This document shows positions 1 through 64,000 of a stretch of 64,000 nt of DNA, in pieces. Origin of the DNA: Candidatus Woesearchaeota archaeon (GTDB taxonomy: Archaea > Nanobdellota > Nanobdellia > Woesearchaeales > UBA9642); the NCBI GenBank assembly GCA_016928115.1, contig JAFGLI010000019.1, forward strand, positions 5,066 through 69,065. The letters run 5' to 3'. The translations under genes were made by a program, and so were the position numbers. Positions within the stretch are counted from its first letter, which is position 1, and every line of letters starts with the position of its first letter. Below the pieces are notes generated by a model that had not been told where the DNA came from, searched no databases, and saw only the letters and a list, made by a program, of their open reading frames with translations.

Positions 1-267
1 CAGTAATGACTGGTATATTGGTGAAAGCAGTTCATAATTCTCATCCAGCTCCTTCATTGTAATCTCCCTTCCGTTAACCCTTGCAGCCAGTTCCTCTCTT
101 GTGAGGGGCAGGTTGAGGTTAAGTACGACTATTGCCAGAGCAGCAATAACCAGAATACCAGTAAGAATAAAAAGCCAAGTCTTATCTTTTTTTCCGGTAT
201 TGTTTTTTCTCTTTTTATTTACATTATTTTTTCTGTTTTTGGATTTTTTTCTTTTATTATTAGCCAT
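1..267 (-). CDS. Partial CDS; the start codon is at 267 and the gene runs off the window start. N-terminus has a basic tail, a TM helix, then 'VNGREITMKELDENYELL', suggesting a membrane-anchored PpiC/SurA-type chaperone/PPIase.
   Basis: My own reverse-complement translation gives MANNKRKKSKNRKNN...TWLFILTGILVIAALAIVVLNL...VNGREITMKELDENYELLSPIYQSL in frame to position 1. A hydrophobic helix follows a Lys/Arg-rich tail, and the motif resembles the SurA/PrsA N-terminal region. Confidence 0.35.
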   Translation of the reverse strand, partial: MANNKRKKSKNRKNNVNKKRKNNTGKKDKTWLFILTGILVIAALAIVVLNLNLPLTREELAARVNGREITMKELDENYELLSPIYQSLL

Positions 268-365
268 TATTACCACCTTTTTTAAAAACTGAATTAATAA
301 AAATCCCAGAAATGAATCTGAGATGTGTCCAACACACCTCTTTTTGAAAACATTAAGCACACAAG

Positions 366-374
366 ATATATAAA
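366..374 (+). promoter_or_regulatory. Putative archaeal TATA box (atatataaa) upstream of leuS
   Basis: An AT-rich TATA-like octamer about 40 bp upstream of the ATG at 411; 'gtggtaac' between them could serve as a weak SD. Confidence 0.2.
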
Positions 375-410
375 TTTTTTGATTTTAACAGGGGCTGTGG
401 TAACCGCAAT

Positions 411-3400
411 ATGGGTTTTTCATTAAAGCCTGTTTTAACAGGAAAACATTTAAAAACCAAAACTGTTTTTTATTTCCTTATGGTAGATTTCAGAAAGACA
501 GAAAAAAAATGGCAGGATAAATGGGATAAGAAGAAATTATTTCAGGTTAAGAAAGACAAAAACAAAAAAAAGTACTATGTTCTCGTAATGTTCCCCTACC
601 CATCAGGCTCCGGACTGCACATGGGTCATGCATTTAATTATATTGTGGGAGACATAATAGCAAGATACAAAAAAATGCAGGGCTTTAATGTTCTGCATCC
701 TATGGGATATGACTCTTTAGGGTTACCTGCAGAAAATGCAGCCATTAAGCAAAAAGAGCATCCGGGGAAATACTCAGAAAAGGCTATTAAAAATTTTATG
801 GACCAGCAGAAATCCTTAGGTATAAGCTATGACTGGTCAAGAACTGTTGAGACTCATTCTCCTGAATACTATAAATGGGACCAGTGGATTTTCCTCAAGA
901 TGCTTGAAAAAGGCCTTGCTTATCAGAAAGAGTCTTCAGTAAACTGGTGCCCTGAATGCAAAACAGTATTGGCAAATGAGCAGGTTCATGACGGAAAATG
1001 CTGGAGGCATGAAGACACAAATGTTGAGATAAAACAACTAAAGCAATGGTTCTTAAGGATAACTGATTATGCTGATGAATTATATGAAAGTATTGACTCA
1101 TTGAAAGGGTGGCCTGAAAGGACAAAAGCAATGCAGAAGAACTGGATTGGAAAAAGCCACGGAACTGAGATTGATTTTGAGATTGAAAATCCAAATAAGA
1201 AAAAAGAAATTAGTAATGTTGTAATTATTCATGGTTCTCCTCATAGTAAAAAACGAGCAAAAGAAGAACCTCAAAATAAGGCTCATTGGATTTCATGGTT
1301 GAAAAAAGAATTAGAAAAACAAGAGATAAAAGTATACAATCCTTTAATGCCTAATTGTTGGAAACCAAAATATGAAGAATGGAAAAAAGAATTTGAAAAA
1401 ATTAACATTAATGAAGATAGTGTTTTAATTGGACATAGTGCAGGAGGAGCTTTTGTGGTTAGATGGTTAAAGGAAACCGGGAAAAAAATTAATAAATTAA
1501 TTTTAATATCTGCAGGGAAAACAACAACTAAGGAAAATAAAAGATTGCATAAATTTTACAGTTTTAATATTGGTGATAAAATCAAAAATAATGTGAAGGA
1601 AACTATTATTTTTATCTCAGATGACGAACCAGATTATAGGAAGAAAAATGCCATAGAATATGAAAAAAAATTAAATGGAAAATTAATCAGTTTGAAAAAC
1701 AGAGGACATTTCACTCTAAAAGGAATGAAAACAAAAGAATTCCCAGAACTTCTTGATGAAATTATTTCAAAAACAAAATTCCCAATATTCACAACACGCC
1801 CCGATACAATCTATGGAGTAACATTTATGGTTATATCTGCACAGCATCCAAAACTTGTTGATTTGATTACAAAAGAGCAGGAAAAAGAAGTTAAAGAATT
1901 CCTTAAAAAGCTTAAATCAGTAAGTGAAAAGGAAATGGAGGATATGGAAAAGGAAGGCGTCTTTACAGGCTCGTTCGCTGTCAATCCAATGACAAATGAA
2001 AAGATTCCTGTTTATGCAGGAAATTTTGTCCTTGCTGATTATGGCTCAGGAATGGTTATGGCTGTGCCTGCCCATGACCAAAGGGATTTTGAATTCGCCA
2101 AAAAATACAATATTCCTGTAAAGATAGTAATACAGCCTGATGCCTATGACATAAATCCTGAAAAAATGTCAAGGGCTTATACTGGAAACGGCAGAATGGT
2201 AAATTCAGGGGAATTCAATAATCTACCTAATAATATTGCAATTGATGAAATCACCAAATACCTGATTAAGAAAAAATCAGGAAGAAAAACAATACAGTAT
2301 AAACTAAAAGACTGGTGCATATCAAGACAAAGATATTGGGGAACTCCCATACCAGTAATATACTGTGATAAATGCGGGATTGTTCCTGTAGCTGAAAAAG
2401 ACCTGCCTGTTAAGCTGCCTGAAAAAGTGAAATTCGGAAAAGGCAATCCTCTTGAAACAAATAAGGATTTTGTGAATGTAAAATGCCCCAGATGCAAAGG
2501 CAATGCAAAAAGGGAAACTGACACAATGGACACTTTTGTAAATTCATCATGGTATTTCTTAAGATACTGCGACCCTGAAAATAATAAAAAGATATTTGAT
2601 AAAGAAAAGGCAAAATACTGGATGCCTGTTGACCAATACATAGGCGGGGCAGAGCATGCATGCATGCACCTTATTTATTTCAGGTTTTACAACAAATTCC
2701 TGAGGGACATTGGCCTTGTTGATGTAGATGAGCCTGCAGTTAATCTGTTCCACCAGGGAATGCTTCATGGTCCGGATGGAAAGGTTATGTCCAAAAGCAG
2801 GGGCAATGTTGTGCTGCCGAAAGAGGTTTCTGAAAAATACGGCATAGATACAGCAAGATTGTTTCTTGTCTCAATAGGCTCTCCTGACAAAGACAGGGAA
2901 TGGAATGAAAAAGGAATCCGGAGCAGCCTTAAGTTCATTGAGAAAGTGTATGATTTTGTAAAAAAATTTAAAGAAAATAAGTCATCACCAATTATTGAAT
3001 CAAAGCTGCATAAAGCCATAAAGACTGTCAGCCAGGATATAGAGAATTTCAGGTATAATCTTGCTGTAATAAAGCTGAGGAAATTATTTGAGGGCATTTG
3101 CGATGAAAAAAACATTACTAAAAAAGACCTTGAAATCTTCCTGAAAATGCTTGCGCCTTTCTGCCCGCATATATGCGAGGAATTATGGGAAAAACTTGGC
3201 AATAAAGGATTTATTTCAGAAGCAAAATGGCCCGGATATGATGATAAGAAAATAAATGAAAAAGCCCTGTACTCTGAGGAGCTTGTTGATAATGTAAGGA
3301 AAGATATTCTTGAGATTATCGGGCTGATTGGAAAAGATGAGAAAGGCATCTCAGAAATTACAATCTATATTGCAGATGAATGGAAATACGGATTATATAA

Positions 3401-3692
3401 AGAGATAAAAAAAGCTATGGAAAAGACACAGGACATAAACGAGATAATGAAAGCAGTGATGAAGACAGAATTCAGGAAATATGGGAAGTATATATCCAAA
3501 AACATGAAGACCATGGTTAACCAGATGCCCTCTATGGTAACTTCAGCAAAAGAGGAGAAAAAAGTGCTTGAAAATTCAGCTGAAAAAATCACTGACTTTA
3601 AATGCAGTGTTATTATAAAGTATGAAAAGGAAGCAGGCGAAAAAGCAAACAAAAGGGCACTGCCCGGGAAGCCTGCAATTGTCATTGAATAA
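411..3692 (+). CDS. leuS: Leucyl-tRNA synthetase, bacterial-type, with an inserted alpha/beta-hydrolase domain. An alternative start at 480 (MVDFRKTEKKWQDKW) matches canonical LeuRS N-termini.
   Basis: HMGH (HIGH-class) motif 'PYPSGSGLHMGHAFNY', 'GYDSLGLPAEN', 'TTRPDT' entry to the CP1 editing domain, 'AVPAHDQRDFEFAKKY', KMSKS as 'VMSKSRGNVV', and a C-terminal anticodon-binding region. About 190 aa are inserted between 'IDFEIEN' and 'TTRPDT'. Confidence 0.9.
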   Translation: MGFSLKPVLTGKHLKTKTVFYFLMVDFRKTEKKWQDKWDKKKLFQVKKDKNKKKYYVLVMFPYPSGSGLHMGHAFNYIVGDIIARYKKMQGFNVLHPMGYDSLGLPAENAAIKQKEHPGKYSEKAIKNFMDQQKSLGISYDWSRTVETHSPEYYKWDQWIFLKMLEKGLAYQKESSVNWCPECKTVLANEQVHDGKCWRHEDTNVEIKQLKQWFLRITDYADELYESIDSLKGWPERTKAMQKNWIGKSHGTEIDFEIENPNKKKEISNVVIIHGSPHSKKRAKEEPQNKAHWISWLKKELEKQEIKVYNPLMPNCWKPKYEEWKKEFEKININEDSVLIGHSAGGAFVVRWLKETGKKINKLILISAGKTTTKENKRLHKFYSFNIGDKIKNNVKETIIFISDDEPDYRKKNAIEYEKKLNGKLISLKNRGHFTLKGMKTKEFPELLDEIISKTKFPIFTTRPDTIYGVTFMVISAQHPKLVDLITKEQEKEVKEFLKKLKSVSEKEMEDMEKEGVFTGSFAVNPMTNEKIPVYAGNFVLADYGSGMVMAVPAHDQRDFEFAKKYNIPVKIVIQPDAYDINPEKMSRAYTGNGRMVNSGEFNNLPNNIAIDEITKYLIKKKSGRKTIQYKLKDWCISRQRYWGTPIPVIYCDKCGIVPVAEKDLPVKLPEKVKFGKGNPLETNKDFVNVKCPRCKGNAKRETDTMDTFVNSSWYFLRYCDPENNKKIFDKEKAKYWMPVDQYIGGAEHACMHLIYFRFYNKFLRDIGLVDVDEPAVNLFHQGMLHGPDGKVMSKSRGNVVLPKEVSEKYGIDTARLFLVSIGSPDKDREWNEKGIRSSLKFIEKVYDFVKKFKENKSSPIIESKLHKAIKTVSQDIENFRYNLAVIKLRKLFEGICDEKNITKKDLEIFLKMLAPFCPHICEELWEKLGNKGFISEAKWPGYDDKKINEKALYSEELVDNVRKDILEIIGLIGKDEKGISEITIYIADEWKYGLYKEIKKAMEKTQDINEIMKAVMKTEFRKYGKYISKNMKTMVNQMPSMVTSAKEEKKVLENSAEKITDFKCSVIIKYEKEAGEKANKRALPGKPAIVIE

Positions 3693-3727
3693 AACATATT
3701 CCTGTTTATTCTGTATTAATAAAAAAA

Positions 3728-3735
3728 TTTATAAA
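3728..3735 (+). promoter_or_regulatory. Putative TATA box (tttataaa) about 27 bp upstream of the pilin gene ATG, suggesting a leaderless transcript
   Basis: Spacing is typical of archaeal promoters for leaderless mRNAs. Confidence 0.3.
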
Positions 3736-3757
3736 CATTTAATAATTTAGATATAAC

Positions 3758-4216
3758 ATGAACAAAAAGGGGATATCTCCGTTAATAGCTACTGTACTTC
3801 TGATTTCATTCAGCGTAGCCCTGGGAACAATGGTCATGAGCATAGGCAGGCAGGTTGCAGACACCAGTGGAGAATGCGAAGGGGTTATTCTTGAAATACA
3901 GCAGCTTAATAAAAAAGCAGTCTTGTGCTATGATACTATTGAATCATCCATAAATGTAATCCTGAAAAATATAGGGAGCACTGAAGTCAATGGGATAAAA
4001 ATGAGGGTTATTGACATTGATGAAGAAATAAACGAAGTAAACATATCAAACTCAAAGATACTGGTTGGGGGAATATTCAAAAAAAACATACCCTACAGCA
4101 ACGGAATGGGGGTTTATGTTGAGTTTATACCTTCTGTTATGAAAGAAAGCGGAGAAATAATATACTGCCCCGGGAAAAGCGTTTCAATGGACGGAGTGCC
4201 TGTATGTTCGGCCTGA
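3758..4216 (+). CDS. Archaeal type IV pilin-like protein with a class III signal peptide
   Basis: N-terminus MNKKGISPLIATVLLISFSVALG matches the archaeal prepilin signal (K-G-I/Q-S cleavage site followed by a hydrophobic helix). Confidence 0.7.
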   Translation: MNKKGISPLIATVLLISFSVALGTMVMSIGRQVADTSGECEGVILEIQQLNKKAVLCYDTIESSINVILKNIGSTEVNGIKMRVIDIDEEINEVNISNSKILVGGIFKKNIPYSNGMGVYVEFIPSVMKESGEIIYCPGKSVSMDGVPVCSA

Positions 4217-4226
4217 GAATATAAAA

Positions 4227-5261
4227 TTACTCATAAAAAAATTCTTTTAGATGTGGGTTTTCTTTTTTTAATATCTTCAATGATTTATATCTAAGCTGAT
4301 TTGCCCTTTCTCTTGAGATGTTAAATAATATTCCTATTTCTTCCAGAGTGTGTTGATTTTTCCCGTTTAAACCATAATAAAACTCAAGAATCTTTCTGTC
4401 TCTTCCATTATATTCTCCTCTTGATTCCAGTTTATCAAGGGCTTTTGAAAGTTCATCATGAAGCCTTTTTTTCCTGTAATCATCTTCAGGCATACTTTCT
4501 TCAACAGGAATAAGCTCGCTCCTTTCATCTCCTTCTTCATTAAAGGGGGATGATTCATCGAGTGAAACAAATTCTGTGAATGCCGCTTTCAGGGTATATT
4601 TGCTGTATCTTAAATCAAGCATTTCATTGATCTCATCAAGAGTGGGCTTATAGCCATACTTATTTATAAACTTCTTCTCTGCTTTTTTAACTAAACTTAT
4701 AGAATATGAAAGATTAGCAGGCATCCTGATTGTTCCAATCATTTCAGATATGTGCCTGTAAATACCTGATTTTAACCAAAAATCAGCATATGAAATAAAT
4801 TTTATCTCCTTGTATTTATTCTTATCCCTGAATTCTTTACAGTAATACTTTTCTGCAGCTGTTAAAACCTTCTCTAATCCTGCCTGTATCAAGTCTTCCT
4901 CCTGCAAGGACTCGTCTGGATTGAATTTGAAATAAATATCTCTTGCTGATTTTATGAAAAAAGGAATATTGCGGCTTACGAGTATGTTCTTTGATAATGC
5001 CTTTATATATTCTTTTGGAACATTTCCGTTTTCTGCTTTTTCCTCAAGTCCGATTTTTTCAAGAACTGAAAGCCCGGGGATTTTTTTAATGGCTGTTTTA
5101 AGATTAGTATATCTTCCAGGATTATCCCTTATGTAAGCTAACTTAATTTCCTCTTTTGGCTCCAATAGCTTCACATCTTTAAGATTGCCGTCCTTGAAAT
5201 CCTTAGGAACTAAAATATTTGATACCATTTTTATATAATCTTTACTATTAAAAAGTAACAA
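4227..5261 (-). CDS. Sigma-70 family RNA polymerase sigma factor homologue
   Basis: Region 2 'EEDLIQAGLEKVLTAAEKY...IKFISYADFWLKSGIYRHISEMIGTIRMPANL' resembles DLIQEGNIGLMKAVEKF...FSTYATWWIRQAITRAI...IRIP. Region 3 'KPTLDEINEML'. Region 4.2 'TLEEIGILFNISRERANQLRYKSLKILKK' resembles TLEEVG..F.VTRERIRQIE.KALRKLR. It has no TFB-like zinc ribbon or cyclin folds. Confidence 0.75.
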   Translation of the reverse strand: MLLFNSKDYIKMVSNILVPKDFKDGNLKDVKLLEPKEEIKLAYIRDNPGRYTNLKTAIKKIPGLSVLEKIGLEEKAENGNVPKEYIKALSKNILVSRNIPFFIKSARDIYFKFNPDESLQEEDLIQAGLEKVLTAAEKYYCKEFRDKNKYKEIKFISYADFWLKSGIYRHISEMIGTIRMPANLSYSISLVKKAEKKFINKYGYKPTLDEINEMLDLRYSKYTLKAAFTEFVSLDESSPFNEEGDERSELIPVEESMPEDDYRKKRLHDELSKALDKLESRGEYNGRDRKILEFYYGLNGKNQHTLEEIGILFNISRERANQLRYKSLKILKKENPHLKEFFYE

Positions 5262-5300
5262 TAACTAAAAGATTTAAATATCTTTCCTTTTTAGCAGAAT

Positions 5301-5310
5301 ATATATAAAT
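5301..5310 (+). promoter_or_regulatory. Putative TATA box (atatataaat) about 28 bp upstream of the ATG at 5334
   Basis: AT-rich TATA-like element at leaderless spacing. Confidence 0.25.
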
Positions 5311-5333
5311 AACAGATTATTAAACAATAAAAG

Positions 5334-6131
5334 ATGAGAATAAAACTAAAATTTACAAAATCTCTGGAGGAAAACGCATCATATTATTTTGAAAAGTCTA
5401 AAAGGGCAAAACAGAAATTAGAGAAAACCAAGAAAGCAGTGAGGGATACAAAGAAAAAGCTGGAAAATGCAGAGAAGATTACGAGTGAAGAGATAAAAGA
5501 GGAAAAGAAGAAAAAGAAACTGAAGAAAGTCATAAAAAAGAAAAAATGGTACCAGAATTTCAGGTGGTTCATGTCATCAGACGGCTTTCTTGTTGTGGGT
5601 GGAAGGGATGCAACATCAAATGAGATTATTGTAAAGAAGCATGCATCCGGAAATGACATTGTATTTCATACACAAATGGCAGGAAGCCCTTTTGTTGTAA
5701 TAAAAAATCCTTTAAATAAAGACATTCCTGATTCCACAATACAGCAGGCTGCTGATTTCTGTGTAAGCTTCAGCAGGGCATTTGACGAGGGACTGCAGAC
5801 TTCAGAGGTCTATTATGTAAAGCCCGAGCAGCTTTCCAGGAAAACCAAAGCAGGAGAATATATGGGAAAAGGCGCATTCATGGTATACGGCAAGAGAAAC
5901 TACACAGAAGGGAGGCTTAATGTTGCTGTTGGAAATTACAATGGAACCACTATGTCCGGGCCTGTTGAGGCAGTTGAAAAACACTGCAAAAAATATGTCG
6001 TCCTTAAAAAAGGAAAAGAGAAAAAAAGCGAGCTTGCAAAGAAGATAAGGCATTTATTGGAATTAGATGACCTGGATGAAATAATAAGGTTTATACCAAA
6101 AGAGGCTGAGATTGAAGAAGTAAAAAAATAA
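5334..6131 (+). CDS. C-terminal half of an NFACT/Rqc2-FbpA family protein, with a coiled coil and the NFACT-R/DUF814 domain
   Basis: Lys/Glu-rich coiled coil, then 'WYQNFRWFMSSDGFLVVGGRDATSNEIIVKKHASGNDIVFHTQMAGSPFVV...EVYYVKPEQLSRKTKAGEYMGKGAFMVYGKRNY', typical of DUF814. Confidence 0.7.
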   Translation: MRIKLKFTKSLEENASYYFEKSKRAKQKLEKTKKAVRDTKKKLENAEKITSEEIKEEKKKKKLKKVIKKKKWYQNFRWFMSSDGFLVVGGRDATSNEIIVKKHASGNDIVFHTQMAGSPFVVIKNPLNKDIPDSTIQQAADFCVSFSRAFDEGLQTSEVYYVKPEQLSRKTKAGEYMGKGAFMVYGKRNYTEGRLNVAVGNYNGTTMSGPVEAVEKHCKKYVVLKKGKEKKSELAKKIRHLLELDDLDEIIRFIPKEAEIEEVKK

Positions 6132-6137
6132 AACCAA

Positions 6138-7583
6138 TCAGTTTCTTTTATATAATTTATAAGTTTCTGTTTTATATATTAATTTATTGCTTCTTATTAT
6201 CTCTAAAATCTTTTCTCTTTGCTCCGGACATTTTTCATCAACGGGATTACATTCTATAGAACTAAAAATTATATAATTATAATCTTTTTCTTCTAAAATA
6301 TCTTTCAGCCGCGGCATGCTATAATAATAAGCAATATACATTTTATTATCGATAAATACAGAAGGAAATGGGGTTGTTGTAATAACAGAGCCATTCAGGT
6401 TATTTTCTTTTAAGAAAGAATAAAAATCTTCATCCTTACCCGAAGTATTCAAAAGTTTAACAAGATTGTGTGTTGAGGAAAAAGGAATAATCAGAATGAT
6501 AATGAATATCAGAATTAAAGAAGCAGATAAAACATATTTATTCAGCCATTTCTGCCTTTTCAGAATATTAAAAATGCCATCAACCCCCAAACCTACAAAT
6601 AAGGCCATGAATGAAAAAAAAGCTAAACCATATCTTATTTCCTTATGTGAAGAAATACTGAAATATAAGGCAAATATCAGAAAAGCAAACAGAAAAACCA
6701 GTTTTTCTTTGTTTTTGTAATATTTTCTTCTAAAAAAGAAATATAAACCAGGCAATGAAAACCAAAATAAAGGATTCTGTAAAAAAATATTCTTAAAATA
6801 ATAAAGAAAACCTCCGGTATGAAAAAAACTCGTTATGTTTGATGTATAAATGCCCCCAAGTAAGGGCATGAATATTCTCTGAAAAAAGACCAAATCCTCT
6901 GATTCAAACATAAAATAAGAATATAAACACAAAACCACCACAGAAGAAATAAAAGGAATCCATATTTTTAATAGATTTAAAAGATTATCATTAAATTTTG
7001 TCTTATCTTTTATAATCTCTATGAAAAGCACAATGGTTAAAACCAATATAGACAAAGCAAAAGGAAATCTTGTTAAAAAAGCCAAGCCACAGAACACTCC
7101 TGCAAAAAAATATCTCTCTTTATTGAAAAAATAAAAACTAATAAATACCAACAACAAAGCAGGAAGTGTTGTAAAAATCCTAAAAGAATTAATAAAAAAA
7201 ACAGGCGTAATTATTAAAACAATAACTGCAATCAAAGAAATTGCTTTATTAAATACCTTCGCCCCAAAAAAATAAAGATAAAAAAGAAATAAAGAAGATA
7301 TAACTATAGATAAAATTCTTCCCATTATCAGGGGATCAAAAGATAATTTCCATAAAAAACCATTAATCAGAGACAATAATGGGGGTCTAAATGGCTCTAT
7401 GAATGCATTTCTGCCCAAGGAATAGAAATATTTCCCCATTGCAATATAAACTGCTTCATCCCAATAAATTTTTTGTCCTTTAAAAATTAGCAACTGAAAA
7501 ACAAAAAAAGCAAAGATAATAACAAGAATTAGAATTTTAGTTTCTTTAAAATTATTAAGAAAATCCTTTTTTTTAATATTCAT
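6138..7583 (-). CDS. GT-C fold glycosyltransferase, ArnT/PMT (GT39/83)-like polytopic membrane protein
   Basis: Multiple TM helices. The first extracytoplasmic loop 'IYWDEAVYIAMGKYFYSLGRNAFIEPFRPPLLSL' matches the ArnT-family DE..Y......KPPL motif. A C-terminal soluble domain is present. Confidence 0.6.
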   Translation of the reverse strand: MNIKKKDFLNNFKETKILILVIIFAFFVFQLLIFKGQKIYWDEAVYIAMGKYFYSLGRNAFIEPFRPPLLSLINGFLWKLSFDPLIMGRILSIVISSLFLFYLYFFGAKVFNKAISLIAVIVLIITPVFFINSFRIFTTLPALLLVFISFYFFNKERYFFAGVFCGLAFLTRFPFALSILVLTIVLFIEIIKDKTKFNDNLLNLLKIWIPFISSVVVLCLYSYFMFESEDLVFFQRIFMPLLGGIYTSNITSFFHTGGFLYYFKNIFLQNPLFWFSLPGLYFFFRRKYYKNKEKLVFLFAFLIFALYFSISSHKEIRYGLAFFSFMALFVGLGVDGIFNILKRQKWLNKYVLSASLILIFIIILIIPFSSTHNLVKLLNTSGKDEDFYSFLKENNLNGSVITTTPFPSVFIDNKMYIAYYYSMPRLKDILEEKDYNYIIFSSIECNPVDEKCPEQREKILEIIRSNKLIYKTETYKLYKRN

Positions 7584-7591
7584 TTTTAAAT

Positions 7592-8284
7592 TTAATTATC
7601 TGAGTCATTGCACTCTTCAATATCCCCATAATAAGAGCAGATTTTTTCAACTATCTTTTCTTTGGTGGTGAATGCAGGAAACTTCTCATCCTCAATTATT
7701 AATGTTGGGTACTGAGTAATGTTATATTGCTGCTTGAGAATCTCGACCATGGGCTCATTAAGCTGCTCATCTATCGGAAAGTTTAAAAGCTTTTCACCGA
7801 AATATTTTTTAAGGTAAGTAAGAACAAATTCCTGCTTCTCGCACATAGGGCATTTTTTATCATCTGAATAAAAATAAAGTATACTCACTCCCTTACGACC
7901 GCAGACATCCTTTACTTCATTTGCAAGCATCCAGTAATTAATCTGCTCCAATGTATACTTTCTTTTCAGCAGCTCGAACTTCTCATCATTTATTTTGCTG
8001 TCTTTTTCATAATTAACCAGCTTTACTCTTGTCTTTTCCAGCTCCACAAGGTTTTTCTCCAATGAAGAATAAAGAACAGAGCACGGCAGGTCTTCTTTTA
8101 ACCCAAGAAGATATTTATATTGTAATTGTGAAGAGCTGAGCTCAACCTCATGCTCCTCATACATTGATTCAACATAATAAGTTCTCTGGCCTTCTATAAT
8201 CAAGCCCAAGGATAAGCCAAGGGCAAATATCAGTAATGTAATTATTCCTGCCATCACATACCTTTTCCAGCTGAATTCTACCAT
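7592..8284 (-). CDS. Membrane-anchored thioredoxin-fold protein with a CxxC active site
   Basis: N-terminal TM helix; 'ILYFYSDDKKCPMCEKQE' (CPMC) and a downstream 'YPTLII' cis-Pro-like motif, typical of the thioredoxin/DsbA fold. Confidence 0.45.
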   Translation of the reverse strand: MVEFSWKRYVMAGIITLLIFALGLSLGLIIEGQRTYYVESMYEEHEVELSSSQLQYKYLLGLKEDLPCSVLYSSLEKNLVELEKTRVKLVNYEKDSKINDEKFELLKRKYTLEQINYWMLANEVKDVCGRKGVSILYFYSDDKKCPMCEKQEFVLTYLKKYFGEKLLNFPIDEQLNEPMVEILKQQYNITQYPTLIIEDEKFPAFTTKEKIVEKICSYYGDIEECNDSDN

Positions 8285-9525
8285 TTCTGAACCCTCCTGA
8301 ATATCAAATCAAAAAACACGCCTACCCAGATAAATCCCATAAGAAGATAATAAAACAGGAAATATGTAAACAAGCTGAAAACCCCTTTCCTGAACATCCT
8401 CTCATTTGCATTCCTGATTGAGTTTACAAAAAATATCAGGCTCATCATAATCATAGTCATTATTGTTATCAAAGCCATATAATCAAGGTCAAGAATACTG
8501 AAGTTCAGGCTGAAATTGTATATGAAAGTCATGAAATCAAAATCCACAGAGGCAAAATTAAAAAGGTTGCTCACTAAAGGCGGGATTATTCTATTAATCA
8601 TCAGAAATAAAAGTATGATAACAATAACTCCGGATAATATTATTGAAGGCATCTGCAGCATGCCAAAATTTCCGTATTCCTTCCTGAAAAGCATTCTCCT
8701 GTAATTTATAACATTCAGTGTAGAGCCCTTGAACCATCGGTTTCTCTGTTTTACCACGCCCCGTATGTCCTTTGGCGCTATTGTATAAACTTCAGTATCA
8801 TAAGTCTGCACAACCCTGTACTTGTGCTTGTGCATCCTGAAAACAATCTCAAGGTCCTCTGTAAGGTTGTTCTCATCAAAACCACCTAATTTTTCAAGAA
8901 TGGATTTCCTGTATATTGAAAAAGGACCCGGAGCAACATGAATACAGTTTAATGCATTCATAAGTTTTTTATAGAACATGTTTATCAGGTACTCATACCA
9001 TTGTATCTTCTGTATATTTGATTCTGCTTTTTTTATCTTCATCAGAGGCAGAACAGCCGCCATATTCCTGTCAGCATAAAAATAAGGAAGCATCTTTTTC
9101 AGGGCATCTTTTCTTACAAAAGAATCAGCATCCAGACACACAAAAAAATCTCCTCTTGACTCTTTTAACCCCAGATTGAGGGCCTTTCCCTTTCCGCCGT
9201 TCTTTTTGCTTATGAGCCTCAGGGGCTGTTCTGGATTGTCCTTTATTATTCTTTTTACTATATTTTTAGTATGGTCTGTAGAGCCGTCATTTACAACCAT
9301 TATCTCCATTTTATCTTTCGGATAATCCAGGTCAAACAAAGACATTATGCTGCCTTTTATTGAGTCTTCCTCATTATATGCGGGAAGGACTACAGAAACA
9401 AAAGGATAGTTTTTTATGGGCTTTTTTTCAGGATAATGCTTGTTTTCAAAAATGACCATAATCCAGAATACTCCAAGATACAAAGAGATGAAATACACTG
9501 TCCAAAATAATATATTAAGTATCAT
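8278..9525 (-). CDS. Processive family-2 glycosyltransferase (PgaC/NodC/cellulose-synthase-like) with flanking TM helices
   Basis: 'VVLPAYNEEDSI', 'MVVNDGSTD', 'CLDADS' (DxD) and 'QRNRWFKG' (the QxxRW motif of processive beta-glycosyltransferases); N- and C-terminal TM segments. Confidence 0.8.
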   Translation of the reverse strand: MILNILFWTVYFISLYLGVFWIMVIFENKHYPEKKPIKNYPFVSVVLPAYNEEDSIKGSIMSLFDLDYPKDKMEIMVVNDGSTDHTKNIVKRIIKDNPEQPLRLISKKNGGKGKALNLGLKESRGDFFVCLDADSFVRKDALKKMLPYFYADRNMAAVLPLMKIKKAESNIQKIQWYEYLINMFYKKLMNALNCIHVAPGPFSIYRKSILEKLGGFDENNLTEDLEIVFRMHKHKYRVVQTYDTEVYTIAPKDIRGVVKQRNRWFKGSTLNVINYRRMLFRKEYGNFGMLQMPSIILSGVIVIILLFLMINRIIPPLVSNLFNFASVDFDFMTFIYNFSLNFSILDLDYMALITIMTMIMMSLIFFVNSIRNANERMFRKGVFSLFTYFLFYYLLMGFIWVGVFFDLIFRRVQKW

Positions 9526-9533
9526 TGCTATTA

Positions 9534-10925
9534 TCAGGGATTATATTCCCACAGCTCAACCTCATTGAAGTCCCTGATTTTAATAAACTTTTCGTTATAG
9601 TGCAATAAAAACAACAATCCCTTCAGGGGCCTTGGCCATATCTCCTCCCTGCTTTTTTCATCTATAATTATGTATTTTATATCATTCTCATCGAAAATCC
9701 TGCTTGTGGTCTGTATGTTCTGCGAATCGAACAATGAATAGAATTCTTCGTATTTCTTTGGCTTTGTGTGCTTATATTCATAATACAATGCAGGCTCCCT
9801 TTCTGCAATATGCTTGATGAACATGTCATTCTGAGGACGGGACAATACTTTATAGTCGGGGTCAGAATGCTTTTTCAGGTACAATAATGCTTTTTCCATA
9901 TCAATAGAAGGCTCTTCTGTAGTAAGGGAGGAAAGGGTGAAAACAGTGGAGAAAACAATACTGAATATTATGATTGAAATTACAAAATCTTTCAGCAGGG
10001 AGAAATCCCAGTACCTTTCAATAAGATAAATCATTCCTGATGAAGCATAGAACACCATGACAAGATTGCAGAAAAGCCTTGCCGAAGGGCTGAAAAAAGA
10101 GATTACAAGCAATGCAAAAAATGCCAGGTGGGGCAGGACAAAATAAAACGACCTTTTCCAGTTTACTGAAATTCCAAGGATGAAAAGTATGACAAGGAAA
10201 ACAGGAAAGCCTGTATATGAGCCTATTTCAGAGAAATAATTTGCAATTCCTATGTTGGGGTCAAAAAAGTTAAGTATGTTATTGTTGAAAACAAGCAAGC
10301 CAAGCAAAAAGGCTGTGAAAGGAAATATTATTAGGAAGAGCCAGGACTTTGATTTCCTGTATTCCGACATATATAAAAGATAAAAGGAAAAAAACAGGAG
10401 CATTATGACAAATGAGAATATTTCAGTAAAAGCAAGAAGGGCAACCAACACAGATGATTCAATGAGGCGGTTCTTAAGGGCTAATAATACTACTGATAGT
10501 GAAATTACCATTATAAATGAATAAGGGGTAAACGCAGTTGAAATGAAAATGATAAAAGGAGAAACTGTGAAAAAAAGCATTCCCAGAAATAACTCATTCC
10601 GGTTGATTTTCGGATTTATTTTTGATTTTATCTCAAGCACGATAAAATAAAAAAGGACAAAGCTTAACAACCCAAATAAAAGGGGAAGCGCCTGTGTTAT
10701 GAAGTTTAATGTGAATGCCTTTTCCAGCACGATTATGATAAAATGGAAAAGGTTGAAGTTATTAATATTTATTGCTGAAGGTATGTTGTTAAGATGGATG
10801 TATGACTCATAAGTAAAGGTATGGGTGTGCCCCTGAATATTCCTGAGCCTCGGGGGTATAAGTATGAGGATTACAAATACAAAAAACAATGCCAAAAGCC
10901 ATTTTTTGTCTTTCATTTTCCACAC
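9534..10925 (-). CDS. Polytopic membrane protein with a C-terminal soluble domain, probably GT-C-like; part of the glycan operon
   Basis: About 10 predicted TM helices followed by a roughly 130-aa hydrophilic tail; tightly packed, same strand, between GT2 and GT-C genes. Confidence 0.4.
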   Translation of the reverse strand: MWKMKDKKWLLALFFVFVILILIPPRLRNIQGHTHTFTYESYIHLNNIPSAININNFNLFHFIIIVLEKAFTLNFITQALPLLFGLLSFVLFYFIVLEIKSKINPKINRNELFLGMLFFTVSPFIIFISTAFTPYSFIMVISLSVVLLALKNRLIESSVLVALLAFTEIFSFVIMLLFFSFYLLYMSEYRKSKSWLFLIIFPFTAFLLGLLVFNNNILNFFDPNIGIANYFSEIGSYTGFPVFLVILFILGISVNWKRSFYFVLPHLAFFALLVISFFSPSARLFCNLVMVFYASSGMIYLIERYWDFSLLKDFVISIIIFSIVFSTVFTLSSLTTEEPSIDMEKALLYLKKHSDPDYKVLSRPQNDMFIKHIAEREPALYYEYKHTKPKKYEEFYSLFDSQNIQTTSRIFDENDIKYIIIDEKSREEIWPRPLKGLLFLLHYNEKFIKIRDFNEVELWEYNP

Positions 10926-12418
10926 CTGTATTCATAAATCTCTATCATGGGCTCCCCAATATTTGACCCATATAGCAAATCAAAACATAAAGGGTCATCT
11001 TTTGTATAGACTATATCTTTTATATTAAATTCATCTTTTATTGAATCTGATAGATATATATAATCAACCCCGTAATAATTGAGCTTCTCTGCTGCCGGGC
11101 TCTCTAATCTTGATGCGTATATTATCCTTATGTCCTGCAGCCTCGTACTTACGTCGTTTATGAGCAGAAAGTTGTTATCTGCAATATTCTTAGTGTTGGA
11201 ATAATAGTTAAGTATATATCCCTTGTCTGCTGTTATGAGGGTTGTTTCTGACGGGTTTGAATGCTCTTTCAGCCATATAAAGGAATCAACCTCGCTTTCT
11301 GTGGGTGTCTTTTTCAGGGAGTCCCGGGCTGCCTTGACTGAGCTGAAACCTGATGAAAGCAGGAATATGCTTACAAAGAATATCAGGAGGAACCTGTATA
11401 TGAATGAAATCTTTGTCTTATGAAAATAAAGGTAAAATGTCTTCAGTGTGAATGATGATGCAATAACCATCAGTAATGATAATATTAATAATCCTGTCTT
11501 TAATTCTATTAATGTGAAGAAAAGAAGGACAAATATCAAGGAAGAGATTGCGGTTATAAGGAAAACAATCTTGTTTTTTCTTTCATGGAACGCAAAATAC
11601 ATCGCCAATACGCCCAGTATTAAGGGGAGTATGCCTATATATGCAAACATCTGCGGGAAACTGAGATTTATGAAATATTCCCTCAGAACAGTCTGGGGAA
11701 GGTTCTTCCATATAACCCTTATGCCGTGGTTCACAAGCGCGTTTTTGTATATCAGGAGGTTTGCCCAGACTGAAAGGAACAATGCAAAAAGAACCCACTC
11801 AATCCTCCCCGTCCTTACCTGCTTCTGCTCTATCCTGCATATTGCAACGTATATTAAAAGACCCAATACCAAAATAAAGACTAAAGGTGAAGAGAAAACT
11901 AACAGAATGAGTAAGAATATTGACCAGTTAAGGTGGTTTTTGTTTTCAAGGTTTAAAAATAAGAGTAAAATTATGAATGTGATGATTATTGAAAAATAGT
12001 CTGTTGTGAGTGTGTTTATGTCAAGAAACCAGACAGGTATGAACACGGATAGGAAAGATGTGACTAATGAAATCTCCTTGTTTTTTGTGATTTTATGTGA
12101 AAAAAAGTAGATTATGAATATTATAGATGAAGCTAAAATATTGGGGATGAGTTTGACTGCTATTGTAATGGGCATAAAAAGGCTGAAGAATGCAAGGAAA
12201 TAATAATATGCCGGAGTGAATAAGAAAGTTCTTCCCTGGTATGATAAAGGGTCATTGAACAAAGGCATTCCTGTCTTGGATATATGTTCGATTTGTCTTA
12301 GGGCAAAATAAGCATCATAGTCCATGTATTGTGTTTGGAAAGCAAAGAATAATCTTAAAGATAAAACTACAAAGAAAAATACCCATAACCACACCCATGG
12401 CTTTTTTATACTTCTCAT
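10913..12418 (-). CDS. GT-C fold glycosyltransferase-like polytopic membrane protein (STT3/ArnT superfamily, N-terminal DxD loop)
   Basis: N-terminal loop 'YMDYDAYFALRQIEHISKTGMPLFNDPLSYQGRTF' resembles the STT3/AglB/ArnT first periplasmic loop (DxD...R...DP.SY.GR). Many TM helices, C-terminal soluble domain. No WWDYG motif was seen, so I do not call it AglB. Confidence 0.45.
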   Translation of the reverse strand: MRSIKKPWVWLWVFFFVVLSLRLFFAFQTQYMDYDAYFALRQIEHISKTGMPLFNDPLSYQGRTFLFTPAYYYFLAFFSLFMPITIAVKLIPNILASSIIFIIYFFSHKITKNKEISLVTSFLSVFIPVWFLDINTLTTDYFSIIITFIILLLFLNLENKNHLNWSIFLLILLVFSSPLVFILVLGLLIYVAICRIEQKQVRTGRIEWVLFALFLSVWANLLIYKNALVNHGIRVIWKNLPQTVLREYFINLSFPQMFAYIGILPLILGVLAMYFAFHERKNKIVFLITAISSLIFVLLFFTLIELKTGLLILSLLMVIASSFTLKTFYLYFHKTKISFIYRFLLIFFVSIFLLSSGFSSVKAARDSLKKTPTESEVDSFIWLKEHSNPSETTLITADKGYILNYYSNTKNIADNNFLLINDVSTRLQDIRIIYASRLESPAAEKLNYYGVDYIYLSDSIKDEFNIKDIVYTKDDPLCFDLLYGSNIGEPMIEIYEYRCGK

Positions 12419-12499
12419 TTATTATAGGGGGAAGTTATGGTTTAAAAATGTTTTTTAATTGGTAATGTTTATAAAGTATATTTATTTTCTGAATATAAA

Positions 12500-12895
12500 A
12501 TGAAAATTGAACATTCCCTTCCTAAGGGAATTAATATGGGGGAAATAAAAGAAAAAAAGAACGATTACCAGAGAAAAATCGGTCTGGATATATTGCTGAC
12601 AAAAAAACCCATACGAAGAGACCAGAAAGGCATTAAATCACTAAAAGAGCTGGAGAGGATTCTGATAGAAAATGACTTCACCATAACATATATGAATGAA
12701 AGAAGAATTTTGAGGGTTCAGAGGATTATTCAGGGAATACGCGAAGAAAGAACTGATTATCCGACTTTTTACACTATAAAAATGGGGAATACGCCCAGGC
12801 ACATAAGACTAAGGGTAAAAAGCCCCATAAACAACAAAGACCCCGAGAAGCTTGTGGATATTTTATCTGAGTATGTTAAGCATTTATACAGATAA
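12500..12895 (+). CDS. Hypothetical protein, tandem paralogue A
   Basis: 131 aa; shares 'IGLDILLTK...ITY...RLRV...PE.LVDILSEYVKHLYR' with the adjacent ORF, whose counterparts are 'ISLDLLLTK...IEY...RLMA...LLEISSKFVKSLYK'. Confidence 0.5.
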   Translation: MKIEHSLPKGINMGEIKEKKNDYQRKIGLDILLTKKPIRRDQKGIKSLKELERILIENDFTITYMNERRILRVQRIIQGIREERTDYPTFYTIKMGNTPRHIRLRVKSPINNKDPEKLVDILSEYVKHLYR

Positions 12896-12915
12896 AAAAT
12901 AGAAGGCGATTAAAA

Positions 12916-13281
12916 ATGTATGACGATATAAAAAAACTTTTTCCTGAAGAAGTTAAAATCAATAAATGGGTGGAAAAAGTAGGCGAAAGTGAAAGGGATA
13001 TAAGCCTGGACTTATTGCTGACAAAAAACCCTGTTTGTAATATTAAATTACAGGAACTGCTGACAGAAGAAGGATTTTATATTGAATACAAGGATGAGGC
13101 AAAGCTAAGAAGCCAGGAAATCTATGAAGGAAGATCCTATAAAGAAATGGGACTGACTTCATACAGAATAATAATAACAAACAACTCGTTAAGGCTGATG
13201 GCTCACGGACAGAAAAAGAATAAGGGGCCAGATGTGCTTTTAGAAATTTCTTCAAAATTTGTAAAAAGTTTATATAAATAA
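12916..13281 (+). CDS. Hypothetical protein, tandem paralogue B
   Basis: 121 aa; paralogous to 12500..12895. Confidence 0.5.
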   Translation: MYDDIKKLFPEEVKINKWVEKVGESERDISLDLLLTKNPVCNIKLQELLTEEGFYIEYKDEAKLRSQEIYEGRSYKEMGLTSYRIIITNNSLRLMAHGQKKNKGPDVLLEISSKFVKSLYK

Positions 13282-13324
13282 ATATTAAAAAAATTTATAA
13301 AGTTAGTTAATTAATATTGTTCTG

Positions 13325-14008
13325 ATGGAAAAAATAACTAGCGGCAGTTCTGCTATTGATGAATTGCTTAAGGGGGGCTATGAAAAGGACATTATAACCA
13401 CCATATATGGCCCTGCAGGCTCCGGAAAGACAAACTTATGCTTGGTTGCTGTTAAAGCTTTGGATGATGAAAAGAAAGTATTGTTTATAGACACAGAAGG
13501 GGGTTTTTCTGTTGACAGGTTTAAGCAGATGTGCAAGGATGAAGAAGAGCTTGAAGAAAAGATGAAAAGGATAATGTTCATTACACCAGTCACATTTGAT
13601 GAGCAGAAAAGGATTTTTTCCAAATTAGATGAATATGTTGATGAGAATGTGGGGCTGCTTGTTTTTGACAGCATTGCTATGTTATATAGGCTGGAGATGG
13701 GAAAGGGGAAGAATGTGCAGAAGATTAATAGTTTGTTAGCACAGCAGTTAAGCTGTTTGAGTAAGATAGCGAGGGATAAGAACATTCCTGTCCTGATTAC
13801 CAACCAGGTTTATGCTGATTTTGAGAATAAAAATAATGTCAAGATGGTTGGCGGTGATTTGTTAAAATACCAAAGCAAGTGTCTGATTGAATTACAGAAT
13901 TTAAAAGGCTCTAACAGAATGGCTGTTATTAGGAAGCACAGGTCCCTGCCAGAGGGCAGGAAAGTCAAGTTTAAGATTATTAATAAGGGTATTGAAAAGG
14001 CTGAATAA
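13325..14008 (+). CDS. radB: RadB, a RecA/RadA-family recombinase paralogue
   Basis: Walker A 'GPAGSGKTNLC' and Walker B 'LLVFDSIA'. About 227 aa, with no N-terminal HhH domain, which fits archaeal RadB rather than RadA. Confidence 0.75.
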   Translation: MEKITSGSSAIDELLKGGYEKDIITTIYGPAGSGKTNLCLVAVKALDDEKKVLFIDTEGGFSVDRFKQMCKDEEELEEKMKRIMFITPVTFDEQKRIFSKLDEYVDENVGLLVFDSIAMLYRLEMGKGKNVQKINSLLAQQLSCLSKIARDKNIPVLITNQVYADFENKNNVKMVGGDLLKYQSKCLIELQNLKGSNRMAVIRKHRSLPEGRKVKFKIINKGIEKAE

Positions 14009-14025
14009 ACTTTTGGGGTGAGAAA

Positions 14026-14514
14026 ATGCCTGCATGCGATATGTGCGGTAAGACAATAGACAGAATCTATAAGACCATGGTTGAAGGTGTTTTAATGGAT
14101 TTGTGTGATGACTGCTCTAAGTTTGGTGAAGTTGTTTCTGAAAGAAATGTTTTGATAGAGAAAAAGAAGAAGAAAATTAAAGAGAAAAAAGAAATTAAAA
14201 GAGAAGAAGATGAAAAACAACCTGAAATTGTACAAGTTATTGTTGATAACTATGGTAAATTAATAAGAGATAAAAGAGAGAGAAAAGGATTAAAGCAGGA
14301 AGAATTAGCCAATAAATTAAAGGAAAAAGAATCTGTAATCAAAAAACTGGAAAAAGAAGAACTAGAACCTTCTATTAAACTGGCAAAGAAACTTGAATCT
14401 TTCTTCAATATAAAATTAATTGAAGAAGTTAAATTAAAGGAAAATATCTTACAAAAACTAAAAAAAGAAAACAATGACAAAGGAGATGAGTTGACTTTAG
14501 GGGATTTGATGTAG
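14026..14514 (+). CDS. Archaeal multiprotein-bridging factor 1 (aMBF1): N-terminal Zn ribbon plus C-terminal XRE HTH
   Basis: 'MPACDMCGK...DLCDDCSKFG' (C4 ribbon) and C-terminal 'GLKQEELANKLKEKESVIKKLEKEELEPSIKLAKKLESFFNIKLIE', matching the aMBF1 HTH. Confidence 0.8.
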   Translation: MPACDMCGKTIDRIYKTMVEGVLMDLCDDCSKFGEVVSERNVLIEKKKKKIKEKKEIKREEDEKQPEIVQVIVDNYGKLIRDKRERKGLKQEELANKLKEKESVIKKLEKEELEPSIKLAKKLESFFNIKLIEEVKLKENILQKLKKENNDKGDELTLGDLM

Positions 14515-14561
14515 GGGAAAAATACAAAAAACATTATATATGAGAAAAACATTCTGGGATT

Positions 14562-15164
14562 ATGGGGAAAGATATAAAAAAGAGATTTAAAAAAAAATTT
14601 AAGAATTTCATGAAGAATTATGGCACTGTCCTTCTTGCTATCGCTACTCTTATTATGGCATTAGGAGTATTTTACCAAGCTGAAGAAGCTAGAAGATTAG
14701 CAGATATAACTTCTCAACAATTCAGACCTGATTTAATGATTAAAATAAATAGTCCTAAAATTCCTATGGTTTGTGGAATAAATAATAGTGAATGTAAAAA
14801 AGCAGATTATATATGGATTCAAAAAAATGATTTTGTTAAATTTAAAGAAACTTTTACGAATGATGTTTTTATTCCTTTATATATATCTATTTACAATTTA
14901 GGTACTATGCCTGTTAAGTTTGAAAAACTATCTTATGATTTAGAATGTAAAAAGTATGTGAACCACAGAGATAAGATTAGTTTACTTTCAAATATAACCA
15001 CTGTAATCGAATCTGCAAAATTCATAGAGTTTAATAAACTTATACCTTTAATTTATAAAGAAGGGTCTAGAGAAAAAGAGGAAGACTGTAATTTAAAACT
15101 TATATTTGAATTTAGTAAAAATCTCACTAAAACAAAAACAATTTTAGTTAAAATTGGGGAATAA
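14562..15164 (+). CDS. Hypothetical membrane-anchored protein
   Basis: Basic N-terminus followed by one TM helix (VLLAIATLIMALGVFY); no recognisable domain. Confidence 0.4.
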   Translation: MGKDIKKRFKKKFKNFMKNYGTVLLAIATLIMALGVFYQAEEARRLADITSQQFRPDLMIKINSPKIPMVCGINNSECKKADYIWIQKNDFVKFKETFTNDVFIPLYISIYNLGTMPVKFEKLSYDLECKKYVNHRDKISLLSNITTVIESAKFIEFNKLIPLIYKEGSREKEEDCNLKLIFEFSKNLTKTKTILVKIGE

Positions 15165-15218
15165 AATATTTATTTAGAAACTTTTTTATATAAATTCCAT
15201 TTTTATTAAAAAAATAAG

Positions 15219-15767
15219 GTGTGTTGTATGGAAATAAAACATTTGATAATTATTAGTTTGATTATAATATCATTATTTTTATCTTTGCCAGTAATAGTTA
15301 AAACAAGAGATATTGTAACTTTTAATTCAGAAGGAATTCGTCTCACAAAAAAAGAAAGCATTTATGGAGACAGAAATTACTGTGAATATGATAAATGCTC
15401 AGATCCTAAATGTTTAGATCCTGAAGATCTACCAAAAGATTTACAAGATTATAAAATTTGTTTCTGTTGTATTGCATTTGAATATGAAGGAAAAGATAAT
15501 GGAAAAAAAATATGGGAAGTAGAAGAATATAGATTAAAAATTTTTTATATAGAAGATGAAAAAGAAAAAGAAAAACCTTTTTTCATTTCTGATATATCAA
15601 CAAAAATTTCATTACCTAATAAAGAAAATGTAAAAATTTCAATTGATAAAAGTTATACAAAGCCATATTATTATAAAGAAAACTATCCTGACGAATTGAA
15701 AATATATTTTGAAAGAATAAGAATTAACTATCGAGCTTTATTGAGTTGGATTACTTCAAAAACATAA
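15219..15767 (+). CDS. Hypothetical secreted or membrane-anchored Cys-rich protein
   Basis: Signal/TM segment IIISLIIISLFLSLPVIV; several Cys pairs (CEYDKCSDPKC, CFCC). Confidence 0.4.
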   Translation: MCCMEIKHLIIISLIIISLFLSLPVIVKTRDIVTFNSEGIRLTKKESIYGDRNYCEYDKCSDPKCLDPEDLPKDLQDYKICFCCIAFEYEGKDNGKKIWEVEEYRLKIFYIEDEKEKEKPFFISDISTKISLPNKENVKISIDKSYTKPYYYKENYPDELKIYFERIRINYRALLSWITSKT

Positions 15768-16229
15768 TTATAACTTCTTGCTTTTAATTTTAGATTTAAC
15801 AGATTCTCTGAACTTACAAAAATCATTCCAGATTTTATTGAAACCAATTTCTTGAATTTTTTCATAAGCCATAACAACTTCCTTTGGAGCATCTTTTGTA
15901 AAATGTGCTATGGTATTATCCCTGAGTTCCTTAATATATTTCCATGAGTCTGGGTATTCAATTGTGTCTTCAAATTTTTTATATGCAATCCAGTAAAAAT
16001 TCCTTATATCTAAAATAAAAAAGTCCATGAGGGGTTCAGAAGGTCTAATACCTCTTTCTTTGATTACTGATTTGTAAGATGGATCAAGTTCTTCAGGATG
16101 ATTATCAATAATTTTTGCAAATTGTTTCAAAAAAAAGAGTCTTCTAATAATACACTCAAATGGGAACCATTCATCATATTCTCTATTTCTTAGATCTTGC
16201 AAATATTTCTTCTTTTTTTCTTCATCCAT
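15768..16229 (-). CDS. Hypothetical protein containing an Rx5H motif (possibly HEPN-like)
   Basis: 153 aa, soluble; 'ELRDNTIAHFTKD' fits the HEPN Rx4-6H signature; immediately downstream of a 2-TM protein on the same strand. Confidence 0.35.
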   Translation of the reverse strand: MDEEKKKKYLQDLRNREYDEWFPFECIIRRLFFLKQFAKIIDNHPEELDPSYKSVIKERGIRPSEPLMDFFILDIRNFYWIAYKKFEDTIEYPDSWKYIKELRDNTIAHFTKDAPKEVVMAYEKIQEIGFNKIWNDFCKFRESVKSKIKSKKL

Positions 16230-16252
16230 AAAAAATAATCACCTAACTCAAT

Positions 16253-16555
16253 CTATTTTTTATACTTCATAACTAAATAAGTTATAACAACAGAAAAAAT
16301 AATTAAGATAATCAAACTTAAGTTCAGATATGTTAATCCTACTCTTGCATAATGAGATATATAATGGTCTTCTAATTGATCAATTCCCATAGAAACTCTT
16401 ACATTTCCAAAATAAAGAAATGCTAATCCCCAAGGTAAAATAAACATTGCCCAAAAGAATGCTGTTGTTTTAAATATCTTTTTAATTATATTAGTCATTT
16501 TATTCCTGATTAGATTAAATAATATAAATAATTTATGAAATTGGGATTTTTTCAT
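16253..16555 (-). CDS. Small 2-TM membrane protein
   Basis: Two hydrophobic helices; co-oriented with 15768..16229. Confidence 0.35.
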   Translation of the reverse strand: MKKSQFHKLFILFNLIRNKMTNIIKKIFKTTAFFWAMFILPWGLAFLYFGNVRVSMGIDQLEDHYISHYARVGLTYLNLSLIILIIFSVVITYLVMKYKK

Positions 16556-16587
16556 AAATTTTTTAAATAATCTTTATTTACCCCCTT

Positions 16588-17160
16588 ATGGGGGTTGATA
16601 ATATGAAAAAAATAATGTTTTTAATTTTTATTCTTGCTATTTTATTAATTAGTGGGTGTGCTTCACCTACATACACAAAAGATAATTCTCAAGAAACAAG
16701 CAACCAACAAACAAATACTCAAGAAGAAATAGAACCTAAAGAAAAAGAAATCACTTATATAAGCCTATTGTGGCCCATATCTAAAAACTGGGATTCAGAT
16801 CCGGAAGTAGATGGTATAGAAATAGATTTAACACCATATACAAAAAATGATGAAATGGTTGAAACAGAAGGAATAGTTGAAGTAAAACTATGGGAATATA
16901 CCTGTACTGATTATTCAGAAATGCTTGAAATGTGTATAGAAAAGGATTGTGTTAAATCTGAAGATGCCCTATTAGAAGAATGGAATGTTCCTCTAAAGAA
17001 AGAGGATTTTGATTTTATGGGTGCTACTATAAGAGCAGAATATGAAAAATATGATCCTACAGAAGACGAAAGAAATTATCCACAGGGGTGTATACTAGTA
17101 ACATTAAAAGCCCAGGATAAAGAGTTTTCAGCAGAGGAAGATTCAGTAAGTTTGAAATAA
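16588..17160 (+). CDS. Putative lipoprotein (acidic)
   Basis: Signal peptide ending in the lipobox-like LISGCAS; highly acidic mature region. Confidence 0.5.
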   Translation: MGVDNMKKIMFLIFILAILLISGCASPTYTKDNSQETSNQQTNTQEEIEPKEKEITYISLLWPISKNWDSDPEVDGIEIDLTPYTKNDEMVETEGIVEVKLWEYTCTDYSEMLEMCIEKDCVKSEDALLEEWNVPLKKEDFDFMGATIRAEYEKYDPTEDERNYPQGCILVTLKAQDKEFSAEEDSVSLK

Positions 17161-17196
17161 ATTAATCGTTTTTATCGGGGTCATGAATATCAGAAA

Positions 17197-17409
17197 ATGA
17201 CAAAATGGGAATATAAATTAGTAGATGTAGGAAAAACTCAAGGGGCTGAGACTTTAGATTTTGTAAGCCTGAAGGAAAGCTTGTTAAATGAATATGGAAA
17301 AGAAGGATGGGAATTAATAAACATTATAGGTAAGGACCCAGCTTTTTTTGAATATGTACCACCAGCAGGAAAAGTAGTTTTAGTATTTAAGAGAAAAATT
17401 GAAGAATGA
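17197..17409 (+). CDS. DUF4177-like small protein
   Basis: 'MTKWEYKLVDVG...EYGKEGWELINI' matches the DUF4177 signature (WEYK...G.EGWELV). Confidence 0.5.
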   Translation: MTKWEYKLVDVGKTQGAETLDFVSLKESLLNEYGKEGWELINIIGKDPAFFEYVPPAGKVVLVFKRKIEE

Positions 17410-17438
17410 TATATAATTTCATAATATACTAATCAAAA

Positions 17439-18251
17439 ATGCAAAAGAAACTAAATAAATTTAAACAATGGTTCAAAGAAAACCAGGCTTCTTTTATAAT
17501 AATTATTACTTGCGCTTTATTATTGTTGTGGGTATTTTTCAAAAACTCAAAATATTTTGATTTATTGAAGGATATTTTTATTTTTATTCCTAAGATTAAA
17601 ATAGTTATATCGATTGTGGGTGTATTAATAATTTTCTTTATTTTATATTATATATATAAATATACATATAATAAAACTAAAAACGAACAAAAACCGAACT
17701 CCGAAAAAAACTTCCTGTCCATATTAATATTTCTTATTTGTTTAGGTTTACTTATATCTGATTTAAAGATTCCAGACCTTGGAACATTCCTTATTACTAA
17801 TTGGGGAAAAGTTTTTATTTTCATTTCTGTTTTTATATTCTTGTCTTATAGACTATTAAGACTTTGGGGAAATAAAAATAATTGGGATATATCTTATTCA
17901 AAGATAGGTATAATGATTATAATCTTAGTTTTTGCTTTCTGGTTAATTCAGCACGGTAGTGGGATAGAACCTAACTTGAAATATAAAGAAATATCCGACA
18001 AAACTTTTAAGCCAATAGTTGATGAAAGTAGACAATCTAAAAAAGATATTTATATAGGCATAGGCATATCTCTTTTTGCTTCTGCTATAATTTTATTATC
18101 TCAATATTTCTTTAAAGCTTGGAAAGAAGAAGAGAATAATAAAGAAATAAAAAATAAGATTGAAGAAATTGAAAAAAATATTAAAAAAATTAGTAAATAT
18201 ATTGAAACGAAAACTAAAAAGAAAAAATCTCCTTCTAAAAAATCTAAATAA
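17439..18251 (+). CDS. Hypothetical polytopic membrane protein with a Lys-rich C-terminal tail
   Basis: Five or six TM helices, then a coiled-coil/K-rich C-terminus. Confidence 0.4.
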   Translation: MQKKLNKFKQWFKENQASFIIIITCALLLLWVFFKNSKYFDLLKDIFIFIPKIKIVISIVGVLIIFFILYYIYKYTYNKTKNEQKPNSEKNFLSILIFLICLGLLISDLKIPDLGTFLITNWGKVFIFISVFIFLSYRLLRLWGNKNNWDISYSKIGIMIIILVFAFWLIQHGSGIEPNLKYKEISDKTFKPIVDESRQSKKDIYIGIGISLFASAIILLSQYFFKAWKEEENNKEIKNKIEEIEKNIKKISKYIETKTKKKKSPSKKSK

Positions 18252-18264
18252 AATAGAAGACCCA

Positions 18265-18558
18265 TCAATCTATCTTCTCAAACCTAGGAACTTTCTTACC
18301 TTTATAATTAACTTGCTCTAAGAACATCTTTTTTGGTCTTATCCATATAGATCCTTTACCAAATGTTCTACAATCATAAAGAGCTTTATATACTACAAAA
18401 TCTTCCAAGGTTTCACTATGGTGTGCTGTGAATAATACCTCTACAGTTCCTCCTTTATAATGTTTGTATTTACCTAGTTTTATTTCAGACATATAATAAA
18501 ATATTATTTTTTTAAATTTAAAAAGTTTTTCTTTAAAAAAATCTATAATAAAACTCAT
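18265..18558 (-). CDS. DUF1653-like protein
   Basis: 'YKHYKGGTVEVLFTAHHSETLEDFVVYKALYD' matches the DUF1653 core (Y.HYKG..Y.V...A.HTE....VVY). Confidence 0.5.
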   Translation of the reverse strand: MSFIIDFFKEKLFKFKKIIFYYMSEIKLGKYKHYKGGTVEVLFTAHHSETLEDFVVYKALYDCRTFGKGSIWIRPKKMFLEQVNYKGKKVPRFEKID

Positions 18559-18911
18559 GCAGAAACCGAAGCAATTAAAGGGCTTTTATATTCAGCAGCA
18601 GAAACTACTGGCAGCATAACTTTATTATCTTCTTCAAATATTAATATAATATACCAATAATTCCTGTAATTCCTGACTTCAACTTTTGCATTATTAATTT
18701 CAGACAACATCTTTCTTGTAAATTTCTTATCCAGTGAATGAAGAAAATCATATGCATCCATTACCTCCAAACTGACTAATTTCCAGTCTTTATCCAAATC
18801 CATAACAATTTCATCTGATAATTCAATGCTTTCCTTTACATCGCCATTATTCCGGTAAATAGTTAAAACATCCCCTTCCTTGTCATATGAAGCCTTAAAT
18901 TTTCGTCTCAT
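18555..18911 (-). CDS. DUF2283-like protein, a putative antitoxin partner
   Basis: 'SYDKEGDVLTIYRNNGDVKESIELSDEIVMDLDKDWKLVSLEVMDA' parallels the DUF2283 protein at 29571..29777 (YDQDADALYIYL...VIDFDEKGKVIGIEI). Confidence 0.45.
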   Translation of the reverse strand: MRRKFKASYDKEGDVLTIYRNNGDVKESIELSDEIVMDLDKDWKLVSLEVMDAYDFLHSLDKKFTRKMLSEINNAKVEVRNYRNYWYIILIFEEDNKVMLPVVSAAEYKSPLIASVSA

Positions 18912-18936
18912 TTTTCCTACCCCATTATAAATAGTT

Positions 18937-19284
18937 CTAGTATTTAAATCTTTTTTTATATCTCCTCAGGGTTGTTCTTCCCAAAGGAAATGCTGTAATT
19001 ATCTTGATTTTTTCATTAAACTTTATTACATAACACCGGCCTTTTGAGCTGGAGTAGACAAAATAACACCTGAACCTTTTCTCTTTTTTTCTGTTATGTG
19101 TTCTTTCCTGCTTCTCAGCAAAAACCATGTCTTTTAAATTATAAATCTCTTTTTTCATATCTTCTAACGTACACTTATTACGTTTAGCCAGCCAACTTAA
19201 TAATCTGCCTTTTTTAGTAAAAGACACATCACATAAATTATATTCTTTTATCTTATTTTTAACATAATCAGACCAGTCAACCAT
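18937..19284 (-). CDS. BrnT-like (DUF497) toxin
   Basis: N-terminal 'DWSDYVKNKIKEYNLCDVSF' resembles FEWDENKNRSNLKKHGVSF; C-terminal 'KRFRCYFVYSSSKGRCYVIKFNEKIKIITAFPLGRTTLRRYKK' resembles ERF..IG.S..GRLL.VVYTERGD.IRIISARRAT..ERK.Y. Confidence 0.5.
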   Translation of the reverse strand: MVDWSDYVKNKIKEYNLCDVSFTKKGRLLSWLAKRNKCTLEDMKKEIYNLKDMVFAEKQERTHNRKKEKRFRCYFVYSSSKGRCYVIKFNEKIKIITAFPLGRTTLRRYKKRFKY

Positions 19285-19358
19285 TATTTATTTCCTATGG
19301 TTTTGTTTATAAGTATTACCTAAGAAATTTAGAAATATATCCGGTTTTTTAATAGAAA

Positions 19359-19790
19359 CTACTCTTCTACCTGCTTTTTATTGTATCTTTCTGCCTCTTG
19401 TGAGAGAATTCTGTCTGCTTCATGAAACTCATCTTTATAATCTTCATAATTATATTCCCTTATTAAAAGGGATTTCAACCTATGTGCCTGCCATTCAGGT
19501 CCATTAACTCTTATCCTGTCTACAAGACCATCACCATCTAAATCCTGATATAACTTACTTGAAGCAATTCTATGCCCCCAGACACCAGGATAAACCTTAA
19601 CATCAGTAGAACCATCGTTATATATTGTATACTCCCTGTGTCCGGTAATTGCGGTTGCATGAGAAATTGTATGTCTCCCGTCTTTTTTAATATCCCGGTT
19701 ATTAAAAGCCATATTACATCCACGAGTACCAGCCATAGCTATAACAATTACGGCTAACTTCATTAAATTTGATTTTCCGAATTCATCCAT
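19359..19790 (-). CDS. Hypothetical secreted protein
   Basis: N-terminal signal-like segment (LMKLAVIVIAMAGTRGC); no recognised domain. Confidence 0.4.
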   Translation of the reverse strand: MDEFGKSNLMKLAVIVIAMAGTRGCNMAFNNRDIKKDGRHTISHATAITGHREYTIYNDGSTDVKVYPGVWGHRIASSKLYQDLDGDGLVDRIRVNGPEWQAHRLKSLLIREYNYEDYKDEFHEADRILSQEAERYNKKQVEE

Positions 19791-19856
19791 AAAAAATAAG
19801 AAATTAACTATTATTTATAAATATTATGTTCTTAACTATTATAAAGTAGAAATAAC

Positions 19857-20546
19857 CTAATACTCCACAGGATCCAGTAATTCTTCCCTTAATCTTTTCA
19901 ACAAATCTTCTTTATAATAAAAGTCATAAAAATTAGATAGAACATTTTGTCTATATTCTGAGTTTAAGTCAATTCCTCCTTTCATAATTTCTTCTATTTC
20001 ATCATCTTTGAAAAATTCTTTTTTCATTGCATATGCCATAATTTCAGGGCGGGGAAATTCTTCTACAAGAGTAATAGAATTAATACAATAATTCTCATTC
20101 CAGTTTTCCATATATTTATCCAGATCATCTTCTTTTAATGTCGTCATATATTTTTTTAACTGATGTTCAGTTAATCTTTCTATATCTGTTGGATTTGATG
20201 TTTCATCCCTGATTTTCTCATTGACAATCCTTTTTTTCCTGTTTTTAACAAGCCTTTTATAATAATCCTTAGCCTTTGAAATAACAGCAACTTCCAAAGC
20301 CTTTTCTATGCTCTCACCATTGATGATTCCTGCATTATAATCCACCTGTAAATAAAGCATATGCCTGGCATATAAATTCAAGTGATCTAAATCAATCTTA
20401 CTTATTTCCTCCAAATCTTCCTGAGCTATATTAAATGCTTCCTTATAATATAGTATTATGTCCATATTGAAATAAGTAAGACTTATTTTTTTATAAATAT
20501 TCTGTTTCTTAACTATTTTATAATAGAAACAATTATAAACAGACAC
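19857..20546 (-). CDS. Hypothetical protein
   Basis: 229-aa ORF with compositional coding bias; no recognised motifs. Confidence 0.4.
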   Translation of the reverse strand: MSVYNCFYYKIVKKQNIYKKISLTYFNMDIILYYKEAFNIAQEDLEEISKIDLDHLNLYARHMLYLQVDYNAGIINGESIEKALEVAVISKAKDYYKRLVKNRKKRIVNEKIRDETSNPTDIERLTEHQLKKYMTTLKEDDLDKYMENWNENYCINSITLVEEFPRPEIMAYAMKKEFFKDDEIEEIMKGGIDLNSEYRQNVLSNFYDFYYKEDLLKRLREELLDPVEY

Positions 20547-20563
20547 AATTTTCTCAAATCAAA

Positions 20564-21304
20564 ATGAACGGGGTTAAGGTATTTCCGGGGAACTTAAAGG
20601 ATATTGTTGATAACCACTTCTTTAAAAAGAAAAATAACAGCATTAACATCTATGACTTCAATAATGAAGAAAGCATAACTGCATTTATAGGGGATGCACT
20701 GGATTTTCACAAAAATTATATAAAAAACAAGTATGAATTCGGGCTGGATAATATAAGCCTCAAAACAGGCGAAAAAAAGGAAGGCTTGGTATATCCCCAG
20801 CATTCTGATGATGAATATTACCTTTGCATCAACCTTCCGCGAATAAAAAAGATACTTGAACACAAAAAAAGGGAGCCTTTCTTCAAGTGCATAAGCCTTG
20901 TTGAGTACAGCGTAATAAAAAGCTATTTCCATAACTCACTCTATGACCTTTTCCAGAACAGGATTATTATAGACCACACCAAAAAAGAGCTTTTCGGGAT
21001 TTTTGATCCTTCTGAAAAAGAAAATAACATCAACATAAAAAAAATAACAAGATTCTTCGGAAGGGTAAAAGACCCATTAAGCGTGAAGTACATAGAGGAA
21101 TACTGCAGCTCAGCAAGAAAAGAGCTGGAAAAAAGAAAGAATGAAGATAACAAAACCAGCGTAAACATGCTGAACCACCACCTGAACTGCCTTCATTCAA
21201 TGACAAGCAAACTGCACTCATCCAAAAGCATGTATTTTGAAAGAAGCTTTGATGAGATTATAAACTTCATAAAGCACCCGGACATTATAGATAATTTAAT
21301 CTAA
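20564..21304 (+). CDS. Hypothetical protein
   Basis: 246-aa ORF, divergent from 19857..20546; no recognised motifs. Confidence 0.4.
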   Translation: MNGVKVFPGNLKDIVDNHFFKKKNNSINIYDFNNEESITAFIGDALDFHKNYIKNKYEFGLDNISLKTGEKKEGLVYPQHSDDEYYLCINLPRIKKILEHKKREPFFKCISLVEYSVIKSYFHNSLYDLFQNRIIIDHTKKELFGIFDPSEKENNINIKKITRFFGRVKDPLSVKYIEEYCSSARKELEKRKNEDNKTSVNMLNHHLNCLHSMTSKLHSSKSMYFERSFDEIINFIKHPDIIDNLI

Positions 21305-21670
21305 ATACTTCTTAACTTCATTCCTAAGAATCCCTTTGCTTCTTAATCTTAAATTCTCCCATTTTTCTCCATATACAGAATATACTTCAGAAGCATCTTC
21401 CCCTAAAAGAATCCTGTTTTCAAGGTCTGCAAAATGAGTAACTGCTACTAATTCAGGCGTATAACCTTTGGGATAATTCTTCTTAAAATCCTTAAAAATC
21501 TTGTCTCCAAGATAATTATAACAATCTGAAGATGAAGGGACTAATAACTTAAAATAATTTTTATTGCATTTTAATCTTATTTCTTCAAGGTCTTTCACAG
21601 GTTTTTTGTTTAATATATCTCTTACTGCCTCGAAATATGGCTTGAAAATCTCCTTTTGTTCTTTATTCAT
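21296..21670 (-). CDS. Hypothetical protein, tandem paralogue (the start is placed at the internal Met 'MNKEQKEIFKPYFEAV', so the ORF-track N-terminal extension is not used)
   Basis: The region from the MNKEQ start onward aligns with the upstream paralogue (…YFEAVRDIL…DLEEIR…FADLENRILLGE…S.G…LR.EVKKYLD). The longer ORF would overlap the neighbour by about 150 nt. Confidence 0.45.
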   Translation of the reverse strand: MNKEQKEIFKPYFEAVRDILNKKPVKDLEEIRLKCNKNYFKLLVPSSSDCYNYLGDKIFKDFKKNYPKGYTPELVAVTHFADLENRILLGEDASEVYSVYGEKWENLRLRSKGILRNEVKKYLD

Positions 21671-21686
21671 TATTATCCTCTGTATT

Positions 21687-22115
21687 TTAATCCAGATATC
21701 TCTTAACTGCTCTCTGAAGAATTTTTCTGCCTTTGGACCTTGAATGCTTCCAGTATTCTCCCGGACTGAAATATGCTTCAGAAGGTTTTTCTCCCATAAG
21801 AATCCTGTTTTCAAGGTCTGCAATGTTTCCAATTCTAGTATTTACTGATTCAGGATCCAATCCTTTTAGAAAGTATCCTTTTTGTTTATCTAACAAACGA
21901 TCTCTTCTAGCAAGTTTTGCTCCTAATTCAATAGGATAAAAATAATCCCAGAAACGAAGTTTATTTTCATTTAATTCTACTTGTATGAGATATTTATTAA
22001 CTTCTTTTCTTTTTTCTTCAAGGTCTTCCACAGGGTATCCGCTTAATATTATCTTTACAGCCTTAAAATAAGGCCTTAATATTTCCCTGGTTTCCCTGTC
22101 AATTATTTCTGCCAT
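21687..22115 (-). CDS. Hypothetical protein, tandem paralogue
   Basis: 'ILRPYFKAVKIIL...DLEEKR...IADLENRILMGEKPSEAY...KILQRAVKRYLD' is paralogous to 21296..21670. Confidence 0.5.
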   Translation of the reverse strand: MAEIIDRETREILRPYFKAVKIILSGYPVEDLEEKRKEVNKYLIQVELNENKLRFWDYFYPIELGAKLARRDRLLDKQKGYFLKGLDPESVNTRIGNIADLENRILMGEKPSEAYFSPGEYWKHSRSKGRKILQRAVKRYLD

Positions 22116-22172
22116 AAATAAAGGTAATTCATAATTATTTATAAATATTATTTTTTAAAAGTAGAAAAACAT

Positions 22173-22799
22173 CTAATTCTTTAAGCTATCCTCACTTAAA
22201 CCCCTGCCAACTGCTTTTGAGATTATCTTAAAATATTCTTCTCCGCCATGTAAAATAAGATTGTTCCTTGCTGTCTCTTTGCCGTAATTCTCTTCATTAT
22301 TCAGCAGCATTTCCAGAAACTCTTTTTGCTTAAAAACATAAATGTGTATAAACGGAATGCTAATTTCACACTTATGCCTCAATTCAGAGTATATTCTTTT
22401 TTTATTAAAAGAATCATCACATACAATAACCAAGTCAAGGTCTGATTTTTTAGTCTCTTTTCCCTTAACATAGCTTCCTGTAACCAAAGCAATAAAAAAC
22501 TCAGTAGGCATTTTCAGAAAAACATCCTCAATCTCATCAAAAGGAATATTCTTTCTTGAAAAAGCAATATGCTCTGCAATAAACCCAAGATAAGCAAAAC
22601 TCTTAACATTAAACTTTAACCAATACTGAAAAACATTCCCTATTTTGTTCCTTCTCAAAATACCTTTATCCAAGAGCCTCTTTATCCTGCTGTAAACATA
22701 ACTTCTTGAGCTATATCCTTTCATAATGTCCTGAAAGCCAAAACCTTTCCAGGGCTCTTCAATAAAACATTTCAGTAATTTATATTCTTGCTTTAGCAT
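22173..22799 (-). CDS. Nucleotidyltransferase (MNT-type, Pol-beta superfamily) with an N-terminal wHTH
   Basis: 'GSYVKGKETKKSDLDLVIVCDD' is a GS...D.D nucleotidyltransferase motif; the N-terminal 'SRSYVYSRIKRLLDKGIL' is wHTH-like. Confidence 0.6.
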   Translation of the reverse strand: MLKQEYKLLKCFIEEPWKGFGFQDIMKGYSSRSYVYSRIKRLLDKGILRRNKIGNVFQYWLKFNVKSFAYLGFIAEHIAFSRKNIPFDEIEDVFLKMPTEFFIALVTGSYVKGKETKKSDLDLVIVCDDSFNKKRIYSELRHKCEISIPFIHIYVFKQKEFLEMLLNNEENYGKETARNNLILHGGEEYFKIISKAVGRGLSEDSLKN

Positions 22800-22846
22800 T
22801 TTAATACCTATTTTTAGATATAATCCTTCCTATATTTAGGAAATAT

Positions 22847-23320
22847 TTAAATCTTTCTATTTACTTTAAAAATATTAGAAACAAATGTTCTGGCATTTTT
22901 AAGAGAATCTTCTGCAGGCTTCTTATTTGCCTGAGGAATGGTCTTATAAGTAAAGTGCCCTCTTTTCCATTTTTCTTTTTTGAAAATTTCCAGCAGCTCA
23001 TCAGCCCTTAATATTAATTTATTGTAAATATTTAACAATCCTAAATCGAGCTCTCCACTATCAACAAGAAATTTCTTAAAATTCTCATATGTTTTTCTGT
23101 GAATTTCGGGAGCCTTTGTTTCTATTCCTTTATTCAGAAGAATAGATTTGGCAGCATAAAAAATAGCATAATAAGAATGGGAAATAACTGAACTGTAAAA
23201 TGTTGTATTCTCAGGGATATTAAATACCTCTTTATAGTTTTCACTTAATTTTTTCAAACATTCTGCAGTTATAATCTCATTATCTGCCCTGTCCAGATAA
23301 ATTCTTGCTTTTGGTTTCAT
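22847..23320 (-). CDS. HEPN-domain protein, partner of the MNT
   Basis: 'ISHSYYAIFYAAKSILLNKGIETKAPEIHRKTYENF' fits the HEPN fold signature (hayyA..ha.kAlL...g......H); the gene is immediately upstream of the MNT gene. Confidence 0.5.
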   Translation of the reverse strand: MKPKARIYLDRADNEIITAECLKKLSENYKEVFNIPENTTFYSSVISHSYYAIFYAAKSILLNKGIETKAPEIHRKTYENFKKFLVDSGELDLGLLNIYNKLILRADELLEIFKKEKWKRGHFTYKTIPQANKKPAEDSLKNARTFVSNIFKVNRKI

Positions 23321-23386
23321 ATAAACAATTAAAAAAAATCCAATATAAAATCTAATGAAGAAAAACCGAAAAGTTTTCAGAAAAAA

Positions 23387-23782
23387 CTAATGCTCCAGCT
23401 TCCCCAGAAATAATATTACTATCACTAATGCTCCCACCGTAAGGGCTAGAAAATAATATCCCAGGCCCAATGCTATACCAACGCATGCAATCACCCACAA
23501 TGTGGCTGCAGTGGTTAATCCTTTCACTTTCTCGCCTGAGCCTATGATTGTTCCTGCACCTAAGAAGCCTATTCCTGTTATTATTCCCTGAAGAGCCCTG
23601 CCAGGATCTATAATCCCTGCATAGTTAGTTGCAACAATCATCACTAAAGTTGAGCCCACGCATACAAGCATATTTGTCCTTAATCCTGCGGGCTTTTTCC
23701 TTACTTCCCTCTCATAGCCTATTATTGCGCTTAATCCCATTGCAAGGACAAGCTGAAGAACCTGCTCTATTGTGAATGTCAT
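23387..23782 (-). CDS. MgtC/SapB family membrane protein
   Basis: 'AIIGYEREVRKKPAGLRTNMLVCVGSTLVMIV' matches the MgtC N-terminal signature (GLERE...K.AGLRT). Confidence 0.7.
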   Translation of the reverse strand: MTFTIEQVLQLVLAMGLSAIIGYEREVRKKPAGLRTNMLVCVGSTLVMIVATNYAGIIDPGRALQGIITGIGFLGAGTIIGSGEKVKGLTTAATLWVIACVGIALGLGYYFLALTVGALVIVILFLGKLEH

Positions 23783-23806
23783 ATCATCATTTATAGAAAC
23801 AATTGT

Positions 23807-24334
23807 TTAAATATTTTTTTGTTCTTCTTTAATCTCCTCTATTCGTTTAAGAATACTTGAATTTTCATGTTTTTTATCATCCAGTCCAAGAAAAAGGGGC
23901 CCTTTTATTTCTCCTTTCAATACAAAAAGTATATAATTTAAGCGATTATCAAACAGCTTTTTATCATCATTAGTTAATTTATCATAAGGCACCCTGTAAT
24001 GACACACTACGGGAAAATAGCCCTCAACAGCATAGGGCTTTTCTTTCTTTTCATAAACCGCCACCATATTAACAGACCTGAGCCCGGAATATCCGCCCTT
24101 ATATATTTTTCTTGCACCATCACACTTAAATTTCTTAAATATATCTGTGTAATTTATATCTGCTGACCCAAAATTATCTTTGATTATAATAATATCCCCT
24201 CCATCACTCATTTCCTCGATTGGGGGTAGTATATAGCATGTAAACATATCAGAATATATTTTTTTTATTTCAGAATCGTCTGCAACTCTTGAAACAATAT
24301 CATCAATTACCTCTTTTCTTTTTTTATTATTCAT
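23807..24334 (-). CDS. Hypothetical protein
   Basis: 175-aa ORF; no recognised motifs. Confidence 0.4.
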   Translation of the reverse strand: MNNKKRKEVIDDIVSRVADDSEIKKIYSDMFTCYILPPIEEMSDGGDIIIIKDNFGSADINYTDIFKKFKCDGARKIYKGGYSGLRSVNMVAVYEKKEKPYAVEGYFPVVCHYRVPYDKLTNDDKKLFDNRLNYILFVLKGEIKGPLFLGLDDKKHENSSILKRIEEIKEEQKNI

Positions 24335-24491
24335 CTTATTATAAAAACATTCTATGTTTATAAAAATTATGTTTCTTGACTATTAAAAAGTAGATAAAAA
24401 GAAAAGCATATAGATATTATTTATTATTTGGTAGTAACAAAATGGAAATATTTATAAATAATTAATAATTTCTCTTGAAAAGGTGATATAA

Positions 24492-24860
24492 ATGGGTTGG
24501 GAATATGTAATTAATGCTGAAGTCGAGTATAATAATAGAGAAGTGATGGGTTTCTCCGGAGAAAAAATCAAGTATGAAAAGAGAGAAGATTTTTTTGAAG
24601 ACCTTCCTGGAATAATGGAAAATAAAAAATGTGAATTCGGTATAGATTTTAATTCTAAATGTAATTCTCTTTTATTAAAAATCATAGAAACCAATAATGA
24701 ATATGGTGAAACTAATAAAACAGTATTTGACATTAAAGAAGAAAATGGCGAAATTAAAATAAGCGAAGAAGGACAAACACCCTTTTTACCTGTTGATGAA
24801 TATATGAAAAATTATATGATAAAAAAATGGAACACATATTTCACAAGTATGTCGCAATAA
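24492..24860 (+). CDS. Hypothetical protein
   Basis: 122-aa ORF; overlaps the next ORF by 34 nt in a different frame. Confidence 0.35.
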   Translation: MGWEYVINAEVEYNNREVMGFSGEKIKYEKREDFFEDLPGIMENKKCEFGIDFNSKCNSLLLKIIETNNEYGETNKTVFDIKEENGEIKISEEGQTPFLPVDEYMKNYMIKKWNTYFTSMSQ

Positions 24861-25270
24861 AGGACTCTGAACATTTCATGATAAAGGTTTATGCTTTCCC
24901 TGAATGTCTGCCTTATGAAGAAATAAGCAGGCAGCAGGAAATAGGATTTGTTAATCTGAATTGTGTCCCTGAAATCCCTGAAGGAAAAAATATTGAGAAA
25001 GTAATTTCTGAAAACATTGATTTCATTGGTTCTGAGATACACAGGATTACAAAAAAATTCATTGACAAAGAGATTTTGAAGGACTATTTTAATAAGTCAA
25101 TAATGAGCATTTTATTTGAAAAATATCTTGGTGATTTAATAAAAACAAATATAATTGAACCTAACTTAGACGATTATATAAACTTAAAAATCCAGGAAGA
25201 AATATTATTCCTTGAAGACAATAAATTAATGAATGAAGAGGAATGGGTTAAACAATACAAACAAATATAA
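24827..25270 (+). CDS. Hypothetical protein
   Basis: 147-aa ORF. Confidence 0.35.
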   Translation: MEHIFHKYVAIKDSEHFMIKVYAFPECLPYEEISRQQEIGFVNLNCVPEIPEGKNIEKVISENIDFIGSEIHRITKKFIDKEILKDYFNKSIMSILFEKYLGDLIKTNIIEPNLDDYINLKIQEEILFLEDNKLMNEEEWVKQYKQI

Positions 25271-25292
25271 AGTTCTGCTTATTCTATAAAAT

Positions 25293-25985
25293 GTGATGGA
25301 TATTGTTTTAATAGAGCCCAAAACATCAGGGAACGTAGGGGCAATAGCAAGGGTTATGAAGAATTTTGGTTTTAAAAACTTAATTTTAATCAATCCGAAA
25401 TGCGAAATAAACAAAGAAGCATTAAACAGGGCTTCACATGCAAGAGACATTCTTGAAAAAGTTAAAATTACAGATATGAATTGTCTTAAGAAATATGACT
25501 GTAAAATCGGCACAACAGCCAAAATAGGCAATGACTATAATATATTGAGAATTCCATTGCTGCCTAAAGAAATGGCTGAAAAAATAAAAAAAACAAAAAA
25601 TAAAACAGCCTTAATTCTTGGAAGGGAGGAAACAGGATTAAAAAACAGTGAATTAAAGCAATGCGACTTTGTTGTAACAATCCCCACAGATAAAAAATAT
25701 AAAACAATGAATATAAGCCATTCACTGGCTATATTATTATATGAGATTAATGAAACAAAAGATGAAAACAGGATAACAAAAACCTTTAAAACAGCAACTA
25801 AAAAAGAAAAAGACAGGATTATGGAATTATTGGATAATGCAATGGATAAAATGGATTTCCCTACAGAATCCAAAAAGGAAACCCAGAGAAAACTGTGGAA
25901 AAAACTCATAGGAAAAAGTAATTTAACCAGAAGGGAATCATTTGCATTGATGGGCTTTCTGAAAAGGATAGAAAAGCTTAAATAA
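25293..25985 (+). CDS. SpoU-class (SPOUT) RNA 2'-O-methyltransferase, TrmJ-like
   Basis: 'IVLIEPKTSGNVGAIARVMKNFGF', 'LILGREETGL' and 'VTIPT...MNISHSLAILLYEI' are SpoU motifs 1-3; a C-terminal helical extension resembles TrmJ. Confidence 0.65.
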   Translation: MMDIVLIEPKTSGNVGAIARVMKNFGFKNLILINPKCEINKEALNRASHARDILEKVKITDMNCLKKYDCKIGTTAKIGNDYNILRIPLLPKEMAEKIKKTKNKTALILGREETGLKNSELKQCDFVVTIPTDKKYKTMNISHSLAILLYEINETKDENRITKTFKTATKKEKDRIMELLDNAMDKMDFPTESKKETQRKLWKKLIGKSNLTRRESFALMGFLKRIEKLK

Positions 25986-26007
25986 ACTATTTGTTTAATA
26001 ATATAAA

Positions 26008-26289
26008 ATGACAGATAACCCTTGGCCTTTATTAGAAAAAATAGAAGATATTTATTGCTCGTTTTTAAAAAAGAGAGAAAATTTCTTAAAAAAAAGAGAA
26101 AAAAGTTTTGCAGAATTAGATGAAAAAAAAGATAATGATTCATATAAAAAAAAGATTATTAAAATAAATACAGAAAATCCTTTTTATAATCCTATGTATA
26201 GATTTATTCCTTTTGAAAATAATCCTGATTTGGATATGATGGAGCGTAATTTTGAAGAACTTGCTATAAGAGCGGGTTTAATAAAATGA
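26008..26289 (+). CDS. Hypothetical protein, gene 1 of a 5-gene coupled operon
   Basis: 93 aa; its stop overlaps the next start (ATGA at 26286). Confidence 0.4.
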   Translation: MTDNPWPLLEKIEDIYCSFLKKRENFLKKREKSFAELDEKKDNDSYKKKIIKINTENPFYNPMYRFIPFENNPDLDMMERNFEELAIRAGLIK

Positions 26290-26738
26290 GAGAAAATAAG
26301 GATCTTGTAAAATTAACTGAAGAAGAATCAAGCTCAATTAAAGAGTATAGTGAAGATATAGTGATGACCCCTATACCTCTGAAAAGAGCATTTATAAAAA
26401 TGGGAATCTGGAATCCTGACGGCAGTTATAATGACGGTGAAATAATACCTTTATATGAAAAAGAAAATAAAAAACTTTTGAAAAAATACGGAAAAAACCT
26501 TGTTTTTCTTATGTGTAACAGTACTGATAATTCAGGCATTGTCAAAATCATAGAAAAGACAGAAGGATTAACTATAAACCCTGAGAATAAAACATGGTCT
26601 TACAAAGGTTATGAAGATATACCTTATGGCCAAAAAATAGAAATAGGTAATGAAACATTTGGGGTTTATTACAGAAAAAGACACAGGAAAAGGATTTTAA
26701 AAGATTTAATAAAAGGAACAGAGATGAAAACAAAATGA
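26286..26738 (+). CDS. Hypothetical protein, operon gene 2
   Basis: 150 aa; 4-nt overlap with both neighbours. Confidence 0.4.
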   Translation: MRENKDLVKLTEEESSSIKEYSEDIVMTPIPLKRAFIKMGIWNPDGSYNDGEIIPLYEKENKKLLKKYGKNLVFLMCNSTDNSGIVKIIEKTEGLTINPENKTWSYKGYEDIPYGQKIEIGNETFGVYYRKRHRKRILKDLIKGTEMKTK

Positions 26739-26923
26739 AAATTAACAGAATTTATCCTGAGGACAAAGAGAAAAAAGCTTATTCTGAAATAAATCCTGAT
26801 TTTGATATAACTGTGCATTGGTTCAAAGAATTAGCTAAGAAGTATGGATTAGTTATAGGAGAAGGGCCTTTATATGAAAAGCCTGAAGAAGATAATATTC
26901 CATATCAAAACAAAAAAACTTAA
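26735..26923 (+). CDS. Hypothetical small protein, operon gene 3; its N-terminus 'MKINRIYPEDKEKK' is related to that of gene 5
   Basis: 62 aa. Confidence 0.35.
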   Translation: MKINRIYPEDKEKKAYSEINPDFDITVHWFKELAKKYGLVIGEGPLYEKPEEDNIPYQNKKT

Positions 26924-26973
26924 ATATTATATGCTTATTTCTATAATAAATTAAATACTCTCGGGGGGTAAAA

Positions 26974-27441
26974 ATGGATAATGAGTTTTTAGATTATATA
27001 AATGAAGAAAAAAATAAAGGATATCTCAGGGATTTAGATATAGAAGAAAGATTAAGCCTGGAAAAGCCTTTGGAAGAAAAATGTGAATTATATGATCTAA
27101 TGAGCCTGGATTTGGATATAATGAAAATAACCATTGCATATAAGCATAATTCTTTGGTAAAAGCAGTTCTGGATAAAAAGGATTGTGATATGAAAATATC
27201 AATAAACAAAAACTATGAATATTTTCCCAAAAAAAATCTGTATGATACTGTCGGAACAAACCTGCTTGAAGACGACAGAATAATAACAAAGAAATTTCTT
27301 GGAATGAAAACAAGAAAAGAAAACAATAAGTACATAATCAGTGCTGAATTCGGGATAAATGATGGTCTAAAGGACATTCTTGACCTTGAATTTAAAGATG
27401 AGCCTTCTGTATGCTGCTGCATAAAAAATGAAAATAAATAG
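26974..27441 (+). CDS. Hypothetical protein, operon gene 4
   Basis: 155 aa; overlaps gene 5 by 14 nt. Confidence 0.4.
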   Translation: MDNEFLDYINEEKNKGYLRDLDIEERLSLEKPLEEKCELYDLMSLDLDIMKITIAYKHNSLVKAVLDKKDCDMKISINKNYEYFPKKNLYDTVGTNLLEDDRIITKKFLGMKTRKENNKYIISAEFGINDGLKDILDLEFKDEPSVCCCIKNENK

Positions 27442-27934
27442 ATTTAACATTGAGGAAAAAAAATCAGATAATAAATATATTATAACATCTGTAAATATTT
27501 ATCAAAAAAAGAATAATTATATAACTTTTCTAAGTAAAAATAAAAAAACAGAAAGAGAGATGAATATAAGATTCGAAAAGTCAAAGCCTCTGGAAATAGC
27601 ATTGATGGGTGAAGAAAAATATATTAAAAGAATAAAAAGAGGAAGGTTCAGGTTTAATAAAAATAACCTTGCTGGAATAATAAATGACCTGAAAGGAAAG
27701 GAAATAACTGAAGGTAATAAAGAAAGAGAAAAATGCGTTAAAACAGGAAAAATGGACTTTTATTACAGCATAACATTGAAAAATGGAAAAGATAATAATT
27801 ATTCATTAAGATTTAGGTTTGACAAGCCCTTTAAATCAGTGATAGAATACGAGGAATTATCAATAAATAAAAATCATAAAAGATCAAAAAAAGAAAAACA
27901 TGAAAATCTTGAGTTAAAAGTAAGTAATATCTAA
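27428..27934 (+). CDS. Hypothetical protein, operon gene 5 (N-terminus 'MKINRFNIEEKK')
   Basis: 168 aa, basic; its stop overlaps the end of the convergent Mre11-like gene. Confidence 0.4.
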   Translation: MKINRFNIEEKKSDNKYIITSVNIYQKKNNYITFLSKNKKTEREMNIRFEKSKPLEIALMGEEKYIKRIKRGRFRFNKNNLAGIINDLKGKEITEGNKEREKCVKTGKMDFYYSITLKNGKDNNYSLRFRFDKPFKSVIEYEELSINKNHKRSKKEKHENLELKVSNI

Positions 27935-29169
27935 TTCTTTAAGCCGAATAATTCATCAGTTTCTTTTTTTATCCTTTCCTCATAAGCGTATTTCTTCTCG
28001 CCTTCTTTAATCGGGGAGCTTAACAGGTGCATCAGAGTTTTTACTGTATTGGGGGAGCTTAATAAATCCTTTATTTTTTTTGCCATATTCCCTGTATTTA
28101 CCTGCTCTCCGGACTTATCAATCAGAGTATTTTCTATTTCCTCAACACTGCCCTCTTTTACTTTAATTTCCTCAAATTCCTTCGAGGTTAATTTAGATGT
28201 GTTTTTCATGACAAAATAAGCCCTTTTTTTCTCCAGGTTATTAAATATCTCTTTAAAATTTATGTCATAAGGCTTTCCTGAATCAAGCTTTCCCTCAACC
28301 CTGATAAGAACAATAGAATCCTTTATATTCTCCTTTTCAGTCAGTTCATTAATCTCCATTTCAACTTTCTCACTGCTTTTGTTTTCAGCATTCAAAGTTA
28401 AGGCTATAACATTCTTCATCTTTAAATCAATATACTCCAGCCTGCCTTCATCCCATATATAAAATCCTCCGTGTTTTAACCTTTCCAATTCCCTGAAGTT
28501 ATTGGGGAAAACAGGCCCGGGAAAAACAACAGTGCCGTATTTTTCCTGTTTTTCCTTCATCACAAAATGCACGTGGCCTCCTGCATAATAATTAAAGCCC
28601 TTGGGCAGTATTGAAATAGATGAAGAATCCATCTTTGACAATTCCTCTGGCTTGAACTCATCAAGAGCAGTATGAAACATGAAAATCTTAAAGCCCGGCT
28701 CATTTTCCAGATATTTATAATCAAGAATACCATAATCAGTTTTCTCAAGCATGTTTCTCCTTCCGACCATGCCTGTGATTTTTGCATTTGTTATCCTGTC
28801 TTCTGTAAAGTCAAGCCTTAATTTATCATTCACCATTTTGCCTTTTACAACATTTATAACCAGGCCTGCTTTTTCAAGAACATCAATCATTGTTTTCCCT
28901 GATGGAGAAAAATCATGGCTTCCGGGGATGATATAAACATTCACTCCTTTATCTTTTACTTCTTTTAATTTTTTAACAACATTCCTCAATGAATCTATGT
29001 CGGGGAGTGCAGTATTGAATAAGTCTCCTGAAATAAGGATAAAATCCACATTCTTAGTCAAGGAAACATCAACAGCCCTGAAAAAAGCCTTTATCCCTAA
29101 TTCTTTAAGCTGCGGCTCTCTCCATCCTCCTATATGACAGTCTGCCATATGTGCAAATTTCATTATCAA
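27931..29169 (-). CDS. Mre11/SbcD-family calcineurin-like metallophosphoesterase (DNA repair nuclease-like), with no adjacent Rad50
   Basis: Phosphoesterase motifs I-VI: 'HMADCHIG', 'ISGDLFN', 'GSHDF', 'HTALDEF', 'GGHVH'; a C-terminal capping or DNA-binding-like extension. Confidence 0.7.
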   Translation of the reverse strand: MIMKFAHMADCHIGGWREPQLKELGIKAFFRAVDVSLTKNVDFILISGDLFNTALPDIDSLRNVVKKLKEVKDKGVNVYIIPGSHDFSPSGKTMIDVLEKAGLVINVVKGKMVNDKLRLDFTEDRITNAKITGMVGRRNMLEKTDYGILDYKYLENEPGFKIFMFHTALDEFKPEELSKMDSSSISILPKGFNYYAGGHVHFVMKEKQEKYGTVVFPGPVFPNNFRELERLKHGGFYIWDEGRLEYIDLKMKNVIALTLNAENKSSEKVEMEINELTEKENIKDSIVLIRVEGKLDSGKPYDINFKEIFNNLEKKRAYFVMKNTSKLTSKEFEEIKVKEGSVEEIENTLIDKSGEQVNTGNMAKKIKDLLSSPNTVKTLMHLLSSPIKEGEKKYAYEERIKKETDELFGLKN

Positions 29170-29256
29170 AAAGATAGAAGAATATATTTTATAAATATTT
29201 TTCCATACACAACCAAAAGATATTTATATTTCCTTTGTTTCTATTAAATCTATAAG

Positions 29257-29574
29257 ATGAGACTCAAAATTCCTAGACTGGGAAAATTACATGTTCCATA
29301 TTCAGAAGTAGAATACCTCGCTAGTTTTTTAGATGAGAGAAAAGATAAAGACTTAATTGGCACTCCTGAATATGAACGATTATGTCGTGTTGGTTTTATA
29401 ACTAAAAATTTGAACGCCCAAACACAAGAGTCCCTATCCACTCTAAGTAATAAAGGAAGAGATGAATTAGACATACTAATACATAATCTACGTCTCGAAG
29501 ACCAAATTAGATATTTATATAATTTATTCACCAGAAAATTCCAGAATTGGGATAAATACCATAACCTTGATTAA
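29257..29574 (+). CDS. Hypothetical protein (the strand choice against the overlapping minus-strand ORF is uncertain)
   Basis: 105-aa ORF; the minus-strand alternative (29250..29531) is Ser/Leu-rich and looks less protein-like. Confidence 0.3.
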   Translation: MRLKIPRLGKLHVPYSEVEYLASFLDERKDKDLIGTPEYERLCRVGFITKNLNAQTQESLSTLSNKGRDELDILIHNLRLEDQIRYLYNLFTRKFQNWDKYHNLD

Positions 29575-29777
29575 GCAGAAACAACATTATTAAATTTAAG
29601 TTCTTTTAACAATTCAGGATTCCTTTCCTTAACAAACAATATTTCTATTCCTATAACCTTACCTTTTTCATCAAAATCAATCACAGTATTATCATCTACA
29701 TTTTTTGAATGATCAACCTTTTCGTTTCTTAAATATATATACAGTGCATCCGCATCCTGGTCATATTCTATTTTCAT
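29571..29777 (-). CDS. DUF2283 family protein, a putative antitoxin
   Basis: 'MKIEYDQDADALYIYLRNEKVDHSKNVDDNTVIDFDEKGKVIGIEIL' is the canonical DUF2283 pattern. Confidence 0.6.
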   Translation of the reverse strand: MKIEYDQDADALYIYLRNEKVDHSKNVDDNTVIDFDEKGKVIGIEILFVKERNPELLKELKFNNVVSA

Positions 29778-29795
29778 TTTAATTAAATTTATTTT

Positions 29796-30008
29796 CTAAA
29801 CTATAAAAAAGCATGAAATTACCTTTATATATTTTTCCTTTAAATAAACCACTTTAAGTGTTTTACCATTAAGTTTTTTTACAACACAATATTTGTTCTT
29901 TTTTCTACTGATTAAATCAGGATATTTTATGGTTTCTTCAACCCAGATTTTTAATATATTTCTCTCTTTTAGTCTTTTTTCAGCATGTTTTGAATAGATA
30001 AATCTCAT
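29796..30008 (-). CDS. DUF4258-like small protein (a putative toxin paired with DUF2283)
   Basis: 'FIYSKHAEKRLKERNI...KIWVEETI' resembles DUF4258 (H...Rm.eRgI....v); DUF4258/DUF2283 gene pairs are a recurrent arrangement. Confidence 0.45.
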   Translation of the reverse strand: MRFIYSKHAEKRLKERNILKIWVEETIKYPDLISRKKNKYCVVKKLNGKTLKVVYLKEKYIKVISCFFIV

Positions 30009-30083
30009 ATAAGCAAAAGATAATGAATTATTTAAATGCTTTTTTAACAGATTTCCGAAAGGTTTTCATTAGAACTAAAATAT

Positions 30084-31292
30084 CTACTTCCTTAGCCATT
30101 CAACCTCTTTTTTATCCAGTTCCAAAAACTTTGAAATATTCTCAGCCTGCTTTTTATTCTCTTTAAATATTCTTTTCATATAAGGAATTGTGCTCTGCAA
30201 AGCCTCTTTTGATGAGCAGTGTGTTTTCTCGGCAATCTTTGCGCTTATCTCCTTCCTCTGCTGGTAGCTCCTGTTTGCCTGCCATATTCTCAAAGGCCTC
30301 ATGCTTCTTGCATAGCTCACAAACTGCTTATATCTTTCCTTTTTTGAAAGCGCAATCCCCGCAGTCAATAAATTATATATGTAAACATAATACCTGTAAT
30401 ACTGCCATCTCTTTATCCTGCCGTGGAAGACATCTGCCTTGCTCAGGTTTTCAAAGCCTTCATTTAAATCGCGGGGTTTTACATACTCTTTCGGAATATT
30501 GTTCTCAATCCAAAGGAATATCTCCTCAAGGTCCTCATCAACATCATCAAAAGCTCCCAAAGCAGTTTCAGGGCTTGTTGTCTTAAAAACCTTTTTCAGG
30601 GCATTGAATATGGACTCTTTCTGCTTTCTTTGGTCTAAATTAATTAAAGAATCATCCCTTAATTCCCCATCTGTTGTCAATACTTGCAAGTCATTTACAG
30701 CAGCCCTCATATCCCCTCCGCACTGCCTTGCCAATTGTTTTAATACAGAATCATCATATTTTATGTTTTCTTTTTGACATATATTTTTAAGATAATTATA
30801 AATAGATATATAAGAAAGGGCATGGAACTCAATTAAGATGCATTTTTTCCTTAAGCTCCTTAGTTTCTGTGTGTAAATGTCATTAGCTGTCAATATCAAA
30901 GGATAGCTTATATTTTCAGTCAGTTTCAGTATTGAGCTTATCCCCCCCCTGTCCTGATGCCCCGACAATCCGTCTATCTCATCCATAAGGATTATCTTTC
31001 CTTTTGAAAACAGGGCCTTCTGCTCCAAAGCAGGCTTTATTATGTTTTCTATGGAAGACTTGTTCCTTATGTCTGAGGCATTAAACTCAATCAGGTCATA
31101 ATTATATTCCCTTGCCAGAGCATATACTGAAACTGTTTTTCCGTTTCCCGGAGGGCCATATAAGAGCAGAGCCTTTGCTTTTCCCGGCCTGAAATTCTCT
31201 ATATATTCCTTTAAATCAGAAACAGCTTTATTCTGGCCTTTAACTCCATTAAGGGTTTTTGGGGCATATTTTCTTATCCATGGCTTGCTCAT
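30084..31292 (-). CDS. rfcL: Replication factor C large subunit. The start is placed at the internal 'MSKPWIRKYAPKTL'; the ORF-track extension to 31436 is probably not translated.
   Basis: 'PWIRKYAPKTL', Walker A 'LLLYGPPGNGKT', 'ILMDEIDG', sensor 'LTAND'; clamp-loader AAA+ architecture with a C-terminal domain. Confidence 0.8.
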   Translation of the reverse strand: MSKPWIRKYAPKTLNGVKGQNKAVSDLKEYIENFRPGKAKALLLYGPPGNGKTVSVYALAREYNYDLIEFNASDIRNKSSIENIIKPALEQKALFSKGKIILMDEIDGLSGHQDRGGISSILKLTENISYPLILTANDIYTQKLRSLRKKCILIEFHALSYISIYNYLKNICQKENIKYDDSVLKQLARQCGGDMRAAVNDLQVLTTDGELRDDSLINLDQRKQKESIFNALKKVFKTTSPETALGAFDDVDEDLEEIFLWIENNIPKEYVKPRDLNEGFENLSKADVFHGRIKRWQYYRYYVYIYNLLTAGIALSKKERYKQFVSYARSMRPLRIWQANRSYQQRKEISAKIAEKTHCSSKEALQSTIPYMKRIFKENKKQAENISKFLELDKKEVEWLRK

Positions 31293-31379
31293 ATTAAAAA
31301 AGGAATATGCATTAGTTTTTATTTTTATTGGTATAATGGGCTTTATTGAAACTCTGGGCATCTGTGCCGTGAATGTCAT

Positions 31380-31398
31380 TGATTGTTTTTGACAATCA
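31380..31398. promoter_or_regulatory. Perfect 7-bp inverted repeat TGATTGT-N5-ACAATCA in the rfcL upstream region, a possible operator
   Basis: Read directly: tgattgt ttttg acaatca, about 90 bp upstream of the rfcL start at 31292. Confidence 0.25.
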
Positions 31399-31527
31399 TG
31401 GCATGGCCAGACGGAACTGACTTTGTTCGTATACAAAGTATATAGTTAAAGTCAGTGAAGTAGAACAGAGTTTTATCAAAGCCTGGGTTTGGAAACTTTT
31501 ATATAATAACCTTCTTTACTGAAATAT

Positions 31528-32046
31528 ATGAAAGAAACTGAAATAAAAATACTTGAAATTGACAAAGAATCCATTGAAGCTAAAATAAAAGAGCTTAGCG
31601 GAAAGAAGGTATTTGATGATGAAATTCACACAACCATCTTTGATTTTGAGGATAATTACCTAAAGAAAAATAAAAGCCTTTTAAGGTTAAGAAAAGAAGG
31701 AAATGAGCATTACCTTGTTTTCAAGAAAAATGAGCAAAAAAAAGAGCTGAAAACAGCAGATGAGATTCATGTTAAGATAGATGACTTTAATAAAACAAAA
31801 ACAATACTTAACAATATAGGGTTATTTGTTGTGGAAGAGAACAGGAAACACAGGACCAGCTATAAAATTGAGGATGTGAGGTTTGATATTGATGAGTTTA
31901 AAAAGGAATATAGCCATATTCCTGCTTTTCTTGAAATAGAGTCAAATAATATAGGCAATATATACAGATATGCTGAAAAACTGGGGTTTAAGAAAGAAGA
32001 CTGCAGGCCCTGGAACTTCTTTGACCTGAAAAAATATTATTCTTAA
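31528..32046 (+). CDS. CYTH-domain protein (CyaB/thiamine-triphosphatase-like triphosphate tunnel metalloenzyme)
   Basis: N-terminal 'ETEIKILEID' (the EiEhK motif), 'LRLRKEGNEHYLVFK', C-terminal 'LEIE'. Confidence 0.6.
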   Translation: MKETEIKILEIDKESIEAKIKELSGKKVFDDEIHTTIFDFEDNYLKKNKSLLRLRKEGNEHYLVFKKNEQKKELKTADEIHVKIDDFNKTKTILNNIGLFVVEENRKHRTSYKIEDVRFDIDEFKKEYSHIPAFLEIESNNIGNIYRYAEKLGFKKEDCRPWNFFDLKKYYS

Positions 32047-32098
32047 TTTTATCAAGCAAAAAATATAAATATTTATTCATACATATTATTGAATTAAA

Positions 32099-32374
32099 AT
32101 GAAAATGACGCCAACTGAAATGAGGTTTTTCAGAGAGAAAGTTATCAAGGAATATAGAGAAAGAAGTGAAAGAAAAAGAAAGAAATCTCATTATAACGTG
32201 TTTGTCAAGAAGATAAAAAGCATTATGCCTATAAACATTGCCGTCGGATTGACAGCATCCATTATGGTAGGGGTATGGAAAGGATGGGATTCACTGGTCT
32301 ATCTTCTGCTTACGGGCGTCATATGGATTACATTGATATCAACACTTATTTCTGCACTCATAAAGACTAAATAA
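32099..32374 (+). CDS. Small membrane protein
   Basis: Basic N-terminus, two TM helices. Confidence 0.35.
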   Translation: MKMTPTEMRFFREKVIKEYRERSERKRKKSHYNVFVKKIKSIMPINIAVGLTASIMVGVWKGWDSLVYLLLTGVIWITLISTLISALIKTK

Positions 32375-32425
32375 AAAAATTTATATAGTTTTATATTATA
32401 CTTCTATAAAATAACAAATGAAAAA

Positions 32426-32866
32426 ATGGCAGAATATAAATCTGGACTGGTTCTTTTATTGGAAGCAAACGGTGCAACAGAAGAAGATTGTGAGGGAGTA
32501 GATAATATATGGAGAGAAAAGAGATTTCGTTCAGGAGAATATCCCATTGGAGGATTGGCTAAATTTATTGATAAAAGAATAGACTCTTCAAAAATAGATT
32601 TTGGACCTTTTTCTTATGACGACTGTCTGTTCCTCCTTCTTTTAGGAAAACCAAGAATAATACCTCATGCATTACAGGGTAAAATAAAACGTTTTAGGAA
32701 TGTAGGGCTTACCACTCCTTACTTGTATTCTGATGGAAAAGTTAGAGAAGGTACCACTAAAGGTGGATGGGATTATTTAGACTTTGCTTTTCATGTAATG
32801 GGCTTAGCAAACCAGTTTAAAATTCTTCGTGAGTTAAAATATCTAAAGCCTAAAATGTCAAAATGA
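32426..32866 (+). CDS. Hypothetical protein, tandem paralogue A
   Basis: 'AEYKSGLVLLLEANGATEEDCEGVDNIWREK...FHVMGLANQFKILRELKYLKPKM' compared with the neighbour's 'EEYESGLVRILKENGATEEDCKGVDNIWREK...FHQMGFFATRKFFRELKYLRSKM'. Confidence 0.5.
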   Translation: MAEYKSGLVLLLEANGATEEDCEGVDNIWREKRFRSGEYPIGGLAKFIDKRIDSSKIDFGPFSYDDCLFLLLLGKPRIIPHALQGKIKRFRNVGLTTPYLYSDGKVREGTTKGGWDYLDFAFHVMGLANQFKILRELKYLKPKMSK

Positions 32867-33237
32867 TGAATGAAGAATATGAATCTGGATTAGTTAGAAT
32901 ATTAAAAGAGAATGGGGCAACAGAAGAAGACTGTAAAGGAGTAGATAATATATGGAGAGAAAAGTATGGTCGTCCAAAAAAGAATGCTATATTTACATAT
33001 CACGACCGTCTGATTCTGGGAATTGTAGGTTTTATTAAAAAACCAAAAAAAATTCCCTGGGAAATCTATAAAGAATTTTCACTATATATACCTGAGGATG
33101 CTGATTTAGATAATGTTACTATTCTCTCTAAGATGGGGTATGAGTTATTAGAATTTGATTTTCATCAAATGGGATTCTTTGCAACCCGTAAGTTCTTTCG
33201 TGAGTTAAAATATCTAAGGTCTAAGATGCTCTTATAA
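32863..33237 (+). CDS. Hypothetical protein, tandem paralogue B
   Basis: Paralogous to 32426..32866; 4-nt start/stop overlap. Confidence 0.5.
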   Translation: MMNEEYESGLVRILKENGATEEDCKGVDNIWREKYGRPKKNAIFTYHDRLILGIVGFIKKPKKIPWEIYKEFSLYIPEDADLDNVTILSKMGYELLEFDFHQMGFFATRKFFRELKYLRSKMLL

Positions 33238-33448
33238 AGACCAAATGAAAAAATTTATATATTATTCTTACAATCTTTAAATAAAATGAAAGCTGCCGGA
33301 AAAAACAAGATATTGAAGTTGGTTTCAGTAGTCTTGGTTCTGGTAGTTGTTTTAGTGCTGTAAAGCCCATGTTGTTTCTTGGCTTTGCAGGGTGAAAAAA
33401 ACAAATAGATGATTCTGTAAATGCCTCGGGATGACAGGGACATAAAAG

Positions 33449-33787
33449 GTGATAAAAATGACAAATGTATTAATTGATTTACCTAAAGATAAACAAAAAA
33501 AACTTGATGGGATTATAGAAGATATAATAAAAAACAATGGAAAAAAAGAAAAGCTTAGGAAGGAAATCAACATCCTGATAGCAGGATTCTGTATAGGTGA
33601 TTATTTAGTGGATATTATAAACTCAGAATATAGTGAAAATGAGCTTAAAAAAATAGGATTTGAAAAACAATCTCTTTTTGAAGAAAATAAAAAAGAATTT
33701 TTAGGTTATAGAACCATCAGGGGAACTTTGTTGTTCAGAAAAATTGAGAAAGACAACGGAAAATACTCGAAATACTGTATTAAATAA
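33449..33787 (+). CDS. Hypothetical protein
   Basis: 112-aa ORF. Confidence 0.35.
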   Translation: MIKMTNVLIDLPKDKQKKLDGIIEDIIKNNGKKEKLRKEINILIAGFCIGDYLVDIINSEYSENELKKIGFEKQSLFEENKKEFLGYRTIRGTLLFRKIEKDNGKYSKYCIK

Positions 33788-33824
33788 AAAAAACATTTAA
33801 ATAAAACAAAAACAATATAAAAAA

Positions 33825-34178
33825 ATGAAAAACAAATATCTTATCTGGACTCCAAGAATATTGGGCATCTTATTTGCAGTATTCATAAGCCTTTTTGCTT
33901 TTGATGTTTTTGTTGAAGGCTATGCCTGGTATCAAACAATAGCAGGATTTCTCATACACCTTATACCAACATACTTTGTTGTAATTGCATTATTAATAGC
34001 ATGGAAATTTAAGAAAGAATTAATCGGCGGAATTATCTACATTCTTTTAGGAATATTTTATATAATCATGGTCTGGGGAAAAGCTGAATTAAAAATAGCA
34101 ATGTTAATCATATCAGGCCCTGTTTTTATTATAGGAATACTATTTATAATTAACTCACTTTTAGAAAAGAAAAAATAA
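33825..34178 (+). CDS. Small polytopic membrane protein
   Basis: Three or four TM helices. Confidence 0.4.
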   Translation: MKNKYLIWTPRILGILFAVFISLFAFDVFVEGYAWYQTIAGFLIHLIPTYFVVIALLIAWKFKKELIGGIIYILLGIFYIIMVWGKAELKIAMLIISGPVFIIGILFIINSLLEKKK

Positions 34179-34179
34179 T

Positions 34180-35040
34180 TTATTTCTTTTTCTTCTTGGT
34201 TTTTTCCTGCTTCATCCAGACTGTTGTCTGTGGGAAAGGTATTGTTATTCCTTTCTTGTCAAATTCCTCTTTTATCTTTTTAACTGTATCAAAATATACA
34301 TCCCAGTAATCCTCTTTCTTCACAGCAGGCCTTACTGCTATATTAACAGAACTGTCGCCAAGGCTCTTTACTACAACCTGGGGTGCAGGATCTTTTAAGA
34401 CTCTTTTATCTTTTTTAAGAATATTATTTATAATCTTAATTGCCTTGCCCATATCATCAGAATAACTTATTCCTATATCAAGATTAAATATTTTTCTCAC
34501 AGGATTTCCACTAAGGTTTTGTATTGTATCCCCCCATATCTTGCTGTTTGGTATGGTTATTTTTACACCATCAGGAGATTTCAATGTGCAGGCAGCTATG
34601 CCTATTTTCTCAACACCCCCTACAACGTCCCCTATCTTTATCCAGTCATCAACCTTAAAAGGCTTATGAAACAAGATAAACAAGCCAGAGGCAAAGTTAC
34701 TCAATGTATCTTTAAGTGCAAAACCTATGACAATTCCTGCAACACCAAGACCTGCTATTAATCCTGAAACATTAACCCCTAAAACAGAAAGTATTACTAC
34801 AAAAATAACAGTGCCAAGCAGAAGATTCAGGATATTCTTTATAAAAATCCTCAGTGTTTTATCACCAATGTCTTTTGAAAAAATGCGTTGTATAATAGCT
34901 CTTATTATTCTTATAGCAATCAAGCCCATTACCAGAACAATAACTGAATTTATAATCTTCGGAAGCCAAGTAGAATTAAATGAAGCTAATTTATCCATTA
35001 AATTATATTTTGAAAAAAACTCAGTTATTATCTCAAACAT
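34180..35040 (-). CDS. Small-conductance mechanosensitive channel (MscS family)
   Basis: TM3-like 'LGVNVSGLIAGLGVAGIVIGFALKDTLSNFASGLFILFHKPFKVDDWI' and a beta-domain match the MscS core. Confidence 0.8.
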   Translation of the reverse strand: MFEIITEFFSKYNLMDKLASFNSTWLPKIINSVIVLVMGLIAIRIIRAIIQRIFSKDIGDKTLRIFIKNILNLLLGTVIFVVILSVLGVNVSGLIAGLGVAGIVIGFALKDTLSNFASGLFILFHKPFKVDDWIKIGDVVGGVEKIGIAACTLKSPDGVKITIPNSKIWGDTIQNLSGNPVRKIFNLDIGISYSDDMGKAIKIINNILKKDKRVLKDPAPQVVVKSLGDSSVNIAVRPAVKKEDYWDVYFDTVKKIKEEFDKKGITIPFPQTTVWMKQEKTKKKKK

Positions 35041-35201
35041 TTAAACCCCTCTTCAAATATAATGAAAAAACAGTTCTATAAAAATGTTTTGATTATAATT
35101 AACTGGTTTTTATCCAAAGATGATTAATTCTAAAAAAATTTAAGTATTTTAAAATAGTAACAAACGAAATATTTTTAAAGTTTTATTGATTACGCTTTGT
35201 T

Positions 35202-35696
35202 ATGGAGTATAAAAATCTAAAAGAACATTATACGAACACTATGAGAAGAATTAAATATTATAAAAATTTTAGTTTTTTATTGTCTATACTCGGATTAACA
35301 GGAATTGGGGTTGGCCAGTTTCTACCAAAACCCAAAATTCCTAAAGCATATACTCAATATCTAGAAACTAAATCAAAAATTGAAAGTCTGATAGAAGAAA
35401 AAGAACGTATAGAACGTTTAGGTTTAAAAGAATATGGAAAAAATATTTCGTCTATTTTAAATAAAGAAAAAGAAGAAAAACAAATTATTGCAGACAGTTT
35501 AAAAAAGGAAAAAAGTTTTCAGGATTATTTAGAAACTAAGGAAAAAGATGATAAAAAAAGGAATATGATATTTTTGGGGGGGTTTTCAGCAACATTAATT
35601 GGAATGTTTGGAACGGTTTATTTTATGGGATTGTATAAAAGAAAAGAAGAGGAAGAAATGAAAAAATTGGAAGAAGCAGTTCTAACAGCAGAATAA
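35202..35696 (+). CDS. Hypothetical membrane-anchored coiled-coil protein
   Basis: Two TM segments flanking a coiled-coil. Confidence 0.35.
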   Translation: MEYKNLKEHYTNTMRRIKYYKNFSFLLSILGLTGIGVGQFLPKPKIPKAYTQYLETKSKIESLIEEKERIERLGLKEYGKNISSILNKEKEEKQIIADSLKKEKSFQDYLETKEKDDKKRNMIFLGGFSATLIGMFGTVYFMGLYKRKEEEEMKKLEEAVLTAE

Positions 35697-35775
35697 AAAT
35701 TAAACTATTCTAATAGGTATTATTCTCAAAAATAAACAAAATCTTTAAAAAGTTATATAAATATAATTAAAAATA

Positions 35776-36255
35776 ATGAAACACCCTTTTAAGATAGGAC
35801 TAAGCTTTGGACTAACATCGGCAATAATAACAACCCTTGGCTTAATGGTCGGGCTTAATTCAGGGACGCATTCTAAACTTGTAGTTGTGGGCGGTATTTT
35901 AACAATAGCAATAGCAGATGCTTTTTCAGATGCTTTGGGAATACATATTTCAGAAGAATCTGAAAACAAATACAGCCAAAAAGACATATGGAAAGCAACA
36001 TTTTCAACATTTTTTTGTAAATTTGTTTTTGCTTTGTTGTTTATTATACCAATTCTTATTGTGAATCTGGATAGTGCAGTATTGATAAACATAATATTAG
36101 GATTAACATTATTAAGCATATTGAGTTATTTCATAGGCAGAAAAGAGAAAACCAAGACATGGAAAGTTATTACAGAACACTTAACAATAGCAATGGTGGT
36201 TATAATAATAACCCATTTTATAGGAGAATGGATTTCAACTGTTTTTACAGTTTAA
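35776..36255 (+). CDS. VIT1/CCC1-like membrane protein (putative metal transporter fragment or family)
   Basis: '[19 protein letters not shown]...[18 protein letters not shown]' resembles the conserved VIT-family TM region. Confidence 0.35.
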
Positions 36256-36446
36256 TTATCAAAAATAAACAACTCTTCTATTGTTGTACTCAAAGCTTCT
36301 GCAACATCATGGGCTAATTTTAAAGAAGGATTATATTTCCCTTTTTCCAGAAAAACTATTGTTTCTCTCCTGACTTTAACTTTATCGGCTAATTCTTCCT
36401 GAGTCAGATTCATCCTTGCCCTGAATTCTTTAATTCTTGTTTTCAT
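36252..36446 (-). CDS. XRE-family HTH transcriptional regulator
   Basis: '[41 protein letters not shown]' is a classic HTH_3 domain. Confidence 0.8.
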
Positions 36447-36447
36447 T

Positions 36448-36831
36448 TTACAGCTCAGATTTTTTATTGTAATAGAAATAAAATCCCAGATAAAGCAATA
36501 TAAGCCAGCATGCTGAATAAAGAATTGTTGTTCCTATTGTTTTCATAGCCTGGCTGTCAAATAAAGTCATCAGGATTAAGCCTGCAACTGCAATAGTCAA
36601 TGTGAAAACCTGGTATGCTGCTATTGCTGCCCTGCCCACTATTTTATTAATTCTTTCATCTGGTTTTAATTCCCTTGGCTTATACAAAGCAAGGATAAGC
36701 ATAAATCCTGTTCCGATAACCAAAGCAATAAAAGGCAAATACTTTAAACCCATGGCAAAAGATAATCCTATTACTCCTCCCATGGCTCCGGCAATGACTG
36801 CTTTTAATACCTTATATGTTATTTTATTCAT
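36448..36831 (-). CDS. Membrane protein co-transcribed with the XRE regulator (DUF2178-like arrangement)
   Basis: Four TM helices; only a 1-nt gap to the downstream HTH gene. Confidence 0.4.
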
Positions 36832-36964
36832 ATTATCACCTTGTTAATTATTTTTAACATTATGTTAGAAATATATAACATAAATAATATATAAAGTTTT
36901 TGGTTTTATCAATAAAACATTTAAATAACTTCATTTTACACATTAAAAATTATATTTAAACGGG

Positions 36965-37441
36965 GTGAAATTAATGAAAAATAATATTATGGCATTTCTT
37001 GCTGTTTTGGTATTGGGAACAATTTTAATTAGTGGGTGCGGAAATAATGACAATACAGTAAGAGAAGAAACCGGAACAGAAGAAGATATTATGGAAGAAA
37101 GCAATAATGAAGCATCTTTAACCGACTGGTGTGAAATAGGTGCATTTGTCCAGACACAATACGGAGAAGCAAGAATCACAGGCTTTGAAGAACATCAGCT
37201 TGGAAGCAATAATGTTGAACTATGCTGTCTTGAAGTTGACATGGATTATGGCGAGGGAGTGACTGAAAAAGGAAAACTGTGCTATGATGAAGACAACAAT
37301 AATATGATTCACTGGAAATATGATGAAAGCCAGGGAAAAAACGTAAAACAAACAGAAGTATATGAAGAAGGAAATAACATATGCAGTGTTTTCTATAATC
37401 CAGACGGAAGCATATTAGCACAATCCTGTGTTCCTCAATAA
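36965..37441 (+). CDS. Putative lipoprotein
   Basis: Signal peptide with 'LISGCGNN'; acidic mature protein. Confidence 0.45.
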   Translation: MKLMKNNIMAFLAVLVLGTILISGCGNNDNTVREETGTEEDIMEESNNEASLTDWCEIGAFVQTQYGEARITGFEEHQLGSNNVELCCLEVDMDYGEGVTEKGKLCYDEDNNNMIHWKYDESQGKNVKQTEVYEEGNNICSVFYNPDGSILAQSCVPQ

Positions 37442-37481
37442 TCAGATATTTTTATAAACTTTCTTTTTTTCTTTTTTTATT

Positions 37482-38429
37482 ATGGATAAAACATTCAAAG
37501 AAAAACTTGAAAACCAGCAATATAGGGTTATTGGCAATAACACGGCTGTAAAGATATGCACCTGGACCAAGAAGTCATTAAGAGATGAGGGTGTATGTTA
37601 TAAGGAAAAATTCTATGGGATAAAAGCACACAGGTGCTGCCAGATGACTCCTACTTTGGGATATTGCCCCAATCATTGTATTTTTTGCTGGAGAATATAT
37701 ACAAAAAGAAAAGATGAAATGGATGAGTTTGATAATCCTGACTTAATAATAAAAGAATGCCCTGAGAAACAGCAGGAATTACTGGAAGGGTTCTATGGTT
37801 ATGATAAAGTAAACAGAAAAAAATTAGATGAAGCACAGGAGCCAATGCACTATGCTATTTCTTTAACAGGAGAGCCTACAATGTATCCTGAACTTGCAGA
37901 ACTAATCAAAAAGCTGCATGAAAAAGGAAAAACCACTTTCCTGGTTACAAATGGATTATTTCCTGAAAGAATAGAGGAATTATATGAAAAAGATGCTTTG
38001 CCAACACAATTATATATTTCTTTAGATGCCCCTAATGAAGAACTATGGAAGAAAATAGACAGGTCAATAATAAAAAACGGATGGGAAAAAGTAATAAAAA
38101 ACCTGAAGCAGATGAAAAAGCTTAAGAAAAAAACAAGAACAACCATAAGGATTACAGCAATTAAGGGCATTAATATGATAAAGCCAGAAGAATGGGCTGA
38201 AAAGCTCAATATAGCTAATCCTGAATTCATTGAAGTTAAAGGGTATATGTTCATAGGAGATAGCAGGAAAAGGATGAAAAAAGAGAACATGCCTTTTCAT
38301 AAAGAAGTAAAAGAATTTGCTGAAGAAATATGCAAAAACTCAGACTACAATATAATAGACGAGCAGGAATCGTCAAGAGTAGTTTTATTAATGAAGAAAG
38401 ATACAAAGGACAGGATTATGAAGTTTTGA
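37482..38429 (+). CDS. taw1: tRNA 4-demethylwyosine synthase (radical SAM, Tyw1/Taw1)
   Basis: 'HRCCQMTPTLGYCPNHCIFCWR' (radical-SAM CxxxCxxC) with surrounding Taw1-specific context; length about 315 aa. Confidence 0.75.
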   Translation: MDKTFKEKLENQQYRVIGNNTAVKICTWTKKSLRDEGVCYKEKFYGIKAHRCCQMTPTLGYCPNHCIFCWRIYTKRKDEMDEFDNPDLIIKECPEKQQELLEGFYGYDKVNRKKLDEAQEPMHYAISLTGEPTMYPELAELIKKLHEKGKTTFLVTNGLFPERIEELYEKDALPTQLYISLDAPNEELWKKIDRSIIKNGWEKVIKNLKQMKKLKKKTRTTIRITAIKGINMIKPEEWAEKLNIANPEFIEVKGYMFIGDSRKRMKKENMPFHKEVKEFAEEICKNSDYNIIDEQESSRVVLLMKKDTKDRIMKF

Positions 38430-38525
38430 TTGAATTATAATAAATTAAACAGGAAAATCTAAATATACCAGCCATATTTATCTATTCTGAAAAAATAACC
38501 ATAATTTACGAAAACTAAAAGTTTT

Positions 38526-38612
38526 CTAAGTTAGGAAATTCACCTGGAATTTCCGTAACTTAGTAAAACCAAAGGTTTTTCAAGTTCGAAAATGTCCCAT
38601 TTTCGTAACTTT
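38526..38612. repeat. Two bulged-hairpin repeat elements (locus A of a family shared with 48.4-48.57 kb)
   Basis: ctaagttaggaaattc-acctg-gaatttccgtaacttag (38526-38563) and aagttcgaaaat-gtccc-attttcgtaactt (38582-38611); each stem carries a single-base bulge. Confidence 0.55.
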
Positions 38613-38653
38613 TATAAATCTCTTAAAAATACCAAAAAATAGGGTGATGTCAA

Positions 38654-38908
38654 ATGGTAATAAGTCCGAAGGAAGCATCTGAACTTACTGAATATGAAAA
38701 AGAAAAAATTTCAGAACTGGAAGAAGAAATAGATAATACAATAATGAATGATTATATTCCATCTAAAAACAACGTAGTTTACTTTTCACTAAAAGAAGTT
38801 ACACCAAGAATAACAGAAACTTTAAAAGATATGTATGGAAAAGCAGGATGGGAGGTTGATTATAATTGTGAACAAGGATTTGAAAGTCTTGAATTCAGAA
38901 CAAATTAA
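38654..38908 (+). CDS. Hypothetical protein
   Basis: 84-aa acidic ORF downstream of the hairpin repeats. Confidence 0.35.
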   Translation: MVISPKEASELTEYEKEKISELEEEIDNTIMNDYIPSKNNVVYFSLKEVTPRITETLKDMYGKAGWEVDYNCEQGFESLEFRTN

Positions 38909-38932
38909 TAATATAAATAAGGTGATGCTAAA

Positions 38933-39346
38933 ATGATTATAGGATTTAATTTTACAAAAATATCTGCTGAAAAAAAGGGAAACCCGAAAGGGAATATCAA
39001 GGTAAAAAACAATATAACCATAACAGATGTTGATGAGTCAAAATCAAACATTGGAAAAGGGAAAAAAGCAGTTAATTTTAAGTTTAAGTTCAGCTCAGAA
39101 TTTAACCCTGATATAGGGTCAATAGAGATTGAGGGCAATGTTGCTGACCTAACAGATGAGAAAGATTCCGCGAAGTTAGTGAAAGAATGGAAGAAAAACA
39201 AGAATGTCACAAAAGAATTCGCAGCAAGAATCCTCAGCAAAGCATTAAGGGAATGTTCTGTGGAAGCAATTACACTAAGCAAGGAAATGAATCTGCCTTC
39301 ACCTGTTCCTTTGCCTAAGATTGAAAACAAAGGGGCTAAAAAATAA
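38933..39346 (+). CDS. Hypothetical protein
   Basis: 137-aa ORF, 24 nt downstream of the previous gene. Confidence 0.4.
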   Translation: MIIGFNFTKISAEKKGNPKGNIKVKNNITITDVDESKSNIGKGKKAVNFKFKFSSEFNPDIGSIEIEGNVADLTDEKDSAKLVKEWKKNKNVTKEFAARILSKALRECSVEAITLSKEMNLPSPVPLPKIENKGAKK

Positions 39347-39387
39347 ATCCTGATTTTTAAATCAGGATATGATATAAAGGGGTAATT

Positions 39388-41676
39388 ATGATAGATAATA
39401 AAAAAACTTTAAATCTGAAAGTTGCAGAAGCTGTCCAGGATGATGTAAATAAAGGAATAGTCAGGATAGACAGAAACTTTATGAAGAAGATAGAAGCAGA
39501 TCCCGGCGACATAGTTGAACTGGAAGGAAAAAAGAAAACCGTCGCTATTGTGGACAGGGCTTATCCGGGCGACATCGGGCTTGAGATAATAAGAATGGAC
39601 GGGCTTATAAGAAGAAATACAGGCTCATCAATAGGAGAAAGAGTTAGAGTAAGGAAAACCGAAGTAAAAGAGGCAAAAAAAGTTGTCATTGCACCCACAA
39701 GAGAGGGTGTAATGATAAAGGCCAGTTCAACATTTCTTAAGCAGGGACTTTTGGGAAGGGCTGTCTCCCAGGGAGACATTGTTTCATGGGGAGGAACCAA
39801 AAGCAGGAGGACAACAACAAGCCAGAACCCTTTCTTTGAGGATGTATTCAGCATGCTTGACAACACATTATTTGACTTCGGCTTGGGAGACATCAAGTTC
39901 ATAGTGGCGAAAACAATGCCTAATGAGCCGGTTATAATAACTGAAACAACAGAAGTAGAGTTTATATCAGAGCCAATAAAAGAGATTGAAAAAGGGGCAA
40001 TACCTGAAGTCACTTATGAGGATATTGGTGGTTTGGATGAGGAAATAAAAAAAATAAGGGAGATGGTGGAATTACCTTTAAAACACCCAGAACTTTTTGA
40101 AAGACTGGGTATTGAGCCGCCAAAAGGGGTTTTACTTCATGGTCCTCCGGGAACAGGAAAAACCTTATTGGCAAAAGCTGTAGCCAATGAATCAGATGCT
40201 CATTTCATATTAATCAATGGTCCTGAAATTATGTCCAAATACTACGGACAAAGCGAGGAAAACCTCAGAAAGAAATTCGAGGAAGCGCAGAAAAACGCTC
40301 CTTCCATCATATTTATAGATGAGATTGATGCTATTGCAGGAAAAAGAGAGGAAACCAAAGGTGAGGTTGAGAGAAGGGTTGTTGCACAATTGCTGACAAT
40401 GATGGACGGCCTGGAATCAAGGGGAAAAGTTGTTGTCATAGGGGCAACAAATATCCCAAATTCACTGGACCCTGCCCTGAGAAGGCCCGGAAGGTTTGAC
40501 AGGGAAATCTCAATAAGGGTCCCAAGGGAAAATGACCGGGAGAATATCCTTAAAATCCATACCAGAAATATGCCTCTTGACAAAGACATAAACCTGAAAA
40601 AAATCTCAAGGATAACACACGGCTTTGTTGGAGCTGATTTATCTGCACTGGCAAAAGAGTCTGCAATGATAGTGTTAAGAAGAATATTCCCGGATATTGA
40701 GCTGAGCAAGGAAGAGGCACTTTCAGAGGAAACGCTGAAGAAATTAAAGGTTACGATGAAAGACTTTATGGATGCCTTAAAGAGCATCACACCTTCGGCA
40801 ATGAGAGAAGTAACTATTGAAAGCCCCAATGTGCATTGGGATGAAGTGGGGGGATTAAAGGAAGTTAAAGAAGAACTTGAGGAGACACTTGAATGGCCAT
40901 TGAAAAGAAGAAAGGCTTTTGAAAGATTAAATGTCAAGCCGCCAAAAGGCGTATTGCTTTATGGTGCTCCGGGAACAGGAAAAACCTTATTGGCAAAAGC
41001 CGTAGCTACAGAAACAGAAGCTAATTTCATACTGATAAAAGGCCCTGAGTTGTTAAGCAAGTGGGTTGGAGAAAGTGAAAGGGCTGTAAGAAAAATCTTT
41101 GAAAAAGCAAGGCAGTCTTCACCATGTATAATCTGCTTTGATGAAATTGATGCAATTGCACCAAGAAGGGGTGTATCTGCAGACAGCCATGCTACTGAAA
41201 GAGTAATAAACCAATTGTTGACTGAAATGGACGGGCTGCAGCCTTTGAACGAGGTCATGATTGTTGCAACAACAAACAGGCCTGATATTATAGACCCTGC
41301 ATTTTTGAGACCTGGAAGGTTTGATAGGATTATCCATACAGGGGTTCCTGACAAAAAGGCAAGAAAGGCTATTTTTGAAGTACATACAAAAAACATGCCC
41401 CTGGCTAAGGATGTTGATTTAGATAAATTGGCTGAAAAAACAGAGAACTATGTGGGCGCAGACATTGAGGCAATATGCAGGGAAGCAGCAATCTTTGCCT
41501 TGAGGGAAGATATAAAAACCAAAAATATCAAACTAAAACATTTCCAGGAAGCCATGAAAAAAGTAAGGCCTTCAGTAACAAAAGAGATAGAAGAGTCCTA
41601 CAAAAGGATAAAAGACCATTTCACACAGGCCAAGGCAAAGGAAATGAAGGAAAAGATGCCTAATTATTTTGGATGA
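39388..41676 (+). CDS. cdc48: CDC48/VCP-like AAA+ ATPase (N-domain plus tandem D1/D2 AAA modules)
   Basis: Two Walker A motifs ('[15 protein letters not shown]' twice), Walker B 'IIFIDEIDA' and 'IICFDEIDA', SRH regions, and an N-terminal double-psi barrel region. Confidence 0.9.
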
Positions 41677-41694
41677 TTTTTTATTGTTTATCAT

Positions 41695-42477
41695 TTGCTC
41701 TTTAAAATGAATCTTAAAAAAATAATAAATTTTTTAGATGAAACATTAAATATAGGAGAACTTAAGAATATTGACAATTCTTTAAACGGCTTGCAGGTTT
41801 CTGTGGATGATGATAAAAAAGAGATTAAAAAAATAGGATTTGCGGTTTCTGCATCAATAGAAGTTTTTGAAAAGGCAAAGAAAGAAAAATGTGACCTTAT
41901 TGTTGTGCATCACGGCCTCATATGGGAAAAAGCGCCCATAAAAAATATTCTGAGGAAAAGAATCAAGTTCCTGTTGGAAAACAACATAGCGTTATATGCT
42001 GCCCACCTGCCCCTTGACAGGCATGAAGAATACGGCAATAATGTAATCATGGCTAAGATGCTCGGCCTTAAAGTCATAGAAAAATTCGGGAACTATAAAG
42101 GCACAGAAATCGGTTTCATGGGGTTGTTTGATAAGGATATTGAATTAAAGGAATTATTAGATAAGGTTGAAAAGATAACAGGACAAAGGCCGAAAACAAT
42201 AAAGTTCGGAAAAGATAAGGTAAAGAAAATAGCCATTGTGAGCGGAGGCGGGGGAAGCTGTATGGATGAGGCTATAGAAAAAAATGTTGATGTATTCCTT
42301 ACAGGAGAAGTTGTATTGAGCAATTATGATTCTGCAAGGGATTCATCGATAAATTTAGTATATGGGGGGCATTATGCCACTGAAACTTTAGGTGTAAATG
42401 CTCTGGAAAGGCTGATAAATGAAAAATTTAATATAGATACTGTATTTATAGATATTGAAAATTATGATAAGTTCTGA
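41695..42477 (+). CDS. Nif3 family dinuclear-metal-centre protein (GTP cyclohydrolase 1 type 2 homologue)
   Basis: 'LIVVHHGLIW', 'LYAAHLPLD', 'GGGGSC' and 'GGHYATE' are NIF3/YbgI family motifs. Confidence 0.7.
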   Translation: MLFKMNLKKIINFLDETLNIGELKNIDNSLNGLQVSVDDDKKEIKKIGFAVSASIEVFEKAKKEKCDLIVVHHGLIWEKAPIKNILRKRIKFLLENNIALYAAHLPLDRHEEYGNNVIMAKMLGLKVIEKFGNYKGTEIGFMGLFDKDIELKELLDKVEKITGQRPKTIKFGKDKVKKIAIVSGGGGSCMDEAIEKNVDVFLTGEVVLSNYDSARDSSINLVYGGHYATETLGVNALERLINEKFNIDTVFIDIENYDKF

Positions 42478-42480
42478 AAA

Positions 42481-43746
42481 ATGGAAAAGGCAATAATCAA
42501 GACAAAAGACGGGCATAAATTCGAGGGCATATTAATGCCTTCAAGAGATAAAAAAATAACTGTGATAAAATTAAATAACGGCTATAATATAGGCATAAAA
42601 AACATAAATATAAACTCTGTAAAAAAAGAAAAAACGGGGGGGAAAACAGGCACTAAACAGGAAAAAATAAAACAAAAAGAAAACCTGCCTGAAATAATGA
42701 TTATACACACAGGAGGAACAATAGCAAGCAAAGTTGATTATGAAACTGGTGCTGTAAAGCCGCAGTTTGAGCCTTTTGAATTATTGAGGATGTTTCCTGA
42801 ATTAAAGGATATGGCTAAGATAAAAACAAAGCTTTTGGGAAATATATTCAGCGAGAACATAAGGCTTGAGCATTATAATCTGATGATTGATACGATAAAA
42901 GAACAAGCCAAGGATAAAAACATAAAAGGTATTGTTATAACACATGGAACAGACACATTACATTACAGCTCTGCAGCCATGGCTTTTGCCCTTGAGAACA
43001 TAAATATTCCTGTGGTATTTGTGGGCTCCCAGAGAAGCTCTGACAGGGGAAGCAGTGATTCTTTTTTAAACCTTATTTCAGCAGTCTCATTTATTGTGAA
43101 TACAAATTATAACGGTGTTATGATATGCATGCACAGCTCCATTGAAGACAAAAATGCATTGATACTGAACGGGGTTAATGCAAGAAAACTTCATTCATCA
43201 AGAAGAGATGCCTTCAAGGCTGTAAACATAAAGCCAATAGCTATTGTTAATTATGAAGAAAAAAAGATAAAAATAATTACAAAGAAAACAAATTCAAAAG
43301 GAAAACTAACTGTAAAAAAATACAATCCTAAACTAAAAGTCGGAATTGTAAGAAGCTATCCCCACATGAATAGTGATGTTTTGAAGAATTACAAAGATTA
43401 TGACGGTTTAATACTTGAAGGCACAGGCCTGGGGCATTTCCCGATAATTGAATATGACAAATACACAAAAGAGAACAGCAAAATAAAGGAAACATTGAAA
43501 GAATTATGTAAAAAAACGCCTGTTTTCATGACAACCCAGGCTGTTTTCGGAAGGATTAATATGGGTGTGTATTCAGCAGGAAGAGAATTACAGGAATTAG
43601 GTGTTTTAGGCAATTATTCAACAATGTGCACTGAAACAGCCTATATCAAATTATGTTATTTACTGAGCAATTATTCCAAGGAGAAAGCAAAAGAATTAAT
43701 GCTAAAAAACCTGAGGGGAGAGATTACAGAAAGGGATGAGGTTTAA
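42481..43746 (+). CDS. gatD: Glutamyl-tRNA(Gln) amidotransferase subunit D
   Basis: N-terminal GatD-specific domain plus an asparaginase-like domain with 'IHTGGTIAS' and 'THGTDTL'. Confidence 0.8.
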   Translation: MEKAIIKTKDGHKFEGILMPSRDKKITVIKLNNGYNIGIKNININSVKKEKTGGKTGTKQEKIKQKENLPEIMIIHTGGTIASKVDYETGAVKPQFEPFELLRMFPELKDMAKIKTKLLGNIFSENIRLEHYNLMIDTIKEQAKDKNIKGIVITHGTDTLHYSSAAMAFALENINIPVVFVGSQRSSDRGSSDSFLNLISAVSFIVNTNYNGVMICMHSSIEDKNALILNGVNARKLHSSRRDAFKAVNIKPIAIVNYEEKKIKIITKKTNSKGKLTVKKYNPKLKVGIVRSYPHMNSDVLKNYKDYDGLILEGTGLGHFPIIEYDKYTKENSKIKETLKELCKKTPVFMTTQAVFGRINMGVYSAGRELQELGVLGNYSTMCTETAYIKLCYLLSNYSKEKAKELMLKNLRGEITERDEV

Positions 43747-44522
43747 TCAGAAGCCCAAACAACCTTCTTAATATCTTTAATTTTTACTGGATTATAGATA
43801 AAAGAATTATCCTTAAATTTTATGATTTTATAGTCTATTTTATCGATAAATATCTTTTCATAAATTTCATCAACTGAATCAAATATTGGAAGTGTACACT
43901 CAAATATTTCGCCTCCCAAAATACCAAATTTATTATTTTCTTTGCTTTTATATAAAAAAACAGTATGATGGGGAATAAAATTTGATTTAAGTAATAAAAA
44001 ACAAGGCTGAAATCCATCATCAAAAAGGACTGCTGCTATAGCAGTTGCAATATCTTCACAGTCACCTGCTTTATTCTCATGTATCTCTTTAAATGAAGCC
44101 CAATATTCATCCTTTTTATATAATTCAGAATCCTCTTTGTACTTCAGAATCTCTGTAGAATAAAAACCCGACCAATAAGGAGTTTTTATTTGTTTTATTA
44201 TATCTTTATAATCTCCGGATTCAGAAGCCTTTATTATTAATTTTTTTATTTCTTCTCTACTCATCCCAGGATAGGCTTCATAAGTAGTCTTAATATCAGA
44301 AGCCTCAACCTGCTCAGCAGTTATTTCTACTATATGCGGGTTTTGTTTTAATACTGACTCTATCTCAGAACCTAATAATGAAAAAACACCTAAACCAAGA
44401 AAAAGCCCGGCATATCCCAAACCATACCTAAAACGCCTTTTCAAAGTTGAGAATCTTTTTTTATTTTCAGTTTTATTATTAAAACAAGAAATTCTTTTTT
44501 CCAGATTATCATCTGGTTCCAT
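43743..44522 (-). CDS. Membrane-anchored transglutaminase-like putative cysteine peptidase
   Basis: TM helix 'GLGYAGLFLGLGVFSL'; Cys in 'AGDCEDIATAIAAVL', His in 'HHTVFLY' and a downstream Asp fit the transglutaminase-core triad. Confidence 0.35.
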   Translation of the reverse strand: MEPDDNLEKRISCFNNKTENKKRFSTLKRRFRYGLGYAGLFLGLGVFSLLGSEIESVLKQNPHIVEITAEQVEASDIKTTYEAYPGMSREEIKKLIIKASESGDYKDIIKQIKTPYWSGFYSTEILKYKEDSELYKKDEYWASFKEIHENKAGDCEDIATAIAAVLFDDGFQPCFLLLKSNFIPHHTVFLYKSKENNKFGILGGEIFECTLPIFDSVDEIYEKIFIDKIDYKIIKFKDNSFIYNPVKIKDIKKVVWASD

Positions 44523-44644
44523 GTTATAATATTAACATTCATTATTTATAAATTTTTTTACTATTTAAAAATACTGAAATTATTTATATCTAGAAATTTA
44601 ATAAAACTAAACATTTATAATAAAATAATATTTACACCGAAATA

Positions 44645-45853
44645 ATGAAAGCATTTGCAATAACTAATAAAGGAATGGAAGATTTATGCAAAGAGGAGAT
44701 TAAGGAATTAATCAGCTGCAAGAATACTGAAGAAAAAGAAACTATTGTAAAGTTTGATTTTAAAAATCTTGAAGACATTTGTTATTTATGCTATAATGCA
44801 CAATCCGTAGAAAAAATAATCTATTATCTTGGTGAATGTAAAGTTAAGGAAAAAATACCAGAAAATGAAATAAAAAAAATCATTGAAAAAATAAAATGGG
44901 AAAAATGGCTTAACAAAGGAGATAAATTCAGGGTTAAATGTAAAAGAGAAGGAGAGCATGATTTCTCAAGCCAGGATATAGAGCAAAACATAGGAAGAAT
45001 TATTAAAGGCTATCTTAACAAAGAATTAAAATTAAACATAGATGTTGAATTAGACGCTCCTGATTTAATTGTTTATGCTTATGTTTATAATAATAAACTA
45101 TATCTGGGAATAGATTTTGCAGGAAAAGACCTTTCTAAAAGACAATATAAGATATTTAATTATCCAACTTCCTTAAAAGGAACAATTGGCTTTGGAATAT
45201 TGAAATTCTCAGAATTTAATCCTGAAAAAGACAAAGTTCTGGTGAACCTGTTCTGCCATGACGGTGTTATTGCAATAGAATCCACATTATATGTTTCCGG
45301 ACTAAGCGTAAATTATTATGATAAGGAATTTATTTTCAGGAAAATAAAACCTTTAAAAGATAAAAACTGGGAAAAATGGTTTAATGACATAGACAAAAAA
45401 GCCATGAAAAAAATAAAAAACAAAATATGTGCAATTGACAGTGATTTCAGGAATATAAAGGCAGCAAAGAAGAACAGCAAAATTGCAGGTATTGATAAAA
45501 TTATAGAGTTTTCAAAAAAAGAAGTTGATTTTCTTGATATAAGATTCAAAGAGGATTCAGTGGATAAGATTATTAGCTATATTCCTTCTGTTTCAAAAAG
45601 AAATAGTGAAGAAAAACTAAAAAAACTATATGATGAGTTATTTTACCAGCTAGAGTTTATTTTAAAAGAAAACGGAAGCCTGAATTTCATTGCAAGGGAA
45701 AATGATTTAGTAAAAGAAAAAGCAGAAAGATATTTTAAATTAATCAGGGAAAAAGAAGTCTGGACAGGAAAGAAAAAACTATATTTTCTGCAGTTTGAAT
45801 TAAAGAAAGAAAGGCCTAAGGATTACAAAATAATCGATAAAAAGAAAAAATAA
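44645..45853 (+). CDS. THUMP-domain putative tRNA (guanine-N2) methyltransferase (Trm14/Trm-G10-like) with degenerate SAM-binding motifs
   Basis: N-terminal ferredoxin-like/THUMP region; in the Rossmann region, 'NLFCHDGVIAIES' replaces DPMCGSGTILIEA and 'ISYIPS' replaces DPPYG. Confidence 0.45.
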   Translation: MKAFAITNKGMEDLCKEEIKELISCKNTEEKETIVKFDFKNLEDICYLCYNAQSVEKIIYYLGECKVKEKIPENEIKKIIEKIKWEKWLNKGDKFRVKCKREGEHDFSSQDIEQNIGRIIKGYLNKELKLNIDVELDAPDLIVYAYVYNNKLYLGIDFAGKDLSKRQYKIFNYPTSLKGTIGFGILKFSEFNPEKDKVLVNLFCHDGVIAIESTLYVSGLSVNYYDKEFIFRKIKPLKDKNWEKWFNDIDKKAMKKIKNKICAIDSDFRNIKAAKKNSKIAGIDKIIEFSKKEVDFLDIRFKEDSVDKIISYIPSVSKRNSEEKLKKLYDELFYQLEFILKENGSLNFIARENDLVKEKAERYFKLIREKEVWTGKKKLYFLQFELKKERPKDYKIIDKKKK

Positions 45854-47095
45854 TTATACACTTTCTTTAAATATCTCCATTAAAAGAGGCATTAGATCTG
45901 TGCCTTTGTTAAGAAAAATATTGCCTTTTTTGCATATTTTCTCATCAAAGCCTGGATAGCTGTCTTTCAGCCTTGGGTGTGAAATCATCAGCGCAACAGG
46001 GTCGCTGCTGTGCGCCTTCATTGAACAGGGGGTGCAGTGGTCTGAAGTCACAACCACTATAGTGTCGTTCAGGTCTATATTTTCAATTAATCTTGAATAA
46101 AACTTATTATCAATCTCCTCTATTGTCAGTTTTTTTCTCAGGGCATCCCCGTCATGCCCTGGCTCATCAGGGCCTTTTAAATGTATATACAAACAATCAT
46201 ATTTTTTCATTGCTTTAATGGTTTTGTTGACCCATTCATCATAATTCTTCTCATCATTTATTTTTATAACATCCATGCCTGCTGCACCCGCAATACCTCT
46301 CTCAAGAGGCATATTGGCCAGTATAGCCCATTTCACGCCATATCTTTCATTTATATTGAAAAGTTTCGGATTTTCATTGCCTGCATCCCTCATCAGGACA
46401 GCATTAGCCTTGAACAATCCTTTTTTCTGCCTTGTCCTGTTTATCCTGCATTCATCAAGCACAGCAGTTGTTTTCTCACTGAATTCATTTACAAGATGTG
46501 CAGACAACTCTGATTTTTTATCAAGTGCAACAGACTCCTTTACCAAAGGCTCAAAATCCTTTTTGGCCATAGAAACAAAGCCTTTCTTGTCATAGGCAGG
46601 GTCTGTATAGGTGATGTTAGGATATAACTCATTTGATGACCTTATTATCAAAGCCCCCCTGTGGCCCAATGTGGCCCTGAATTCAAATTTTGCACCTGAT
46701 AATTTAACCCTTTTGTTTATTATTTTCTGTAATGCTTTTGCCTCTTTTGTCTTCAATGACCTTCCAACCCTCCTGTCAATTATTTTTTTATTGTCAACAG
46801 TTGCAAAATTGCACCTTAAAGCAAGATCACCATCTTTAAAATCCATGCCTGCGCCAATCGCTTCTAAAGGACCACGGCCAGTGTAATACTTGTTTGGATC
46901 ATAGCCCAATAAAGATAAAACAGCAGAATCACTCTCGGGGGCAATACCCGGCACAACACTCATCAGACCCATCTTAGAGTTCTTTGCAAGTTGGCTTAAA
47001 GCAGGAGTATTTGCTGCCTCAAGAGATGTTTTATTATCTAAATCAGGATTATTGCTCCCAGAAGCCCCGTCCATTACTGTAAATAAAAGTTTCAT
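45854..47095 (-). CDS. apgM: 2,3-bisphosphoglycerate-independent phosphoglycerate mutase, archaeal type
   Basis: 'LLFTVMDGASGSN', 'TSDHCTPC' and alkaline-phosphatase-superfamily metal ligands; length about 413 aa. Confidence 0.8.
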   Translation of the reverse strand: MKLLFTVMDGASGSNNPDLDNKTSLEAANTPALSQLAKNSKMGLMSVVPGIAPESDSAVLSLLGYDPNKYYTGRGPLEAIGAGMDFKDGDLALRCNFATVDNKKIIDRRVGRSLKTKEAKALQKIINKRVKLSGAKFEFRATLGHRGALIIRSSNELYPNITYTDPAYDKKGFVSMAKKDFEPLVKESVALDKKSELSAHLVNEFSEKTTAVLDECRINRTRQKKGLFKANAVLMRDAGNENPKLFNINERYGVKWAILANMPLERGIAGAAGMDVIKINDEKNYDEWVNKTIKAMKKYDCLYIHLKGPDEPGHDGDALRKKLTIEEIDNKFYSRLIENIDLNDTIVVVTSDHCTPCSMKAHSSDPVALMISHPRLKDSYPGFDEKICKKGNIFLNKGTDLMPLLMEIFKESV

Positions 47096-47144
47096 TAGTT
47101 TATTTCTGAAAGAATTGATAAATAAATGTTTTGATTTTAAAACA

Positions 47145-47399
47145 TCATAAATCTCTGTAAACGTTCTTTCTATGTCTAATTAATGTAACTTCAATCATTT
47201 GTTTGTCTTTATTTATATCTGCTATAACTCTGTAATCTCCAACTCTTAATCTGTAGTCTTTTCTTCCTTTTAGTTTTTTAAAGAAATGAAATGGTTTTTT
47301 CTTTGTCGAGATAATCTTTTCAAAAATTCTTTTCTTCTTTTCATGTGGTAATTTATTTAATTCTTCAATTGCTTTTTCATCAAAAATTATCTCATACAT
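47145..47399 (-). CDS. RelE/ParE family toxin
   Basis: 'KGRKDYRLRVGDYRVIADINKDKQMIEVTLIRHRKNVY' is the canonical RelE/ParE C-terminus. Confidence 0.8.
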   Translation of the reverse strand: MYEIIFDEKAIEELNKLPHEKKKRIFEKIISTKKKPFHFFKKLKGRKDYRLRVGDYRVIADINKDKQMIEVTLIRHRKNVYRDL

Positions 47400-47407
47400 A
47401 TAAACAC

Positions 47408-47644
47408 CTATAAACCCAATCTTTCTTTGGCTTCTTTTTCAGTAAGAAAATTACCTCTTTTTATTCTCTCTCTTGCTTTTTCTATGGCTTCAACTGTTTC
47501 TTTACTAAGTTTAGGGTTTTCTTTCATATTTTCAGCTATGAATATTACCTTCTTCAAAACCTCGTCATAACTTTCATTTTTATATTCCCTAAACTTATCT
47601 AGCTGGTTTTTTGTATCATCATGTAGCTTTATTGTTGTAGTCAT
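47408..47644 (-). CDS. Cognate antitoxin
   Basis: 78 aa; 'TIKLHDDTKNQLDKFREYKNESYDEVLKKVI' is antitoxin-like (a ribbon-helix/VapB-type family); 8-nt gap to the toxin gene. Confidence 0.6.
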   Translation of the reverse strand: MTTTIKLHDDTKNQLDKFREYKNESYDEVLKKVIFIAENMKENPKLSKETVEAIEKARERIKRGNFLTEKEAKERLGL

Positions 47645-47765
47645 ATTATCACCCAGTATACCTAAGTATACTAAAGTATATAAACCTTTCTAAATTAATA
47701 AAAAATATAATCCAATATAAATACTAACAAAGAAAAATTGAAAATCTTACAAAAATATAAGAAAA

Positions 47766-48365
47766 CTACTCAGACATGAAATCCTCAACAGTATAATCAA
47801 ACTTCTGTATCTTCTGCTTCAAGCCTTTTTTCTCAAGATAAGTTTTAGCTAATAACCAGAAAAACAAAGCCAATGACTTCCTTCCCTTATTATTGCAGGG
47901 CATTACAAGGTCTATATCATTGGACTTATTGTTGCTGTCGCAAAGTGCAATCAGGGGAATCCCTATTTTCTCAGCATCCTCAACAGCATTTTTATCAGGC
48001 CATGGGTCTGTAACCATCAGCAGCCTGGCTTCCCTGTAAATATCAAGATTAGGATTGGTTAATAATCCAGGAGGGTATCTTCCTGTATATACCTTTATTC
48101 CAGTAATCTCGCCAAATAATTTAACAGCCTTCCATGAGCTTTCCCTTCTTGAGAATATTAAAACTGATTCAGGCTCATATTGGGATAAAAGATTAACCAC
48201 AGACCTTATTCTCTTGTCTATCTGCTGGACATTCAGAACAGATAACCCATCAGGCCTTGTCTGGAAAATAAACTTCTCCATATGTTTAGTCTTGAATTTA
48301 GTCCCTATATGTATCCCTGACTTAAGATATTCATCTTTGGGTATTAATAATTCCTTTTCTTTCAT
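47766..48365 (-). CDS. rps2: 30S ribosomal protein uS2 (archaeal/eukaryal type)
   Basis: 'LLIPKDEYLKSGIHIGTKFKTKHMEKFIFQTRPDGLSVLNVQ' and 'IALCDSNN...VMPCNNKGRKSLALFFWLLA' match archaeal S2/SA. Confidence 0.85.
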   Translation of the reverse strand: MKEKELLIPKDEYLKSGIHIGTKFKTKHMEKFIFQTRPDGLSVLNVQQIDKRIRSVVNLLSQYEPESVLIFSRRESSWKAVKLFGEITGIKVYTGRYPPGLLTNPNLDIYREARLLMVTDPWPDKNAVEDAEKIGIPLIALCDSNNKSNDIDLVMPCNNKGRKSLALFFWLLAKTYLEKKGLKQKIQKFDYTVEDFMSE

Positions 48366-48401
48366 ATAAATAGGGAAAAATGAAGTATTTAAAAAGGTTA
48401 T

Positions 48402-48566
48402 GGAATTTGGATGCCAAATTCCAAACTTAGAAAATATTCTATTTTCGTAAGTTACGAAAATTTATTGTAAATAAATTTTCTAACTTAGGAAACGCTCTGT
48501 GTTTCCGTAAGTTACGAAATTACCGAGTAATTTCTAACTTGAAAAACGTTCCGTTTTACTAAGTTA
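48402..48566. repeat. A perfect 9-bp inverted repeat (ggaatttgg-atg-ccaaattcc) followed by three bulged-hairpin repeat elements (locus B; same family as 38.5 kb)
   Basis: aacttagaaaat-attct-attttcgtaagtt (48424-48453), taacttaggaaa-cgctctgtg-tttccgtaagtta (48481-48514), taacttgaaaaacg-ttc-cgttttactaagtta (48535-48566). Confidence 0.55.
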
Positions 48567-48656
48567 TGGAATTTTCTCTTTATAATTTGATATTTTTTTA
48601 ATTACATATACTATTAAATAGTAACATTTAAATAAAAAACAGATATTCTTTCTCAT

Positions 48657-49184
48657 ATGAATAATTTAGAAGAGATTCTGGATGATGTAGTTATAAACGG
48701 CTTTCCTGAATTTATGGATGAAGATATCTGGATAGAATATAAATCAATTAAAAAAAGTCTTCTTAAATCAGGAGAATTAACAGACGAAGGTTTTTATATT
48801 GAAGTTGATAATTTATTAAAAGATACCTCTGCTAATGTGATAATGGGTGGGGTGGCTCATGAACTTGCCCATTTAGTAACAGAAAGGAACTTAAGCAAAT
48901 ATTCTTCCAAAAAAGATGGACTTCATTATAAAAGATCAAAAAGATATAAAACTCTTGACGAAAGAGATACTGATTTAAGAGCAATTCTAAGGGGTTATGG
49001 TCCACATCTGTTAGAGTTTATGAAATATTCTAAAGAAAAAGGATTCCCTTATTATAAAAAAGACGGCCTTTCTATAAACGAAATTAAGACTTTATTAAAA
49101 ATTAAACCCCATAAGAATTTATTTTCACCATTTATCCTACTTTACAGAAAATTACGAACAAAAAATAAATCTTTTATTATTTAA
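48657..49184 (+). CDS. Putative Zn-dependent metallopeptidase (HExxH)
   Basis: 'MGGVAHELAHLVTERN' holds the only convincing motif, an HExxH. Confidence 0.4.
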   Translation: MNNLEEILDDVVINGFPEFMDEDIWIEYKSIKKSLLKSGELTDEGFYIEVDNLLKDTSANVIMGGVAHELAHLVTERNLSKYSSKKDGLHYKRSKRYKTLDERDTDLRAILRGYGPHLLEFMKYSKEKGFPYYKKDGLSINEIKTLLKIKPHKNLFSPFILLYRKLRTKNKSFII

Positions 49185-49701
49185 ACTCCTCCAGAACTTC
49201 ATAAACAGGGCCTTCTTTGGTTAAAGTGCTTTTGTATAGCTTAAAACGATTGACATCAAAGCTTATCTCAGGCAGTTTTATCTTATTCATTAATTTAATG
49301 AACTCTTTTTTCATTTTCAGGTTTTTAATCCTCATAAAAGTTATATGGCCCTTGAAATTAAAATCCTTTTTGAAACCTTTCAGGCTTGATTCTATTTCAT
49401 CATGCAATTTTACCAAACCTGAATCATCCTTAAATCCTATCCAAACAACTTTTATATAATTCTCATTCGGGAAAAAGCCTATGTTCTTTATCTCAAGATT
49501 AAAAGGCTCGAATTTTATATCTTTAAGTGCAGAAATAATCTTTTCTTCATCATTCACTTCTCCCAGAAACTTCAAAGTAATATGGCAGTTTTCAGGCTTC
49601 ACCAGGTTAAACCTTCCGTATTCAGGATTAATTTTAGCCTCCATATCATTAATCAACTGTTTCATTTCTTCAGGTATATCAACAGCTAAAAACAATCTCA
49701 T
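49177..49701 (-). CDS. thpR: RNA 2',3'-cyclic phosphodiesterase (LigT/ThpR, 2H phosphoesterase)
   Basis: Two H-x-T/S-x motifs: 'CHITLKFLGEV' and 'GHITFMRIK'. Confidence 0.75.
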   Translation of the reverse strand: MRLFLAVDIPEEMKQLINDMEAKINPEYGRFNLVKPENCHITLKFLGEVNDEEKIISALKDIKFEPFNLEIKNIGFFPNENYIKVVWIGFKDDSGLVKLHDEIESSLKGFKKDFNFKGHITFMRIKNLKMKKEFIKLMNKIKLPEISFDVNRFKLYKSTLTKEGPVYEVLEEFK

Positions 49702-49737
49702 AAAATAAAAAGAGAAAAAATAAATATTTAAATCTTA

Positions 49738-50073
49738 TCAATCGAGCTCTGAGCCGAAATCTTCACTGTCTAATGAAGGGTCATAATCAAGCAGGTTCTC
49801 AGGTTTTTCTTTCTTTTTAGGCTTTGTTTTTTTCTCCTTTTTCTCTTCTTTTATCTCTGTCTCTTCTTCAAATGCTTCTTTTCTCTCAACAACCTCAGCA
49901 AAGCCCATGTTTTTTATAACCTTATTCACTTTAACCTTCACTTCATCTCCTTCCTGAGTACCGGGAACTATAAGGACAAAACCCTTTACCCTGCCTATTC
50001 CGTCGCCTTTATCCCCTATTCCCTCTATTCTCACATCTACTATATCACCTTCATTTACAGGCGCTTGTTCCAT
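49738..50073 (-). CDS. TRAM-domain protein with an acidic/Lys-rich C-terminal tail
   Basis: 'GDIVDVRIEGIGDKGDGIGRVKGFVLIVPGTQEGDEVKVKVNKV' is a TRAM fold; the tail is 'EEKKEKKTKPKKKEKP...DSEDFGSELD'. Confidence 0.55.
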   Translation of the reverse strand: MEQAPVNEGDIVDVRIEGIGDKGDGIGRVKGFVLIVPGTQEGDEVKVKVNKVIKNMGFAEVVERKEAFEEETEIKEEKKEKKTKPKKKEKPENLLDYDPSLDSEDFGSELD

Positions 50074-50209
50074 TTTTCACACATCACCCCGTTTAGTATA
50101 TTTTACATTCATATTGATATAATCTTATTTAAAAAAAAGTATCTAGAAATCTTAAAATAAAAATTACCCATTATGATGATTTTATATCTGTTTTTCTTTA
50201 TAAAGTTTT

Positions 50210-51298
50210 TTATTCTTCTTCTGAATCAATCTTTTCTATAGTTATTTTTCCTTCATCTGAATTTATGACAATCTCATGCCCATGGTCCAGCTTGGAAATC
50301 TTCGTAACCATGTCAGGAAGAAGTATCCTGTTTCCCCTTAAATCAACATTTGAGACAAAATGCTTTATCTTATCCTCTTTTCCCATGTTTTGCATTATCT
50401 TTCCTGCAGTAACTTTCTTCTTTTCATCCCTGAACTTTTTTGTCTTCTTATATAAATACTTGGCAATCTTATCAGCTACATTGATGTCTGTGGCTGAAGT
50501 TATACCTTGTAATCCAACAGAAAGATTGGCCTCAATAACAAAATAACCCAAACTTGTTTCAAGCAAATCTATGGCACAGACTTCTGCTCCGAGAACCTTG
50601 GCGCTTTTCACACATATTTTCTCAAGCTTTTCATCAATATCATATATTATTCCTTTTCCCCCTGAATGTATATTTGCCCTTTTTTCCCTTTCATCAGCCT
50701 TTCTCAGCATGCAGGCAATAACATTATCCCCTGCGACAATAGCCCTTATATCCTCTCCCTTGGTCTCAAAATAAGTCTGTATTATTAAAGGCGACTGCCT
50801 TGACTCAACAGCATCCAGCATAGAAGAAGCGCTTGCATAACTTTCAGCATACATAACCCCCTTGCCGTGCGTTCCGGTGGGGAACTTAATGATAATAGGA
50901 TAATTTATATCCTTTAGTATTTTCCTTGCAGCATCGCCGGTAGCTACAAGATAAGAAGGAGGGGTAAGGATTCTGTGCTTGGCCAGCTCTATTTGTGTAA
51001 AAAACTTGTCATGAACTGTAACAAAACTCTGTGGCTGTATGGGCATATATGTTTTATCATACAAAACCTCTGAAATAGCCTGCAGTACATTTGCATACCT
51101 GAAAGAGCCTCTTGCATATACGCAGTCATAATCCTTCAGGGGCTTTCCCCCGTAAAATACGCCAACCTCTTTCTTGTTCGCAAAAATCTCAATTTCCCTT
51201 ATATCGAGGAAATCAACTTCATCAAAATATTTTTTCATTGCTTTTGCTATCCATTGTGAACTTGCGCTTCCCATGCTTATTAAAGCAGCTTTTACCAT
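50210..51298 (-). CDS. RimK-like ATP-grasp ligase with a C-terminal extension of about 70 aa (an AbrB/SpoVT-like swapped hairpin?)
   Basis: ATP-grasp motifs ('IIIKFPTGTHGKGV', 'LIIQTYF', 'EANLSVGLQG'); the tail 'RGNRILLPDMVTKISKLDHGHEIVINSDEGKITIEKI' resembles the AbrB/MazE looped-hinge pattern. Confidence 0.6.
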   Translation of the reverse strand: MVKAALISMGSASSQWIAKAMKKYFDEVDFLDIREIEIFANKKEVGVFYGGKPLKDYDCVYARGSFRYANVLQAISEVLYDKTYMPIQPQSFVTVHDKFFTQIELAKHRILTPPSYLVATGDAARKILKDINYPIIIKFPTGTHGKGVMYAESYASASSMLDAVESRQSPLIIQTYFETKGEDIRAIVAGDNVIACMLRKADEREKRANIHSGGKGIIYDIDEKLEKICVKSAKVLGAEVCAIDLLETSLGYFVIEANLSVGLQGITSATDINVADKIAKYLYKKTKKFRDEKKKVTAGKIMQNMGKEDKIKHFVSNVDLRGNRILLPDMVTKISKLDHGHEIVINSDEGKITIEKIDSEEE

Positions 51299-51332
51299 TT
51301 TTGCACCTTTTTATTATATTTTGTTTATATAT

Positions 51333-51746
51333 TTAATCTTTATTTTTCTTTTTTATTTTCCTGTTTGAGATATCAGGGTCAACCATAAAACCATTATTCT
51401 TCAGTGTATTCTGGCCTATTAATACAGGATAGGTCATATGGCTTCTGTTGTAAACTGTAAAAGCTGACTCTATTATTTTATCTTTAATCTTTAATTTACA
51501 GACAACAACAGGCCTGACACTTTTGCCGTGGCTTGATTTTATAACCTTGGTTTTTTTTATCGGCCCCAGACCAATCTCAGAAGCAAGCTTAAGGTCAATT
51601 GAACTGTGGGTTGCACCTGTATCTATTCTTGCCCAGACCTCTTTTTCCCTGTCTTCACCTATTAAAATTATTTTTTCATCTATTCCGACAATAGTTTTTG
51701 AGCTTTTCCCTGATGCCTTTTTTTTAGTTGTCTGTTCCTGTTTCAT
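51333..51746 (-). CDS. RimK-associated retropepsin-like putative aspartic protease ('ATP-dependent zinc protease' family)
   Basis: 'ARIDTGATHSSID' (DTGA); sits directly upstream of rimK as in the known RimK neighbourhoods. Confidence 0.55.
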   Translation of the reverse strand: MKQEQTTKKKASGKSSKTIVGIDEKIILIGEDREKEVWARIDTGATHSSIDLKLASEIGLGPIKKTKVIKSSHGKSVRPVVVCKLKIKDKIIESAFTVYNRSHMTYPVLIGQNTLKNNGFMVDPDISNRKIKKKNKD

Positions 51747-51768
51747 TTTAAAATTAAAAAAATCTGTT

Positions 51769-54261
51769 TTATTTGTTCTGGATTTTATCTTCTTCCAAAG
51801 AATCTTCGTGGTCTTTTTCCTTTATTATGGCAACATCCCTGACCTTATCATTCTCATTTAAGGACATAAGCCTTACTCCCTGTGTGTTCCTGCCTATTGT
51901 TGAAATCCTGTCACAAGAGGTCCTTATCAAAATGCCCTCTTTGCTTATCAGCATTATCTCATCATCCTCTTTCACAGACTTTACGCCGATAACATTGCCG
52001 TTTCTCTTGCTACATTTAATGTTAATAACTCCTTTGCCTCCCCTATGGATAATCCTGTAATCATTAATTTTTGTTTTCTTTCCATAGCCGTTTTCAGTAA
52101 CAGTCAATAATTTTTTATCCTCATCAGCAATTACCATACCTATAACTTCATCATCTTTCTTAAGCCTTATGCCTATAACTCCATGGGTGTTCCTGCCCGT
52201 AGGCCTTACATTATTTTCATCAAACCTTATTGCATGCCCTTTCTTTGTTGCCAGGATTATATCCTTATTGCCGTCTGTAAGGACAACATTTACCAAATCA
52301 TCATCTTTATCCAGATGTATTCCTATAATCCCTCCCTTTCTTGGCCTTGAATACTGTTCAAGAGAAGTCTTTTTCACTATTCCTTTTTTTGTAGCCATTA
52401 CAAGATAAGAATCTTCTTTAAATTCCTTTACCGGAATCAGGGCCATTATCCTGTCTTCAGGCTTTAACTCAAGGAAATTTATTATGGGCTTGCCTTTTGC
52501 ATATCTCTCAGATTCAGGTATTTTCCAGACTTTGAGCCAGTAAGCAATACCTTTGTCTGAAAAAATCAGCAGATAAGAATGGGTATTTGCAACAAAAAGG
52601 TGCTCAATAAAGTCACCTTCCCTCAGGTCAGAGGCTATAATCCCTTTTCCTCCGCGATTCTGGACCTTATAATTCTCAAGGGACATTCTTTTTATATATC
52701 CTGAATTAGTCATTGTAACAACAACAGGCTCATCCTCTATTAAATCCTCAATCTGCAAATCATCTTCTTCCTCTGCAATTATTGTTTTTCTTTCATCCCT
52801 ATATTTTTCCATTATTTCCTTAAGCTCATCTTTTATAATGGATTTTATCCTTTCCCTGCTTGAAAGAATCTCGTTTATTTCCTTTATTTTTTTAATTAAG
52901 CCGTCAAACTCATCCTTTATCTTTTTCTGCTCGATTGATGCAAGCTTCTGCAATTTCATGTCAAGTACAGCATCTGACTGAATCTTGCTAAGGCTGTATT
53001 TCTGCATTAATTTTTTTTCAGCATCTTCTCCTGAATCAGAATTCCTTATCAGGCTTATTATATCATCAACATTCTTTAATGCTGTTATCAGGCCCTCCAA
53101 TATATGAACCCTCTCTTTTGCCTTTTTAAGCTCATAATTATTCCTTTTTATCACAACATCCTTCCTATGGTCAACATAATGCCTTATGCACTCTTTCAGG
53201 CTCAGCCTCTGCGGCTTTTTTCCCACAAGGGCGACCATATTTATTGAAAAACTATCTTCTAATCTTGTTGACTTGAACAATATATTTTTTACAATTTCAG
53301 GGTTTGAATTAGCCTTAAGCTCAATAACTATCCTCACACCATCCTTGTCAGACTCATCCCTTAAATCGCTTACTTCAGTTATTTTCTTGTTTTTCACAAG
53401 GTTTGCAATCTCTTTTATAAGGTCGGACTTATTAACTTCATAAGGGATCTCTTTTACAACCAGTATTTCCTTATTGCCTTTTTTCTCAATATCAATTAAA
53501 CTTCTTATCCTGATAATTCCATGCCCTGTTTTATAAGCACTAATAATGCCGTTCCTCCCGCATATAATCCCTCCTGTCGGGAAATCGGGGCCTTTTATTA
53601 TTTCTATTAACTCAAGAATATCAATATCCGGATTATCAATATATTCTATCGTGCCCTCGCATATCTCCTTAATATTGTGGGGGGGAATGTTTGTTGCCAT
53701 GCCAACCGCAATTCCCGAAGAGCCGTTAATCAATAAATTAGGAATCTTTGAAGGCAGCACCTCAGGCTCTTTTAAAGAAGCATCAAAATTATCATTCCAT
53801 TCAACAGTCTCTTTGTCTATATCCTGGAGCATCTCCTGGCTTATCTTCGCCAATTTTACTTCAGTATATCTCATTGCAGCCTGCTTATCACCATCTAAAC
53901 TACCCAGATTACCCTGGCCTTTAACCAATGGGTATCTTAAAGAAAAATCCTGGGCCATCCTTATTAAGGCATCATATACAGCCTGGTCTCCATGGGGATG
54001 GTATTTTCCAAGAACCTCTCCCACAATCCTTGCTGATTTCTTTGTTGCCTTATTATAAGTTAATCCCATGTCATGCATTGCATAGAGAATCCTCCTATGT
54101 ACTGGTTTTAAGCCGTCTTTTACATTAGGCAAAGCCCTGCCAACTATTACAGACATGGCATAATCTATGTAAGAGGACTTCATTTCATCCTCTATTACTT
54201 CATTTATGACCTCTTTCCCAAGGATTTTTTCCCCCTGATTTTCCTGTTTTTTATCCCCCAT
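51769..54261 (-). CDS. gyrA: DNA gyrase subunit A
   Basis: '[27 protein letters not shown]', active-site 'AAMRYTE', and C-terminal beta-pinwheel repeats (…HRGGKG…); 830 aa. Confidence 0.9.
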
Positions 54262-54340
54262 TTTAAATACCTTTTTAGTCGATAAATATGAAAATACTAT
54301 TATTTATAAGTGTTGTGTTTTTTTGAGGAGAAATAGATGA

Positions 54341-55003
54341 TTATTTTATCTCGAAATATTCCTTATCACCAAGAACCCTGACCTCAATATAAGAATCCCT
54401 CATTTCATCTACAAATCTATCAGGATCCATTGGATGTCCAGGGCTGTCATAATGTATTGGTATTGCAATTTCAGGGTTTATTTGTTTTACAAAAACAGCA
54501 GCTTCTTTTGGCCCCATTGTAATCCAATCATCAGAAATAGGGACTAAAACAACATCAGCATAAGGCTTATCCTTGAAATATAATGTGTCTGAGCAATGAT
54601 ATATGCTTTTTTTATCTTTGATTAAAAAACCAACAGTCTCTTTGGGTGATGTTGTCATATCCGGATGCTCCCCATGTATTGCCTTAACAGCAGTTATGGT
54701 AATTTTACCAACTTTCTTGGTTTGTCCTTCATTCATTGTTTGCACAGGAATTTTAGTTTCCTTTAAGATTTCACCAACCCATTTACTTCCAAAAATTTTA
54801 GGTTTATTGTTTTTATATATGATTTTCACTGCCTCAGGTAAACAATGGTCTTTGTGCCCATGTGTTAATAAAAGAATATCAATATCCTTCCATTCATCTG
54901 GTTTAAACTCTTCATTATATGTGTATTTTCCCGGATCAATCAATATCTTTTTATTATTTAATTCAATTAATACACAAGATTGAGGATATTTGGTTATTTT
55001 CAT
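54341..55003 (-). CDS. MBL-fold metallo-hydrolase
   Basis: 'LLLTHGHKDH' is an HxHxDH-type motif; about 220 aa. Confidence 0.65.
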   Translation of the reverse strand: MKITKYPQSCVLIELNNKKILIDPGKYTYNEEFKPDEWKDIDILLLTHGHKDHCLPEAVKIIYKNNKPKIFGSKWVGEILKETKIPVQTMNEGQTKKVGKITITAVKAIHGEHPDMTTSPKETVGFLIKDKKSIYHCSDTLYFKDKPYADVVLVPISDDWITMGPKEAAVFVKQINPEIAIPIHYDSPGHPMDPDRFVDEMRDSYIEVRVLGDKEYFEIK

Positions 55004-55048
55004 AACTCTTTTAAAATACTAAATATATTTAAATATTTTTATTAGAAA

Positions 55049-55606
55049 CTAATAGGATTTGTAAAATAATTTTATTTCCGGAGCAACTATTATCTCAATG
55101 CCTGCTTCTCTTATCAGTTTTTCAGCCATCTCAAAATTATAAGGCTGGTCCTGAAGTTTGGGAACAAGAAGATGATGTTCTTTATCAAGATAAACTTCAT
55201 CAGGAGTTATAAGCTCTGTCAAGCCTGCTTCTATAATAGATTTTGCACAGTCAGCACATGGAAACCATTCACTCATATATATGGAGCCTCTGTTTATAGA
55301 AATGCCGTCTCTTGCAGCATAAGCAATGGCTCTTCTCTCAGCATGGACTGAAGGGCATAAATGCATTCCTTCTCCTGAAGCATAGCCTTTTCTTGAACAT
55401 TCAAGATGCTCTTCACCTCTTGATGGAGCTCCATTCCAGCCAAGAATAAAAATCTCTTCCAATCCAAAGAAATCGGGAGCATATAACGGCTTGATTACTG
55501 CCCCGACAGGATGCTTGTAGCAGGTTGATTTGTCAAGTGCTTCTTCCAATAATTCTGCTATTCTCGGCAGTCCTATCACATTCCTTATACCACTTGCAGG
55601 ATCCAT
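55049..55606 (-). CDS. dCMP deaminase (cytidine/deoxycytidylate deaminase family)
   Basis: 'HAERRAIAYAA' (H-A-E) and 'PCADCAKSII' (PCxxC) are the zinc ligands. Confidence 0.75.
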   Translation of the reverse strand: MDPASGIRNVIGLPRIAELLEEALDKSTCYKHPVGAVIKPLYAPDFFGLEEIFILGWNGAPSRGEEHLECSRKGYASGEGMHLCPSVHAERRAIAYAARDGISINRGSIYMSEWFPCADCAKSIIEAGLTELITPDEVYLDKEHHLLVPKLQDQPYNFEMAEKLIREAGIEIIVAPEIKLFYKSY

Positions 55607-55674
55607 AAAAAGAAGGAAAATATATAATAATATATAAACCTTTTTATTTGTACCTATTTAAAAGTAGAAAATAA

Positions 55675-55848
55675 TTAAGACTCCCTTTTCTTTTTTAGAA
55701 TTCTGTTCTTCTCTAAACTGGGATGTATCTTAAATGAATGATTACAGTAAACACACCTTTTGGTTTTATTTGTAATAAAATCCTTAGTCCTTGGCTTGTA
55801 TTTCATAGTGTTTTTACAGTTAGGGCATCTCAGAATATAATAAACCAT
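55675..55848 (-). CDS. Small C4 zinc-ribbon protein (57 aa), absent from the ORF track
   Basis: My own translation gives MVYYILRCPNCKNTMKYKPRTKDFITNKTKRCVYCNHSFKIHPSLEKNRILKKKRES, with two CxxC pairs 20 residues apart. Confidence 0.4.
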   Translation of the reverse strand: MVYYILRCPNCKNTMKYKPRTKDFITNKTKRCVYCNHSFKIHPSLEKNRILKKKRES

Positions 55849-55949
55849 TTCAATAAAATAAAATAAACCAAATTTATAAACTTTTATGATGTAAATGTCT
55901 AGTGAAAAGTAATATTTAAATAATAGGGTTTTCTATAACTAACTAAAAG

Positions 55950-56936
55950 GTGGGTCAATTGGATAAAGCTGTACTGAAAATAAGCCATATTTCTAAATCA
56001 TTTGGCAAAAGTGATATATTAAAAGACATAAACCTGAAATTCTATCCTGGTGAGATATTCGGCCTTATAGGGGCTTCTGCCTCAGGAAAAACTACTCTTT
56101 TAAGGACAATAATAGGATTCCTTGAGCCTGAAAAAGGAAAAGTATTTTTCAGGAAAGAGCACCTCTTAAGCCATGAAAACGGAAGTGAAAAATTCAAAGA
56201 AGTACTTAAAGACCCTGCAGGAATAAAAGAGATAGTGGGATTTGCAGCCCAGACACCATCTTTTTATGAGGAGCTTACTTTAAAGGAAAACCTTGAGTAT
56301 TTCGGCTCTTTATACAACCTGAAAAAAGAGTCAATAGCATCAAACCTGAAAACTCTTCTCGGATTAATGAATCTCAATGATTCAATTAACCTGAAGGCAT
56401 CCCAGCTTTCGGGGGGAATGAAAAGGCGTCTTGATATGGCATGCGCCCTGATACATGACCCCCAGGTATTGATACTTGATGAGCCAACTTCTGACCTTGA
56501 CCCCATATTAAGGAAGCATGTCTGGGAACTGGTCAGGAAAATAAACAAAAAAGGAACCACCATCATAATAGCAAGCCACAACCTCAAGGAAATAGAGGAG
56601 ATATGCGACAGGATTGCAATCATTAAGGACCACAGGGTGCTTAAAGTGGGTACTACTGAGGAAATAAGAGAAGAGTTCTCAGAAGCAGAAGAAATCCATC
56701 TTGAAAGCTTCCCGGGCAATTATGAAAAAATCATGGAACTTCCCTCCAAATACAGGAAGCAGATTATAAACACAGAGCAGAAAGCCACTGAGTTCATAAT
56801 ATACACAAAAAAGCCAGAATACATACTCCATGAGCTCCTTCATAAAATAGAAAAGGAAAAAGAGACAATCATACAGCTGAAAGTCAAAAAACCGGATTTA
56901 GATGAAATATTTGTGTCTTTATCAGCAAACAAATAA
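55950..56936 (+). CDS. ABC transporter ATP-binding protein
   Basis: Walker A 'GASASGKTT', signature 'LSGGMKRR', Walker B 'LILDEPTS'; a C-terminal regulatory extension. Confidence 0.85.
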   Translation: MGQLDKAVLKISHISKSFGKSDILKDINLKFYPGEIFGLIGASASGKTTLLRTIIGFLEPEKGKVFFRKEHLLSHENGSEKFKEVLKDPAGIKEIVGFAAQTPSFYEELTLKENLEYFGSLYNLKKESIASNLKTLLGLMNLNDSINLKASQLSGGMKRRLDMACALIHDPQVLILDEPTSDLDPILRKHVWELVRKINKKGTTIIIASHNLKEIEEICDRIAIIKDHRVLKVGTTEEIREEFSEAEEIHLESFPGNYEKIMELPSKYRKQIINTEQKATEFIIYTKKPEYILHELLHKIEKEKETIIQLKVKKPDLDEIFVSLSANK

Positions 56937-56938
56937 AA

Positions 56939-58873
56939 ATGGCAATAAAAGATATACTGAAAAAAAACTTTAAGATTTTAACCAGGTCAAAAAGTTCAGG
57001 ACTGGTAATAATACTCGGACCTTTATTGGTCATTCTGCTTGTTGGTTTAGCTTTTAACACAAGCTCAACTTCAAAGCTGAATATAGGCGTGTATATTCCT
57101 GAAAAAACAGAGCTGACAGGAACATTTACTGATGTACTTAATGAAAGCGGCTTCGGGGTTATTGAATACGGGCAGCAGGAGGAATGCATCATTGACCTGA
57201 AACAGTCCGCAGTGCATTTGTGCATGGTTTTTCCTGAGAATTTTGTTATAGAAAGCAACAGCTCAAATGAAATATTATTTTATGTTGACAAAAGCAGAAC
57301 TAATTTTGTATATACTATTATTAACACTGTTTCTTCCAAAGTACAGCTGCAGTCTTCTGAATTAAGCTATGAGCTGACAAATGCAGTCATAAATGCGCTT
57401 AACAATGCAAGAGACATTAATTCAGAGAACATGATAAAAGTAATAAAGATGAAAGAAGACCTGTCAAGCAGCATGGAAGGCATTGAATCTGTACTTGGTG
57501 ACCTTAATGACCTTGACCTTACACAGGAAAGCGTCGGCACAATCCTTGTGTTGAATTATGCAAAGAACATATATGATTATGCCAAAGATATGGAAGAGGT
57601 TATGGAAGAAGTAAATTGTGATAGTATAGGGGACAATGAAACAAAAGAATTATGTAAAGACATACAGGATGAGATTGATAATTCCACCCTTACAAAAGAC
57701 TACGCTAATTTCACAGGGTCATTAAACACTCTTGAGCAGAATCTTAACCTTATTAAAACAAAACTGTCCCTGGCTGAAGCAGCAAAAAAATCCTCTGTAA
57801 GCGAGCTTGAAACACTTAAGGGAAAAGTGAACAGCATGCTTTTATCTATAGACCTTATAAAAACAGAGACAGAAAAGGTTAACTCTGAAATTGAATCCCT
57901 AAAGGTCAAGGAAGCAAAAAAAATAGTCAGCCCCATAACAACTAAAATAGAGCCTGTAAGCTCACAAACAGCGTATATTAATTACCTATTCCCTTATTTT
58001 ATAATATTAATAATAATGTTTGTCAGTATACTGCTGAGCAGCAATATAATAGTCATGGAAAAGAACTCACGGGCATTTTTCAGGAACTTCACAACACCCA
58101 CAACAAACTTCAAGTTCTTCGGCTCAACATTCTTAACTAATTTTCTGCTTGTGATGACACAGGTAATAATAATTCTCGGCATAGTCTATTTCCTGCTGGA
58201 AATGAACTGGATAGCTAACTGGTATATCGTCCTTATCCTTATCATATTAACAATAACATTATTCACATCAATAGGTATGATAATAGGGTACTTATGCAGC
58301 AGCCAGGAAACAGCATTAATGATTTCCCTGGGAACCTCAAGCATATTTCTTTTATTGTCAAATCTTGTCATGCCCCTTGAAAGGATGGCTTCTTTTATTC
58401 AGAATGCAGCACATTACAACCCCTATGTCATGGCTTCTGAGCTGTTGAAGAAAGGCATGCTGTTTTCACTGCACATAAAACAGATTTATTTTGACCTTCT
58501 TATACTATTGGCTATTGCATTTACCTTTTTCATTTTGGCTTACCTGCTTTCAGTCATATCAAAGAAGCAGTATTTCACAGGCTTCAAGGCCCTGAAGCAC
58601 ATCAGCAACGGGAAGGAGAAAAATAAAATATTTGAACTGTCGGGGAAAAATATAGAGAATATTGATGATATGATTGATGAGATAAATAAATCCTCAAAAA
58701 AGGAATTTGATGACTTTGTTGAAGATGACTTCAGTGAGTTTTCTTTGTGGGCAAGAGATATATATAAAAACAAGAGATTATGCAAAATGCTTACAGGAGT
58801 GAAAGACAAAGAAAAGATTATAAGAATTCTTGAGGAATTCAGGGAAATAGATGGAAAAAAGAGGAAAAAATGA
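56939..58873 (+). CDS. ABC-2 family permease with a large extracytoplasmic domain
   Basis: N-terminal TM helix, an extracellular domain of about 330 aa, then six C-terminal TM helices; translationally coupled to the ATPase. Confidence 0.65.
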   Translation: MAIKDILKKNFKILTRSKSSGLVIILGPLLVILLVGLAFNTSSTSKLNIGVYIPEKTELTGTFTDVLNESGFGVIEYGQQEECIIDLKQSAVHLCMVFPENFVIESNSSNEILFYVDKSRTNFVYTIINTVSSKVQLQSSELSYELTNAVINALNNARDINSENMIKVIKMKEDLSSSMEGIESVLGDLNDLDLTQESVGTILVLNYAKNIYDYAKDMEEVMEEVNCDSIGDNETKELCKDIQDEIDNSTLTKDYANFTGSLNTLEQNLNLIKTKLSLAEAAKKSSVSELETLKGKVNSMLLSIDLIKTETEKVNSEIESLKVKEAKKIVSPITTKIEPVSSQTAYINYLFPYFIILIIMFVSILLSSNIIVMEKNSRAFFRNFTTPTTNFKFFGSTFLTNFLLVMTQVIIILGIVYFLLEMNWIANWYIVLILIILTITLFTSIGMIIGYLCSSQETALMISLGTSSIFLLLSNLVMPLERMASFIQNAAHYNPYVMASELLKKGMLFSLHIKQIYFDLLILLAIAFTFFILAYLLSVISKKQYFTGFKALKHISNGKEKNKIFELSGKNIENIDDMIDEINKSSKKEFDDFVEDDFSEFSLWARDIYKNKRLCKMLTGVKDKEKIIRILEEFREIDGKKRKK

Positions 58874-59751
58874 TTTCTATACTGCCATGGTATATTTTTG
58901 CTTTTACAAGTGCAATCTTTAATACCTTATTCCAGATTATAAGGAAAAAAGCTGTTTCAAAAGCACATGCAATGAACTTTGAGTCTGTGAGGGCTATGTA
59001 TGAAGCCCTGCTTGCATTATTATTAATCCCATTCATCAGCTGGTCTTTTGACAAATCCGTCCTTATATGGATATATATAGTTTCATTGATAGCTGTAATA
59101 GGAATATTGTATGCATCAAAAGCATTCAGGCATGGTGAAATCTCTTTAATATCCCCGTGGGCAAATATGAGGCCTTTTTTTGTTGCAGTCCTGGCTTTCA
59201 TATTCCTGAATGAGGCATTGACAATAAAACAAATTATCGGAATATCTATTATACTAATATCAGCATATCTGCTTGAATCAGACCACAGGATTTCCAGTTT
59301 TATAGAGCCATTGAAACATTTGTTGAAATCAAAATATAGCCTTTATTTCATATTTGCCACTTTCTTATTTAGTATTACGAGTGTACTTGACAAGTTTGTC
59401 CTGACAACAAGAATGGATAATATATTCACATATTCCTTTTTTATATGGATATTTATTGCTGTTAACTTTAACATAATCCACACTATGATGTATGGGTTTA
59501 AGGATACCCTGGAATGCCTGAAGAAAGAAAAACATCTTCCTGTTATTGTTGCTTTATGCTCAATGCTTTCAGGTCTTCTGGCATACAAAGCTTTTACAAT
59601 GGCTTATGTTTCCTTAGTAATGCCTATACTGATGATGAGCACACTATTTACTGTTCTTCTGGGAGGAAGGTTCTTTCATGAAAAAAACCTGCTGTTCAGG
59701 CTTGGGACTTCTGTAATAATGCTCTTCGGTGCTTATCTTATTATTGTTTAA
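58870..59751 (+). CDS. EamA/DMT family transporter
   Basis: Ten TM helices in two EamA-like halves; 4-nt overlap with the permease gene. Confidence 0.6.
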   Translation: MISILPWYIFAFTSAIFNTLFQIIRKKAVSKAHAMNFESVRAMYEALLALLLIPFISWSFDKSVLIWIYIVSLIAVIGILYASKAFRHGEISLISPWANMRPFFVAVLAFIFLNEALTIKQIIGISIILISAYLLESDHRISSFIEPLKHLLKSKYSLYFIFATFLFSITSVLDKFVLTTRMDNIFTYSFFIWIFIAVNFNIIHTMMYGFKDTLECLKKEKHLPVIVALCSMLSGLLAYKAFTMAYVSLVMPILMMSTLFTVLLGGRFFHEKNLLFRLGTSVIMLFGAYLIIV

Positions 59752-59804
59752 AAGGCTCTGGTGAAAAAATAATTTTATAAACTTTCTTTATTTACAATAG
59801 TAAT

Positions 59805-60380
59805 ATGATAATATTAATAACTGGTACTCCGGGAACAGGAAAGACATCATTCAGCAGGAAGCTGTCTGAAATAACCGGCTTTAAGCATATTGAATTAAAT
59901 AAGGAAATAAAAGAGAATATGTTATATGAAGAATATGACAAGGAAAAAGATACACTAATTATGGATAAAAAAAAGACTGCTGAGTTCTTAAATGACTATG
60001 TAAAGAAATATTCCGGTGTGAAAAAAAAGATTTATAGTTATTTTAAAGAAATACAGGAAAAACAGGAGATTATGTTGAAGGAAAACCCTGTTAATGAAAA
60101 GAATTTTTATCCTATAGAAAAAATATTGAATGATCTTCAGGGAATAAACATAAAAGAAAAAGGGCTTATAATAGACTCCCATTTATCCCATTTGTTTTTT
60201 CCAGAAAAAATAGATTTCTGTATTGTTATTAAAACTAAACTAAAAGAACTGGAAAAAAGGCTTAAAAAAAGAAATTACACTGAAGAAAAAATAAGGGAAA
60301 ATATTGACTCAGAGATTTTCAATGTTTGCTTTAATGAGGCTGTTGAGAATGGTTTGAAGGTTGTTGTTCTGGGGAATTGA
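59805..60380 (+). CDS. Putative adenylate kinase (Fap7/AK6-like P-loop kinase) with an internal insertion
   Basis: 'MIILITGTPGTGKTSFSRKL', 'IIDSHLSHL', 'LKKRNYTEEKIRENIDSEI'; carries an extra Lys-rich segment of about 60 aa. Confidence 0.5.
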   Translation: MIILITGTPGTGKTSFSRKLSEITGFKHIELNKEIKENMLYEEYDKEKDTLIMDKKKTAEFLNDYVKKYSGVKKKIYSYFKEIQEKQEIMLKENPVNEKNFYPIEKILNDLQGINIKEKGLIIDSHLSHLFFPEKIDFCIVIKTKLKELEKRLKKRNYTEEKIRENIDSEIFNVCFNEAVENGLKVVVLGN

Positions 60381-60400
60381 TTTTTTTATATTACGGAAAC

Positions 60401-60688
60401 TCAGTCCTCGCTTTTTGGTCTCCATTTATATACTTCATCATGGTGGCCATAAAAATATATATCCACTTTTTCTTCAGAATGGTCTATTTTGAAAATTAAC
60501 ACAAAGTGTTTATCTATATGAACTCTATTAAATGTTTGTAAGGGTTTTCTTAAGAATTTGTAATTGTGTTTAGGATTGGATCTTATCTCTCTAATTTTCT
60601 TATCAATAATTTTAAGATGGTTTAAATTTTTCTTTGCTAATTTATGAAAAATCTTATCCGCTTCTGGCTTAATGTCAAGAAAATACAT
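60401..60688 (-). CDS. RelE/ParE-like toxin
   Basis: 'KFLRKPLQTFNRVHIDKHFVLIFKIDHSEEKVDIYFYGHHDEVY' fits the RelE-fold C-terminus. Confidence 0.55.
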   Translation of the reverse strand: MYFLDIKPEADKIFHKLAKKNLNHLKIIDKKIREIRSNPKHNYKFLRKPLQTFNRVHIDKHFVLIFKIDHSEEKVDIYFYGHHDEVYKWRPKSED

Positions 60689-60689
60689 T

Positions 60690-60923
60690 TTAACTTAAAC
60701 CATACCTCTTAGCAAAACTTTCAACCCTTATGCTTTTCTGTTTTTTTATTTTCTTAATTTTCTCAATAAAATCCGGTTTAAGTTCGGGCTCATTTTCAAA
60801 TTCTATATACTCATTAACTACATACTCTATAGCTTCGCCTTTATCTTTCAAATTAAATTTAGCCTTTACAATATTCAATACTCTGTTTGTATTCTCATTT
60901 AATTCTATTAATGCCTGCACCAT
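60690..60923 (-). CDS. Putative antitoxin (DUF2683-like)
   Basis: 77 aa; 'ALIELNENTNRVLNIVKAKFNLKDKGEAIEYVVNEY'; 1-nt gap to the toxin gene. Confidence 0.45.
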   Translation of the reverse strand: MVQALIELNENTNRVLNIVKAKFNLKDKGEAIEYVVNEYIEFENEPELKPDFIEKIKKIKKQKSIRVESFAKRYGLS

Positions 60924-61037
60924 ATTAGTTCACCTTAGTCTAGATAAGTTTAACTTATTTATATATTTTTCGCTCTCACCTTCATCAAACCCTGATTATT
61001 CGTAAATATTTATAAACTACGCTTTTTTTATATAATC

Positions 61038-62159
61038 ATGAAAAACCAGATAAGTTCTCTTGAACTGAATTATTTGACAAGGGAGTTAAAAACACTTGTT
61101 AATTCAAAACTGAATAAGGTTTACAGCAAAAAAAACAGTTTTGTTTTTGACTTCCATAAAACCAGTAAAGGAAGATTAATGTTAAAGGTTGAGCTTCCGG
61201 GAAAAATATACCTCACAAAATACAAGGAAGAATATGAAGAGCCCGGTAATTTCTGCATGTTCCTGAGAAAACATTTAGCCAACAGTTTTGTCAGGGATAT
61301 TTATACAAAGGATTTTGAGAGAATCCTGATAATTGAGTTTAAAACAAAAGAAAAAAAACTAAAACTCATATTTGAACTGTTCAGCAAAGGCAATATTGTT
61401 CTGGTTGATGATAAAGGCATTATAAAAAATATATACAGGAAAGAGGAATGGAAAGATAGAATATTAAAGCCAAAGGAAAAATACAAATTCCCTCCTTCGG
61501 GCATTAACATAATCAATATGGATATGAATGAGTTCAGGATAAAAATCATGAAAAGCAATAAGGATTTAGTAAGGACCCTGGCTGTAAAATTTTCACTCGG
61601 AGGGCTTTACAGTGAAGAAGTTTGTGTAAGGACTAAAACTAAAAAAGGAATTAATACAAGCATACTGAAAAAAAATGAACTGTTAAAACTATATAAAACA
61701 ATAAAATCAATGCTTAACAGCAAAGAAGACCCCACGGCTTATTTTGAAGATGGAAAATTAAAAGAGATAACACCTTTTGAATTAAGAATGTTCCAAAATC
61801 TTGAAAAGAAAAAATACAGCTCATTTAATGAATCCCTTGATGAAAGCCTTTCAATAATGGCTGAAGAAAAGAATGAAGAGGAAATAATAAAGACCAAAAA
61901 GGGAAAGGTAGAAAAATTAAAAGAGATTATTGAAAAACAAAAAGAGGACATAAATAAAAGGTTAAATATTATTGATGAAAACTCAAAAAAAGGGGAGATA
62001 TTATACAAAAACTACAATATGCTTAAGCAATTACTGGATGATTTCAGAAAGATACAAAAAGAGCATTCATGGGAAGAGATTAAAGAAAAACTTAAAAACC
62101 ATAAAATCATAAAGGAAATAAATGAAAAAGAAGGGTACATAATTGTTGATGTAAAATAA
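61038..62159 (+). CDS. N-terminal half of an NFACT/Rqc2-FbpA family protein (NFACT-N plus HhH plus coiled coil)
   Basis: 'FCMFLRKHLANSFVRDIYTKDFERILIIEF...LIFELFSKGNIVLVDDKG' is the NFACT-N signature; it ends in a coiled coil with no DUF814 domain. Confidence 0.7.
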   Translation: MKNQISSLELNYLTRELKTLVNSKLNKVYSKKNSFVFDFHKTSKGRLMLKVELPGKIYLTKYKEEYEEPGNFCMFLRKHLANSFVRDIYTKDFERILIIEFKTKEKKLKLIFELFSKGNIVLVDDKGIIKNIYRKEEWKDRILKPKEKYKFPPSGINIINMDMNEFRIKIMKSNKDLVRTLAVKFSLGGLYSEEVCVRTKTKKGINTSILKKNELLKLYKTIKSMLNSKEDPTAYFEDGKLKEITPFELRMFQNLEKKKYSSFNESLDESLSIMAEEKNEEEIIKTKKGKVEKLKEIIEKQKEDINKRLNIIDENSKKGEILYKNYNMLKQLLDDFRKIQKEHSWEEIKEKLKNHKIIKEINEKEGYIIVDVK

Positions 62160-62160
62160 A

Positions 62161-62664
62161 ATGACTCTGAAAAAAACTAAAAAGAAAAAAAGCAGATTGA
62201 ACAAAAAGATTGTTTATGCAGTGGTTATAGCTTTCATATTGATTGCAGGATTTTTCATGATTGAAAAACAGCTGATTCTGAAATGCAGATTTGAGATTGA
62301 AAATGTTTTTGTGGATGTTGAAAGCTCGCAGTGGTCCCATGCAACTGCACTGCCCATGGATATAACTATGAAGGTAAATAATCCCTCACCATTGCCGAGA
62401 TACCTTATTAAAATGGATTATGAGCTTTATGCTGATAATGAATTATTATCCCGGGGAGTATTTTCAGACAATATAAGAATAAGACCTAATGAAAAAGAAG
62501 AGCTGAGGGCAACAATGTTCCTGGATTTCAATTATTTCTCACCTGAATTATTAAACTCTATAGCAAATAATCAAGCAGAATACAGCATAAAGATAAAGCC
62601 TTATTTTGACAGTTTATTTGGAAGGACTGGTTATGAGCTTTTTGCTGTTAAGAAAAAACAATAA
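62161..62664 (+). CDS. Membrane-anchored LEA_2/WHy-like domain protein
   Basis: N-terminal TM helix; 'NPSPLPRYLIKMDYELYADNELLSRG' resembles the LEA14/NDR1 fold pattern. Confidence 0.4.
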   Translation: MTLKKTKKKKSRLNKKIVYAVVIAFILIAGFFMIEKQLILKCRFEIENVFVDVESSQWSHATALPMDITMKVNNPSPLPRYLIKMDYELYADNELLSRGVFSDNIRIRPNEKEELRATMFLDFNYFSPELLNSIANNQAEYSIKIKPYFDSLFGRTGYELFAVKKKQ

Positions 62665-62707
62665 AAACCTTTTTAAACAAATATAGGTTTCTTTCTCTAT
62701 ATAATAT

Positions 62708-62780
62708 GGCGGTAGTAGTTCAATGGTCAGAATAGAAGACTGTGGATCTTCAGAAGCGGGTCCGATTCCCGTCTACCGCC
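62708..62780 (+). tRNA. tRNA-His (anticodon GTG) with a genomically encoded G-1 and discriminator C73; no encoded CCA
   Basis: Folded by hand: 7-bp acceptor (ggcggtag.../...ctaccgc), the extra 5' G pairing with C73, D-arm with G18G19, anticodon stem gaaga/tcttc with loop cTGTGga, 4-nt variable loop, T-arm gcggg/cccgt. Confidence 0.8.
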
Positions 62781-62788
62781 TTTTTTAT
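62781..62788 (+). terminator. Oligo-T tract directly after tRNA-His
   Basis: ttttttat immediately 3' of the tRNA; archaeal Pol III/Pol II terminate at T-runs. Confidence 0.4.
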
Positions 62789-62858
62789 AATAAGGGCTTG
62801 ACGAACGAAGTGAGGAAACCCTTGGTTTTTACGAGATTTTTCTCAAAAATCTCTGCAT

Positions 62859-62875
62859 GATTCCCGTCTACCGCC
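62859..62875 (+). repeat. 17-bp direct repeat of the tRNA-His 3' end (gattcccgtctaccgcc), an att-site-like duplication
   Basis: Identical to 62764..62780; separated by 78 bp. Confidence 0.6.
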
Positions 62876-62902
62876 CTCAAACAATTAAAATGGGTTAATA
62901 AA

Positions 62903-63298
62903 ATGGAAATAACCAATCAGGATTTGATTGAAAAGGCAAAGCAGGCAGCTAAATTGCATAAATCATCAGAAGATGTTAGAATAGGTGATGTTGGCTGTGC
63001 ATTAATTACTGATAAAAATAATGTCTATGTTGGGGTAAGCATTGATGCCTGCTGTGGAGTAGGATTTTGTGCTGAACATAGCGCTATTGCCAGCATGGTA
63101 ACCAATCAGGAATATAATATAAAAAAAATTGTGGCTGTTCTTGGTAATGGGACAATTTTACCCCCTTGTGGAAGATGCAGAGAACTAATGTATCAAATCA
63201 ATGACAAAAACTTAGACGCAAAGATAATCATTGAAAAAAATAAAATAGTCAAACTTAGTGATTTGCTTCCTGAGATTTGGCAAAAGAAAATTCATTAA
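62903..63298 (+). CDS. cdd: Cytidine deaminase
   Basis: 'CAEHSAIASMV' (C/H-A-E) and 'PCGRCRELM' (PCxxC); about 131 aa, the typical homotetrameric Cdd size. Confidence 0.75.
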   Translation: MEITNQDLIEKAKQAAKLHKSSEDVRIGDVGCALITDKNNVYVGVSIDACCGVGFCAEHSAIASMVTNQEYNIKKIVAVLGNGTILPPCGRCRELMYQINDKNLDAKIIIEKNKIVKLSDLLPEIWQKKIH

Positions 63299-63331
63299 AT
63301 TTATAAACATATAGATATTCCCAATTTTAAA

Positions 63332-64000
63332 ATGGGGGCAGAGGAAAAGCTTGATAAAATATCTTCTTCTTATTTTAAAACTGACTATTACGAAGACAAG
63401 GAAACAGAAAACAATAACCTGAAACAAACTGTTTCTTACCTGAAAGAAGAACTGGAAAGACTGAAGAAGCCGGCATTAATGGTTGGCGAGGTTCTCAGGG
63501 TTTATGACAGGCAGGCAGTGATAAGGATACCCAACGGCAACAGGTTTTATGTCAACATATCAGAAGACATAAAAGGCCTGATGATGGGGGAGAATGTCTT
63601 ATTGGAGCAGAAAAACCTCAATATTATTGACAGGATAGACACTCCTGATGACCTTGATGTTGAAAAATTTGTGATTATTGAAAAACCCAAAATAACATGG
63701 AAAGAGATAGGGGGCCTTGACAGCCAGATTAATGAAATAAAAGAGGTTATTGAGCTGCCTTTGTTAAAGCCCGACAGTTTCAGGAAAGTTGGGATAACGC
63801 CTCCGAAAGGATTATTATTATATGGTGTACCAGGAACCGGAAAAACATTACTGGCCAAGGCTGTAGCCAACAGCACAAACAGCACTTTTATCGAAATTGT
63901 AGGCTCAGAATTAGTCCAGAAATTCATTGGGGAAGGGGCAAAACTGGTAAAGAGCATTTTCGAGCTTGCTAAAAAAGAAGCCCCGTCAATCATATTTATA
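63332..64000 (+). CDS. pan: Proteasome-activating nucleotidase (PAN), partial; the 3' end lies beyond the window
   Basis: My own translation from the ATG at 63332 gives an N-terminal coiled coil, an OB region, then '[26 protein letters not shown]...PSIIFI'; the ORF stays open to the window end. Confidence 0.75.
   Translation, partial: MGAEEKLDKISSSYFKTDYYEDKETENNNLKQTVSYLKEELERLKKPALMVGEVLRVYDRQAVIRIPNGNRFYVNISEDIKGLMMGENVLLEQKNLNIIDRIDTPDDLDVEKFVIIEKPKITWKEIGGLDSQINEIKEVIELPLLKPDSFRKVGITPPKGLLLYGVPGTGKTLLAKAVANSTNSTFIEIVGSELVQKFIGEGAKLVKSIFELAKKEAPSIIFI

Follow-up and report, generated by a model that had tools for sequence, protein, structure and literature searches.

A conserved Woesearchaeota operon encoding a processive-type GT2 synthase, a thioredoxin-fold partner and three GT-C-like membrane proteins, probably for a cell-surface glycan

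Five adjoining genes of a Candidatus Woesearchaeota archaeon probably build, judging from their predicted products, a cell-surface glycan, and they are confirmed as a real operon rather than a chance arrangement. The window analysed is a 64,000-nucleotide stretch of contig JAFGLI010000019.1 (assembly GCA_016928115.1), and its list of open reading frames places exactly five on the minus strand between 6138 and 12418, tightly packed as an earlier note made from the sequence alone had described (Table 1). The P5 and P4 genes overlap by 13 nt and the GT2 and Trx-like genes by 7 nt, the start of the latter lying over the GT2 stop, and 8-nt gaps separate P4 from GT2 and the Trx-like gene from P1. 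The TATA-like box upstream of P5 suggests a leaderless or short-leader archaeal transcript and the oligo-T tract beyond P1 is a candidate archaeal terminator, the two being compatible with a single archaeal transcription unit.

Table 1. Genes and putative transcription signals of the five-gene cluster, in window coordinates
Feature	Coordinates	Strand	Description
TATA-like box TTTTTAAA	12441..12448	-	23-30 nt upstream of P5 ATG; direct sequence reading
P5	10913..12418	-	501 aa, predicted minimal STT3/AglB-fold GT-C glycosyltransferase
P4	9534..10925	-	463 aa, P5 paralogue, same STT3-like architecture
GT2	8278..9525	-	415 aa, predicted membrane-integrated processive beta-glycan synthase-type glycosyltransferase
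Trx-like partner	7592..8284	-	230 aa, membrane-anchored thioredoxin fold
P1	6138..7583	-	481 aa, predicted ALG9/ALG12/PMT-type GT-C glycosyltransferase
Oligo-T tract TTTTATTTTTTT	6122..6133	-	5 nt past P1 stop codon; direct sequence reading

Gene order was surveyed in 80 species-representative genomes of GTDB, counting in each case the loci with enough sequence. P4 lies directly after P5 in 66 of 68 loci (97%), GT2 follows P4 in 52/65 (80%) and the Trx-like gene follows GT2 in 41/50 (82%), with four further pairs inverted together; P1 comes next in 21 of the 34 loci with room for it. The commonest arrangement is P5-P4-GT2-Trx(-P1), with median junctions of -4 nt (P5-P4), +20 nt (P4-GT2) and -7 nt (GT2-Trx). 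Joint inversion of GT2 and the Trx-like gene is seen in L001, L035, L047, L058 and L059, and P5 and P4 are likewise kept as one unit. The two modules are nevertheless separable, since P5-P4 occurs without adjoining GT2-Trx in L004, L066, L067 and L072. P1 is accessory to the cluster; the closest relative, L086, lacks it. Physical P5-P4 and GT2-Trx complexes are predicted from gene order.

In the GT2 protein a single N-terminal TM helix is followed by a cytoplasmic GT-A domain and then by a C-terminal TM bundle. The protein carries the full processive beta-synthase motif set (D, DxD, TED, QRxRW), the DAD and QRNRW motifs being present as previously quoted. Invariant positions in its family include D132-x-D134, E223-D224 (of TED), Q260, R263 and G267, with D80, T222 and W264 conserved at 93-98%. 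Pfam matches were to Glycos_transf_2 (1e-34) and also to Glyco_trans_2_3, Chitin_synth_2 and Glyco_transf_21. The best named family was PgaC/IcaA, below cut-off: TIGR03937 PgaC_IcaA aligned over its full length (residues 20-410 to model positions 21-393 of 407) at 171.7 bits, far below the equivalog cut-off of 422.3. Profile A5 produced alignments with E. coli BcsA (8-351), HAS1 (86-358) and chitin synthases (119-410) that extend through the membrane part. The processive PgaC/NodC/cellulose-synthase-like identity suggested by the earlier note is therefore borne out by Pfam, TIGR03937, motif conservation and the BcsA, HAS and chitin synthase alignments, and by sequence GT2 is a membrane synthase of PgaC/BcsA/chitin-synthase type. 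Its combination of motifs and C-terminal TM bundle is that of PgaCD/IcaAD, BcsA-BcsB, chitin and hyaluronan synthases; however, GT2 is here linked with GT-C enzymes, and we know of no PgaCD/IcaAD, BcsA-BcsB, chitin or hyaluronan synthase system of which a GT-C enzyme forms part. A small membrane partner gene directly after GT2 also recalls the PgaD, IcaD and BcsB arrangement, although the partner here is an unrelated thioredoxin-fold protein. The window contains no PgaB, PgaA, PgaD or BcsB homologue, and no PilZ or c-di-GMP module accompanies GT2 within it. QxxRW GT2 enzymes are not always polymer exporters, as exemplified by NodC, ceramide glucosyltransferase and PcManGT.

The Trx-like protein has an N-in topology with a single N-terminal TM helix followed by an extracellular three-helix stalk, which is stapled by an invariant (100%) C68/C128 pair. 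Its C-terminal domain is a true thioredoxin fold (C145-P-M-C148, cis-Pro193), confirming the membrane-anchored CxxC protein recognized earlier by its CPMC motif and placing CxxC at the canonical thioredoxin position. CxxC is absent in 17 of the 54 family members, and because it is not universal redox chemistry is probably not the core role of the family. A membrane-anchored extracytoplasmic CxxC thioredoxin fold encoded beside STT3 homologues resembles Ost3/Ost6 (TUSC3/MagT1), and by analogy a comparable helper role is conceivable. However, Ost3/Ost6 have the opposite topology, with an N-terminal Trx domain and four TM helices rather than an N-terminal TM helix and stalk; the Trx-like gene is coupled to GT2 rather than to the STT3-like pair, some family members do without CxxC, and no specific structural match of the Trx-like protein to Ost3/Ost6 was found. 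Genetic pairing of a synthase-type GT2 with an outward-facing redox-type protein is also seen in CslA-GlxA of Streptomyces, where CslA is a cellulose-synthase-like GT2 and GlxA a membrane-anchored extracellular redox enzyme, although GlxA is a copper radical oxidase rather than a thioredoxin and lacks homology to the Trx-like protein.

Sequence comparison and fold prediction indicate that P5 and P4 are paralogues, each with a complete minimal STT3/AglB fold, and P4 is a full-length, fast-evolving version of P5: hhalign matched the two families over 424 columns (E=1.3e-37, 99.95% probability). Profile A6 of P4 matched STT3A (E=2.7e-6), AfAglB-S2 (6.7e-6) and PglB (2e-3), whereas a Pfam STT3 search left the P5 family undetected. 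AglB/STT3/PglB (CAZy GT66), and especially the short AglB-S of Archaeoglobus fulgidus, are among the closest known systems. As the earlier note had stated, the STT3-like first loop (MDYDAY in P5) is not accompanied by WWDYG and the protein is not a canonical AglB: a six-frame search of the whole window found no WWDxG, which in P5 is replaced by TADKG (family consensus x-L-E-E-G). Nor is there conservation of the DK/MI motif, of the second DxD or of the TIXE/SVSE glutamate, and as the latter two are not conserved the catalytic geometry of P5 is uncertain. Invariants peculiar to the family are D56 and E-x-E207, which belong to a conserved set of [D/E]35-x-Y37...R41-Q42, D56, E207 and N239, in which N239 is also invariant and position 35 is D/E in 86% of sequences. 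A C478/C499 pair in the C-terminal domain is 100% conserved. P5 of the window carries R205 and K399 at positions that are acidic in 94% and 91% of the family, respectively. From its residues P5 looks like an active enzyme and is likely the catalytic subunit of the pair. P4 lacks the first-loop insert bearing D56, its conserved positions are largely G, P, W, F and Y, and since none of the acidic residues in its family is invariant, P4 probably acts as a partner without catalytic function. Two paralogous GT-C subunits are also found in Pmt1-Pmt2 and EmbA-EmbB, which provide a model for a P5-P4 heteromer, although there catalytic residues occur in both subunits, whereas none is invariant in P4. 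P5 genes further differ from those of AglB/STT3/PglB in always being in tandem with a degenerate paralogue. The likeness of P5/P4 to the DPY19 C-mannosyltransferases (GT98), eukaryotic enzymes acting on Trp in WxxW, is one of STT3-type GT-C fold only, at 7% identity; some STT3-fold GT-C enzymes, DPY19 included, have non-N-glycan acceptors.

P1, in which the previously quoted WDEAVY...RPPLL is present, matched Pfam PMT_2 (32.2 bits) and Glyco_transf_22 (29.1 bits), both above cut-offs; with this, every component assignment of the earlier note stood up to testing. Profile A7 of P1 matched ALG12 (E=3.9e-7) and GPI mannosyltransferase 1 (4e-4), and hhalign related P1 to the P5 family at 98.8%. Residues D42 (in WDE), R66-P67, Y307 and R317 are invariant and a C445/C452 pair is conserved at 93%. 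After P1, relatives carry either a near-equivalog of decaprenyl-phosphate phosphoribosyltransferase, that is a DPPR-synthase-like UbiA (nine loci, scoring 220-225 bits where the cut-off is 234), or a small AglJ/Dol-P-hexose-synthase-like GT2 (about 10 loci); neither type of donor synthase, nor a flippase, is present in the window. Three-component systems such as GtrA/GtrB/GtrC and mycobacterial DPPR synthase with Emb/Aft resemble this arrangement, although P1 is closest to GT22/PMT_2 and not GT136. Such systems pair a donor synthase with a GT-C enzyme, for example polyprenyl-phosphoribose synthase, MATE flippase and GT136 (PMC11127046), and the neighbours of P1 in relatives match this logic, pointing to a polyprenyl-P donor type for P1.

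We propose, with about an even chance of being correct, that the operon is a cell-envelope glycan assembly line combining a synthase with outward-facing GT-C enzymes, and with the earlier note we infer a synthesis-and-export module. GT2, whose activity we infer from sequence and architecture, would polymerise a beta-linked glycan from UDP-sugar at the cytoplasmic face, with the enzyme's own C-terminal helix bundle serving as the channel for the chain. Our favoured guess is that this polymer is HexNAc-based and of PNAG or chitin type, as hinted at by PgaC/IcaA as best named family and by a fusion of P1 to a DUF2334/polysaccharide-deacetylase-like domain in L008. Translational coupling and co-inversion suggest that the single-pass Trx-like protein would be an accessory subunit of the synthase on the outer face, the stalk and Trx fold forming its conserved part and CxxC adding, in most lineages and in this one, a thiol-disulfide activity that is optional. 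P5 as catalyst and P4 as structural partner would form a heteromeric, outward-facing enzyme derived from STT3/AglB and using a polyprenyl-phosphate-linked donor. Both have lost the two WWDxG tryptophans and the DK/MI pocket reading the +2 Ser/Thr of N-x-S/T, so that the acceptor is presumably not a classical sequon; the enzyme might either decorate the polymer while it is being made or take a lipid-linked glycan and transfer it to, or anchor it on, an acceptor at the surface. P1 would then add a further sugar at the outer face from the polyprenyl-P-monosaccharide suggested by its relatives. The cysteine pairs of P5, P1 and the Trx-like protein are compatible with outward-facing domains. Against the assembly line count the low PgaC/IcaA score, the lack of PgaB, PgaD and BcsB homologues in the window, the existence of QxxRW enzymes that need not export polymer, module separability, the reliance on gene order for the P5-P4 and GT2-Trx complexes, the unconserved second DxD and TIXE glutamate of P5, and its basic residues R205 and K399.

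A tentative and rather unlikely alternative is a second, non-canonical agl-type protein-glycosylation pathway, in which P5 with P4 would be an oligosaccharyltransferase whose acceptor has changed to something other than a sequon, GT2 and P1 would build or trim a dolichol-linked glycan with no free polymer, and the Trx-like protein would hold cysteine-containing substrates as do Ost3/Ost6. The complete STT3/AglB fold of P5 and P4 is in its favour, as are alignment of the P5 first-loop [D/E]-x-Y...RQ with DPYYFYRQ of the lineage's own AglB, the resemblance of P1 to ALG12/ALG9, enzymes acting on lipid-linked oligosaccharide, the Ost3/6-like placing of a thioredoxin-fold CxxC membrane protein beside an STT3 homologue, and the best single-sequence PDB match of GT2, crenarchaeal PcManGT (6yv7), an N-glycan mannosyltransferase. 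In L065 and L073 canonical AglB (Pfam STT3 7e-45, WWDFG) is also encoded no more than 10 kb from the cluster, an arrangement like that of gene islands centred on aglB; its occurrence in these archaea indicates, however, that P5/P4 are extra paralogues and not the general OST. The unconserved WWDxG, DK/MI pocket, second DxD and TIXE glutamate, coupling of the Trx-like gene to GT2 instead of P5/P4, frequent loss of CxxC and alignment of the GT2 membrane domain with polymer synthases all speak against this pathway.

It is improbable that the operon makes a lipoglycan or glycolipid, with GT2 glycosylating a membrane lipid at the inner face like GT21/processive lipid glycosyltransferases and the three GT-C enzymes lengthening the flipped product on the outside with sugars from polyprenyl-P-sugar donors, in the manner of PimE, Emb and Aft with mycobacterial LM/LAM. 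Glyco_transf_21 scored above cut-off (40.6 bits), ceramide glucosyltransferase was among the GT2 matches and the UbiA gene adjoins P1 in relatives, but that gene is absent from the window, and GT2 aligns far better with PgaC/IcaA, BcsA, HAS and chitin synthases, the C-terminal TM bundle included. Quite improbable too is that the genes share no pathway and that a conserved radB-mbf1 backbone merely keeps the STT3-like and synthase pairs next to a GT-C gene. In most relatives the cluster does lie between the housekeeping genes RadB and MBF1, a few loci have P5-P4 without GT2-Trx and P1 is dispensable; yet in this window the RadB/MBF1 arrangement is altered and the five genes stayed together, co-translation is indicated by their overlapping or 8-nt junctions here and by the median overlaps seen in 80 species, and all five products are predicted membrane glycosylation components with outward-facing domains. 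The reading of the polytopic proteins as transporters or permeases, with no relation to glycosyltransferases, has next to no probability and was ruled out: single-sequence PDB searches with P1, P4 and P5 returned no match and a P4 match to CrcB was at chance level, but profile searches, profile-profile comparison and predicted fold all gave GT-C, as the earlier note had proposed, and no transporter family was matched.

The cluster is no one-off but is conserved among Woesearchaeota (DPANN archaea), and the whole assembly line proposed here would be a core, vertically inherited feature of this lineage.

An earlier note made from the sequence alone had described five minus-strand genes with overlaps or very short gaps, and the ORF list does contain five consecutive minus-strand ORFs (table) in the order P5, P4, GT2, Trx and P1. 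P5 is a GT-C protein of STT3/AglB fold and P4 its paralogue, GT2 a synthase-type glycosyltransferase, Trx a thioredoxin-fold protein and P1 a GT-C protein of the ALG9/ALG12/PMT type. P5 and P4 overlap by 13 nt and GT2 and Trx by 7 nt, and gaps of 8 nt separate P4 from GT2 and Trx from P1. The motifs quoted previously (DAD, QRNRW, WDEAVY...RPPLL, CPMC and MDYDAY) were all located in the window, and the reported absence of WWDYG extends to WWDxG in any of its six frames. Read directly from the sequence, a TATA-like element TTTTTAAA lies 23-30 nt 5' of the P5 ATG and a T-run lies 3' of the P1 stop codon, whilst the G+C content of the operon region (0.29-0.36) is similar to that of the remaining window.

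Coordinates of the operon genes, of other features of the window and of selected genes at related loci (L-numbers, loci in other genomes)
Feature	Locus	Position	Strand	Length
P5	window	10913-12418	minus	501 aa
P4	window	9534-10925	minus	463 aa
GT2	window	8278-9525	minus	415 aa
Trx-like protein	window	7592-8284	minus	230 aa
P1	window	6138-7583	minus	481 aa
LeuRS	window	411-3692	plus	1093 aa
Pilin-like ORF	window	3758-4216	plus	152 aa
Sigma-70 region 4 protein	window	4227-5261	minus	344 aa
Tandem ORF, first	window	12500-12895	plus	131 aa
Tandem ORF, second	window	12916-13281	plus	121 aa
RadB and MBF1	window	13325-14514	plus	
Sigma-70 region 4 protein	L086	6180-7181		
Canonical AglB	L065	17948-20851		
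Canonical AglB	L073	11661-14840		
Trx-like paralogue	L076	14871-17081		~700 aa
Trx-like paralogue	L013	14822-16939		~700 aa
Trx-like paralogue	L036	14817-16916		~700 aa
Trx-like paralogue	L055	7397-9760		~700 aa
UbiA-family protein	L030	7324-8190		
UbiA-family protein	L065	16328-17185		
P1-like GT-C fusion	L008	14952-17444		830 aa

The operon is flanked upstream by RadB and an MBF1-like HTH protein and downstream by an NFACT protein, a Sigma70_r4 protein, a pilin-like ORF and LeuRS; these flanking genes show that the genome is that of a DPANN archaeon, and operon homologues carry Woesearchaeota or Nanoarchaeota labels. Several flanking genes have features of their own. LeuRS contains an inserted alpha/beta-hydrolase domain (Ser_hydrolase PF06821, 51 bits, residues 289-437) immediately before the editing domain (454-618), and the LeuRS of the closest relative, at locus L086, is 876 aa long with no Ser_hydrolase match in its precomputed Pfam list. 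The Sigma-70 region 4 domain (PF04545, 31.9 bits against a cut-off of 24.1), here encoded in an archaeal genome, belongs to a protein that is kept in the closest relative. The pilin-like ORF has an N-terminal archaeal class III (type IV pilin-like) signal sequence MNKKGISPLIATVLLISFSVALG and no Pfam match, and the tandem ORFs between P5 and RadB are apparent paralogues of one another with no Pfam match and no homologue in 85 related loci.

Single-sequence PDB searches of P5, P4 and P1 were empty and P5 matched PMT_2 only below threshold, whereas family profiles gave matches. A profile of 36 P5 homologues matches two parts of STT3A (E=7e-9), one aligning the first loop ('sddeaYfalRq' with STT3A 'HEFDPYFNYRT') and the other placing 'vvlasleeGhlityiakrknviDsnfL' against the WWDYG region, and also matches the C-terminal domain of A. 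fulgidus AglB-S2 (E=2e-4). P5 has the STT3 fold, a multi-pass TM domain with EL1/EL5 and a C-terminal core domain, together with the acidic (DxD) motif of the first loop in the form D35-A-Y37-F-A-L-R41-Q42, which aligns with STT3A DPYFNYR and Woesearchaeota AglB DPYYFYRQ; position 35 is D or E in 74/86 sequences and an acid lies within 4 residues in 84/86. Fold and first-loop acid are therefore common to P5 and the AglB/STT3/PglB enzymes (GT66), but WWDxG and detection by Pfam are not. The Pfam STT3 model (PF02516), which scores the lineage's true AglB at 7e-45, matched neither P5 nor P4 nor any of the 36 P5-family members, the WWDYG position reads TADKG in the window P5 and x-L-[E/D]-[E/D]-G in the family consensus, and both Trp residues of WWDxG are gone from P5 and P4.

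By comparison with the lineage's AglB, P5 retains the motif of the first loop, a W-x-N element preceding EL5 and the Asp that follows the WWDxG position, whereas the columns aligned with three further GT66 features, the second DxD/DxE, the TIXE/SVSE glutamate of EL5 and the DK/MI motif, are not conserved in the P5 family, which has D56, E207 and N239 of its own. Family invariants comprise R22, Y37, D56 (in 'DPLSYGGR'), L58, S59, G62, P69, P128, E207 (in 'E-x-E'), N239, P265, G400 and the pair C478/C499. The window P5 carries basic residues at two positions that are acidic in most of the family, R205 (E in 94%) and K399 (E or D in 91%), and this double acid-to-base swap is common to the 91%-identical relative P0001, suggesting that the window lineage may differ in substrate; the two changes may compensate for each other or reflect a different ligand.

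Canonical AglB proteins with WWDFG and Pfam STT3 matches of 7e-45 or 3e-43 are encoded within 10 kb of the cluster at L065 and L073, the latter carrying a C-terminal parvulin-type PPIase (Rotamase) domain, and a third AglB homologue was found at L024. The presence of WWDFG AglB in the same genomes rules out that P5 is the lineage's AglB with a drifted motif, and indicates that P5 and P4 are additional, divergent STT3-fold paralogues rather than the lineage's OST.

P4 was found in only 7 relatives by a word-indexed search, and by phmmer it adjoins P5 in nearly every locus. Pairwise BLASTP among P1, P4 and P5 gave chance-level matches and their homology is clear only with profiles; alignment of the P4 and P5 families by hhalign gave 99.95% probability (E=1.3e-37) over 424 columns, full length, and the P4 profile alone matches STT3A (2.7e-6), AfAglB-S2 (6.7e-6) and PglB (2e-3). 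P4 lacks the first-loop insert that carries D56 in P5, and its family has no invariant acidic residue, E40 being conserved at 67% and D233 at 80%. Judged from these sequence features, P4 is a degenerate paralogue of P5 that is probably non-catalytic.

GT2 matched Pfam Glycos_transf_2 at 1e-34 as well as Glyco_trans_2_3, Chitin_synth_2 and Glyco_transf_21. Among 75 family sequences D132-x-D134, E223-D224, Q260, R263 and G267 are invariant and D80, T222 and W264 are conserved at 93-98%, so that the D, DxD, TED/ED and Q(R/Q)xRW motifs of processive membrane GT2 enzymes are all present. The protein consists of one N-terminal hydrophobic helix, a basic soluble domain of 257 residues and a C-terminal hydrophobic bundle (segments at 286-412), interface helices and TM bundle following the GT-A domain as in those enzymes. 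The family profile aligns with E. coli BcsA over 8-351, with hyaluronan synthase HAS1 over 86-358 and with chitin synthases over 119-410 of 414, indicating that similarity extends across the membrane part; the best match of a single-sequence PDB search was PcManGT. By motifs, profile and layout GT2 is thus of processive-synthase type. The top NCBIfam model, PgaC_IcaA (TIGR03937), aligns end to end (residues 20-410 against model positions 21-393 of 407), although the score of 171.7 bits is under the equivalog threshold of 422.3, and no Pfam or NCBIfam match to the partners PgaD/IcaD or PgaB/IcaB was obtained among the five operon and eight flanking proteins tested. The only partner feature related to PgaC/IcaA was a deacetylase-like domain in one relative, L008, where a P1-like GT-C is fused to a C-terminal DUF2334/polysaccharide-deacetylase-like domain, a weak hint at a substrate with N-acetylated sugars.

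The Trx-like family profile aligned with thioredoxins at E=1e-7, CxxC and cis-Pro included. In the AF2 model (pLDDT 91) a helix at 6-60 includes the TM segment, helices 68-95 and 100-128 form a stalk and residues 133-219 a classical Trx fold, in which CxxC lies where helix 1 begins and a cis-Pro loop is present, placing the protein in the thioredoxin superfamily. Two basic residues before the TM helix, together with conserved Cys pairs, indicate an N-in, C-out orientation. CxxC is present in 37/54 species-level sequences, replaced by CxxS in 9 and deleted in 8. A role for CxxC as oxidant of the Cys pair in P1 was considered and rejected: presence of CxxC and of P1 were not associated (Fisher p=0.74), and retention of the P5 Cys pair where Trx lacks CxxC also counts against the idea. 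In 9 loci (the four in the table and five more) an extra Trx-like paralogue is encoded between Trx and P1. The first 215 aa of this paralogue comprise a TM helix, a stalk and a CxxC-less Trx fold and the remaining about 500 aa have no Pfam match, suggesting a mainly scaffolding role for the stalk-plus-Trx module.

P1 scored above the Pfam gathering cut-offs for PMT_2 (32.2 vs 26.1) and Glyco_transf_22 (29.1 vs 23.8), and its family profile matches ALG12 (3.9e-7) and GPI mannosyltransferase 1 (4e-4). The first loop contains W41-D42-E43, of which D42 is invariant, as are R66-P67, Y307 and R317, and C445/C452 are conserved at 93%. With these assignments all the polytopic proteins belong to GT-C folds or families, which excludes their being unrelated transporters, the outcome on which the earlier note would have been abandoned. 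In the closest relative (P5 91% identical) P5-P4-GT2-Trx is followed directly by the NFACT gene, indicating that P1 is accessory and was gained or lost recently. Elsewhere P1 is directly followed in 9 loci by a UbiA-family protein scoring 220-225 bits on the decaprenyl-phosphate phosphoribosyltransferase model, just under its cut-off of 234, which suggests a polyprenyl-phospho-pentose donor pathway in archaea, and in about 10 loci P1 adjoins a small soluble GT2 resembling AglJ/Dol-P-hexose synthases. A donor synthase is likewise found beside the GT-C in three-component extracytoplasmic glycosylation systems (PMC11127046), and donor synthases beside P1 support an outward-facing P1 using polyprenyl-P-sugars. 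The window differs from such systems, in which synthase, flippase and GT-C occur together: the GT-C is present alone, with no UbiA or small GT2 homologue, and no flippase family was seen among the neighbours.

A pattern scan of GTDB species representatives returned 132 P5 relatives, of which 80 were kept, all from Woesearchaeota, Nanoarchaeia or mislabelled bins. ORFs of these relatives were predicted with our own caller and given the best-scoring label from one-iteration HMMs, used because fully iterated models no longer separated P1, P4 and P5; the counts are limited by contig ends. The commonest layout is RadB(-) / P5 P4 GT2 Trx [P1] / MBF1(-). Among loci with enough sequence, P5 was followed by P4 in 66/68 (median -4 nt), P4 by GT2 in 52/65 (median +20 nt), GT2 by Trx in 41/50 (median -7 nt) and Trx by P1 in 21/34. 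In the window RadB and MBF1 are adjacent on one side, whereas they occupy opposite sides of the cluster in most relatives, so the neighbourhood has been rearranged while the five genes remained together. Variants in which GT2-Trx is inverted as a unit (L001, L035, L047, L058, L059), two synthase-type GT2 genes occur without Trx (L002, L006, L022, L042) or P5-P4 stand alone (L004, L066, L067, L072) show a modular make-up of the cluster. Of 50 unlabelled neighbours 6 gave an apparent GH3 signal, and the one candidate scanned was methyltransferase-like. Clustered at 50% identity, the P5 family comprises at least 680 clusters for E<=1e-30 and 1341 for E<=1e-10. Essentially all species-level genomes examined carry the operon, and its two most conserved proteins, annotated as hypothetical, lack a Pfam family to themselves.

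The analysis establishes the operon packing, the conserved gene order and, for each of the five proteins, its fold and family; the following scheme is inferred. GT2 would polymerise and extrude a beta-glycan, with the Trx-like protein as its accessory subunit at the outer face, thiol-disulfide activity being optional. P5 (catalytic) and P4 (structural) would form an STT3-derived GT-C using a polyprenyl-phosphate-linked donor and a non-sequon acceptor, either the polymer or an acceptor that receives a lipid-linked glycan, and P1 would draw on a polyprenyl-P-monosaccharide to add one more residue. The chief alternative is a second protein-glycosylation pathway of agl type, which would take up the STT3 fold of P5 and P4 and have the Trx-like protein as an Ost3/6-like helper; that protein has neither the N-terminal luminal Trx domain, the four TM helices nor the specific similarity that mark Ost3/Ost6/TUSC3/MagT1. 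A lipoglycan pathway and a plain neighbourhood of genes with no common pathway are less probable readings. For the proposed extrusion by GT2 it is a caution that the QxxRW GT2 class has non-exporting or single-transfer members (NodC, ceramide glucosyltransferase, PcManGT). Returning to the scheme of polymer synthesis, we suggest, tentatively and with rather low confidence, that P5/P4 is a new GT-C family, an STT3-derived heterodimer of active and pseudo-enzyme no longer reading N-x-S/T, which in concert with a GT2 of synthase type and an exit subunit of thioredoxin fold builds and anchors a previously unknown wall-like polysaccharide (e.g. a chitin- or PNAG-like layer) on the Woesearchaeota surface.

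All five operon components fall within known superfamilies; what appears to be new is the STT3-fold pair lacking the sequon motif, its fixed link to a synthase-type GT2 and the thioredoxin-fold partner. Neither the cluster nor WWDxG-less STT3/AglB paralogues in DPANN were described in the searchable literature, subscription journals being mostly outside it. If the proposal is true, a DPANN envelope polymer and a transition from OST to polysaccharide transferase, neither described before, would be added. Re-use of the STT3/AglB fold after loss of the sequon motif, beside a canonical AglB, bears on the diversification of oligosaccharyltransferases, as does DPY19 in eukaryotes. The operon proteins, at 415-501 aa for P5, P4, GT2 and P1, are small and could be expressed and assayed heterologously. 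Woesearchaeota are one of the most widespread DPANN lineages and, to our knowledge, nothing is known experimentally of their cell envelope; the operon gives concrete candidates for a surface polymer by which these episymbionts could attach to their hosts.

Follow-up and report, generated by a model that had tools for sequence, protein, structure and literature searches.

Two ordered arrays of near-palindromic boxes

The 64-kb stretch of DNA analysed here (the window) has a G+C content of about 32% and was scanned with Pfam for about 58 of its 88 ORFs. Its gene content includes Taw1, CDC48, GatD, a THUMP methyltransferase, apgM, an archaeal ribosomal protein S2 and GyrA. The 137-aa protein encoded at 38933-39346 is 100% identical to one from a Candidatus Woesearchaeota MAG (JW949_03820), which makes the organism a DPANN archaeon. 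Two intergenic regions of the window stand out. Locus A (about 38497-38618) separates taw1 from an operon comprising an 84-aa ORF, a 137-aa ORF and CDC48, while locus B (about 48388-48571) is found between rps2 on the minus strand and a 175-aa HExxH ORF on the plus strand. The first-pass annotation described a family of bulged hairpins of 30-40 bp at both loci. Hairpins of 30-40 nt do exist there, but the repeating unit is better taken as a near-palindromic box, of which locus A contains five and locus B seven (12 in total, Table 1).

Each box consists of the core TAASTTA and the flanks TTYC and GRAA. Long (L) boxes follow the pattern TTYC-N-TAASTTA-N-GRAA, in which the core has an additional base on either side, and short (S) boxes lack both of these bases. 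Centred on their middle triplet, L boxes read TTCGTA-[AST]-TACGAA (15 bp core, 17 bp with flanks) and S boxes TTCTA-[AST]-TAGAA (13 bp core). In total the boxes measure 15-17 bp, and the spacers between them are palindromic and 8-19 bp long.

Table 1. Boxes, predicted TATA boxes and genes at the two loci (window coordinates; centres are box centres)
Feature	Positions	Centre	Strand	Remarks
Box A0	38497-38513	38505		distal L, degenerate; core TAATTTA at 38502-38508, then C-GAAA
Box A1	38523-38537	38530		S, TTTC-TAAGTTA-GGAA
Box A2	38551-38567	38559		L, TTCC-G-TAACTTA-G-TAAA
Box A3	38577-38591	38584		S, TTTT-CAAGTTC-GAAA
Box A4	38601-38612	38609	+	promoter-proximal half L box TTTC-G-TAAC, running into TATA box
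TATA box TTTATAAA of 84-aa/137-aa/CDC48 operon	38611-38618		+	sequence prediction; 43 nt before ATG at 38654
84-aa/137-aa/CDC48 operon	38654-41676		+	downstream of locus A
84-aa ORF	38654-38908		+	
137-aa ORF	38933-39346		+	100% identical to NCBI protein JW949_03820 (Candidatus Woesearchaeota MAG)
CDC48 AAA+ ATPase	39388-41676		+	
rps2, archaeal ribosomal protein S2	47766-48365		-	own TATA box fused to array B
TATA box TTTTTAAA of rps2	48388-48395		-	sequence prediction; 30 nt before start codon at 48365
Box S0	48394-48405	48397	-	promoter-proximal half L box, minus-strand TTCC-A-TAAC, fused to rps2 TATA box
Box S1	48419-48433	48426		S, TTCC-AAACTTA-GAAA
Box S2	48443-48459	48451		L, TTTC-G-TAAGTTA-C-GAAA, perfect 17-bp palindrome, 0 mismatches
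Box S3	48477-48491	48484		S, TTTC-TAACTTA-GGAA
Box S4	48503-48519	48511		L, TTCC-G-TAAGTTA-C-GAAA
Box S5	48531-48545	48538		S, TTTC-TAACTTG-AAAA
Box S6	48555-48571	48563		distal L, TTTA-C-TAAGTTA-T-GGAA
175-aa HExxH protein	48657-49184		+	near distal end of array B; own TATA box 48627-48634

The arrays are laid out as L-(S-L)n with five or seven boxes, and the alternation of L and S is without exception in the window and in all related arrays described below. The central base of the box alternates between G and C in step with L and S, again in the window and in all related arrays. Two boxes are degenerate: the fifth box of the related array L003, near a contig end, and the distal box A0, which has counterparts (CCATAATTTACGAAAA) in L104 and L006/L016. 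Neighbouring box centres are separated by 23-33 bp, most often by 25, 27 or 29 bp (2-bp steps), and keep no constant helical phase. The two-box pattern TAAGTTACGRAA-N5-22-TTYCTAACTT occurs three times in the window versus 0.00 times expected, and no stray single box was found outside the two arrays in the 64 kb. The array of palindromic boxes is real, highly ordered, lineage-specific and promoter-fused.

Promoter fusion, target genes and relatives

A scan with the exact two-box pattern, covering one genome each for 185,579 species, returned seven loci in five species-representative genomes. Four of these loci belong to the MAG CAZQLC01, where they lie on four contigs with five arrays in all. 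Despite the label Methanosarcinales, CAZQLC01 is a sister Woesearchaeote, given the identity of its S2 (about 93%) and of its 137-aa protein (88%) with those of the window. Another locus, L008, was found in the Woesearchaeota MAG JABMPP01, while the two in MAGs labelled bacteria were rejected as single chance hairpins. A relaxed-pattern scan of metagenomes returned mostly chance single hairpins and an unrelated attC-like repeat family; its only true relatives were L012, L016, L022, L062 and L104. Viral contigs gave zero pattern matches, and on this basis we rejected a viral or mobile origin.

In all seven distinct arrays, one end carries a half L box (TTYC-N-TAAS) joined to TTTWTAAA, 30-43 nt before the ATG. 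The arrays are polar, with a complete L box at the distal end. At locus A and in L104 the fusion reads TTTCGTAAC followed by TTTTATAAA. At rps2 it reads TTCCATAAC followed by CTTTTTAAA, both in the window and in L004, and the identical module of S0 and TATA box was also found in L002b and, with G for A in the fusion, in L006. The remaining fusions are CCGTAAC with CTTTATAAA (L002a) and TTTCGTAAG with CTTTATGAA (L008). All promoter and start-site assignments are sequence predictions. A distance of 30-43 nt between TATA box and start codon is the geometry of leaderless or short-leader archaeal mRNAs. The value of 30 nt at rps2 implies a leaderless mRNA, and at locus A a Shine-Dalgarno-like motif, GGTGAT, is located between the TATA box and the ATG at 38654.

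Ordinary promoters of the window have the same TATA-to-ATG distances, but an A-rich stretch in place of the half box. We therefore rejected the half box as a general BRE of this organism: the other window promoters carry an A-rich BRE, and at the predicted array promoters the half L box replaces this usual element. From the same promoter predictions we infer that the arrays lie upstream of the transcription start. Both loci had previously been placed upstream of plus-strand genes, and locus B also upstream of the divergent rps2. Locus A does precede the gene at 38654. At locus B it is the TATA box of the minus-strand gene rps2 to which the array is fused. A separate TATA box at 48627, some 54 bp past S6, serves the HExxH gene, and array B therefore belongs to rps2; the HExxH gene at 48657 is probably not its primary target.

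The genes fused to arrays encode aS2; S19e, L31e and proteasome β; an HVO_2753-type zinc-finger protein and aEF-1β; an OapA-like GTPase with OapB and OapC; Sec61β and NAC; and the 84-aa protein, the 137-aa protein and CDC48. CDC48 is a target in the window, in L104 and in the distant L008, where it is directly fused to the array. These predicted targets form a coherent set of translation, protein-biogenesis and proteostasis genes. Orthologous arrays keep both position and box count (L004/L022 for rps2, L104 for the CDC48 operon), and the box sequences are conserved across the seven distinct arrays, even between genomes with CDC48 only 71% and the 137-aa protein 41% identical (window versus L008).

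Between orthologous arrays, the number of boxes is the same and the boxes are identical, while some spacers differ. The stem between A1 and A2, for example, reads GGAATTTC/GAAATTCC in the window (plus strand) versus GAAAATCC/GGATTTTC in L104, with two pairs changed on both sides. Other differences between orthologous arrays are replacements of whole modules, and identical or near-identical modules recur in non-orthologous arrays, often with the same stem but a different loop. This sharing and replacement of modules indicates that the arrays are linked by duplication or recombination at the conserved boxes, and the combination of the same stem with different loops marks the loops as their fastest-changing part.

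Among Woesearchaeota the arrays are distributed narrowly and in patches. In five more distant members of the group (137-aa protein 40-47% identical), neither the 137-aa gene nor CDC48 has an array nearby. L131, one of these five and array-free at the CDC48 promoter, is nearer to L008 than the window, with a CDC48 identity of 80% versus 71%. Arrays are likewise absent at rps2 in four outgroups (S2 65-68% identical). There, the TATA box is followed by a 120-190-nt leader and the TRAM-LigT-S2 synteny is conserved; in the window lineage, unlike these outgroups, the HExxH gene and the array sit between LigT and rps2. Since arrays are absent from the distant orthologous loci, phylogenetic footprinting extends as far as the sister MAG. 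In the outgroup L134, TTTCCATAAC-ATTTAAAAA corresponds to a half box and a TATA box without an array.

Hairpins and spacer complementarity

At both loci, each pair of adjacent cores folds into a hairpin. All five hairpins described previously are present, formed by A1-A2 and A3-A4 at 38527-38612 and by S1-S2, S3-S4 and S5-S6 at 48423-48566. However, five more had been overlooked, which interleave with them (A0-A1, A2-A3, S0-S1, S2-S3 and S4-S5). The single bulged base in the 3' arm, taken before as a sign of selection on structure, is found in the five described hairpins, but in the interleaved five it lies in the 5' arm. The earlier description is thus in part an artefact of register, and the bulge is no more than the extra base of an L box facing an S box.

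The hairpins are far beyond chance. Folded as single-stranded DNA, locus B reached -42.5 kcal/mol (z = -9.6) and locus A -26.5 kcal/mol (z = -7.1), and for neither locus was any of the 200 shuffles as good. In the minimum-energy fold all spacer hairpins can form together, with the cores as 7-9-nt linkers. The window contains 19 perfect hairpins with a stem of at least 8 bp (versus 6.7 in shuffles), about half of them inside the two loci. A general richness of the genome in hairpins was rejected as explanation, because the excess is confined to the arrays and the remainder of the window is near the shuffle level.

We then stripped the conserved arms and compared the interiors of 32 spacers. Their sequence differs from spacer to spacer, yet 119 of the 135 possible positions (88%) are complementary, versus 15.9 ± 4.7 in shuffles, and none of the 20,000 shuffles was as high. 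Loops of exactly 3 nt were found in 24 of the 32 spacers. Covariation was counted over nine distinct 32-nt modules (14 pairs, 126 pair cells). Changes on both sides were seen in five of the 14 pairs (15 cells), while one-sided changes (G·U-type) occurred in none of the 126 cells. The covariation score was 0.357 (0.115 ± 0.032 in shuffles, 0/500), and sliding the partner columns by 1-3 positions made the pairing collapse. Pairing is kept across the nine modules while the sequence changes, a clear sign that what is preserved between the boxes is complementarity and not sequence. As a further test for RNA, a strand asymmetry of G·T versus A·C mismatches was looked for by eye, but the mismatches were too few and no consistent strand emerged.

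Regulatory, structural and mobile-element readings

Strong hairpin potential would suit arrays that are transcribed as a 5' leader, as a small RNA or as terminator or stabiliser hairpins of the upstream gene, and at locus A and in L002 the array does follow the 3' end of a co-directional gene. However, the arrays lie upstream of predicted TATA boxes, themselves 30-43 nt from the start codons, and array B is flanked by rps2, whose transcription runs away from it, and by a gene with its own promoter. Rfam returned no match for the arrays at gathering or permissive thresholds, which speaks against a known RNA family. Together with the missing G·U-type intermediates and the prevalence of 3-nt loops, this places the complementarity at the level of the DNA duplex and not of RNA. 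A function as RNA is therefore very unlikely, and the structured 5' leader suggested by the first-pass annotation finds no support in the predicted promoter position, Rfam or the Watson-Crick-only covariation.

The first-pass annotation also compared the hairpins with REP/BIME elements or small MITEs. In this case a repeat family would have been spread by a RAYT/IS200-type Y1 transposase or by recombination, carrying or capturing promoters. The resemblance in form is considerable: short imperfect palindromes with a conserved bulge and regular spacing, in alternating orientation and two size classes as in BIMEs (PMC2817692), extragenic and lineage-specific. A spreading element might also produce the patchy distribution and the sharing of modules, as well as the replacement of whole modules in orthologous arrays and the insertion of an array together with the HExxH gene between LigT and rps2. 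Yet the defining features that could be tested fail. REPs carry a conserved GT(A/G)G or CGTC head at the stem end, are located near 3' ends or between convergent genes, and are described in two surveys only for bacterial phyla (PMC3733652, PMC2817692). They are palindromes of 20-40 bp, transcribed, with G·T pairs in their stems, dispersed in many copies that include singletons and dimers, and their RAYT gene is typically flanked by the repeats. All eight array sequences have zero GTAG, GTGG or CGTC heads on either strand; the arrays are all at 5' ends in a fixed TATA register (7/7), none between convergent genes; and no single copies exist outside the arrays in 64 kb. Whole stem sequences are conserved in REPs, while in the arrays the inner stems are variable, conservation is limited to stem bases and linkers, and G·T-type pairs do not occur. 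The copy number is low, unlike that of REPs and BIMEs, and the few genomes with pattern matches, two of which were chance hairpins, as well as the empty viral contigs speak against a mobile repeat. MITEs are defined elements with terminal inverted repeats, a flanking target-site duplication and presence/absence differences between relatives. No consistent target-site duplication or flanking direct repeat of this kind was found, arrays of five or seven boxes have no fixed length, and orthologues keep their box number. The targets are functionally coherent, with CDC48 hit in two distant genomes. A RAYT/IS200-like tnpA had been suggested as an associated gene, but no Y1 transposase was present among the approximately 58 window ORFs scanned with Pfam. 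We consider a REP/BIME- or MITE-like origin improbable, and BIME-like architecture can evidently arise at promoters without REP/RAYT hallmarks.

Two other kinds of element do not fit in geometry or setting. Archaeal replication origins occupy one or few loci per genome, next to orc1/cdc6, with ORBs flanking an AT-rich unwinding element. The boxes resemble ORB-like recognition sites of Orc1/Cdc6 in being dyad-symmetric, inverted and set in AT-rich surroundings, and one array of the sister MAG lies upstream of oapABC, the 'origin-associated protein' genes. But at least five arrays exist in one MAG and two within 10 kb in the window, no orc1/cdc6 gene is next to any array, and each array is promoter-fused, which makes an origin function extremely improbable. 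In CRISPR arrays, direct repeats of about 24-47 bp are identical to one another and are separated by unique spacers of comparable length, accompanied by cas genes or a leader. With boxes of 15-17 bp in alternating orientation, palindromic spacers of 8-19 bp and no cas gene nearby, the arrays were rejected as CRISPR.

A structural reading we regard as rather unlikely. The hairpins themselves could be the working parts: spacers would extrude as cruciforms under the negative supercoiling from gyrase and from transcription of these strongly expressed genes, and act as a supercoil-sensing switch or buffer, or a structure-specific protein would read the bulged hairpins. The boxes would then be stem bases or linkers. 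This agrees with the spacer complementarity and its short loops, with the covariation on both sides of the stems, with the folding scores and the compatibility of all spacer hairpins at the same time, and with the GyrA encoded in the window. Extrusion would also make the variable box spacing irrelevant. The stem formed by A3 and A4 at locus A extends to the TATA-box edge, and the pairing register could thereby expose or occlude this box. However, conservation and two-fold symmetry of the boxes would still need a sequence-specific reader, conserved bulges and short AT-rich stems make extrusion costly, and template switching between inverted repeats could produce complementarity without selection. 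The more specific proposal is doubtful: a promoter module of four to six hairpins whose extrusion state, in two registers with one reaching the TATA edge, reads gyrase-dependent supercoiling. Its truth would tie the transcription of ribosomal, translation-factor and proteostasis genes to the energy state of the cell, and the arrays would be a functional archaeal counterpart, built on another principle, of supercoiling- or Fis-controlled bacterial ribosomal promoters in a genome-reduced DPANN lineage with few regulators. Early promoters of phage N4 offer a parallel, as they contain short DNA hairpins with 3-nt loops that form dependent on negative supercoiling. Both systems share short DNA stems, 3-nt loops and a location at promoters. 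In N4, however, a single hairpin is itself the promoter for the phage RNA polymerase, whereas the arrays comprise four to six predicted hairpins upstream of an ordinary archaeal TATA box.

We favour, at an about even chance of being right, that each of the two loci carries a copy of a composite promoter element specific to this lineage, which acts as DNA upstream of the transcription start and is read by a putative dimeric protein. Hairpin pairing between neighbours does not require that the boxes are symmetric by themselves, and yet they are two-fold symmetric. Box conservation and symmetry, the fixed TATA register, the coherent targets and the absence of stray boxes together point to a sequence-specific, two-fold-symmetric reader at the promoter. 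As in operator arrays, we found two-fold-symmetric boxes of 13-15 bp with conserved arms, a fixed BRE/TATA position and coherent, conserved targets. Helically phased site spacing, in contrast, was not found; intervals of 23-33 bp without a conserved helical phase are unusual for cooperative binding on B-form DNA.

In the operator reading, a two-fold-symmetric DNA-binding protein, possibly an oligomerising regulator of the Lrp/FFRP type, would occupy the boxes, and the copy next to the TATA box would let it help or hinder TBP/TFB assembly. The array may either activate or repress. The operons for aS2, S19e-L31e-proteasome β, the zinc-finger protein with EF-1β, OapABC, Sec61β-NAC and CDC48 would be co-regulated. 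Self-complementary spacers would give each segment between boxes a cruciform potential, either as part of the mechanism or as a by-product of 'palindrome correction' by template switching, two explanations that are compatible with each other. Correction of quasipalindromes by template switching between inverted repeats is an established mutational mechanism. Acting between closely spaced inverted boxes, it may convert unconstrained spacers to perfect palindromes down to a minimal loop, and could account for the G/C alternation of the central base as well. The operator model alone leaves the spacer complementarity (88%), the L/S alternation and the unphased spacing unexplained. The arrays are, in kind, upstream regulatory site arrays plus an unexplained structural layer.

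Binding sites for a dedicated protein, one of the options of the first-pass annotation, are therefore favoured by the evidence, but no candidate protein emerged from the window (about 58 of 88 ORFs scanned), and no Lrp/AsnC-type gene was among those ORFs. The 84-aa ORF had a lineage-restricted look in an indexed search. We rejected it as box-binding protein since an exhaustive search found about 40 distant homologues and since its AlphaFold model (pLDDT 79; helix plus β-α-β-β) has no recognisable DNA-binding fold; compared with the PDB, the model gave no significant match.

Precedents for such a regulator exist. Lrp-type proteins form oligomers across multiple sites, and one of them, the activator Ptr2, works from a pair of sites immediately before the TATA box. 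We know of no L/S alternation, palindromic spacers or half-box/TATA fusion in the Ptr2, FL11, LrpA or Ss-LrpB systems. As at FFRP promoters, there are several sites for each promoter, which overlap BRE/TATA or adjoin it on the upstream side, and the implied reader is a dimer. The palindromes recognised by archaeal FFRPs are 13 or 15 bp long and follow the scheme abcde-WWW-e'd'c'b'a', and several FFRP sites are possible per promoter (PMC2715240). The S box TTCTA-ACT-TAGAA (5+3+5) and the L box TTCGTA-AGT-TACGAA (6+3+6) fit this palindrome format, and LrpA sites with [AGA/TCT] at the centre set a precedent for G/C at the box centre (PMC2715240). However, the box arms match no FFRP consensus in that paper, nor does it report strict L/S alternation, near-perfect spacer palindromy or a TATA box joined to a half box (PMC2715240).

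Overall, the arrays have the look of a promoter control element that is lineage-specific and undescribed, and not of a mobile repeat or an RNA. Full-text literature searching brought up nothing relevant on comparable archaeal promoter arrays. To our knowledge, hardly anything has been learned about how DPANN archaea regulate their genes, and we know of no dedicated promoter element described for ribosomal-protein or proteostasis genes in any archaeon. The present element is unusually explicit, with the fixed grammar of L-(S-L)n, half box and TATA box and a small coherent target set. If a protein reads the boxes, it defines a new regulon and provides a handle for finding the regulator; if the hairpins matter, it would be a natural case of cruciform-dependent promoter control. 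Under either reading, 110-190 bp constitute a concrete test object that can be synthesised.

A functional parallel is the regulon of Phr, the motif of which differs from the array boxes. In the euryarchaeal Phr/HSR1 heat-shock regulon, a palindromic operator precedes the CDC48 homologue VAT1 and other proteostasis genes (PMC10746257). The arrays thus share with Phr/HSR1 palindromic sites before a CDC48/VAT-type AAA+ ATPase and before proteostasis genes (PMC10746257). In contrast to the single Phr operators, which overlap the promoter, the sites form arrays here, and their gene set also includes ribosomal proteins and EF-1β, which do not count among heat-shock genes.

Genes flanking the two arrays

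The palindromic-box array at 48388-48571 is fused to the TATA box of rps2, and a gene for an HExxH protein lies beyond its distal end. In the window this protein comprises 175 aa, while its counterpart in the sister metagenome-assembled genome (MAG) CAZQLC01 (L004, the rps2 array locus of that MAG, 384-1364) is a tandem domain duplication of 326 aa. Each half of the duplicated protein is 42-47% identical to the window protein, compared with about 93% identity for S2. The HExxH protein is rapidly evolving. Searches of Pfam and NCBIfam matched it to no family, and the gene is missing at the rps2-adjacent position in the four array-free outgroup Woesearchaeota (L134-L137). In the region 5' of rps2 (for example L134 2690-3003) these outgroups have long leaders of 120-190 nt, and one of them also carries a long GC-rich inverted repeat there (L134 at about 2740-2830). 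Since rps2 is predicted to be leaderless in the window lineage, the comparison with the outgroup leaders indicates that its regulatory region was remodelled.

The sister MAG (L002-L006) is labelled 'uncultured Methanosarcinales archaeon'. By protein identity and synteny it is close to the Woesearchaeota window, and its taxonomic label looks wrong.

The operon downstream of the other array (38497-38618) contains a 22-bp palindrome, ATCCTGATT-TTTA-AATCAGGAT, whose centre is a TATA-like box, TTTTTAAA. It is situated between the stop codon of the 137-aa ORF and CDC48, 34 nt 5' of the CDC48 ATG. The palindrome may act as an operator that overlies a second promoter inside the operon, or it may form a terminator hairpin. 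No Pfam model covers the family of the 137-aa ORF, whose 36 homologues come from Woesearchaeota and Nanoarchaeota only. Genes of this family usually adjoin CDC48 or are found near it, and the 137-aa protein may be a CDC48 partner.

Other hairpin and repeat clusters

About eight consecutive near-perfect hairpins occupy a 300-bp intergenic stretch that separates gatB from a threonine-synthase gene in an array-free Woesearchaeote (L131 16440-16740). Their sequence is unrelated to the window arrays, and a comparison with Rfam yielded nothing at threshold. The stretch may be a cluster of analogous hairpins, or it may encode an RNA not described before.

Several metagenome contigs (L028, L053, L068, L082 and related ones) carry a repeat of about 130 bp, …AACAGCGGTTTTGCGCTATTGCTGC…TAAGTTATGAAATTACG…GACGTTA, every 0.7-5 kb. 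This repeat looks like the integron attC sites of gene-cassette arrays. Our pattern scan retrieved it solely through the one matching hairpin that it carries; otherwise it is unrelated to the arrays.

Further proteins encoded in the window

Additional features are listed in the table. The 333-aa protein is a putative DNA-binding protein that would be unusual for an archaeon. With a full-length GyrA, this DPANN archaeon is presumably able to supercoil its DNA negatively. Identity within each of the three paralogous small-ORF pairs was 32-39%, and none of the pairs belongs to a known family.

Window features
Feature	Position	Strand	Remark
333-aa protein	4227-5228	minus	sole Pfam match: Sigma-70 region 4-type helix-turn-helix, C-terminus
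Small paralogous ORFs, tandem pair	12500-13281		
Small paralogous ORFs, tandem pair	21296-22115		
HEPN/nucleotidyltransferase pair	22173-23320		toxin-antitoxin-like
Small paralogous ORFs, tandem pair	32426-33237		
137-aa ORF	38933-39346		
22-bp palindrome	39347-39368		
ParE + DUF7557 pair	47145-47644		toxin-antitoxin-like; directly 3' of rps2; also in sister MAG
HExxH protein	48657-49184		
DNA gyrase A subunit	51769-54261	minus	full-length
HigB-like toxin	60401-60688		toxin-antitoxin-like

Follow-up and report, generated by a model that had tools for sequence, protein, structure and literature searches.

The intergenic region between rps2 and its divergently transcribed neighbour in an uncultured DPANN archaeon contains a cluster of short hairpins. 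This raises the question of what these hairpins are and whether they have a role at the promoter beside them. We analysed the region within a window of 64,000 nucleotides of DNA from this organism (GC about 32%), which encodes about 80 open reading frames, among them gyrase A, and one tRNA detected by ARAGORN, tRNA-His at 62.7 kb. The relatives of rps2 in the databases are all from Woesearchaeota/Nanoarchaeota MAGs. An initial annotation had described three bulged hairpins and a separate perfect 9-bp palindrome upstream of rps2, had regarded them as the second locus of a hairpin family also found at 38.5 kb, and had proposed that the locus could coordinate the expression of ribosomal proteins.

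Architecture of the hairpin array

The locus, termed array B, is a gap-free chain at 48394-48575 of six hairpin units and a half unit, which lies between rps2 on the minus strand and ORF175 on the plus strand (Table 1). Each unit (E) follows the formula 5'-TAASTTA, G-RAAA(n), a loop of 3-5 nt, (n)TTTY-C, a bulged G and TAASTTA-3'. The units are 32-40 nt long with a GC content of 15-38%, and fold into an outer stem of 6-7 bp, one bulged base and an inner stem of 6-11 bp. Adjacent units overlap by the 7-bp TAASTTA junction and alternate between the strands. As a consequence of this strand alternation two forms of the junction also alternate, a long form that is a perfect 19-bp palindrome, TTTTCG-TAAGTTA-CGAAAA, and a short form, TTTYC-TAASTTA-GRAAA. 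The spacing from junction to junction is 25-33 bp and shows no helical phasing, and this speaks against proteins bound cooperatively along the duplex.

The three bulged hairpins reported previously (48424-48453, 48481-48514 and 48535-48566) fold as claimed, and in each of them one base bulges from the 3' arm. The palindrome ggaatttgg-atg-ccaaattcc at 48402-48422 is also present as described, and in fact extends to 10/10 bp (TGGAATTTGG/CCAAATTCCA, 48401-48423). These structures are real, and what does not hold is their separation, as all belong to one unit type. The short perfect hairpins in between (48455-48480 and 48515-48534) are the same unit on the opposite strand, and the palindrome makes up the inner stem of E0, the sixth unit of the chain. 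The half-site said to be common to the palindrome and the locus at 38.5 kb is not in fact the same, being GGAATTT in one and GGAAATT in the other; both are variants of the inner-stem consensus G-RAAW.

Table 1 Features of array B and its flanks, and the loci of the array family. Positions refer to the window unless a relative's locus (L number) is named.
Feature	Position	Strand	Evidence and remarks
rps2 (ribosomal protein uS2)	47766-48365	-	Pfam Ribosomal_S2; served by the terminal unit of array B
Predicted rps2 TATA box TTTTTAAATA	48386-48395	-	Read from sequence; centre about 26 nt before the ATG at 48365
E0	48394-48429	-	Covariance-model match (31.3 bits) and fold; inner stem is the 9/10-bp palindrome 48401-48423
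3' end of E0, CCATAACC		-	Fused to the predicted rps2 TATA box
E1	48423-48454	+	43.1 bits; AAACTTA GAAAATA ttc TATTTTC G TAAGTTA; first bulged hairpin of the initial annotation
E2	48448-48487	-	43.7 bits; on the + strand a perfect 11-bp hairpin, 48456-48480
E3	48481-48514	+	Fold and covariance model; second bulged hairpin of the initial annotation
E4	48508-48541	-	Fold and covariance model; on the + strand an 8-bp hairpin, 48516-48534
E5	48535-48566	+	35.1 bits; variant type TAACTT GAAAAACG ... CGTTTTAC TAAGTTA; third bulged hairpin
Terminal half unit TAAGTTATGGAATTTT	48560-48575	+	Its GTTATGGAATTT is a direct repeat of 48397-48408
Predicted ORF175 TATA box	48627-48634	+ (strand of the gene)	60 nt downstream of array B
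ORF175	48657-49184	+	Open reading frame; 175-aa HExxH protein
Array A, unit 1	38502-38533	-	Covariance model
Array A, unit 2	38527-38562	+	Covariance model
Array A, unit 3	38556-38587	-	Covariance model
Array A, terminal unit	38581-38612	+	Covariance model; fused to TATA-like TTTTATAAAT at 38610-38619
Locus A	window 38502-38612; L086		Serves ORF84-ORF137-CDC48
Locus B	window; L001; L059		Serves rps2
Locus C	L053; L070; L102 8477-8591		Serves oapA-oapB-oapC
Locus D	L057		Serves rps19e
Locus E	L079		Serves sec61beta; a tyrosine recombinase gene ends about 50 nt off on the other side
Locus F	L102 10090-10202		Serves a Zn-ribbon ORF, then aEF-1beta

We built a covariance model, R1, from 23 distinct units. 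In the window it identified 10 units in strict +/- alternation, all at 38502-38612 and 48394-48566, with nothing above 17 bits elsewhere, in agreement with the view that array B is the second locus of the family. The same alternation was detected by R1 in L001, L053, L057, L059, L070, L079, L086 and L102, and the arrays hold 4-6 units each. The unit pattern gave 5 matches in the window, on both strands, compared with 0.00 expected, and the junction matched as a perfect 9-1-9 palindrome 3 times compared with 0.06 expected. Perfect hairpins of at least 9 bp numbered 5 in the window against 3.2 +/- 1.5 in simulations, while those of at least 7 bp numbered 5 within 220 nt at array B against 0.32 expected. 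A lone 9-bp palindrome is within chance for 64 kb of AT-rich DNA; the hairpin cluster is beyond it. Compared with shuffled sequences, array B folds strongly on either strand, both as RNA (z = -7.8 for the plus strand and -6.9 for the minus strand) and as DNA (-42.5 kcal/mol, z = -8.7 and -41.7 kcal/mol, z = -9.8, respectively).

Stem conservation suggests palindromy of the DNA

The hairpin constraint is real. Perfect inner stems of 6-11 bp with loops of 3-5 nt are present in 21 of the 23 distinct units, and the number of pairs formed beyond the 5 consensus pairs is 68, compared with 15.7 +/- 4.4 in shuffled units (maximum 39 in 5000 shuffles). In a MAFFT alignment 90% of the cells are paired, and slid registers are all much worse. 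Changes on both sides of a pair account for 19 cells against 7.9 in the shuffles, with none of 500 shuffles reaching 19.

Between orthologous arrays the stem differences are exclusively compensated and the loops vary freely. The L086 ortholog of array A carries two compensated base-pair changes; unit 2 of this array reads GGAAATTC/GAATTTCC in the window and GAAAATCC/GGATTTTC in L086. Similarly, E0 reads GGAATTTGG/CCAAATTCC in the window and GGAATTTTTT/AAAAAATTCC in L001 and L059, and the terminal unit of array D (L057), compared with E0, reads GGAATTTTTTT/AAAAAAATTCC. E2 has gta as its loop in the window but cac in L001, and all 22 bases of its stem are the same in both. G.T wobbles make up only 2 of the 169 stem pairs. 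Because wobbles are scarce and the two strands fold equally, the constraint looks like palindromy of the DNA, not the structure of an RNA made from one strand. By hand count, pyrimidines make up 75% of the loop bases when each unit is read in its own direction, a weak hint that the polarity of the unit is intrinsic. It is possible that the compensated changes arose through gene conversion from arm to arm instead of through selection.

Terminal units run into predicted promoters

The placement of the locus in the rps2 promoter region was borne out, as E0 runs at its 3' end into the predicted TATA box of the gene. The spacing of this box from the ATG fits that of most other genes in the window, where boxes resembling TTTATAAA or TTTAAATA have their centre about 26 nt 5' of the ATG. 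This arrangement suggests that most mRNAs from the window, including that of rps2, would be leaderless. The same arrangement was seen at all six independent loci: the array closes with a unit in the sense orientation of the gene that follows, and the 3' end of this unit passes directly into the TATA box. The fusion reads ...TTTYC-(G/A)-TAAC(C/T)T, then TTTWTAAA, examples being ...AAATTCC(A/G)TAACC followed by TTTTTAAA and ...TTTCGTAACTT followed by TTATAAAT. Across 104 loci the exact fusion pattern YCRTAACYTTTWTAAA was present only at array loci and in a remnant in L047, and within the window only at arrays A and B.

The unit and the promoter are also shared between loci as one module. The combination TAAGTTTGGAATTTGG-nnn-CCAAATTCCATAACCTTTTTAAATACT is found 5' of rps2 in the window and 5' of the Zn-ribbon gene in L102, where E0 and its promoter have a near-identical copy over about 46 nt. 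In a wider comparison a module of unit plus TATA box, about 46-50 nt, aligns across rps2, the Zn-ribbon gene, rps19e and oapA. Internal units are shared as well. The 34-nt unit E3 has an identical inverted copy at locus C (L053 221-254), E4 is the same as a unit of array F (L102 10115-10148) except for one loop base, and in L001 and L059 the position of E4 is taken by a copy of E2. A paralog of E5 lies at 38556-38587 and shows a C-G to G-C flip. Because identical non-consensus units occur at different loci, this sharing points to repeat copying, and not to operator sites that evolved independently.

These loci also bear on the proposal that the array coordinates ribosomal protein expression. 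The association itself stands, since rps2 is the sole ribosomal protein gene in the window and carries an array, and three of the four loci found by pattern precede rps19e, sec61beta and the Zn-ribbon/aEF-1beta genes. The enrichment in translation and secretion genes is suggestive, and rests on six loci. Coordination as such fared less well: arrays also precede oapABC and ORF84-ORF137-CDC48, the rps2 promoter of L047 is free of an array, and the identical non-consensus units recur across loci.

The array family is confined to close relatives

The rps2 upstream region was compared among relatives, as the initial annotation had suggested. Among 46 genome loci around rps2 the family was present only in the close relative L001, whose S2 protein is 95% identical to that of the window. 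For the more distant Woesearchaeota, no array was found in any of 45 loci (about 700 kb), whether near rps2 or away from it. The protein database contains two close S2 relatives (95%, and 93% for P0001/L047), the next being at most 68% identical. A pattern scan across metagenomes returned 48 stretches, of which true arrays came only from three JGI samples and the others were single chance matches. L102 is from the same MAG as L001, and the independent loci total six. About 110 kb of lineage DNA was surveyed, and the density seen was ~1 array per 30 kb. Solitary units were not found by R1 in the window or in the relatives' loci. The array family is small, lineage-specific and present in close relatives only. 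We found no described archaeal family of this kind in the literature searched, and nothing comparable for DPANN archaea.

The arrays were present in two MAGs, three JGI samples and two Logan runs; given these seven independent assemblies, a chimeric assembly artefact is unlikely. Two Logan contigs stop within arrays. A phage or plasmid source was considered and rejected, as blastn against phages and plasmids gave no match to the arrays and the pattern scan of viral contigs gave 2 single chance matches. A link to the tyrosine recombinase was likewise rejected, since the gene lies beside one array only (L079) and the window has no homolog.

A different feature was observed upstream of rps2 in the more distant Woesearchaeota. 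In about 30 of the 45 loci a structured leader of 110-190 nt lies between the TATA box and rps2. Covariation links the AUURCC at the 5' end of this leader to GGYRAU, the loop of a hairpin further downstream. This conserved leader is not in Rfam and is absent from the lineage of the window.

Absence of the array in a close relative

L047 provides a natural comparison for the array B region. It matches the window up to 48403 (...AAAAAGGTTATGG) and resumes at 49178, at the ligT stop codon, so that the 774 bp of the window with array B and ORF175 correspond to 111 nt of unrelated DNA. L047 keeps CCATAACC, the 3' tip of E0, together with the TATA box; the rest of the array is gone. On the simplest reading, this state would have arisen by a deletion, one breakpoint of which fell within E0. 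The array is not required for the persistence of the rps2 promoter, as L047 keeps this promoter without it.

ORF175 belongs to a family of proteins of about 150 aa, with 32 clusters found in Woesearchaeota only. It had no match in Pfam, NCBIfam or PHROG. An AlphaFold model (pLDDT 81) showed weak likeness in Foldseek to the minimal zinc metallopeptidases selecase, abylysin, SPRTN and Ste24, with E-values of 0.01-0.03. On this basis the earlier description of this divergent neighbour, an HExxH protein, as metallopeptidase-like is a reasonable one. The ORF175 homologs sit in unrelated gene contexts without arrays, and on these grounds we reject a functional tie between the gene and the array. An array of type III toxin-antitoxin RNA repeats, which are near-identical tandem copies just before the toxin gene and transcribed together with it, was also rejected, as the repeats here are about 70% alike, ORF175 has its own TATA box and its homologs are array-free.

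Comparison with known repeat and control elements

Array B and its relatives share many features with the REP and BIME repeats of bacteria. In both, short (20-40 nt), imperfect, bulged palindromes are extragenic and regularly spaced with alternating orientation, a hairpin can form on either strand, the stems are kept by compensated changes and many loci share units (PMC2817692). The arrays have the 20-40 nt stem-loop palindrome and the alternating, regularly spaced clusters. In contrast, REPs are defined by a GT(A/G)G or CGTC head and a GC-rich stem (PMC2817692, PMC3733652), and the units here start with TAASTTA and are 15-38% GC. Unlike REPs, BIMEs and REPINs, the units overlap by the 7-bp junction without linkers, and no solitary ones were seen. 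REPs are further marked by a high copy number (>100 per genome) and an associated RAYT transposase, where six array loci were seen in the DNA surveyed here. The arrays are AT-rich and lie upstream of genes at the TATA box, whereas REPs lie at 3' ends, and their host is archaeal (DPANN) with no RAYT/Y1 transposase found within reach.

Putative mobile promoters are homologous promoter DNA found before non-homologous genes in one lineage (PMC3488235). Like these, and like MITEs with partial promoters such as Neisseria CREE and Yersinia ERIC, the arrays place shared promoter DNA upstream of non-homologous genes. The class is defined by stretches of about 50-100 nt that are at least 80% identical before non-homologous CDSs, and the shared module of unit plus TATA box fits it in a comparison across two close genomes. 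They differ in that the promoter is the end of a palindrome array of variable length, not a single conserved block, in having an archaeal BRE/TATA, and in the absence of terminal inverted repeats or target-site duplications. The arrays are not REP proper, and their closest analogues are bacterial BIMEs and putative mobile promoters or promoter-bearing MITEs.

Other classes are more distant. The pneumococcal BOX elements are modular intergenic repeats with a variable number of modules and predicted stem-loops, which lie near promoters and affect neighbouring genes. The arrays resemble them in modularity and folding, but BOX modules follow a direct order (A-Bn-C) where the units here are inverted alternately, and the sequences are unrelated. 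Integron attC sites are hairpins of 57-141 nt with R and L boxes and extrahelical bases, each separating gene cassettes; units of 32-40 nt that abut with no ORFs between them do not fit this class. A CRISPR array, with its near-identical direct repeats and unique spacers, was rejected because the direct copies are about 70% alike and the apparent spacers are units on the other strand, and Tandem Repeats Finder detected no array. An rps2 5' leader, or a ribosomal protein autoregulatory leader, was rejected because the array would lie upstream of the TATA box predicted about 26 nt (centre) before the ATG. The TTTC...GAAA dyads of the arrays are shared with origin recognition boxes (ORB/mORB) and Orc1-bound promoter motifs, as in the Sulfolobus mORB GATTTTCAGATGAAACG and C3 GAAACGTAGGAAATTTAC (PMC3089459). 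Unlike these, the arrays are not beside orc1/cdc6, occur at many loci, lack an unwinding element and have TAASTTA as their core.

Possible role of the arrays

The arrays form a dispersed, lineage-specific family of DNA-level palindromic repeats that ends in a promoter, and this we regard as solid. On balance, and with moderate confidence, we further interpret array B as a copy of this BIME-like repeat that carries its promoter with it and acts on it in cis. The family would persist and spread as DNA, through units that are copied or gene-converted, and the terminal module would supply or shape the promoter of the downstream gene. The upstream units may then act in cis on the fused promoter. 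They could do so as binding sites, with the conserved junction palindrome TTTYC(G)-TAASTTA-(C)GRAAA, or else the hairpin once extruded, recognised by a factor; alternatively, cruciforms could absorb negative supercoiling. Any effect on the promoter would probably be modulatory and not essential. No cognate protein was found, and there was no Y1/HUH transposase or recombinase among the scanned ORFs of the 64-kb window.

The arrays lie immediately 5' of BRE/TATA, a position from which activators and repressors work in archaea. They might be operators of a regulon, in which the 17-19 bp junction palindromes TTTYC(G)TAASTTA(C)GRAAA are bound by a dimeric transcription factor or an Orc1/Cdc6-like winged-helix regulator that co-regulates translation and secretion genes. 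The excess of perfect 9-1-9 junction palindromes, the bias of the genes served towards the translation apparatus (rps2, rps19e, the aEF-1beta operon, sec61beta) and the likeness of the sites to the Sulfolobus dyads (PMC3089459) are consistent with such a regulon. We nevertheless consider it unlikely. The arms TTTC and GAAA are set apart in two registers that take turns along the array, and the sites are spaced at 25-33 bp; the sequence between sites is self-complementary down to the 3-nt loop and co-varies, which a dimer binding duplex DNA does not need. Identical non-consensus units across loci indicate copying, not convergent evolution of sites, and the array is dispensable in L047.

Another possibility is that the arrays are purely selfish or neutral REP/BIME-like repeats moved by a hairpin-specific enzyme, whose adjacency to TATA boxes reflects target preference with no role in expression. 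BIMEs are defined by clusters of imperfect palindromes that alternate in orientation (PMC2817692). Exchange of units between loci, the variable presence of the array in close relatives and the breaks of assemblies at the arrays also fit this view. However, solitary units were not found and a transposase was not seen, and true REPs are mostly at the 3' ends of genes. The polarity and the exact TATA fusion are the same at six of six loci, with the shared module running through the TATA box, and a repeat with no part in expression seems doubtful to us.

We also regard as improbable a more elaborate form of control, in which hairpins that can extrude as cruciforms, strung together and joined to BRE/TATA, would constitute a novel type of upstream control element in archaea, read by a dedicated structure-specific factor or by supercoiling. 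Such an element would couple translation, secretion and housekeeping promoters (rps2, rps19e, aEF-1beta operon, sec61beta, oapABC and CDC48) in a genome-reduced DPANN archaeon, and in this lineage would take the place of the structured rps2 mRNA leader found in most other Woesearchaeota.

A role at the RNA level is less probable still, whether the hairpins were to stabilise a 3' UTR, to terminate transcription or shield the next promoter from read-through, or to form a small RNA. The strong RNA fold (z = -7.8) is in keeping with it, as is the position of arrays A, C, E and F just 3' of a co-directional gene (75, 0, about 50 and about 20 nt, respectively). Array B, however, has a core promoter on either side, the two pointing away from each other, and the mRNAs of both neighbours seem to lack a leader. 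With the strands alternating only half of the units would be sense in any transcript, and the near absence of wobbles and equal folding of the strands also speak against an RNA. At the gathering threshold of Rfam 15 the only match in the window was tRNA-His; in a search at permissive E-values the best sub-threshold scores at the two loci of the window were 23 and 15 bits against gathering scores of 100-119 (119 for the match of 23 bits).

The remaining possibility, a replication origin with a cluster of Orc1/Cdc6-bound origin recognition boxes, is suggested by the OapB family beside array C, by the TTTC/GAAA-rich inverted repeats of the array and by the oapA GTPase operon downstream of array C, which flanks oriC1 in haloarchaea (PMC4010727). 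We rejected it as very improbable. Archaeal origins number one or a few per replicon and have an orc1/cdc6 gene next to opposed boxes that flank an AT-rich unwinding element. Here there are at least 6 loci, each fused to a promoter, with no orc1/cdc6 gene in the window or L102 and no extended AT-rich unwinding region between opposed sites, and OapA is now tied to vesicle formation and not to replication (PMC10927574).

Returning to the reading of array B as a promoter-bearing, BIME-like repeat, REP/BIME-type repeats and mobile promoters have been documented mainly in bacteria. Here such repeats are joined to the core promoters of essential genes in an archaeon, and the module of unit plus promoter recurs as a whole before unrelated genes. 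On a practical level, assemblies of these genomes break at the arrays. Should the arrays be no more than selfish, they would be a clear archaeal case of DNA-level hairpin repeats and raise the question of the enzyme that mobilises them. If they do influence initiation, a streamlined archaeal genome could rewire or coordinate expression with very little protein machinery.

A conserved leader upstream of rps2

In most other Woesearchaeota the TATA box and rps2 are separated by a conserved leader of 110-190 nt, found at the eight loci with coordinates in the table and at about 20 more, all outside the window. The predicted 5' end of this leader, (U)AUUGCCC, is complementary to the loop GGGCGAUA(A) of a CUGC...GCAG hairpin located farther downstream. 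Because this pairing co-varies (ATTACCC with GGGTGA, TTGCCC with GGGCAA), the sequences suggest a pseudoknot. Rfam contained no family matching the leader, which we consider a candidate for a new uS2 autoregulatory leader. In the window lineage and at L018, L031 and L038, rps2 is leaderless.

Genes and contig ends at the repeat arrays

Array B, the array of hairpin-forming units upstream of rps2, is flanked by the HExxH reading frame ORF175. In L001, a close relative, two ORF175 paralogs lie in tandem; they are only 42-47% identical to the window copy (48657-49184), against 92% identity for the neighbouring array and 95% for S2; the array-adjacent reading frame is therefore fast-evolving or has been replaced. 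Two Logan contigs begin within arrays B and C (array C being that of the oapA-oapB-oapC locus), as expected if repeated units break the assembly graph. A 267-residue tyrosine recombinase (Pfam Phage_integrase) is encoded with its end ~50 nt from array E, at the sec61beta locus of L079, and the array junction superficially resembles a recombinase core site, with inverted arms flanking an asymmetric 7-bp core. No homolog of this recombinase was found in the window or beside the other arrays, so the adjacency is probably a coincidence.

Toxin-antitoxin genes, a tRNA gene and other hairpins

Just downstream of rps2 lie genes for a ParE toxin and a DUF7557/RHH-like antitoxin. The 7-bp palindrome upstream of the pair is probably its operator; L001 keeps both arms, around a different loop. 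Elsewhere in the window, adjoining nucleotidyltransferase and HEPN genes resemble a HEPN-MNT toxin-antitoxin pair. Within the tRNA gene cluster of L102, another of the compared loci, the length of one Rfam match (102 nt) suggests an intron.

Two further perfect 9-bp inverted repeats were noted in the window, and the one preceding the CDC48 gene (39388-41676) has no relation to the unit family. In other Woesearchaeota, neighbouring perfect hairpins form intergenic clusters of their own, unrelated in sequence, such as the CAAAAnnn...nnnTTTTG stems of L008. The hairpin CAGAAATC-nnn-GATTTCTG was found repeatedly, in L008 and L043 and as a variant in L033. Such clusters may be a general trait of the Woesearchaeota group.

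Coordinates of the features described
Feature	Location	Strand	Remark
rps2 leader	L003 3214-3334; L011 259-400; L020 9812-10000; L022 6191-6433; L024 9791-10000; L028 9812-10000; L029 3526-3675; L033 2018-2149
ORF175 paralogs	L001 8402-9364
Contig starts	L101 1-80; L104 1-63		SRR13394437; SRR9710702
Tyrosine recombinase	L079 702-1505
ParE toxin	window 47145-47399	-
DUF7557/RHH-like antitoxin	window 47408-47644	-
Palindrome	window 47655-47672		agtatac-CTAA-gtatact
Palindrome in L001	L001 10358-10375		agtatac/gtatact
Nucleotidyltransferase	window 22173-22799	-
HEPN	window 22847-23320	-
tRNA gene cluster	L102 5850-6660	both
Rfam match	L102 6274-6375
Palindrome	window 39347-39368		atcctgatt-TTTA-aatcaggat, between ORF137 and CDC48
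Hairpin	window 62833-62853		gagattttt-CTC-aaaaatctc, ~50 nt downstream of tRNA-His (62708-62781)
Hairpin clusters	L008 6424-6670, 11318-11460, 2985-3057; L029 808-890; L030 16212-16284; L016 29-99; L033 1300-1353; L043 873-891

Follow-up and report, generated by a model that had tools for sequence, protein, structure and literature searches.

The DNA analysed here, called the window, is a stretch of 64,000 nucleotides from a Woesearchaeota archaeon. Its sole tRNA gene encodes tRNA-His(GTG) on the + strand (62708..62780), within the gene order NFACT_N, LEA_2 protein, tRNA-His, cytidine deaminase (cda), and PAN-like AAA ATPase. The tRNA assignment, made in the initial annotation from the letters alone, is borne out: both ARAGORN and Rfam RF00005 (63.2 bits) recognize tRNA-His, and 71 of the 73 positions are identical to the tRNA-His of a related lineage represented by contig L145. 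The gene encodes G-1 (62708), C55 in the T-loop, and discriminator C73. Immediately upstream, the region 62665..62707 (+) forms the left end of a module common to L145, with 88% identity (37/42 aligned positions). Its position and AT-rich, TATA-like sequence suggest a promoter.

That annotation also called the tRNA unusual on three grounds, one of which stands. C55 (window 62762; L145:371) is common to the window, its Logan assembly, and L145; T55 is present in the seven other Woesearchaeota tRNA-His genes compared, so that the T-loop reads TTCGATT in 7/7 relatives vs TCCGATT in the window. Indeed, C55 is the sole T-loop mismatch to the Rfam RF00005 consensus. Position 55 of tRNA is almost always U (pseudouridine 55), and the lineage-specific C55 may interest tRNA biologists. 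The other two grounds fall away: 7/7 relatives also have an encoded G-1 and a 4-nt variable region, so these features are ordinary in the group. The lineage with C55 also has one additional D-loop base.

The 3' end of the gene, GATTCCCGTCTACCGCC, recurs downstream on the same strand without a mismatch (17/17). Copy 1 (62764..62780, +), an attL-like core, spans tRNA positions 57-73, from within the T-loop to the discriminator; copy 2 (62859..62875, +), an attR-like core, is a displaced tRNA-His 3' fragment. As first described, the copies are separated by exactly 78 nt (62781-62858). The borders of identity are abrupt: at the left, GATT is preceded by tcc in copy 1 and by cat in copy 2; at the right, CGCC is followed by tttttt in copy 1 and by ctcaaa in copy 2. 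These sharp borders, together with the unrelated DNA between the copies, exclude a tandem duplication. Chance likewise is ruled out, as the 17-mer repeat recurred in none of 100 dinucleotide shuffles. A search for additional copies, one of the checks proposed at the outset, found none with ≤2 mismatches in the 64-kb window besides the two.

Both copies, the spacer, and the tRNA with its C55 reappear in Logan contigs from SRR13394437. Two of these contigs meet within the spacer, where they overlap by 21 nt. This is fewer than k-1 = 30, so the break points to missing coverage rather than to a branching assembly graph, and it was rejected as a sign of an insert variant.

The 78-nt spacer (62781..62858, +), presumed to be the remnant of an integrated element, contains no ORF, matches no Rfam family, and has no second copy in the window; it is 77% identical to its L145 counterpart. 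It opens with TTTTTTATAATAAG (62781..62794, +), a T-run plus 8 nt that is identical to L145 at 14 of 14 positions; the T-run itself (TTTTTT) is likely the tRNA terminator. Even with E values as high as 10 allowed, an Rfam search of spacer and copy 2 together returned only tRNA and otherwise noise below 17 bits. An archaeal non-canonical tRNA intron or a split tRNA was considered and rejected: copy 1 already completes the tRNA (63 bits) and is followed by the T6 run, and no bulge-helix-bulge could be built by eye from the two junctions. An exact 17-nt match to CTTTTTTATAATAAGGG (the last tRNA base plus the start of the spacer) lies inside an ORF at 49046-49062 (-); it was judged probably a low-complexity, AT-rich chance match.

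The only part of the spacer that folds significantly is a perfect 9-bp hairpin, GAGATTTTT-ctc-AAAAATCTC (62833..62853, +; z = -4.2), followed by TGCAT (62854-62858), which abuts copy 2. The global fold of spacer plus copy 2 is not significant against shuffles in either the window (z = -0.56) or L145 (z = -1.03). Beyond copy 2, a flank that starts CTC (CTCAAAC; 62876..62902, +) leads to cda; at 47% identity to L145, this flank shows no homology. A mini-ORF at 62857-62898, whose ATG overlaps the left border of copy 2, encodes MIPVYRPQTIKMG and a stop (13 aa). In L145, a mini-ORF on the minus strand from about 231 encodes MISVYRLF and a stop (8 aa). The mini-ORF at the copy 2 border is probably meaningless.

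The cda gene (62903..63298, +; Pfam PF00383, E = 4e-11) belongs to the context, outside the scar, and its protein is 100% identical to that of an NCBI Candidatus Woesearchaeota MAG. In every lineage examined, cda is preceded, at a distance of 3-95 nt, by the 3' end or a fragment of a tRNA, and the tRNA differs: the His fragment in the window; an intron-containing Leu, by eye only, at L089:6290-6550; Leu-CAG at L090:2041-2195; an intron-containing Gly-like tRNA at L091:1286-1401 (Rfam 50.5 bits); a decayed Leu 3' fragment at L162-L164:1-175; and a tRNA at the contig edge, with no type called, at L165:1-119. L162-164 are three independent assemblies, and each of them stops at precisely 175 nt before cda. 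The right-hand neighbour of cda is likewise a different gene in each lineage where one was called (PAN, ASCH, GT2, PIG-L, Trp_repressor). The probable tRNA-Leu of L089 (6280-6512), with an intron of roughly 150 nt running from GCGGGGATGCCGGAGTGGCCAAA to GGGTTCGAGTCCTACTCCCCGCA, was missed by ARAGORN and by the Rfam gathering threshold.

Elsewhere in the window, NFACT apparently is split into two genes about 55 kb apart: NFACT_N (61038-62159, 373 aa) and the RNA-binding NFACT-R_1 (5334-6131, 265 aa). Leucyl-tRNA synthetase (411-3692, 1093 aa) carries an inserted serine-hydrolase or alpha-beta-hydrolase-like domain (Pfam Ser_hydrolase, residues 289-437, E = 2e-13) between the match to the catalytic core and that to the editing domain. 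At 22173-23320 (-) and 60401-60688 (-) are a nucleotidyltransferase/HEPN gene pair resembling a toxin-antitoxin system and a weak match to a HigB-like toxin (E = 0.0015).

A related lineage with the same module

The related contig was found by way of the gene to the left of the tRNA. LEA_2 homologues led to L143 and L144, and thereby to gene X, whose closest full-length relative lies on L145. That contig carries LEA_2, with 72% amino-acid identity to the window protein. Its order, in window orientation, is: LEA_2; X, on the opposite strand; the homologous promoter; tRNA-His with C55; TTTTTTATAATAAG; a spacer of ~125 nt; a hairpin and CTGCAT; copy 2, in the form GATTTCAGTTTACCGCC; TTTTTTAATAAG; and an unrelated gene, Z. 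The contig extends only 211 nt past copy 2.

Gene X, which encodes an alpha/beta-hydrolase of about 271 aa, sits between LEA_2 and tRNA-His in L145 (L145:519-1334). It is convergent with LEA_2 and follows it in L143 (98% nucleotide identity; 1017-1565) and in L144 (81%; 4629-4754). The window has the tRNA there, and X is absent from the LEA_2/tRNA-His junction (about 62650-62665). The presence of X in L143, L144, and L145 indicates that the window lost about 0.9-1 kb beside the tRNA promoter very recently. The LEA_2 C-terminus differs in line with the loss of X. Distant X homologues were considered as sources of extra copies of the module, and none has an adjacent tRNA-His.

By alignment, homology between the window and L145 begins at about 62657 and ends exactly at 62875, the last base of copy 2, with none beyond. 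The genes that follow differ, cda in the window vs Z in L145. Because homology ends there and different genes follow, the 3' border of copy 2 was a recombination junction; because the two lineages share the module of tRNA, spacer, and second copy, that module predates their split.

Identity varies along the module: 97% in the tRNA; 88% in the promoter; 77% in the alignable columns of the spacer (72% without the invariant first 14 nt), which in addition has a 37-nt and a 9-nt indel; and 14/17 in copy 2. For reference, third codon positions of LEA_2 are 69% identical and the non-homologous flanks 44-47%. The spacer value, seen beside that of the third codon positions, suggests that the spacer and copy 2 drift at about a neutral rate. 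Within L145, copy 2 matches its own tRNA at 15/17 positions. A scar that is shared by a related lineage, and whose second copy is decaying there, is old.

Two observations fit this simple picture less well. First, both L145 copies have an identical C-to-T change; this would not be expected from simple neutral decay and hints at something beyond drift. Second, the hairpin pairing is kept through two double changes (GAGAT/ATCTC in the window vs GAAGT/ACTTC in L145), a hint of some constraint. The L145 hairpin, GAAGTTTTT/AAAAACTTC, occupies the corresponding place with two pairs changed on both sides, has a 12-nt loop, and is followed by CTGCAT as in the window. Explanations that invoke no selection could account for both: self-templated correction of a palindrome, for the hairpin; and gene conversion between the copies, for the common C-to-T. 

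Might the spacer and copy 2 instead be functional? They could form a small RNA or cis-acting leader whose 3' end resembles that of a tRNA, a signal by which the mRNA downstream is processed, or the short upstream ORF noted above (62857-62898). The architecture is kept in two lineages, as are the nine hairpin pairs through compensatory change, CTGCAT, and the first 14 nt; moreover, the cda homologues are always closely preceded by the 3' end of a tRNA or by a tRNA fragment. Against this stand the near-neutral divergence with its large indels, and the two changes in L145 copy 2 relative to its own tRNA. The global folds are not significant, that of L145 loses the hairpin, and no Rfam family matches. 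Of the acceptor and T stems, copy 2 contributes the 3' strands alone, and the spacer holds no partner strand. Finally, the downstream gene differs between the two lineages; the mini-ORF differs in both length and sequence; and the tRNA fragment upstream of cda is visibly decayed in L162-164. A function for the spacer and copy 2 therefore appears very improbable.

The surroundings of copy 2 bear more directly on its origin. After C73, all seven relatives have C-T-N, which resembles the flank of copy 2 (CTC) and is unlike that of copy 1 (TTT). In L145, TTTTTTAATAAG after copy 2 resembles the sequence that follows copy 1. This fits either a longer, 31-nt block of att identity or a tandem second integration. 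The surroundings of L145 copy 2 look attP-like, with a right arm, a core, and left-arm-like sequence; these surroundings and the break in synteny at the core border both fit recombination within the core.

The same extension can be read in another way. A duplicate made without a mobile element, whether a second tRNA-His in tandem or a copied segment with the 3' end and the terminator, could have lost its 5' part and left a pseudogene fragment of 17-31 nt. A plain segmental copy would extend into the terminator region, as the L145 repeat does (the core plus TTTTTTA(T)AATAAG). Small indels and deletions are frequent at the locus, including the loss of X in the window and the two indels of the spacer, and integrase, attP, and element DNA were found nowhere searched. 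Yet in both lineages the DNA before copy 2 bears no resemblance to the first 56 nt of the tRNA, and tandem tRNA-His genes occur at none of the seven other Woesearchaeota loci. Furthermore, a fragment that is cut at T-loop position 56/57 and follows the intact gene in direct orientation is the classic integrase signature (PMC9897764). Duplication of this kind is unlikely, if the likeliest of the rivals to an integrase-made scar.

Searches for integrase, attP and insert-bearing variants

Integration would be demonstrated most directly by an integrase, an attP site, a variant carrying the insert, or an empty syntenic site, and each was sought. Pfam scans of the 48 ORFs across the 64-kb window revealed only housekeeping or unknown proteins, with no integrase, recombinase, transposase, or Cas1. 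No integrase gene lies between or beside the repeats. This is expected for a relic, yet it removes direct proof. No insert-carrying variant was seen in accessible data, and the Logan assembly from SRR13394437 contains the short form only.

The core was then sought in larger collections. IMG/VR was queried with the core in exact and in degenerate form and with both arm/core junction patterns. None gave a relevant match: all nine degenerate-core hits lie in contigs of 47-68% GC, vs the AT-rich archaeal DNA of the window. JGI metagenomes were queried with D (a non-C base) plus the 17-mer, a pattern that excludes real tRNAs. All 51 non-tRNA hits lie in DNA of 45-74% GC, none in AT-rich DNA, and they were set aside as chance matches. 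Across the collections, the GC-rich contigs with non-tRNA core hits are mostly bacterial. In sum, no attP or other non-tRNA copy of the core was found in AT-rich DNA of IMG/VR, JGI metagenomes, or GTDB genomes, and PLSDB contains no plasmid that matches the module or its 78-nt spacer.

Among GTDB species representatives, the 17-mer gave 86 hits, nearly all of them single matches in unrelated, mostly bacterial genomes. Seven are tRNA-His genes of Woesearchaeota or Nanoarchaeota, and the archaeal hits are all genuine tRNA-His. Each of these seven relatives has the 17-mer once, with no second core copy (≤4 mismatches) in the 5.5-8 kb around its tRNA-His. Their loci are not syntenic with the window. 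The only syntenic relative, L145, carries both copies, so no syntenic empty site was recovered; the sequence of L143 ends before tRNA-His. The closest cda homologues were rejected as a source of such a site, as other tRNAs lie upstream of theirs. The idea that cda itself forms an att-bounded cassette also failed, since in L089-L091 and L001 the DNA downstream of cda contains no repeat of a tRNA fragment.

Gene Z, after L145 copy 2, has no significant relative in Pfam, PHROGs, exact-cluster lookup, phage tblastn, or IMG/VR. Its best hit, to a PHROG integrase family, has E = 0.2 and was dismissed as noise.

These results bear on a second suggestion of the initial annotation, that the site is still used for integration and excision. 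In its fullest form, copy 2 would be a live attachment site in a tandem att landing pad for uncharacterised DPANN integrative elements: occupied in L145 (P arm, core, P'-like arm, element gene Z) and empty in the window. Such a site would account for the homology break exactly at the 3' end of copy 2, for the P'-arm-like TTTTTTAATAAG and unrelated gene that follow it in L145, and for the perfect copy 2 (17/17) in the window; in addition, a strain with 98% nucleotide identity (L143) differs structurally right beside tRNA-His. However, Z resembles no integrase, viral, or plasmid protein; no attP-like copy exists in the collections searched; the Logan assembly contains only the short form, its break being a coverage gap; and the L145 contig stops too soon after copy 2 (211 nt) for an element to be visible. 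With no insert variant, attP, or integrase, present-day use of the site is unsupported, and we regard it as improbable.

A broader version, which we hold to be speculative and doubtful, would make the 3' ends of Woesearchaeota tRNAs active recombination platforms. Copy 2 then would serve integrative DPANN elements of a family not yet described as a second, live attachment site, occupied in L145 and empty in the window. If true, the same machinery would explain why each lineage examined has another tRNA or tRNA fragment immediately before its single cda gene.

Transposition offers no better account. Insertion of a transposon, MITE, or casposon, with duplication of the target site, was rejected: the ends of the spacer, read from the sequence (TTTTTTATAATAAG... 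vs ...AAATCTCTGCAT), are not inverted repeats, and neither a transposase nor Cas1 was found among the window ORFs scanned.

Proposed origin and comparable systems

The reading that we favour, with somewhat better than even confidence, is that the locus is an old, inherited, att-type relic of integration into the 3' end of tRNA-His, no longer active. The presence of one complete and one partial tRNA copy is a routine product of element integration in archaea (PMC9897764; PMC3293823). The anatomy here is the textbook product of such an event: a direct repeat of the tRNA 3' part, with one copy in the intact gene and the other displaced downstream. Moreover, the border of the repeat is a junction of both homology and synteny, as the window and L145 cease to be homologous right after the final base of copy 2.

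This suggests the following course of events. An element whose attP core matched tRNA positions 57-73, and possibly 14 nt beyond, would have recombined with tRNA-His, presumably through an integrase. Recombination would have restored an intact tRNA at one border (copy 1, the attL side), while the 3' fragment that the gene first had would have been displaced downstream (copy 2, the attR side). Later deletion of nearly the whole element would have left 78 bp in the window genome and about 125 bp in the L145 lineage. The remnant and copy 2 now drift at about the neutral rate.

Several findings weigh against a relic. The repeat, at 17 bp, is short relative to typical archaeal att repeats of about 40-50 bp (44 bp in PYG1). 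The hairpin pairing and the matching C-to-T in both L145 copies have been noted. The searches yielded no integrase in the 48 window ORFs, no attP in AT-rich DNA, no plasmid match, and no syntenic empty site. The locus works like an att scar, and its membership in the class is unproven, as the searches recovered no integrase gene, attP, or empty syntenic site.

The proposal in the initial annotation that the repeats mark the remnant of an element thus survives as the best explanation, in view of the tRNA 3' fragment, its direct orientation, its sharp borders, and the synteny junction; that an integrase made the repeats is inferred. That annotation also named findings that would count against a scar: the lack of any insert-bearing variant, together with a second copy that belongs to a conserved functional element. 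No such variant was found. Copy 2 is indeed kept in place in one relative, but it is decaying there, which is not how a functional element behaves.

Most likely, the locus is the eroding footprint of a mobile element, a common, ordinary kind of genomic scar. The mobile elements of Woesearchaeota (DPANN archaea) are poorly known, and the locus is one of few hints of tRNA-targeted site-specific integration in this group. It also marks tRNA-His, and tRNA 3' ends generally, as rearrangement junctions in these small genomes. In annotation, the proper label for copy 2 is tRNA fragment or att relic rather than gene.

Casposon target-site duplications are 14-15 bp in length. Like casposon and transposon target-site duplications at tRNA 3' ends, the window contains a short direct repeat of host sequence; unlike them, the ends of its spacer are not mutual inverted repeats, and no Cas1 or transposase was found.

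Closer parallels involve displaced pieces of tRNA genes. In Caldiarchaeum (Sugahara et al. 2012, PMC3293823), inserted DNA likewise stands between a tRNA fragment and the functional gene, and close relatives differ from one another at the locus. There, however, the displaced fragment is from the 5' end, the 1.8-kb insert encodes a recombinase, and introns have been gained; the window tRNA is intact, with no intron and no recombinase. The non-canonical tRNA-like remnants described by van der Gulik et al. (2023, PMC9897764) share with the window a partial tRNA beside its complete parent gene, non-functional and decaying. The window fragment, at 17 nt, is too short for tRNA finders, and so, unlike those remnants, it is not annotated as a spurious tRNA.

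The closest match is to the attL/attR repeats made by tyrosine integrases, as in Pyrococcus yayanosii PYG1 at tRNA-Gln, the pTN3/TKV-type elements of Thermococcales, and the SSV/pNOB8-type elements of Sulfolobales. As in the window, an intact tRNA is accompanied by a displaced 3' fragment, in direct orientation downstream. The borders are sharp, the DNA between the copies is unrelated, and the fragment runs from inside the T-loop to the 3' end of the tRNA. The differences are of scale, content, and host: 78 bp between the repeats vs the usual 9-23 kb; a repeat of 17 bp, perhaps 31 bp ancestrally, vs about 44-48 bp; neither integrase nor cargo; and a DPANN archaeon as host, a group for which the collections searched hold no described element. 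The locus is a minimal case of a well-known kind: its repeats, at 17 bp, are unusually short, and hardly any of the insert is left.
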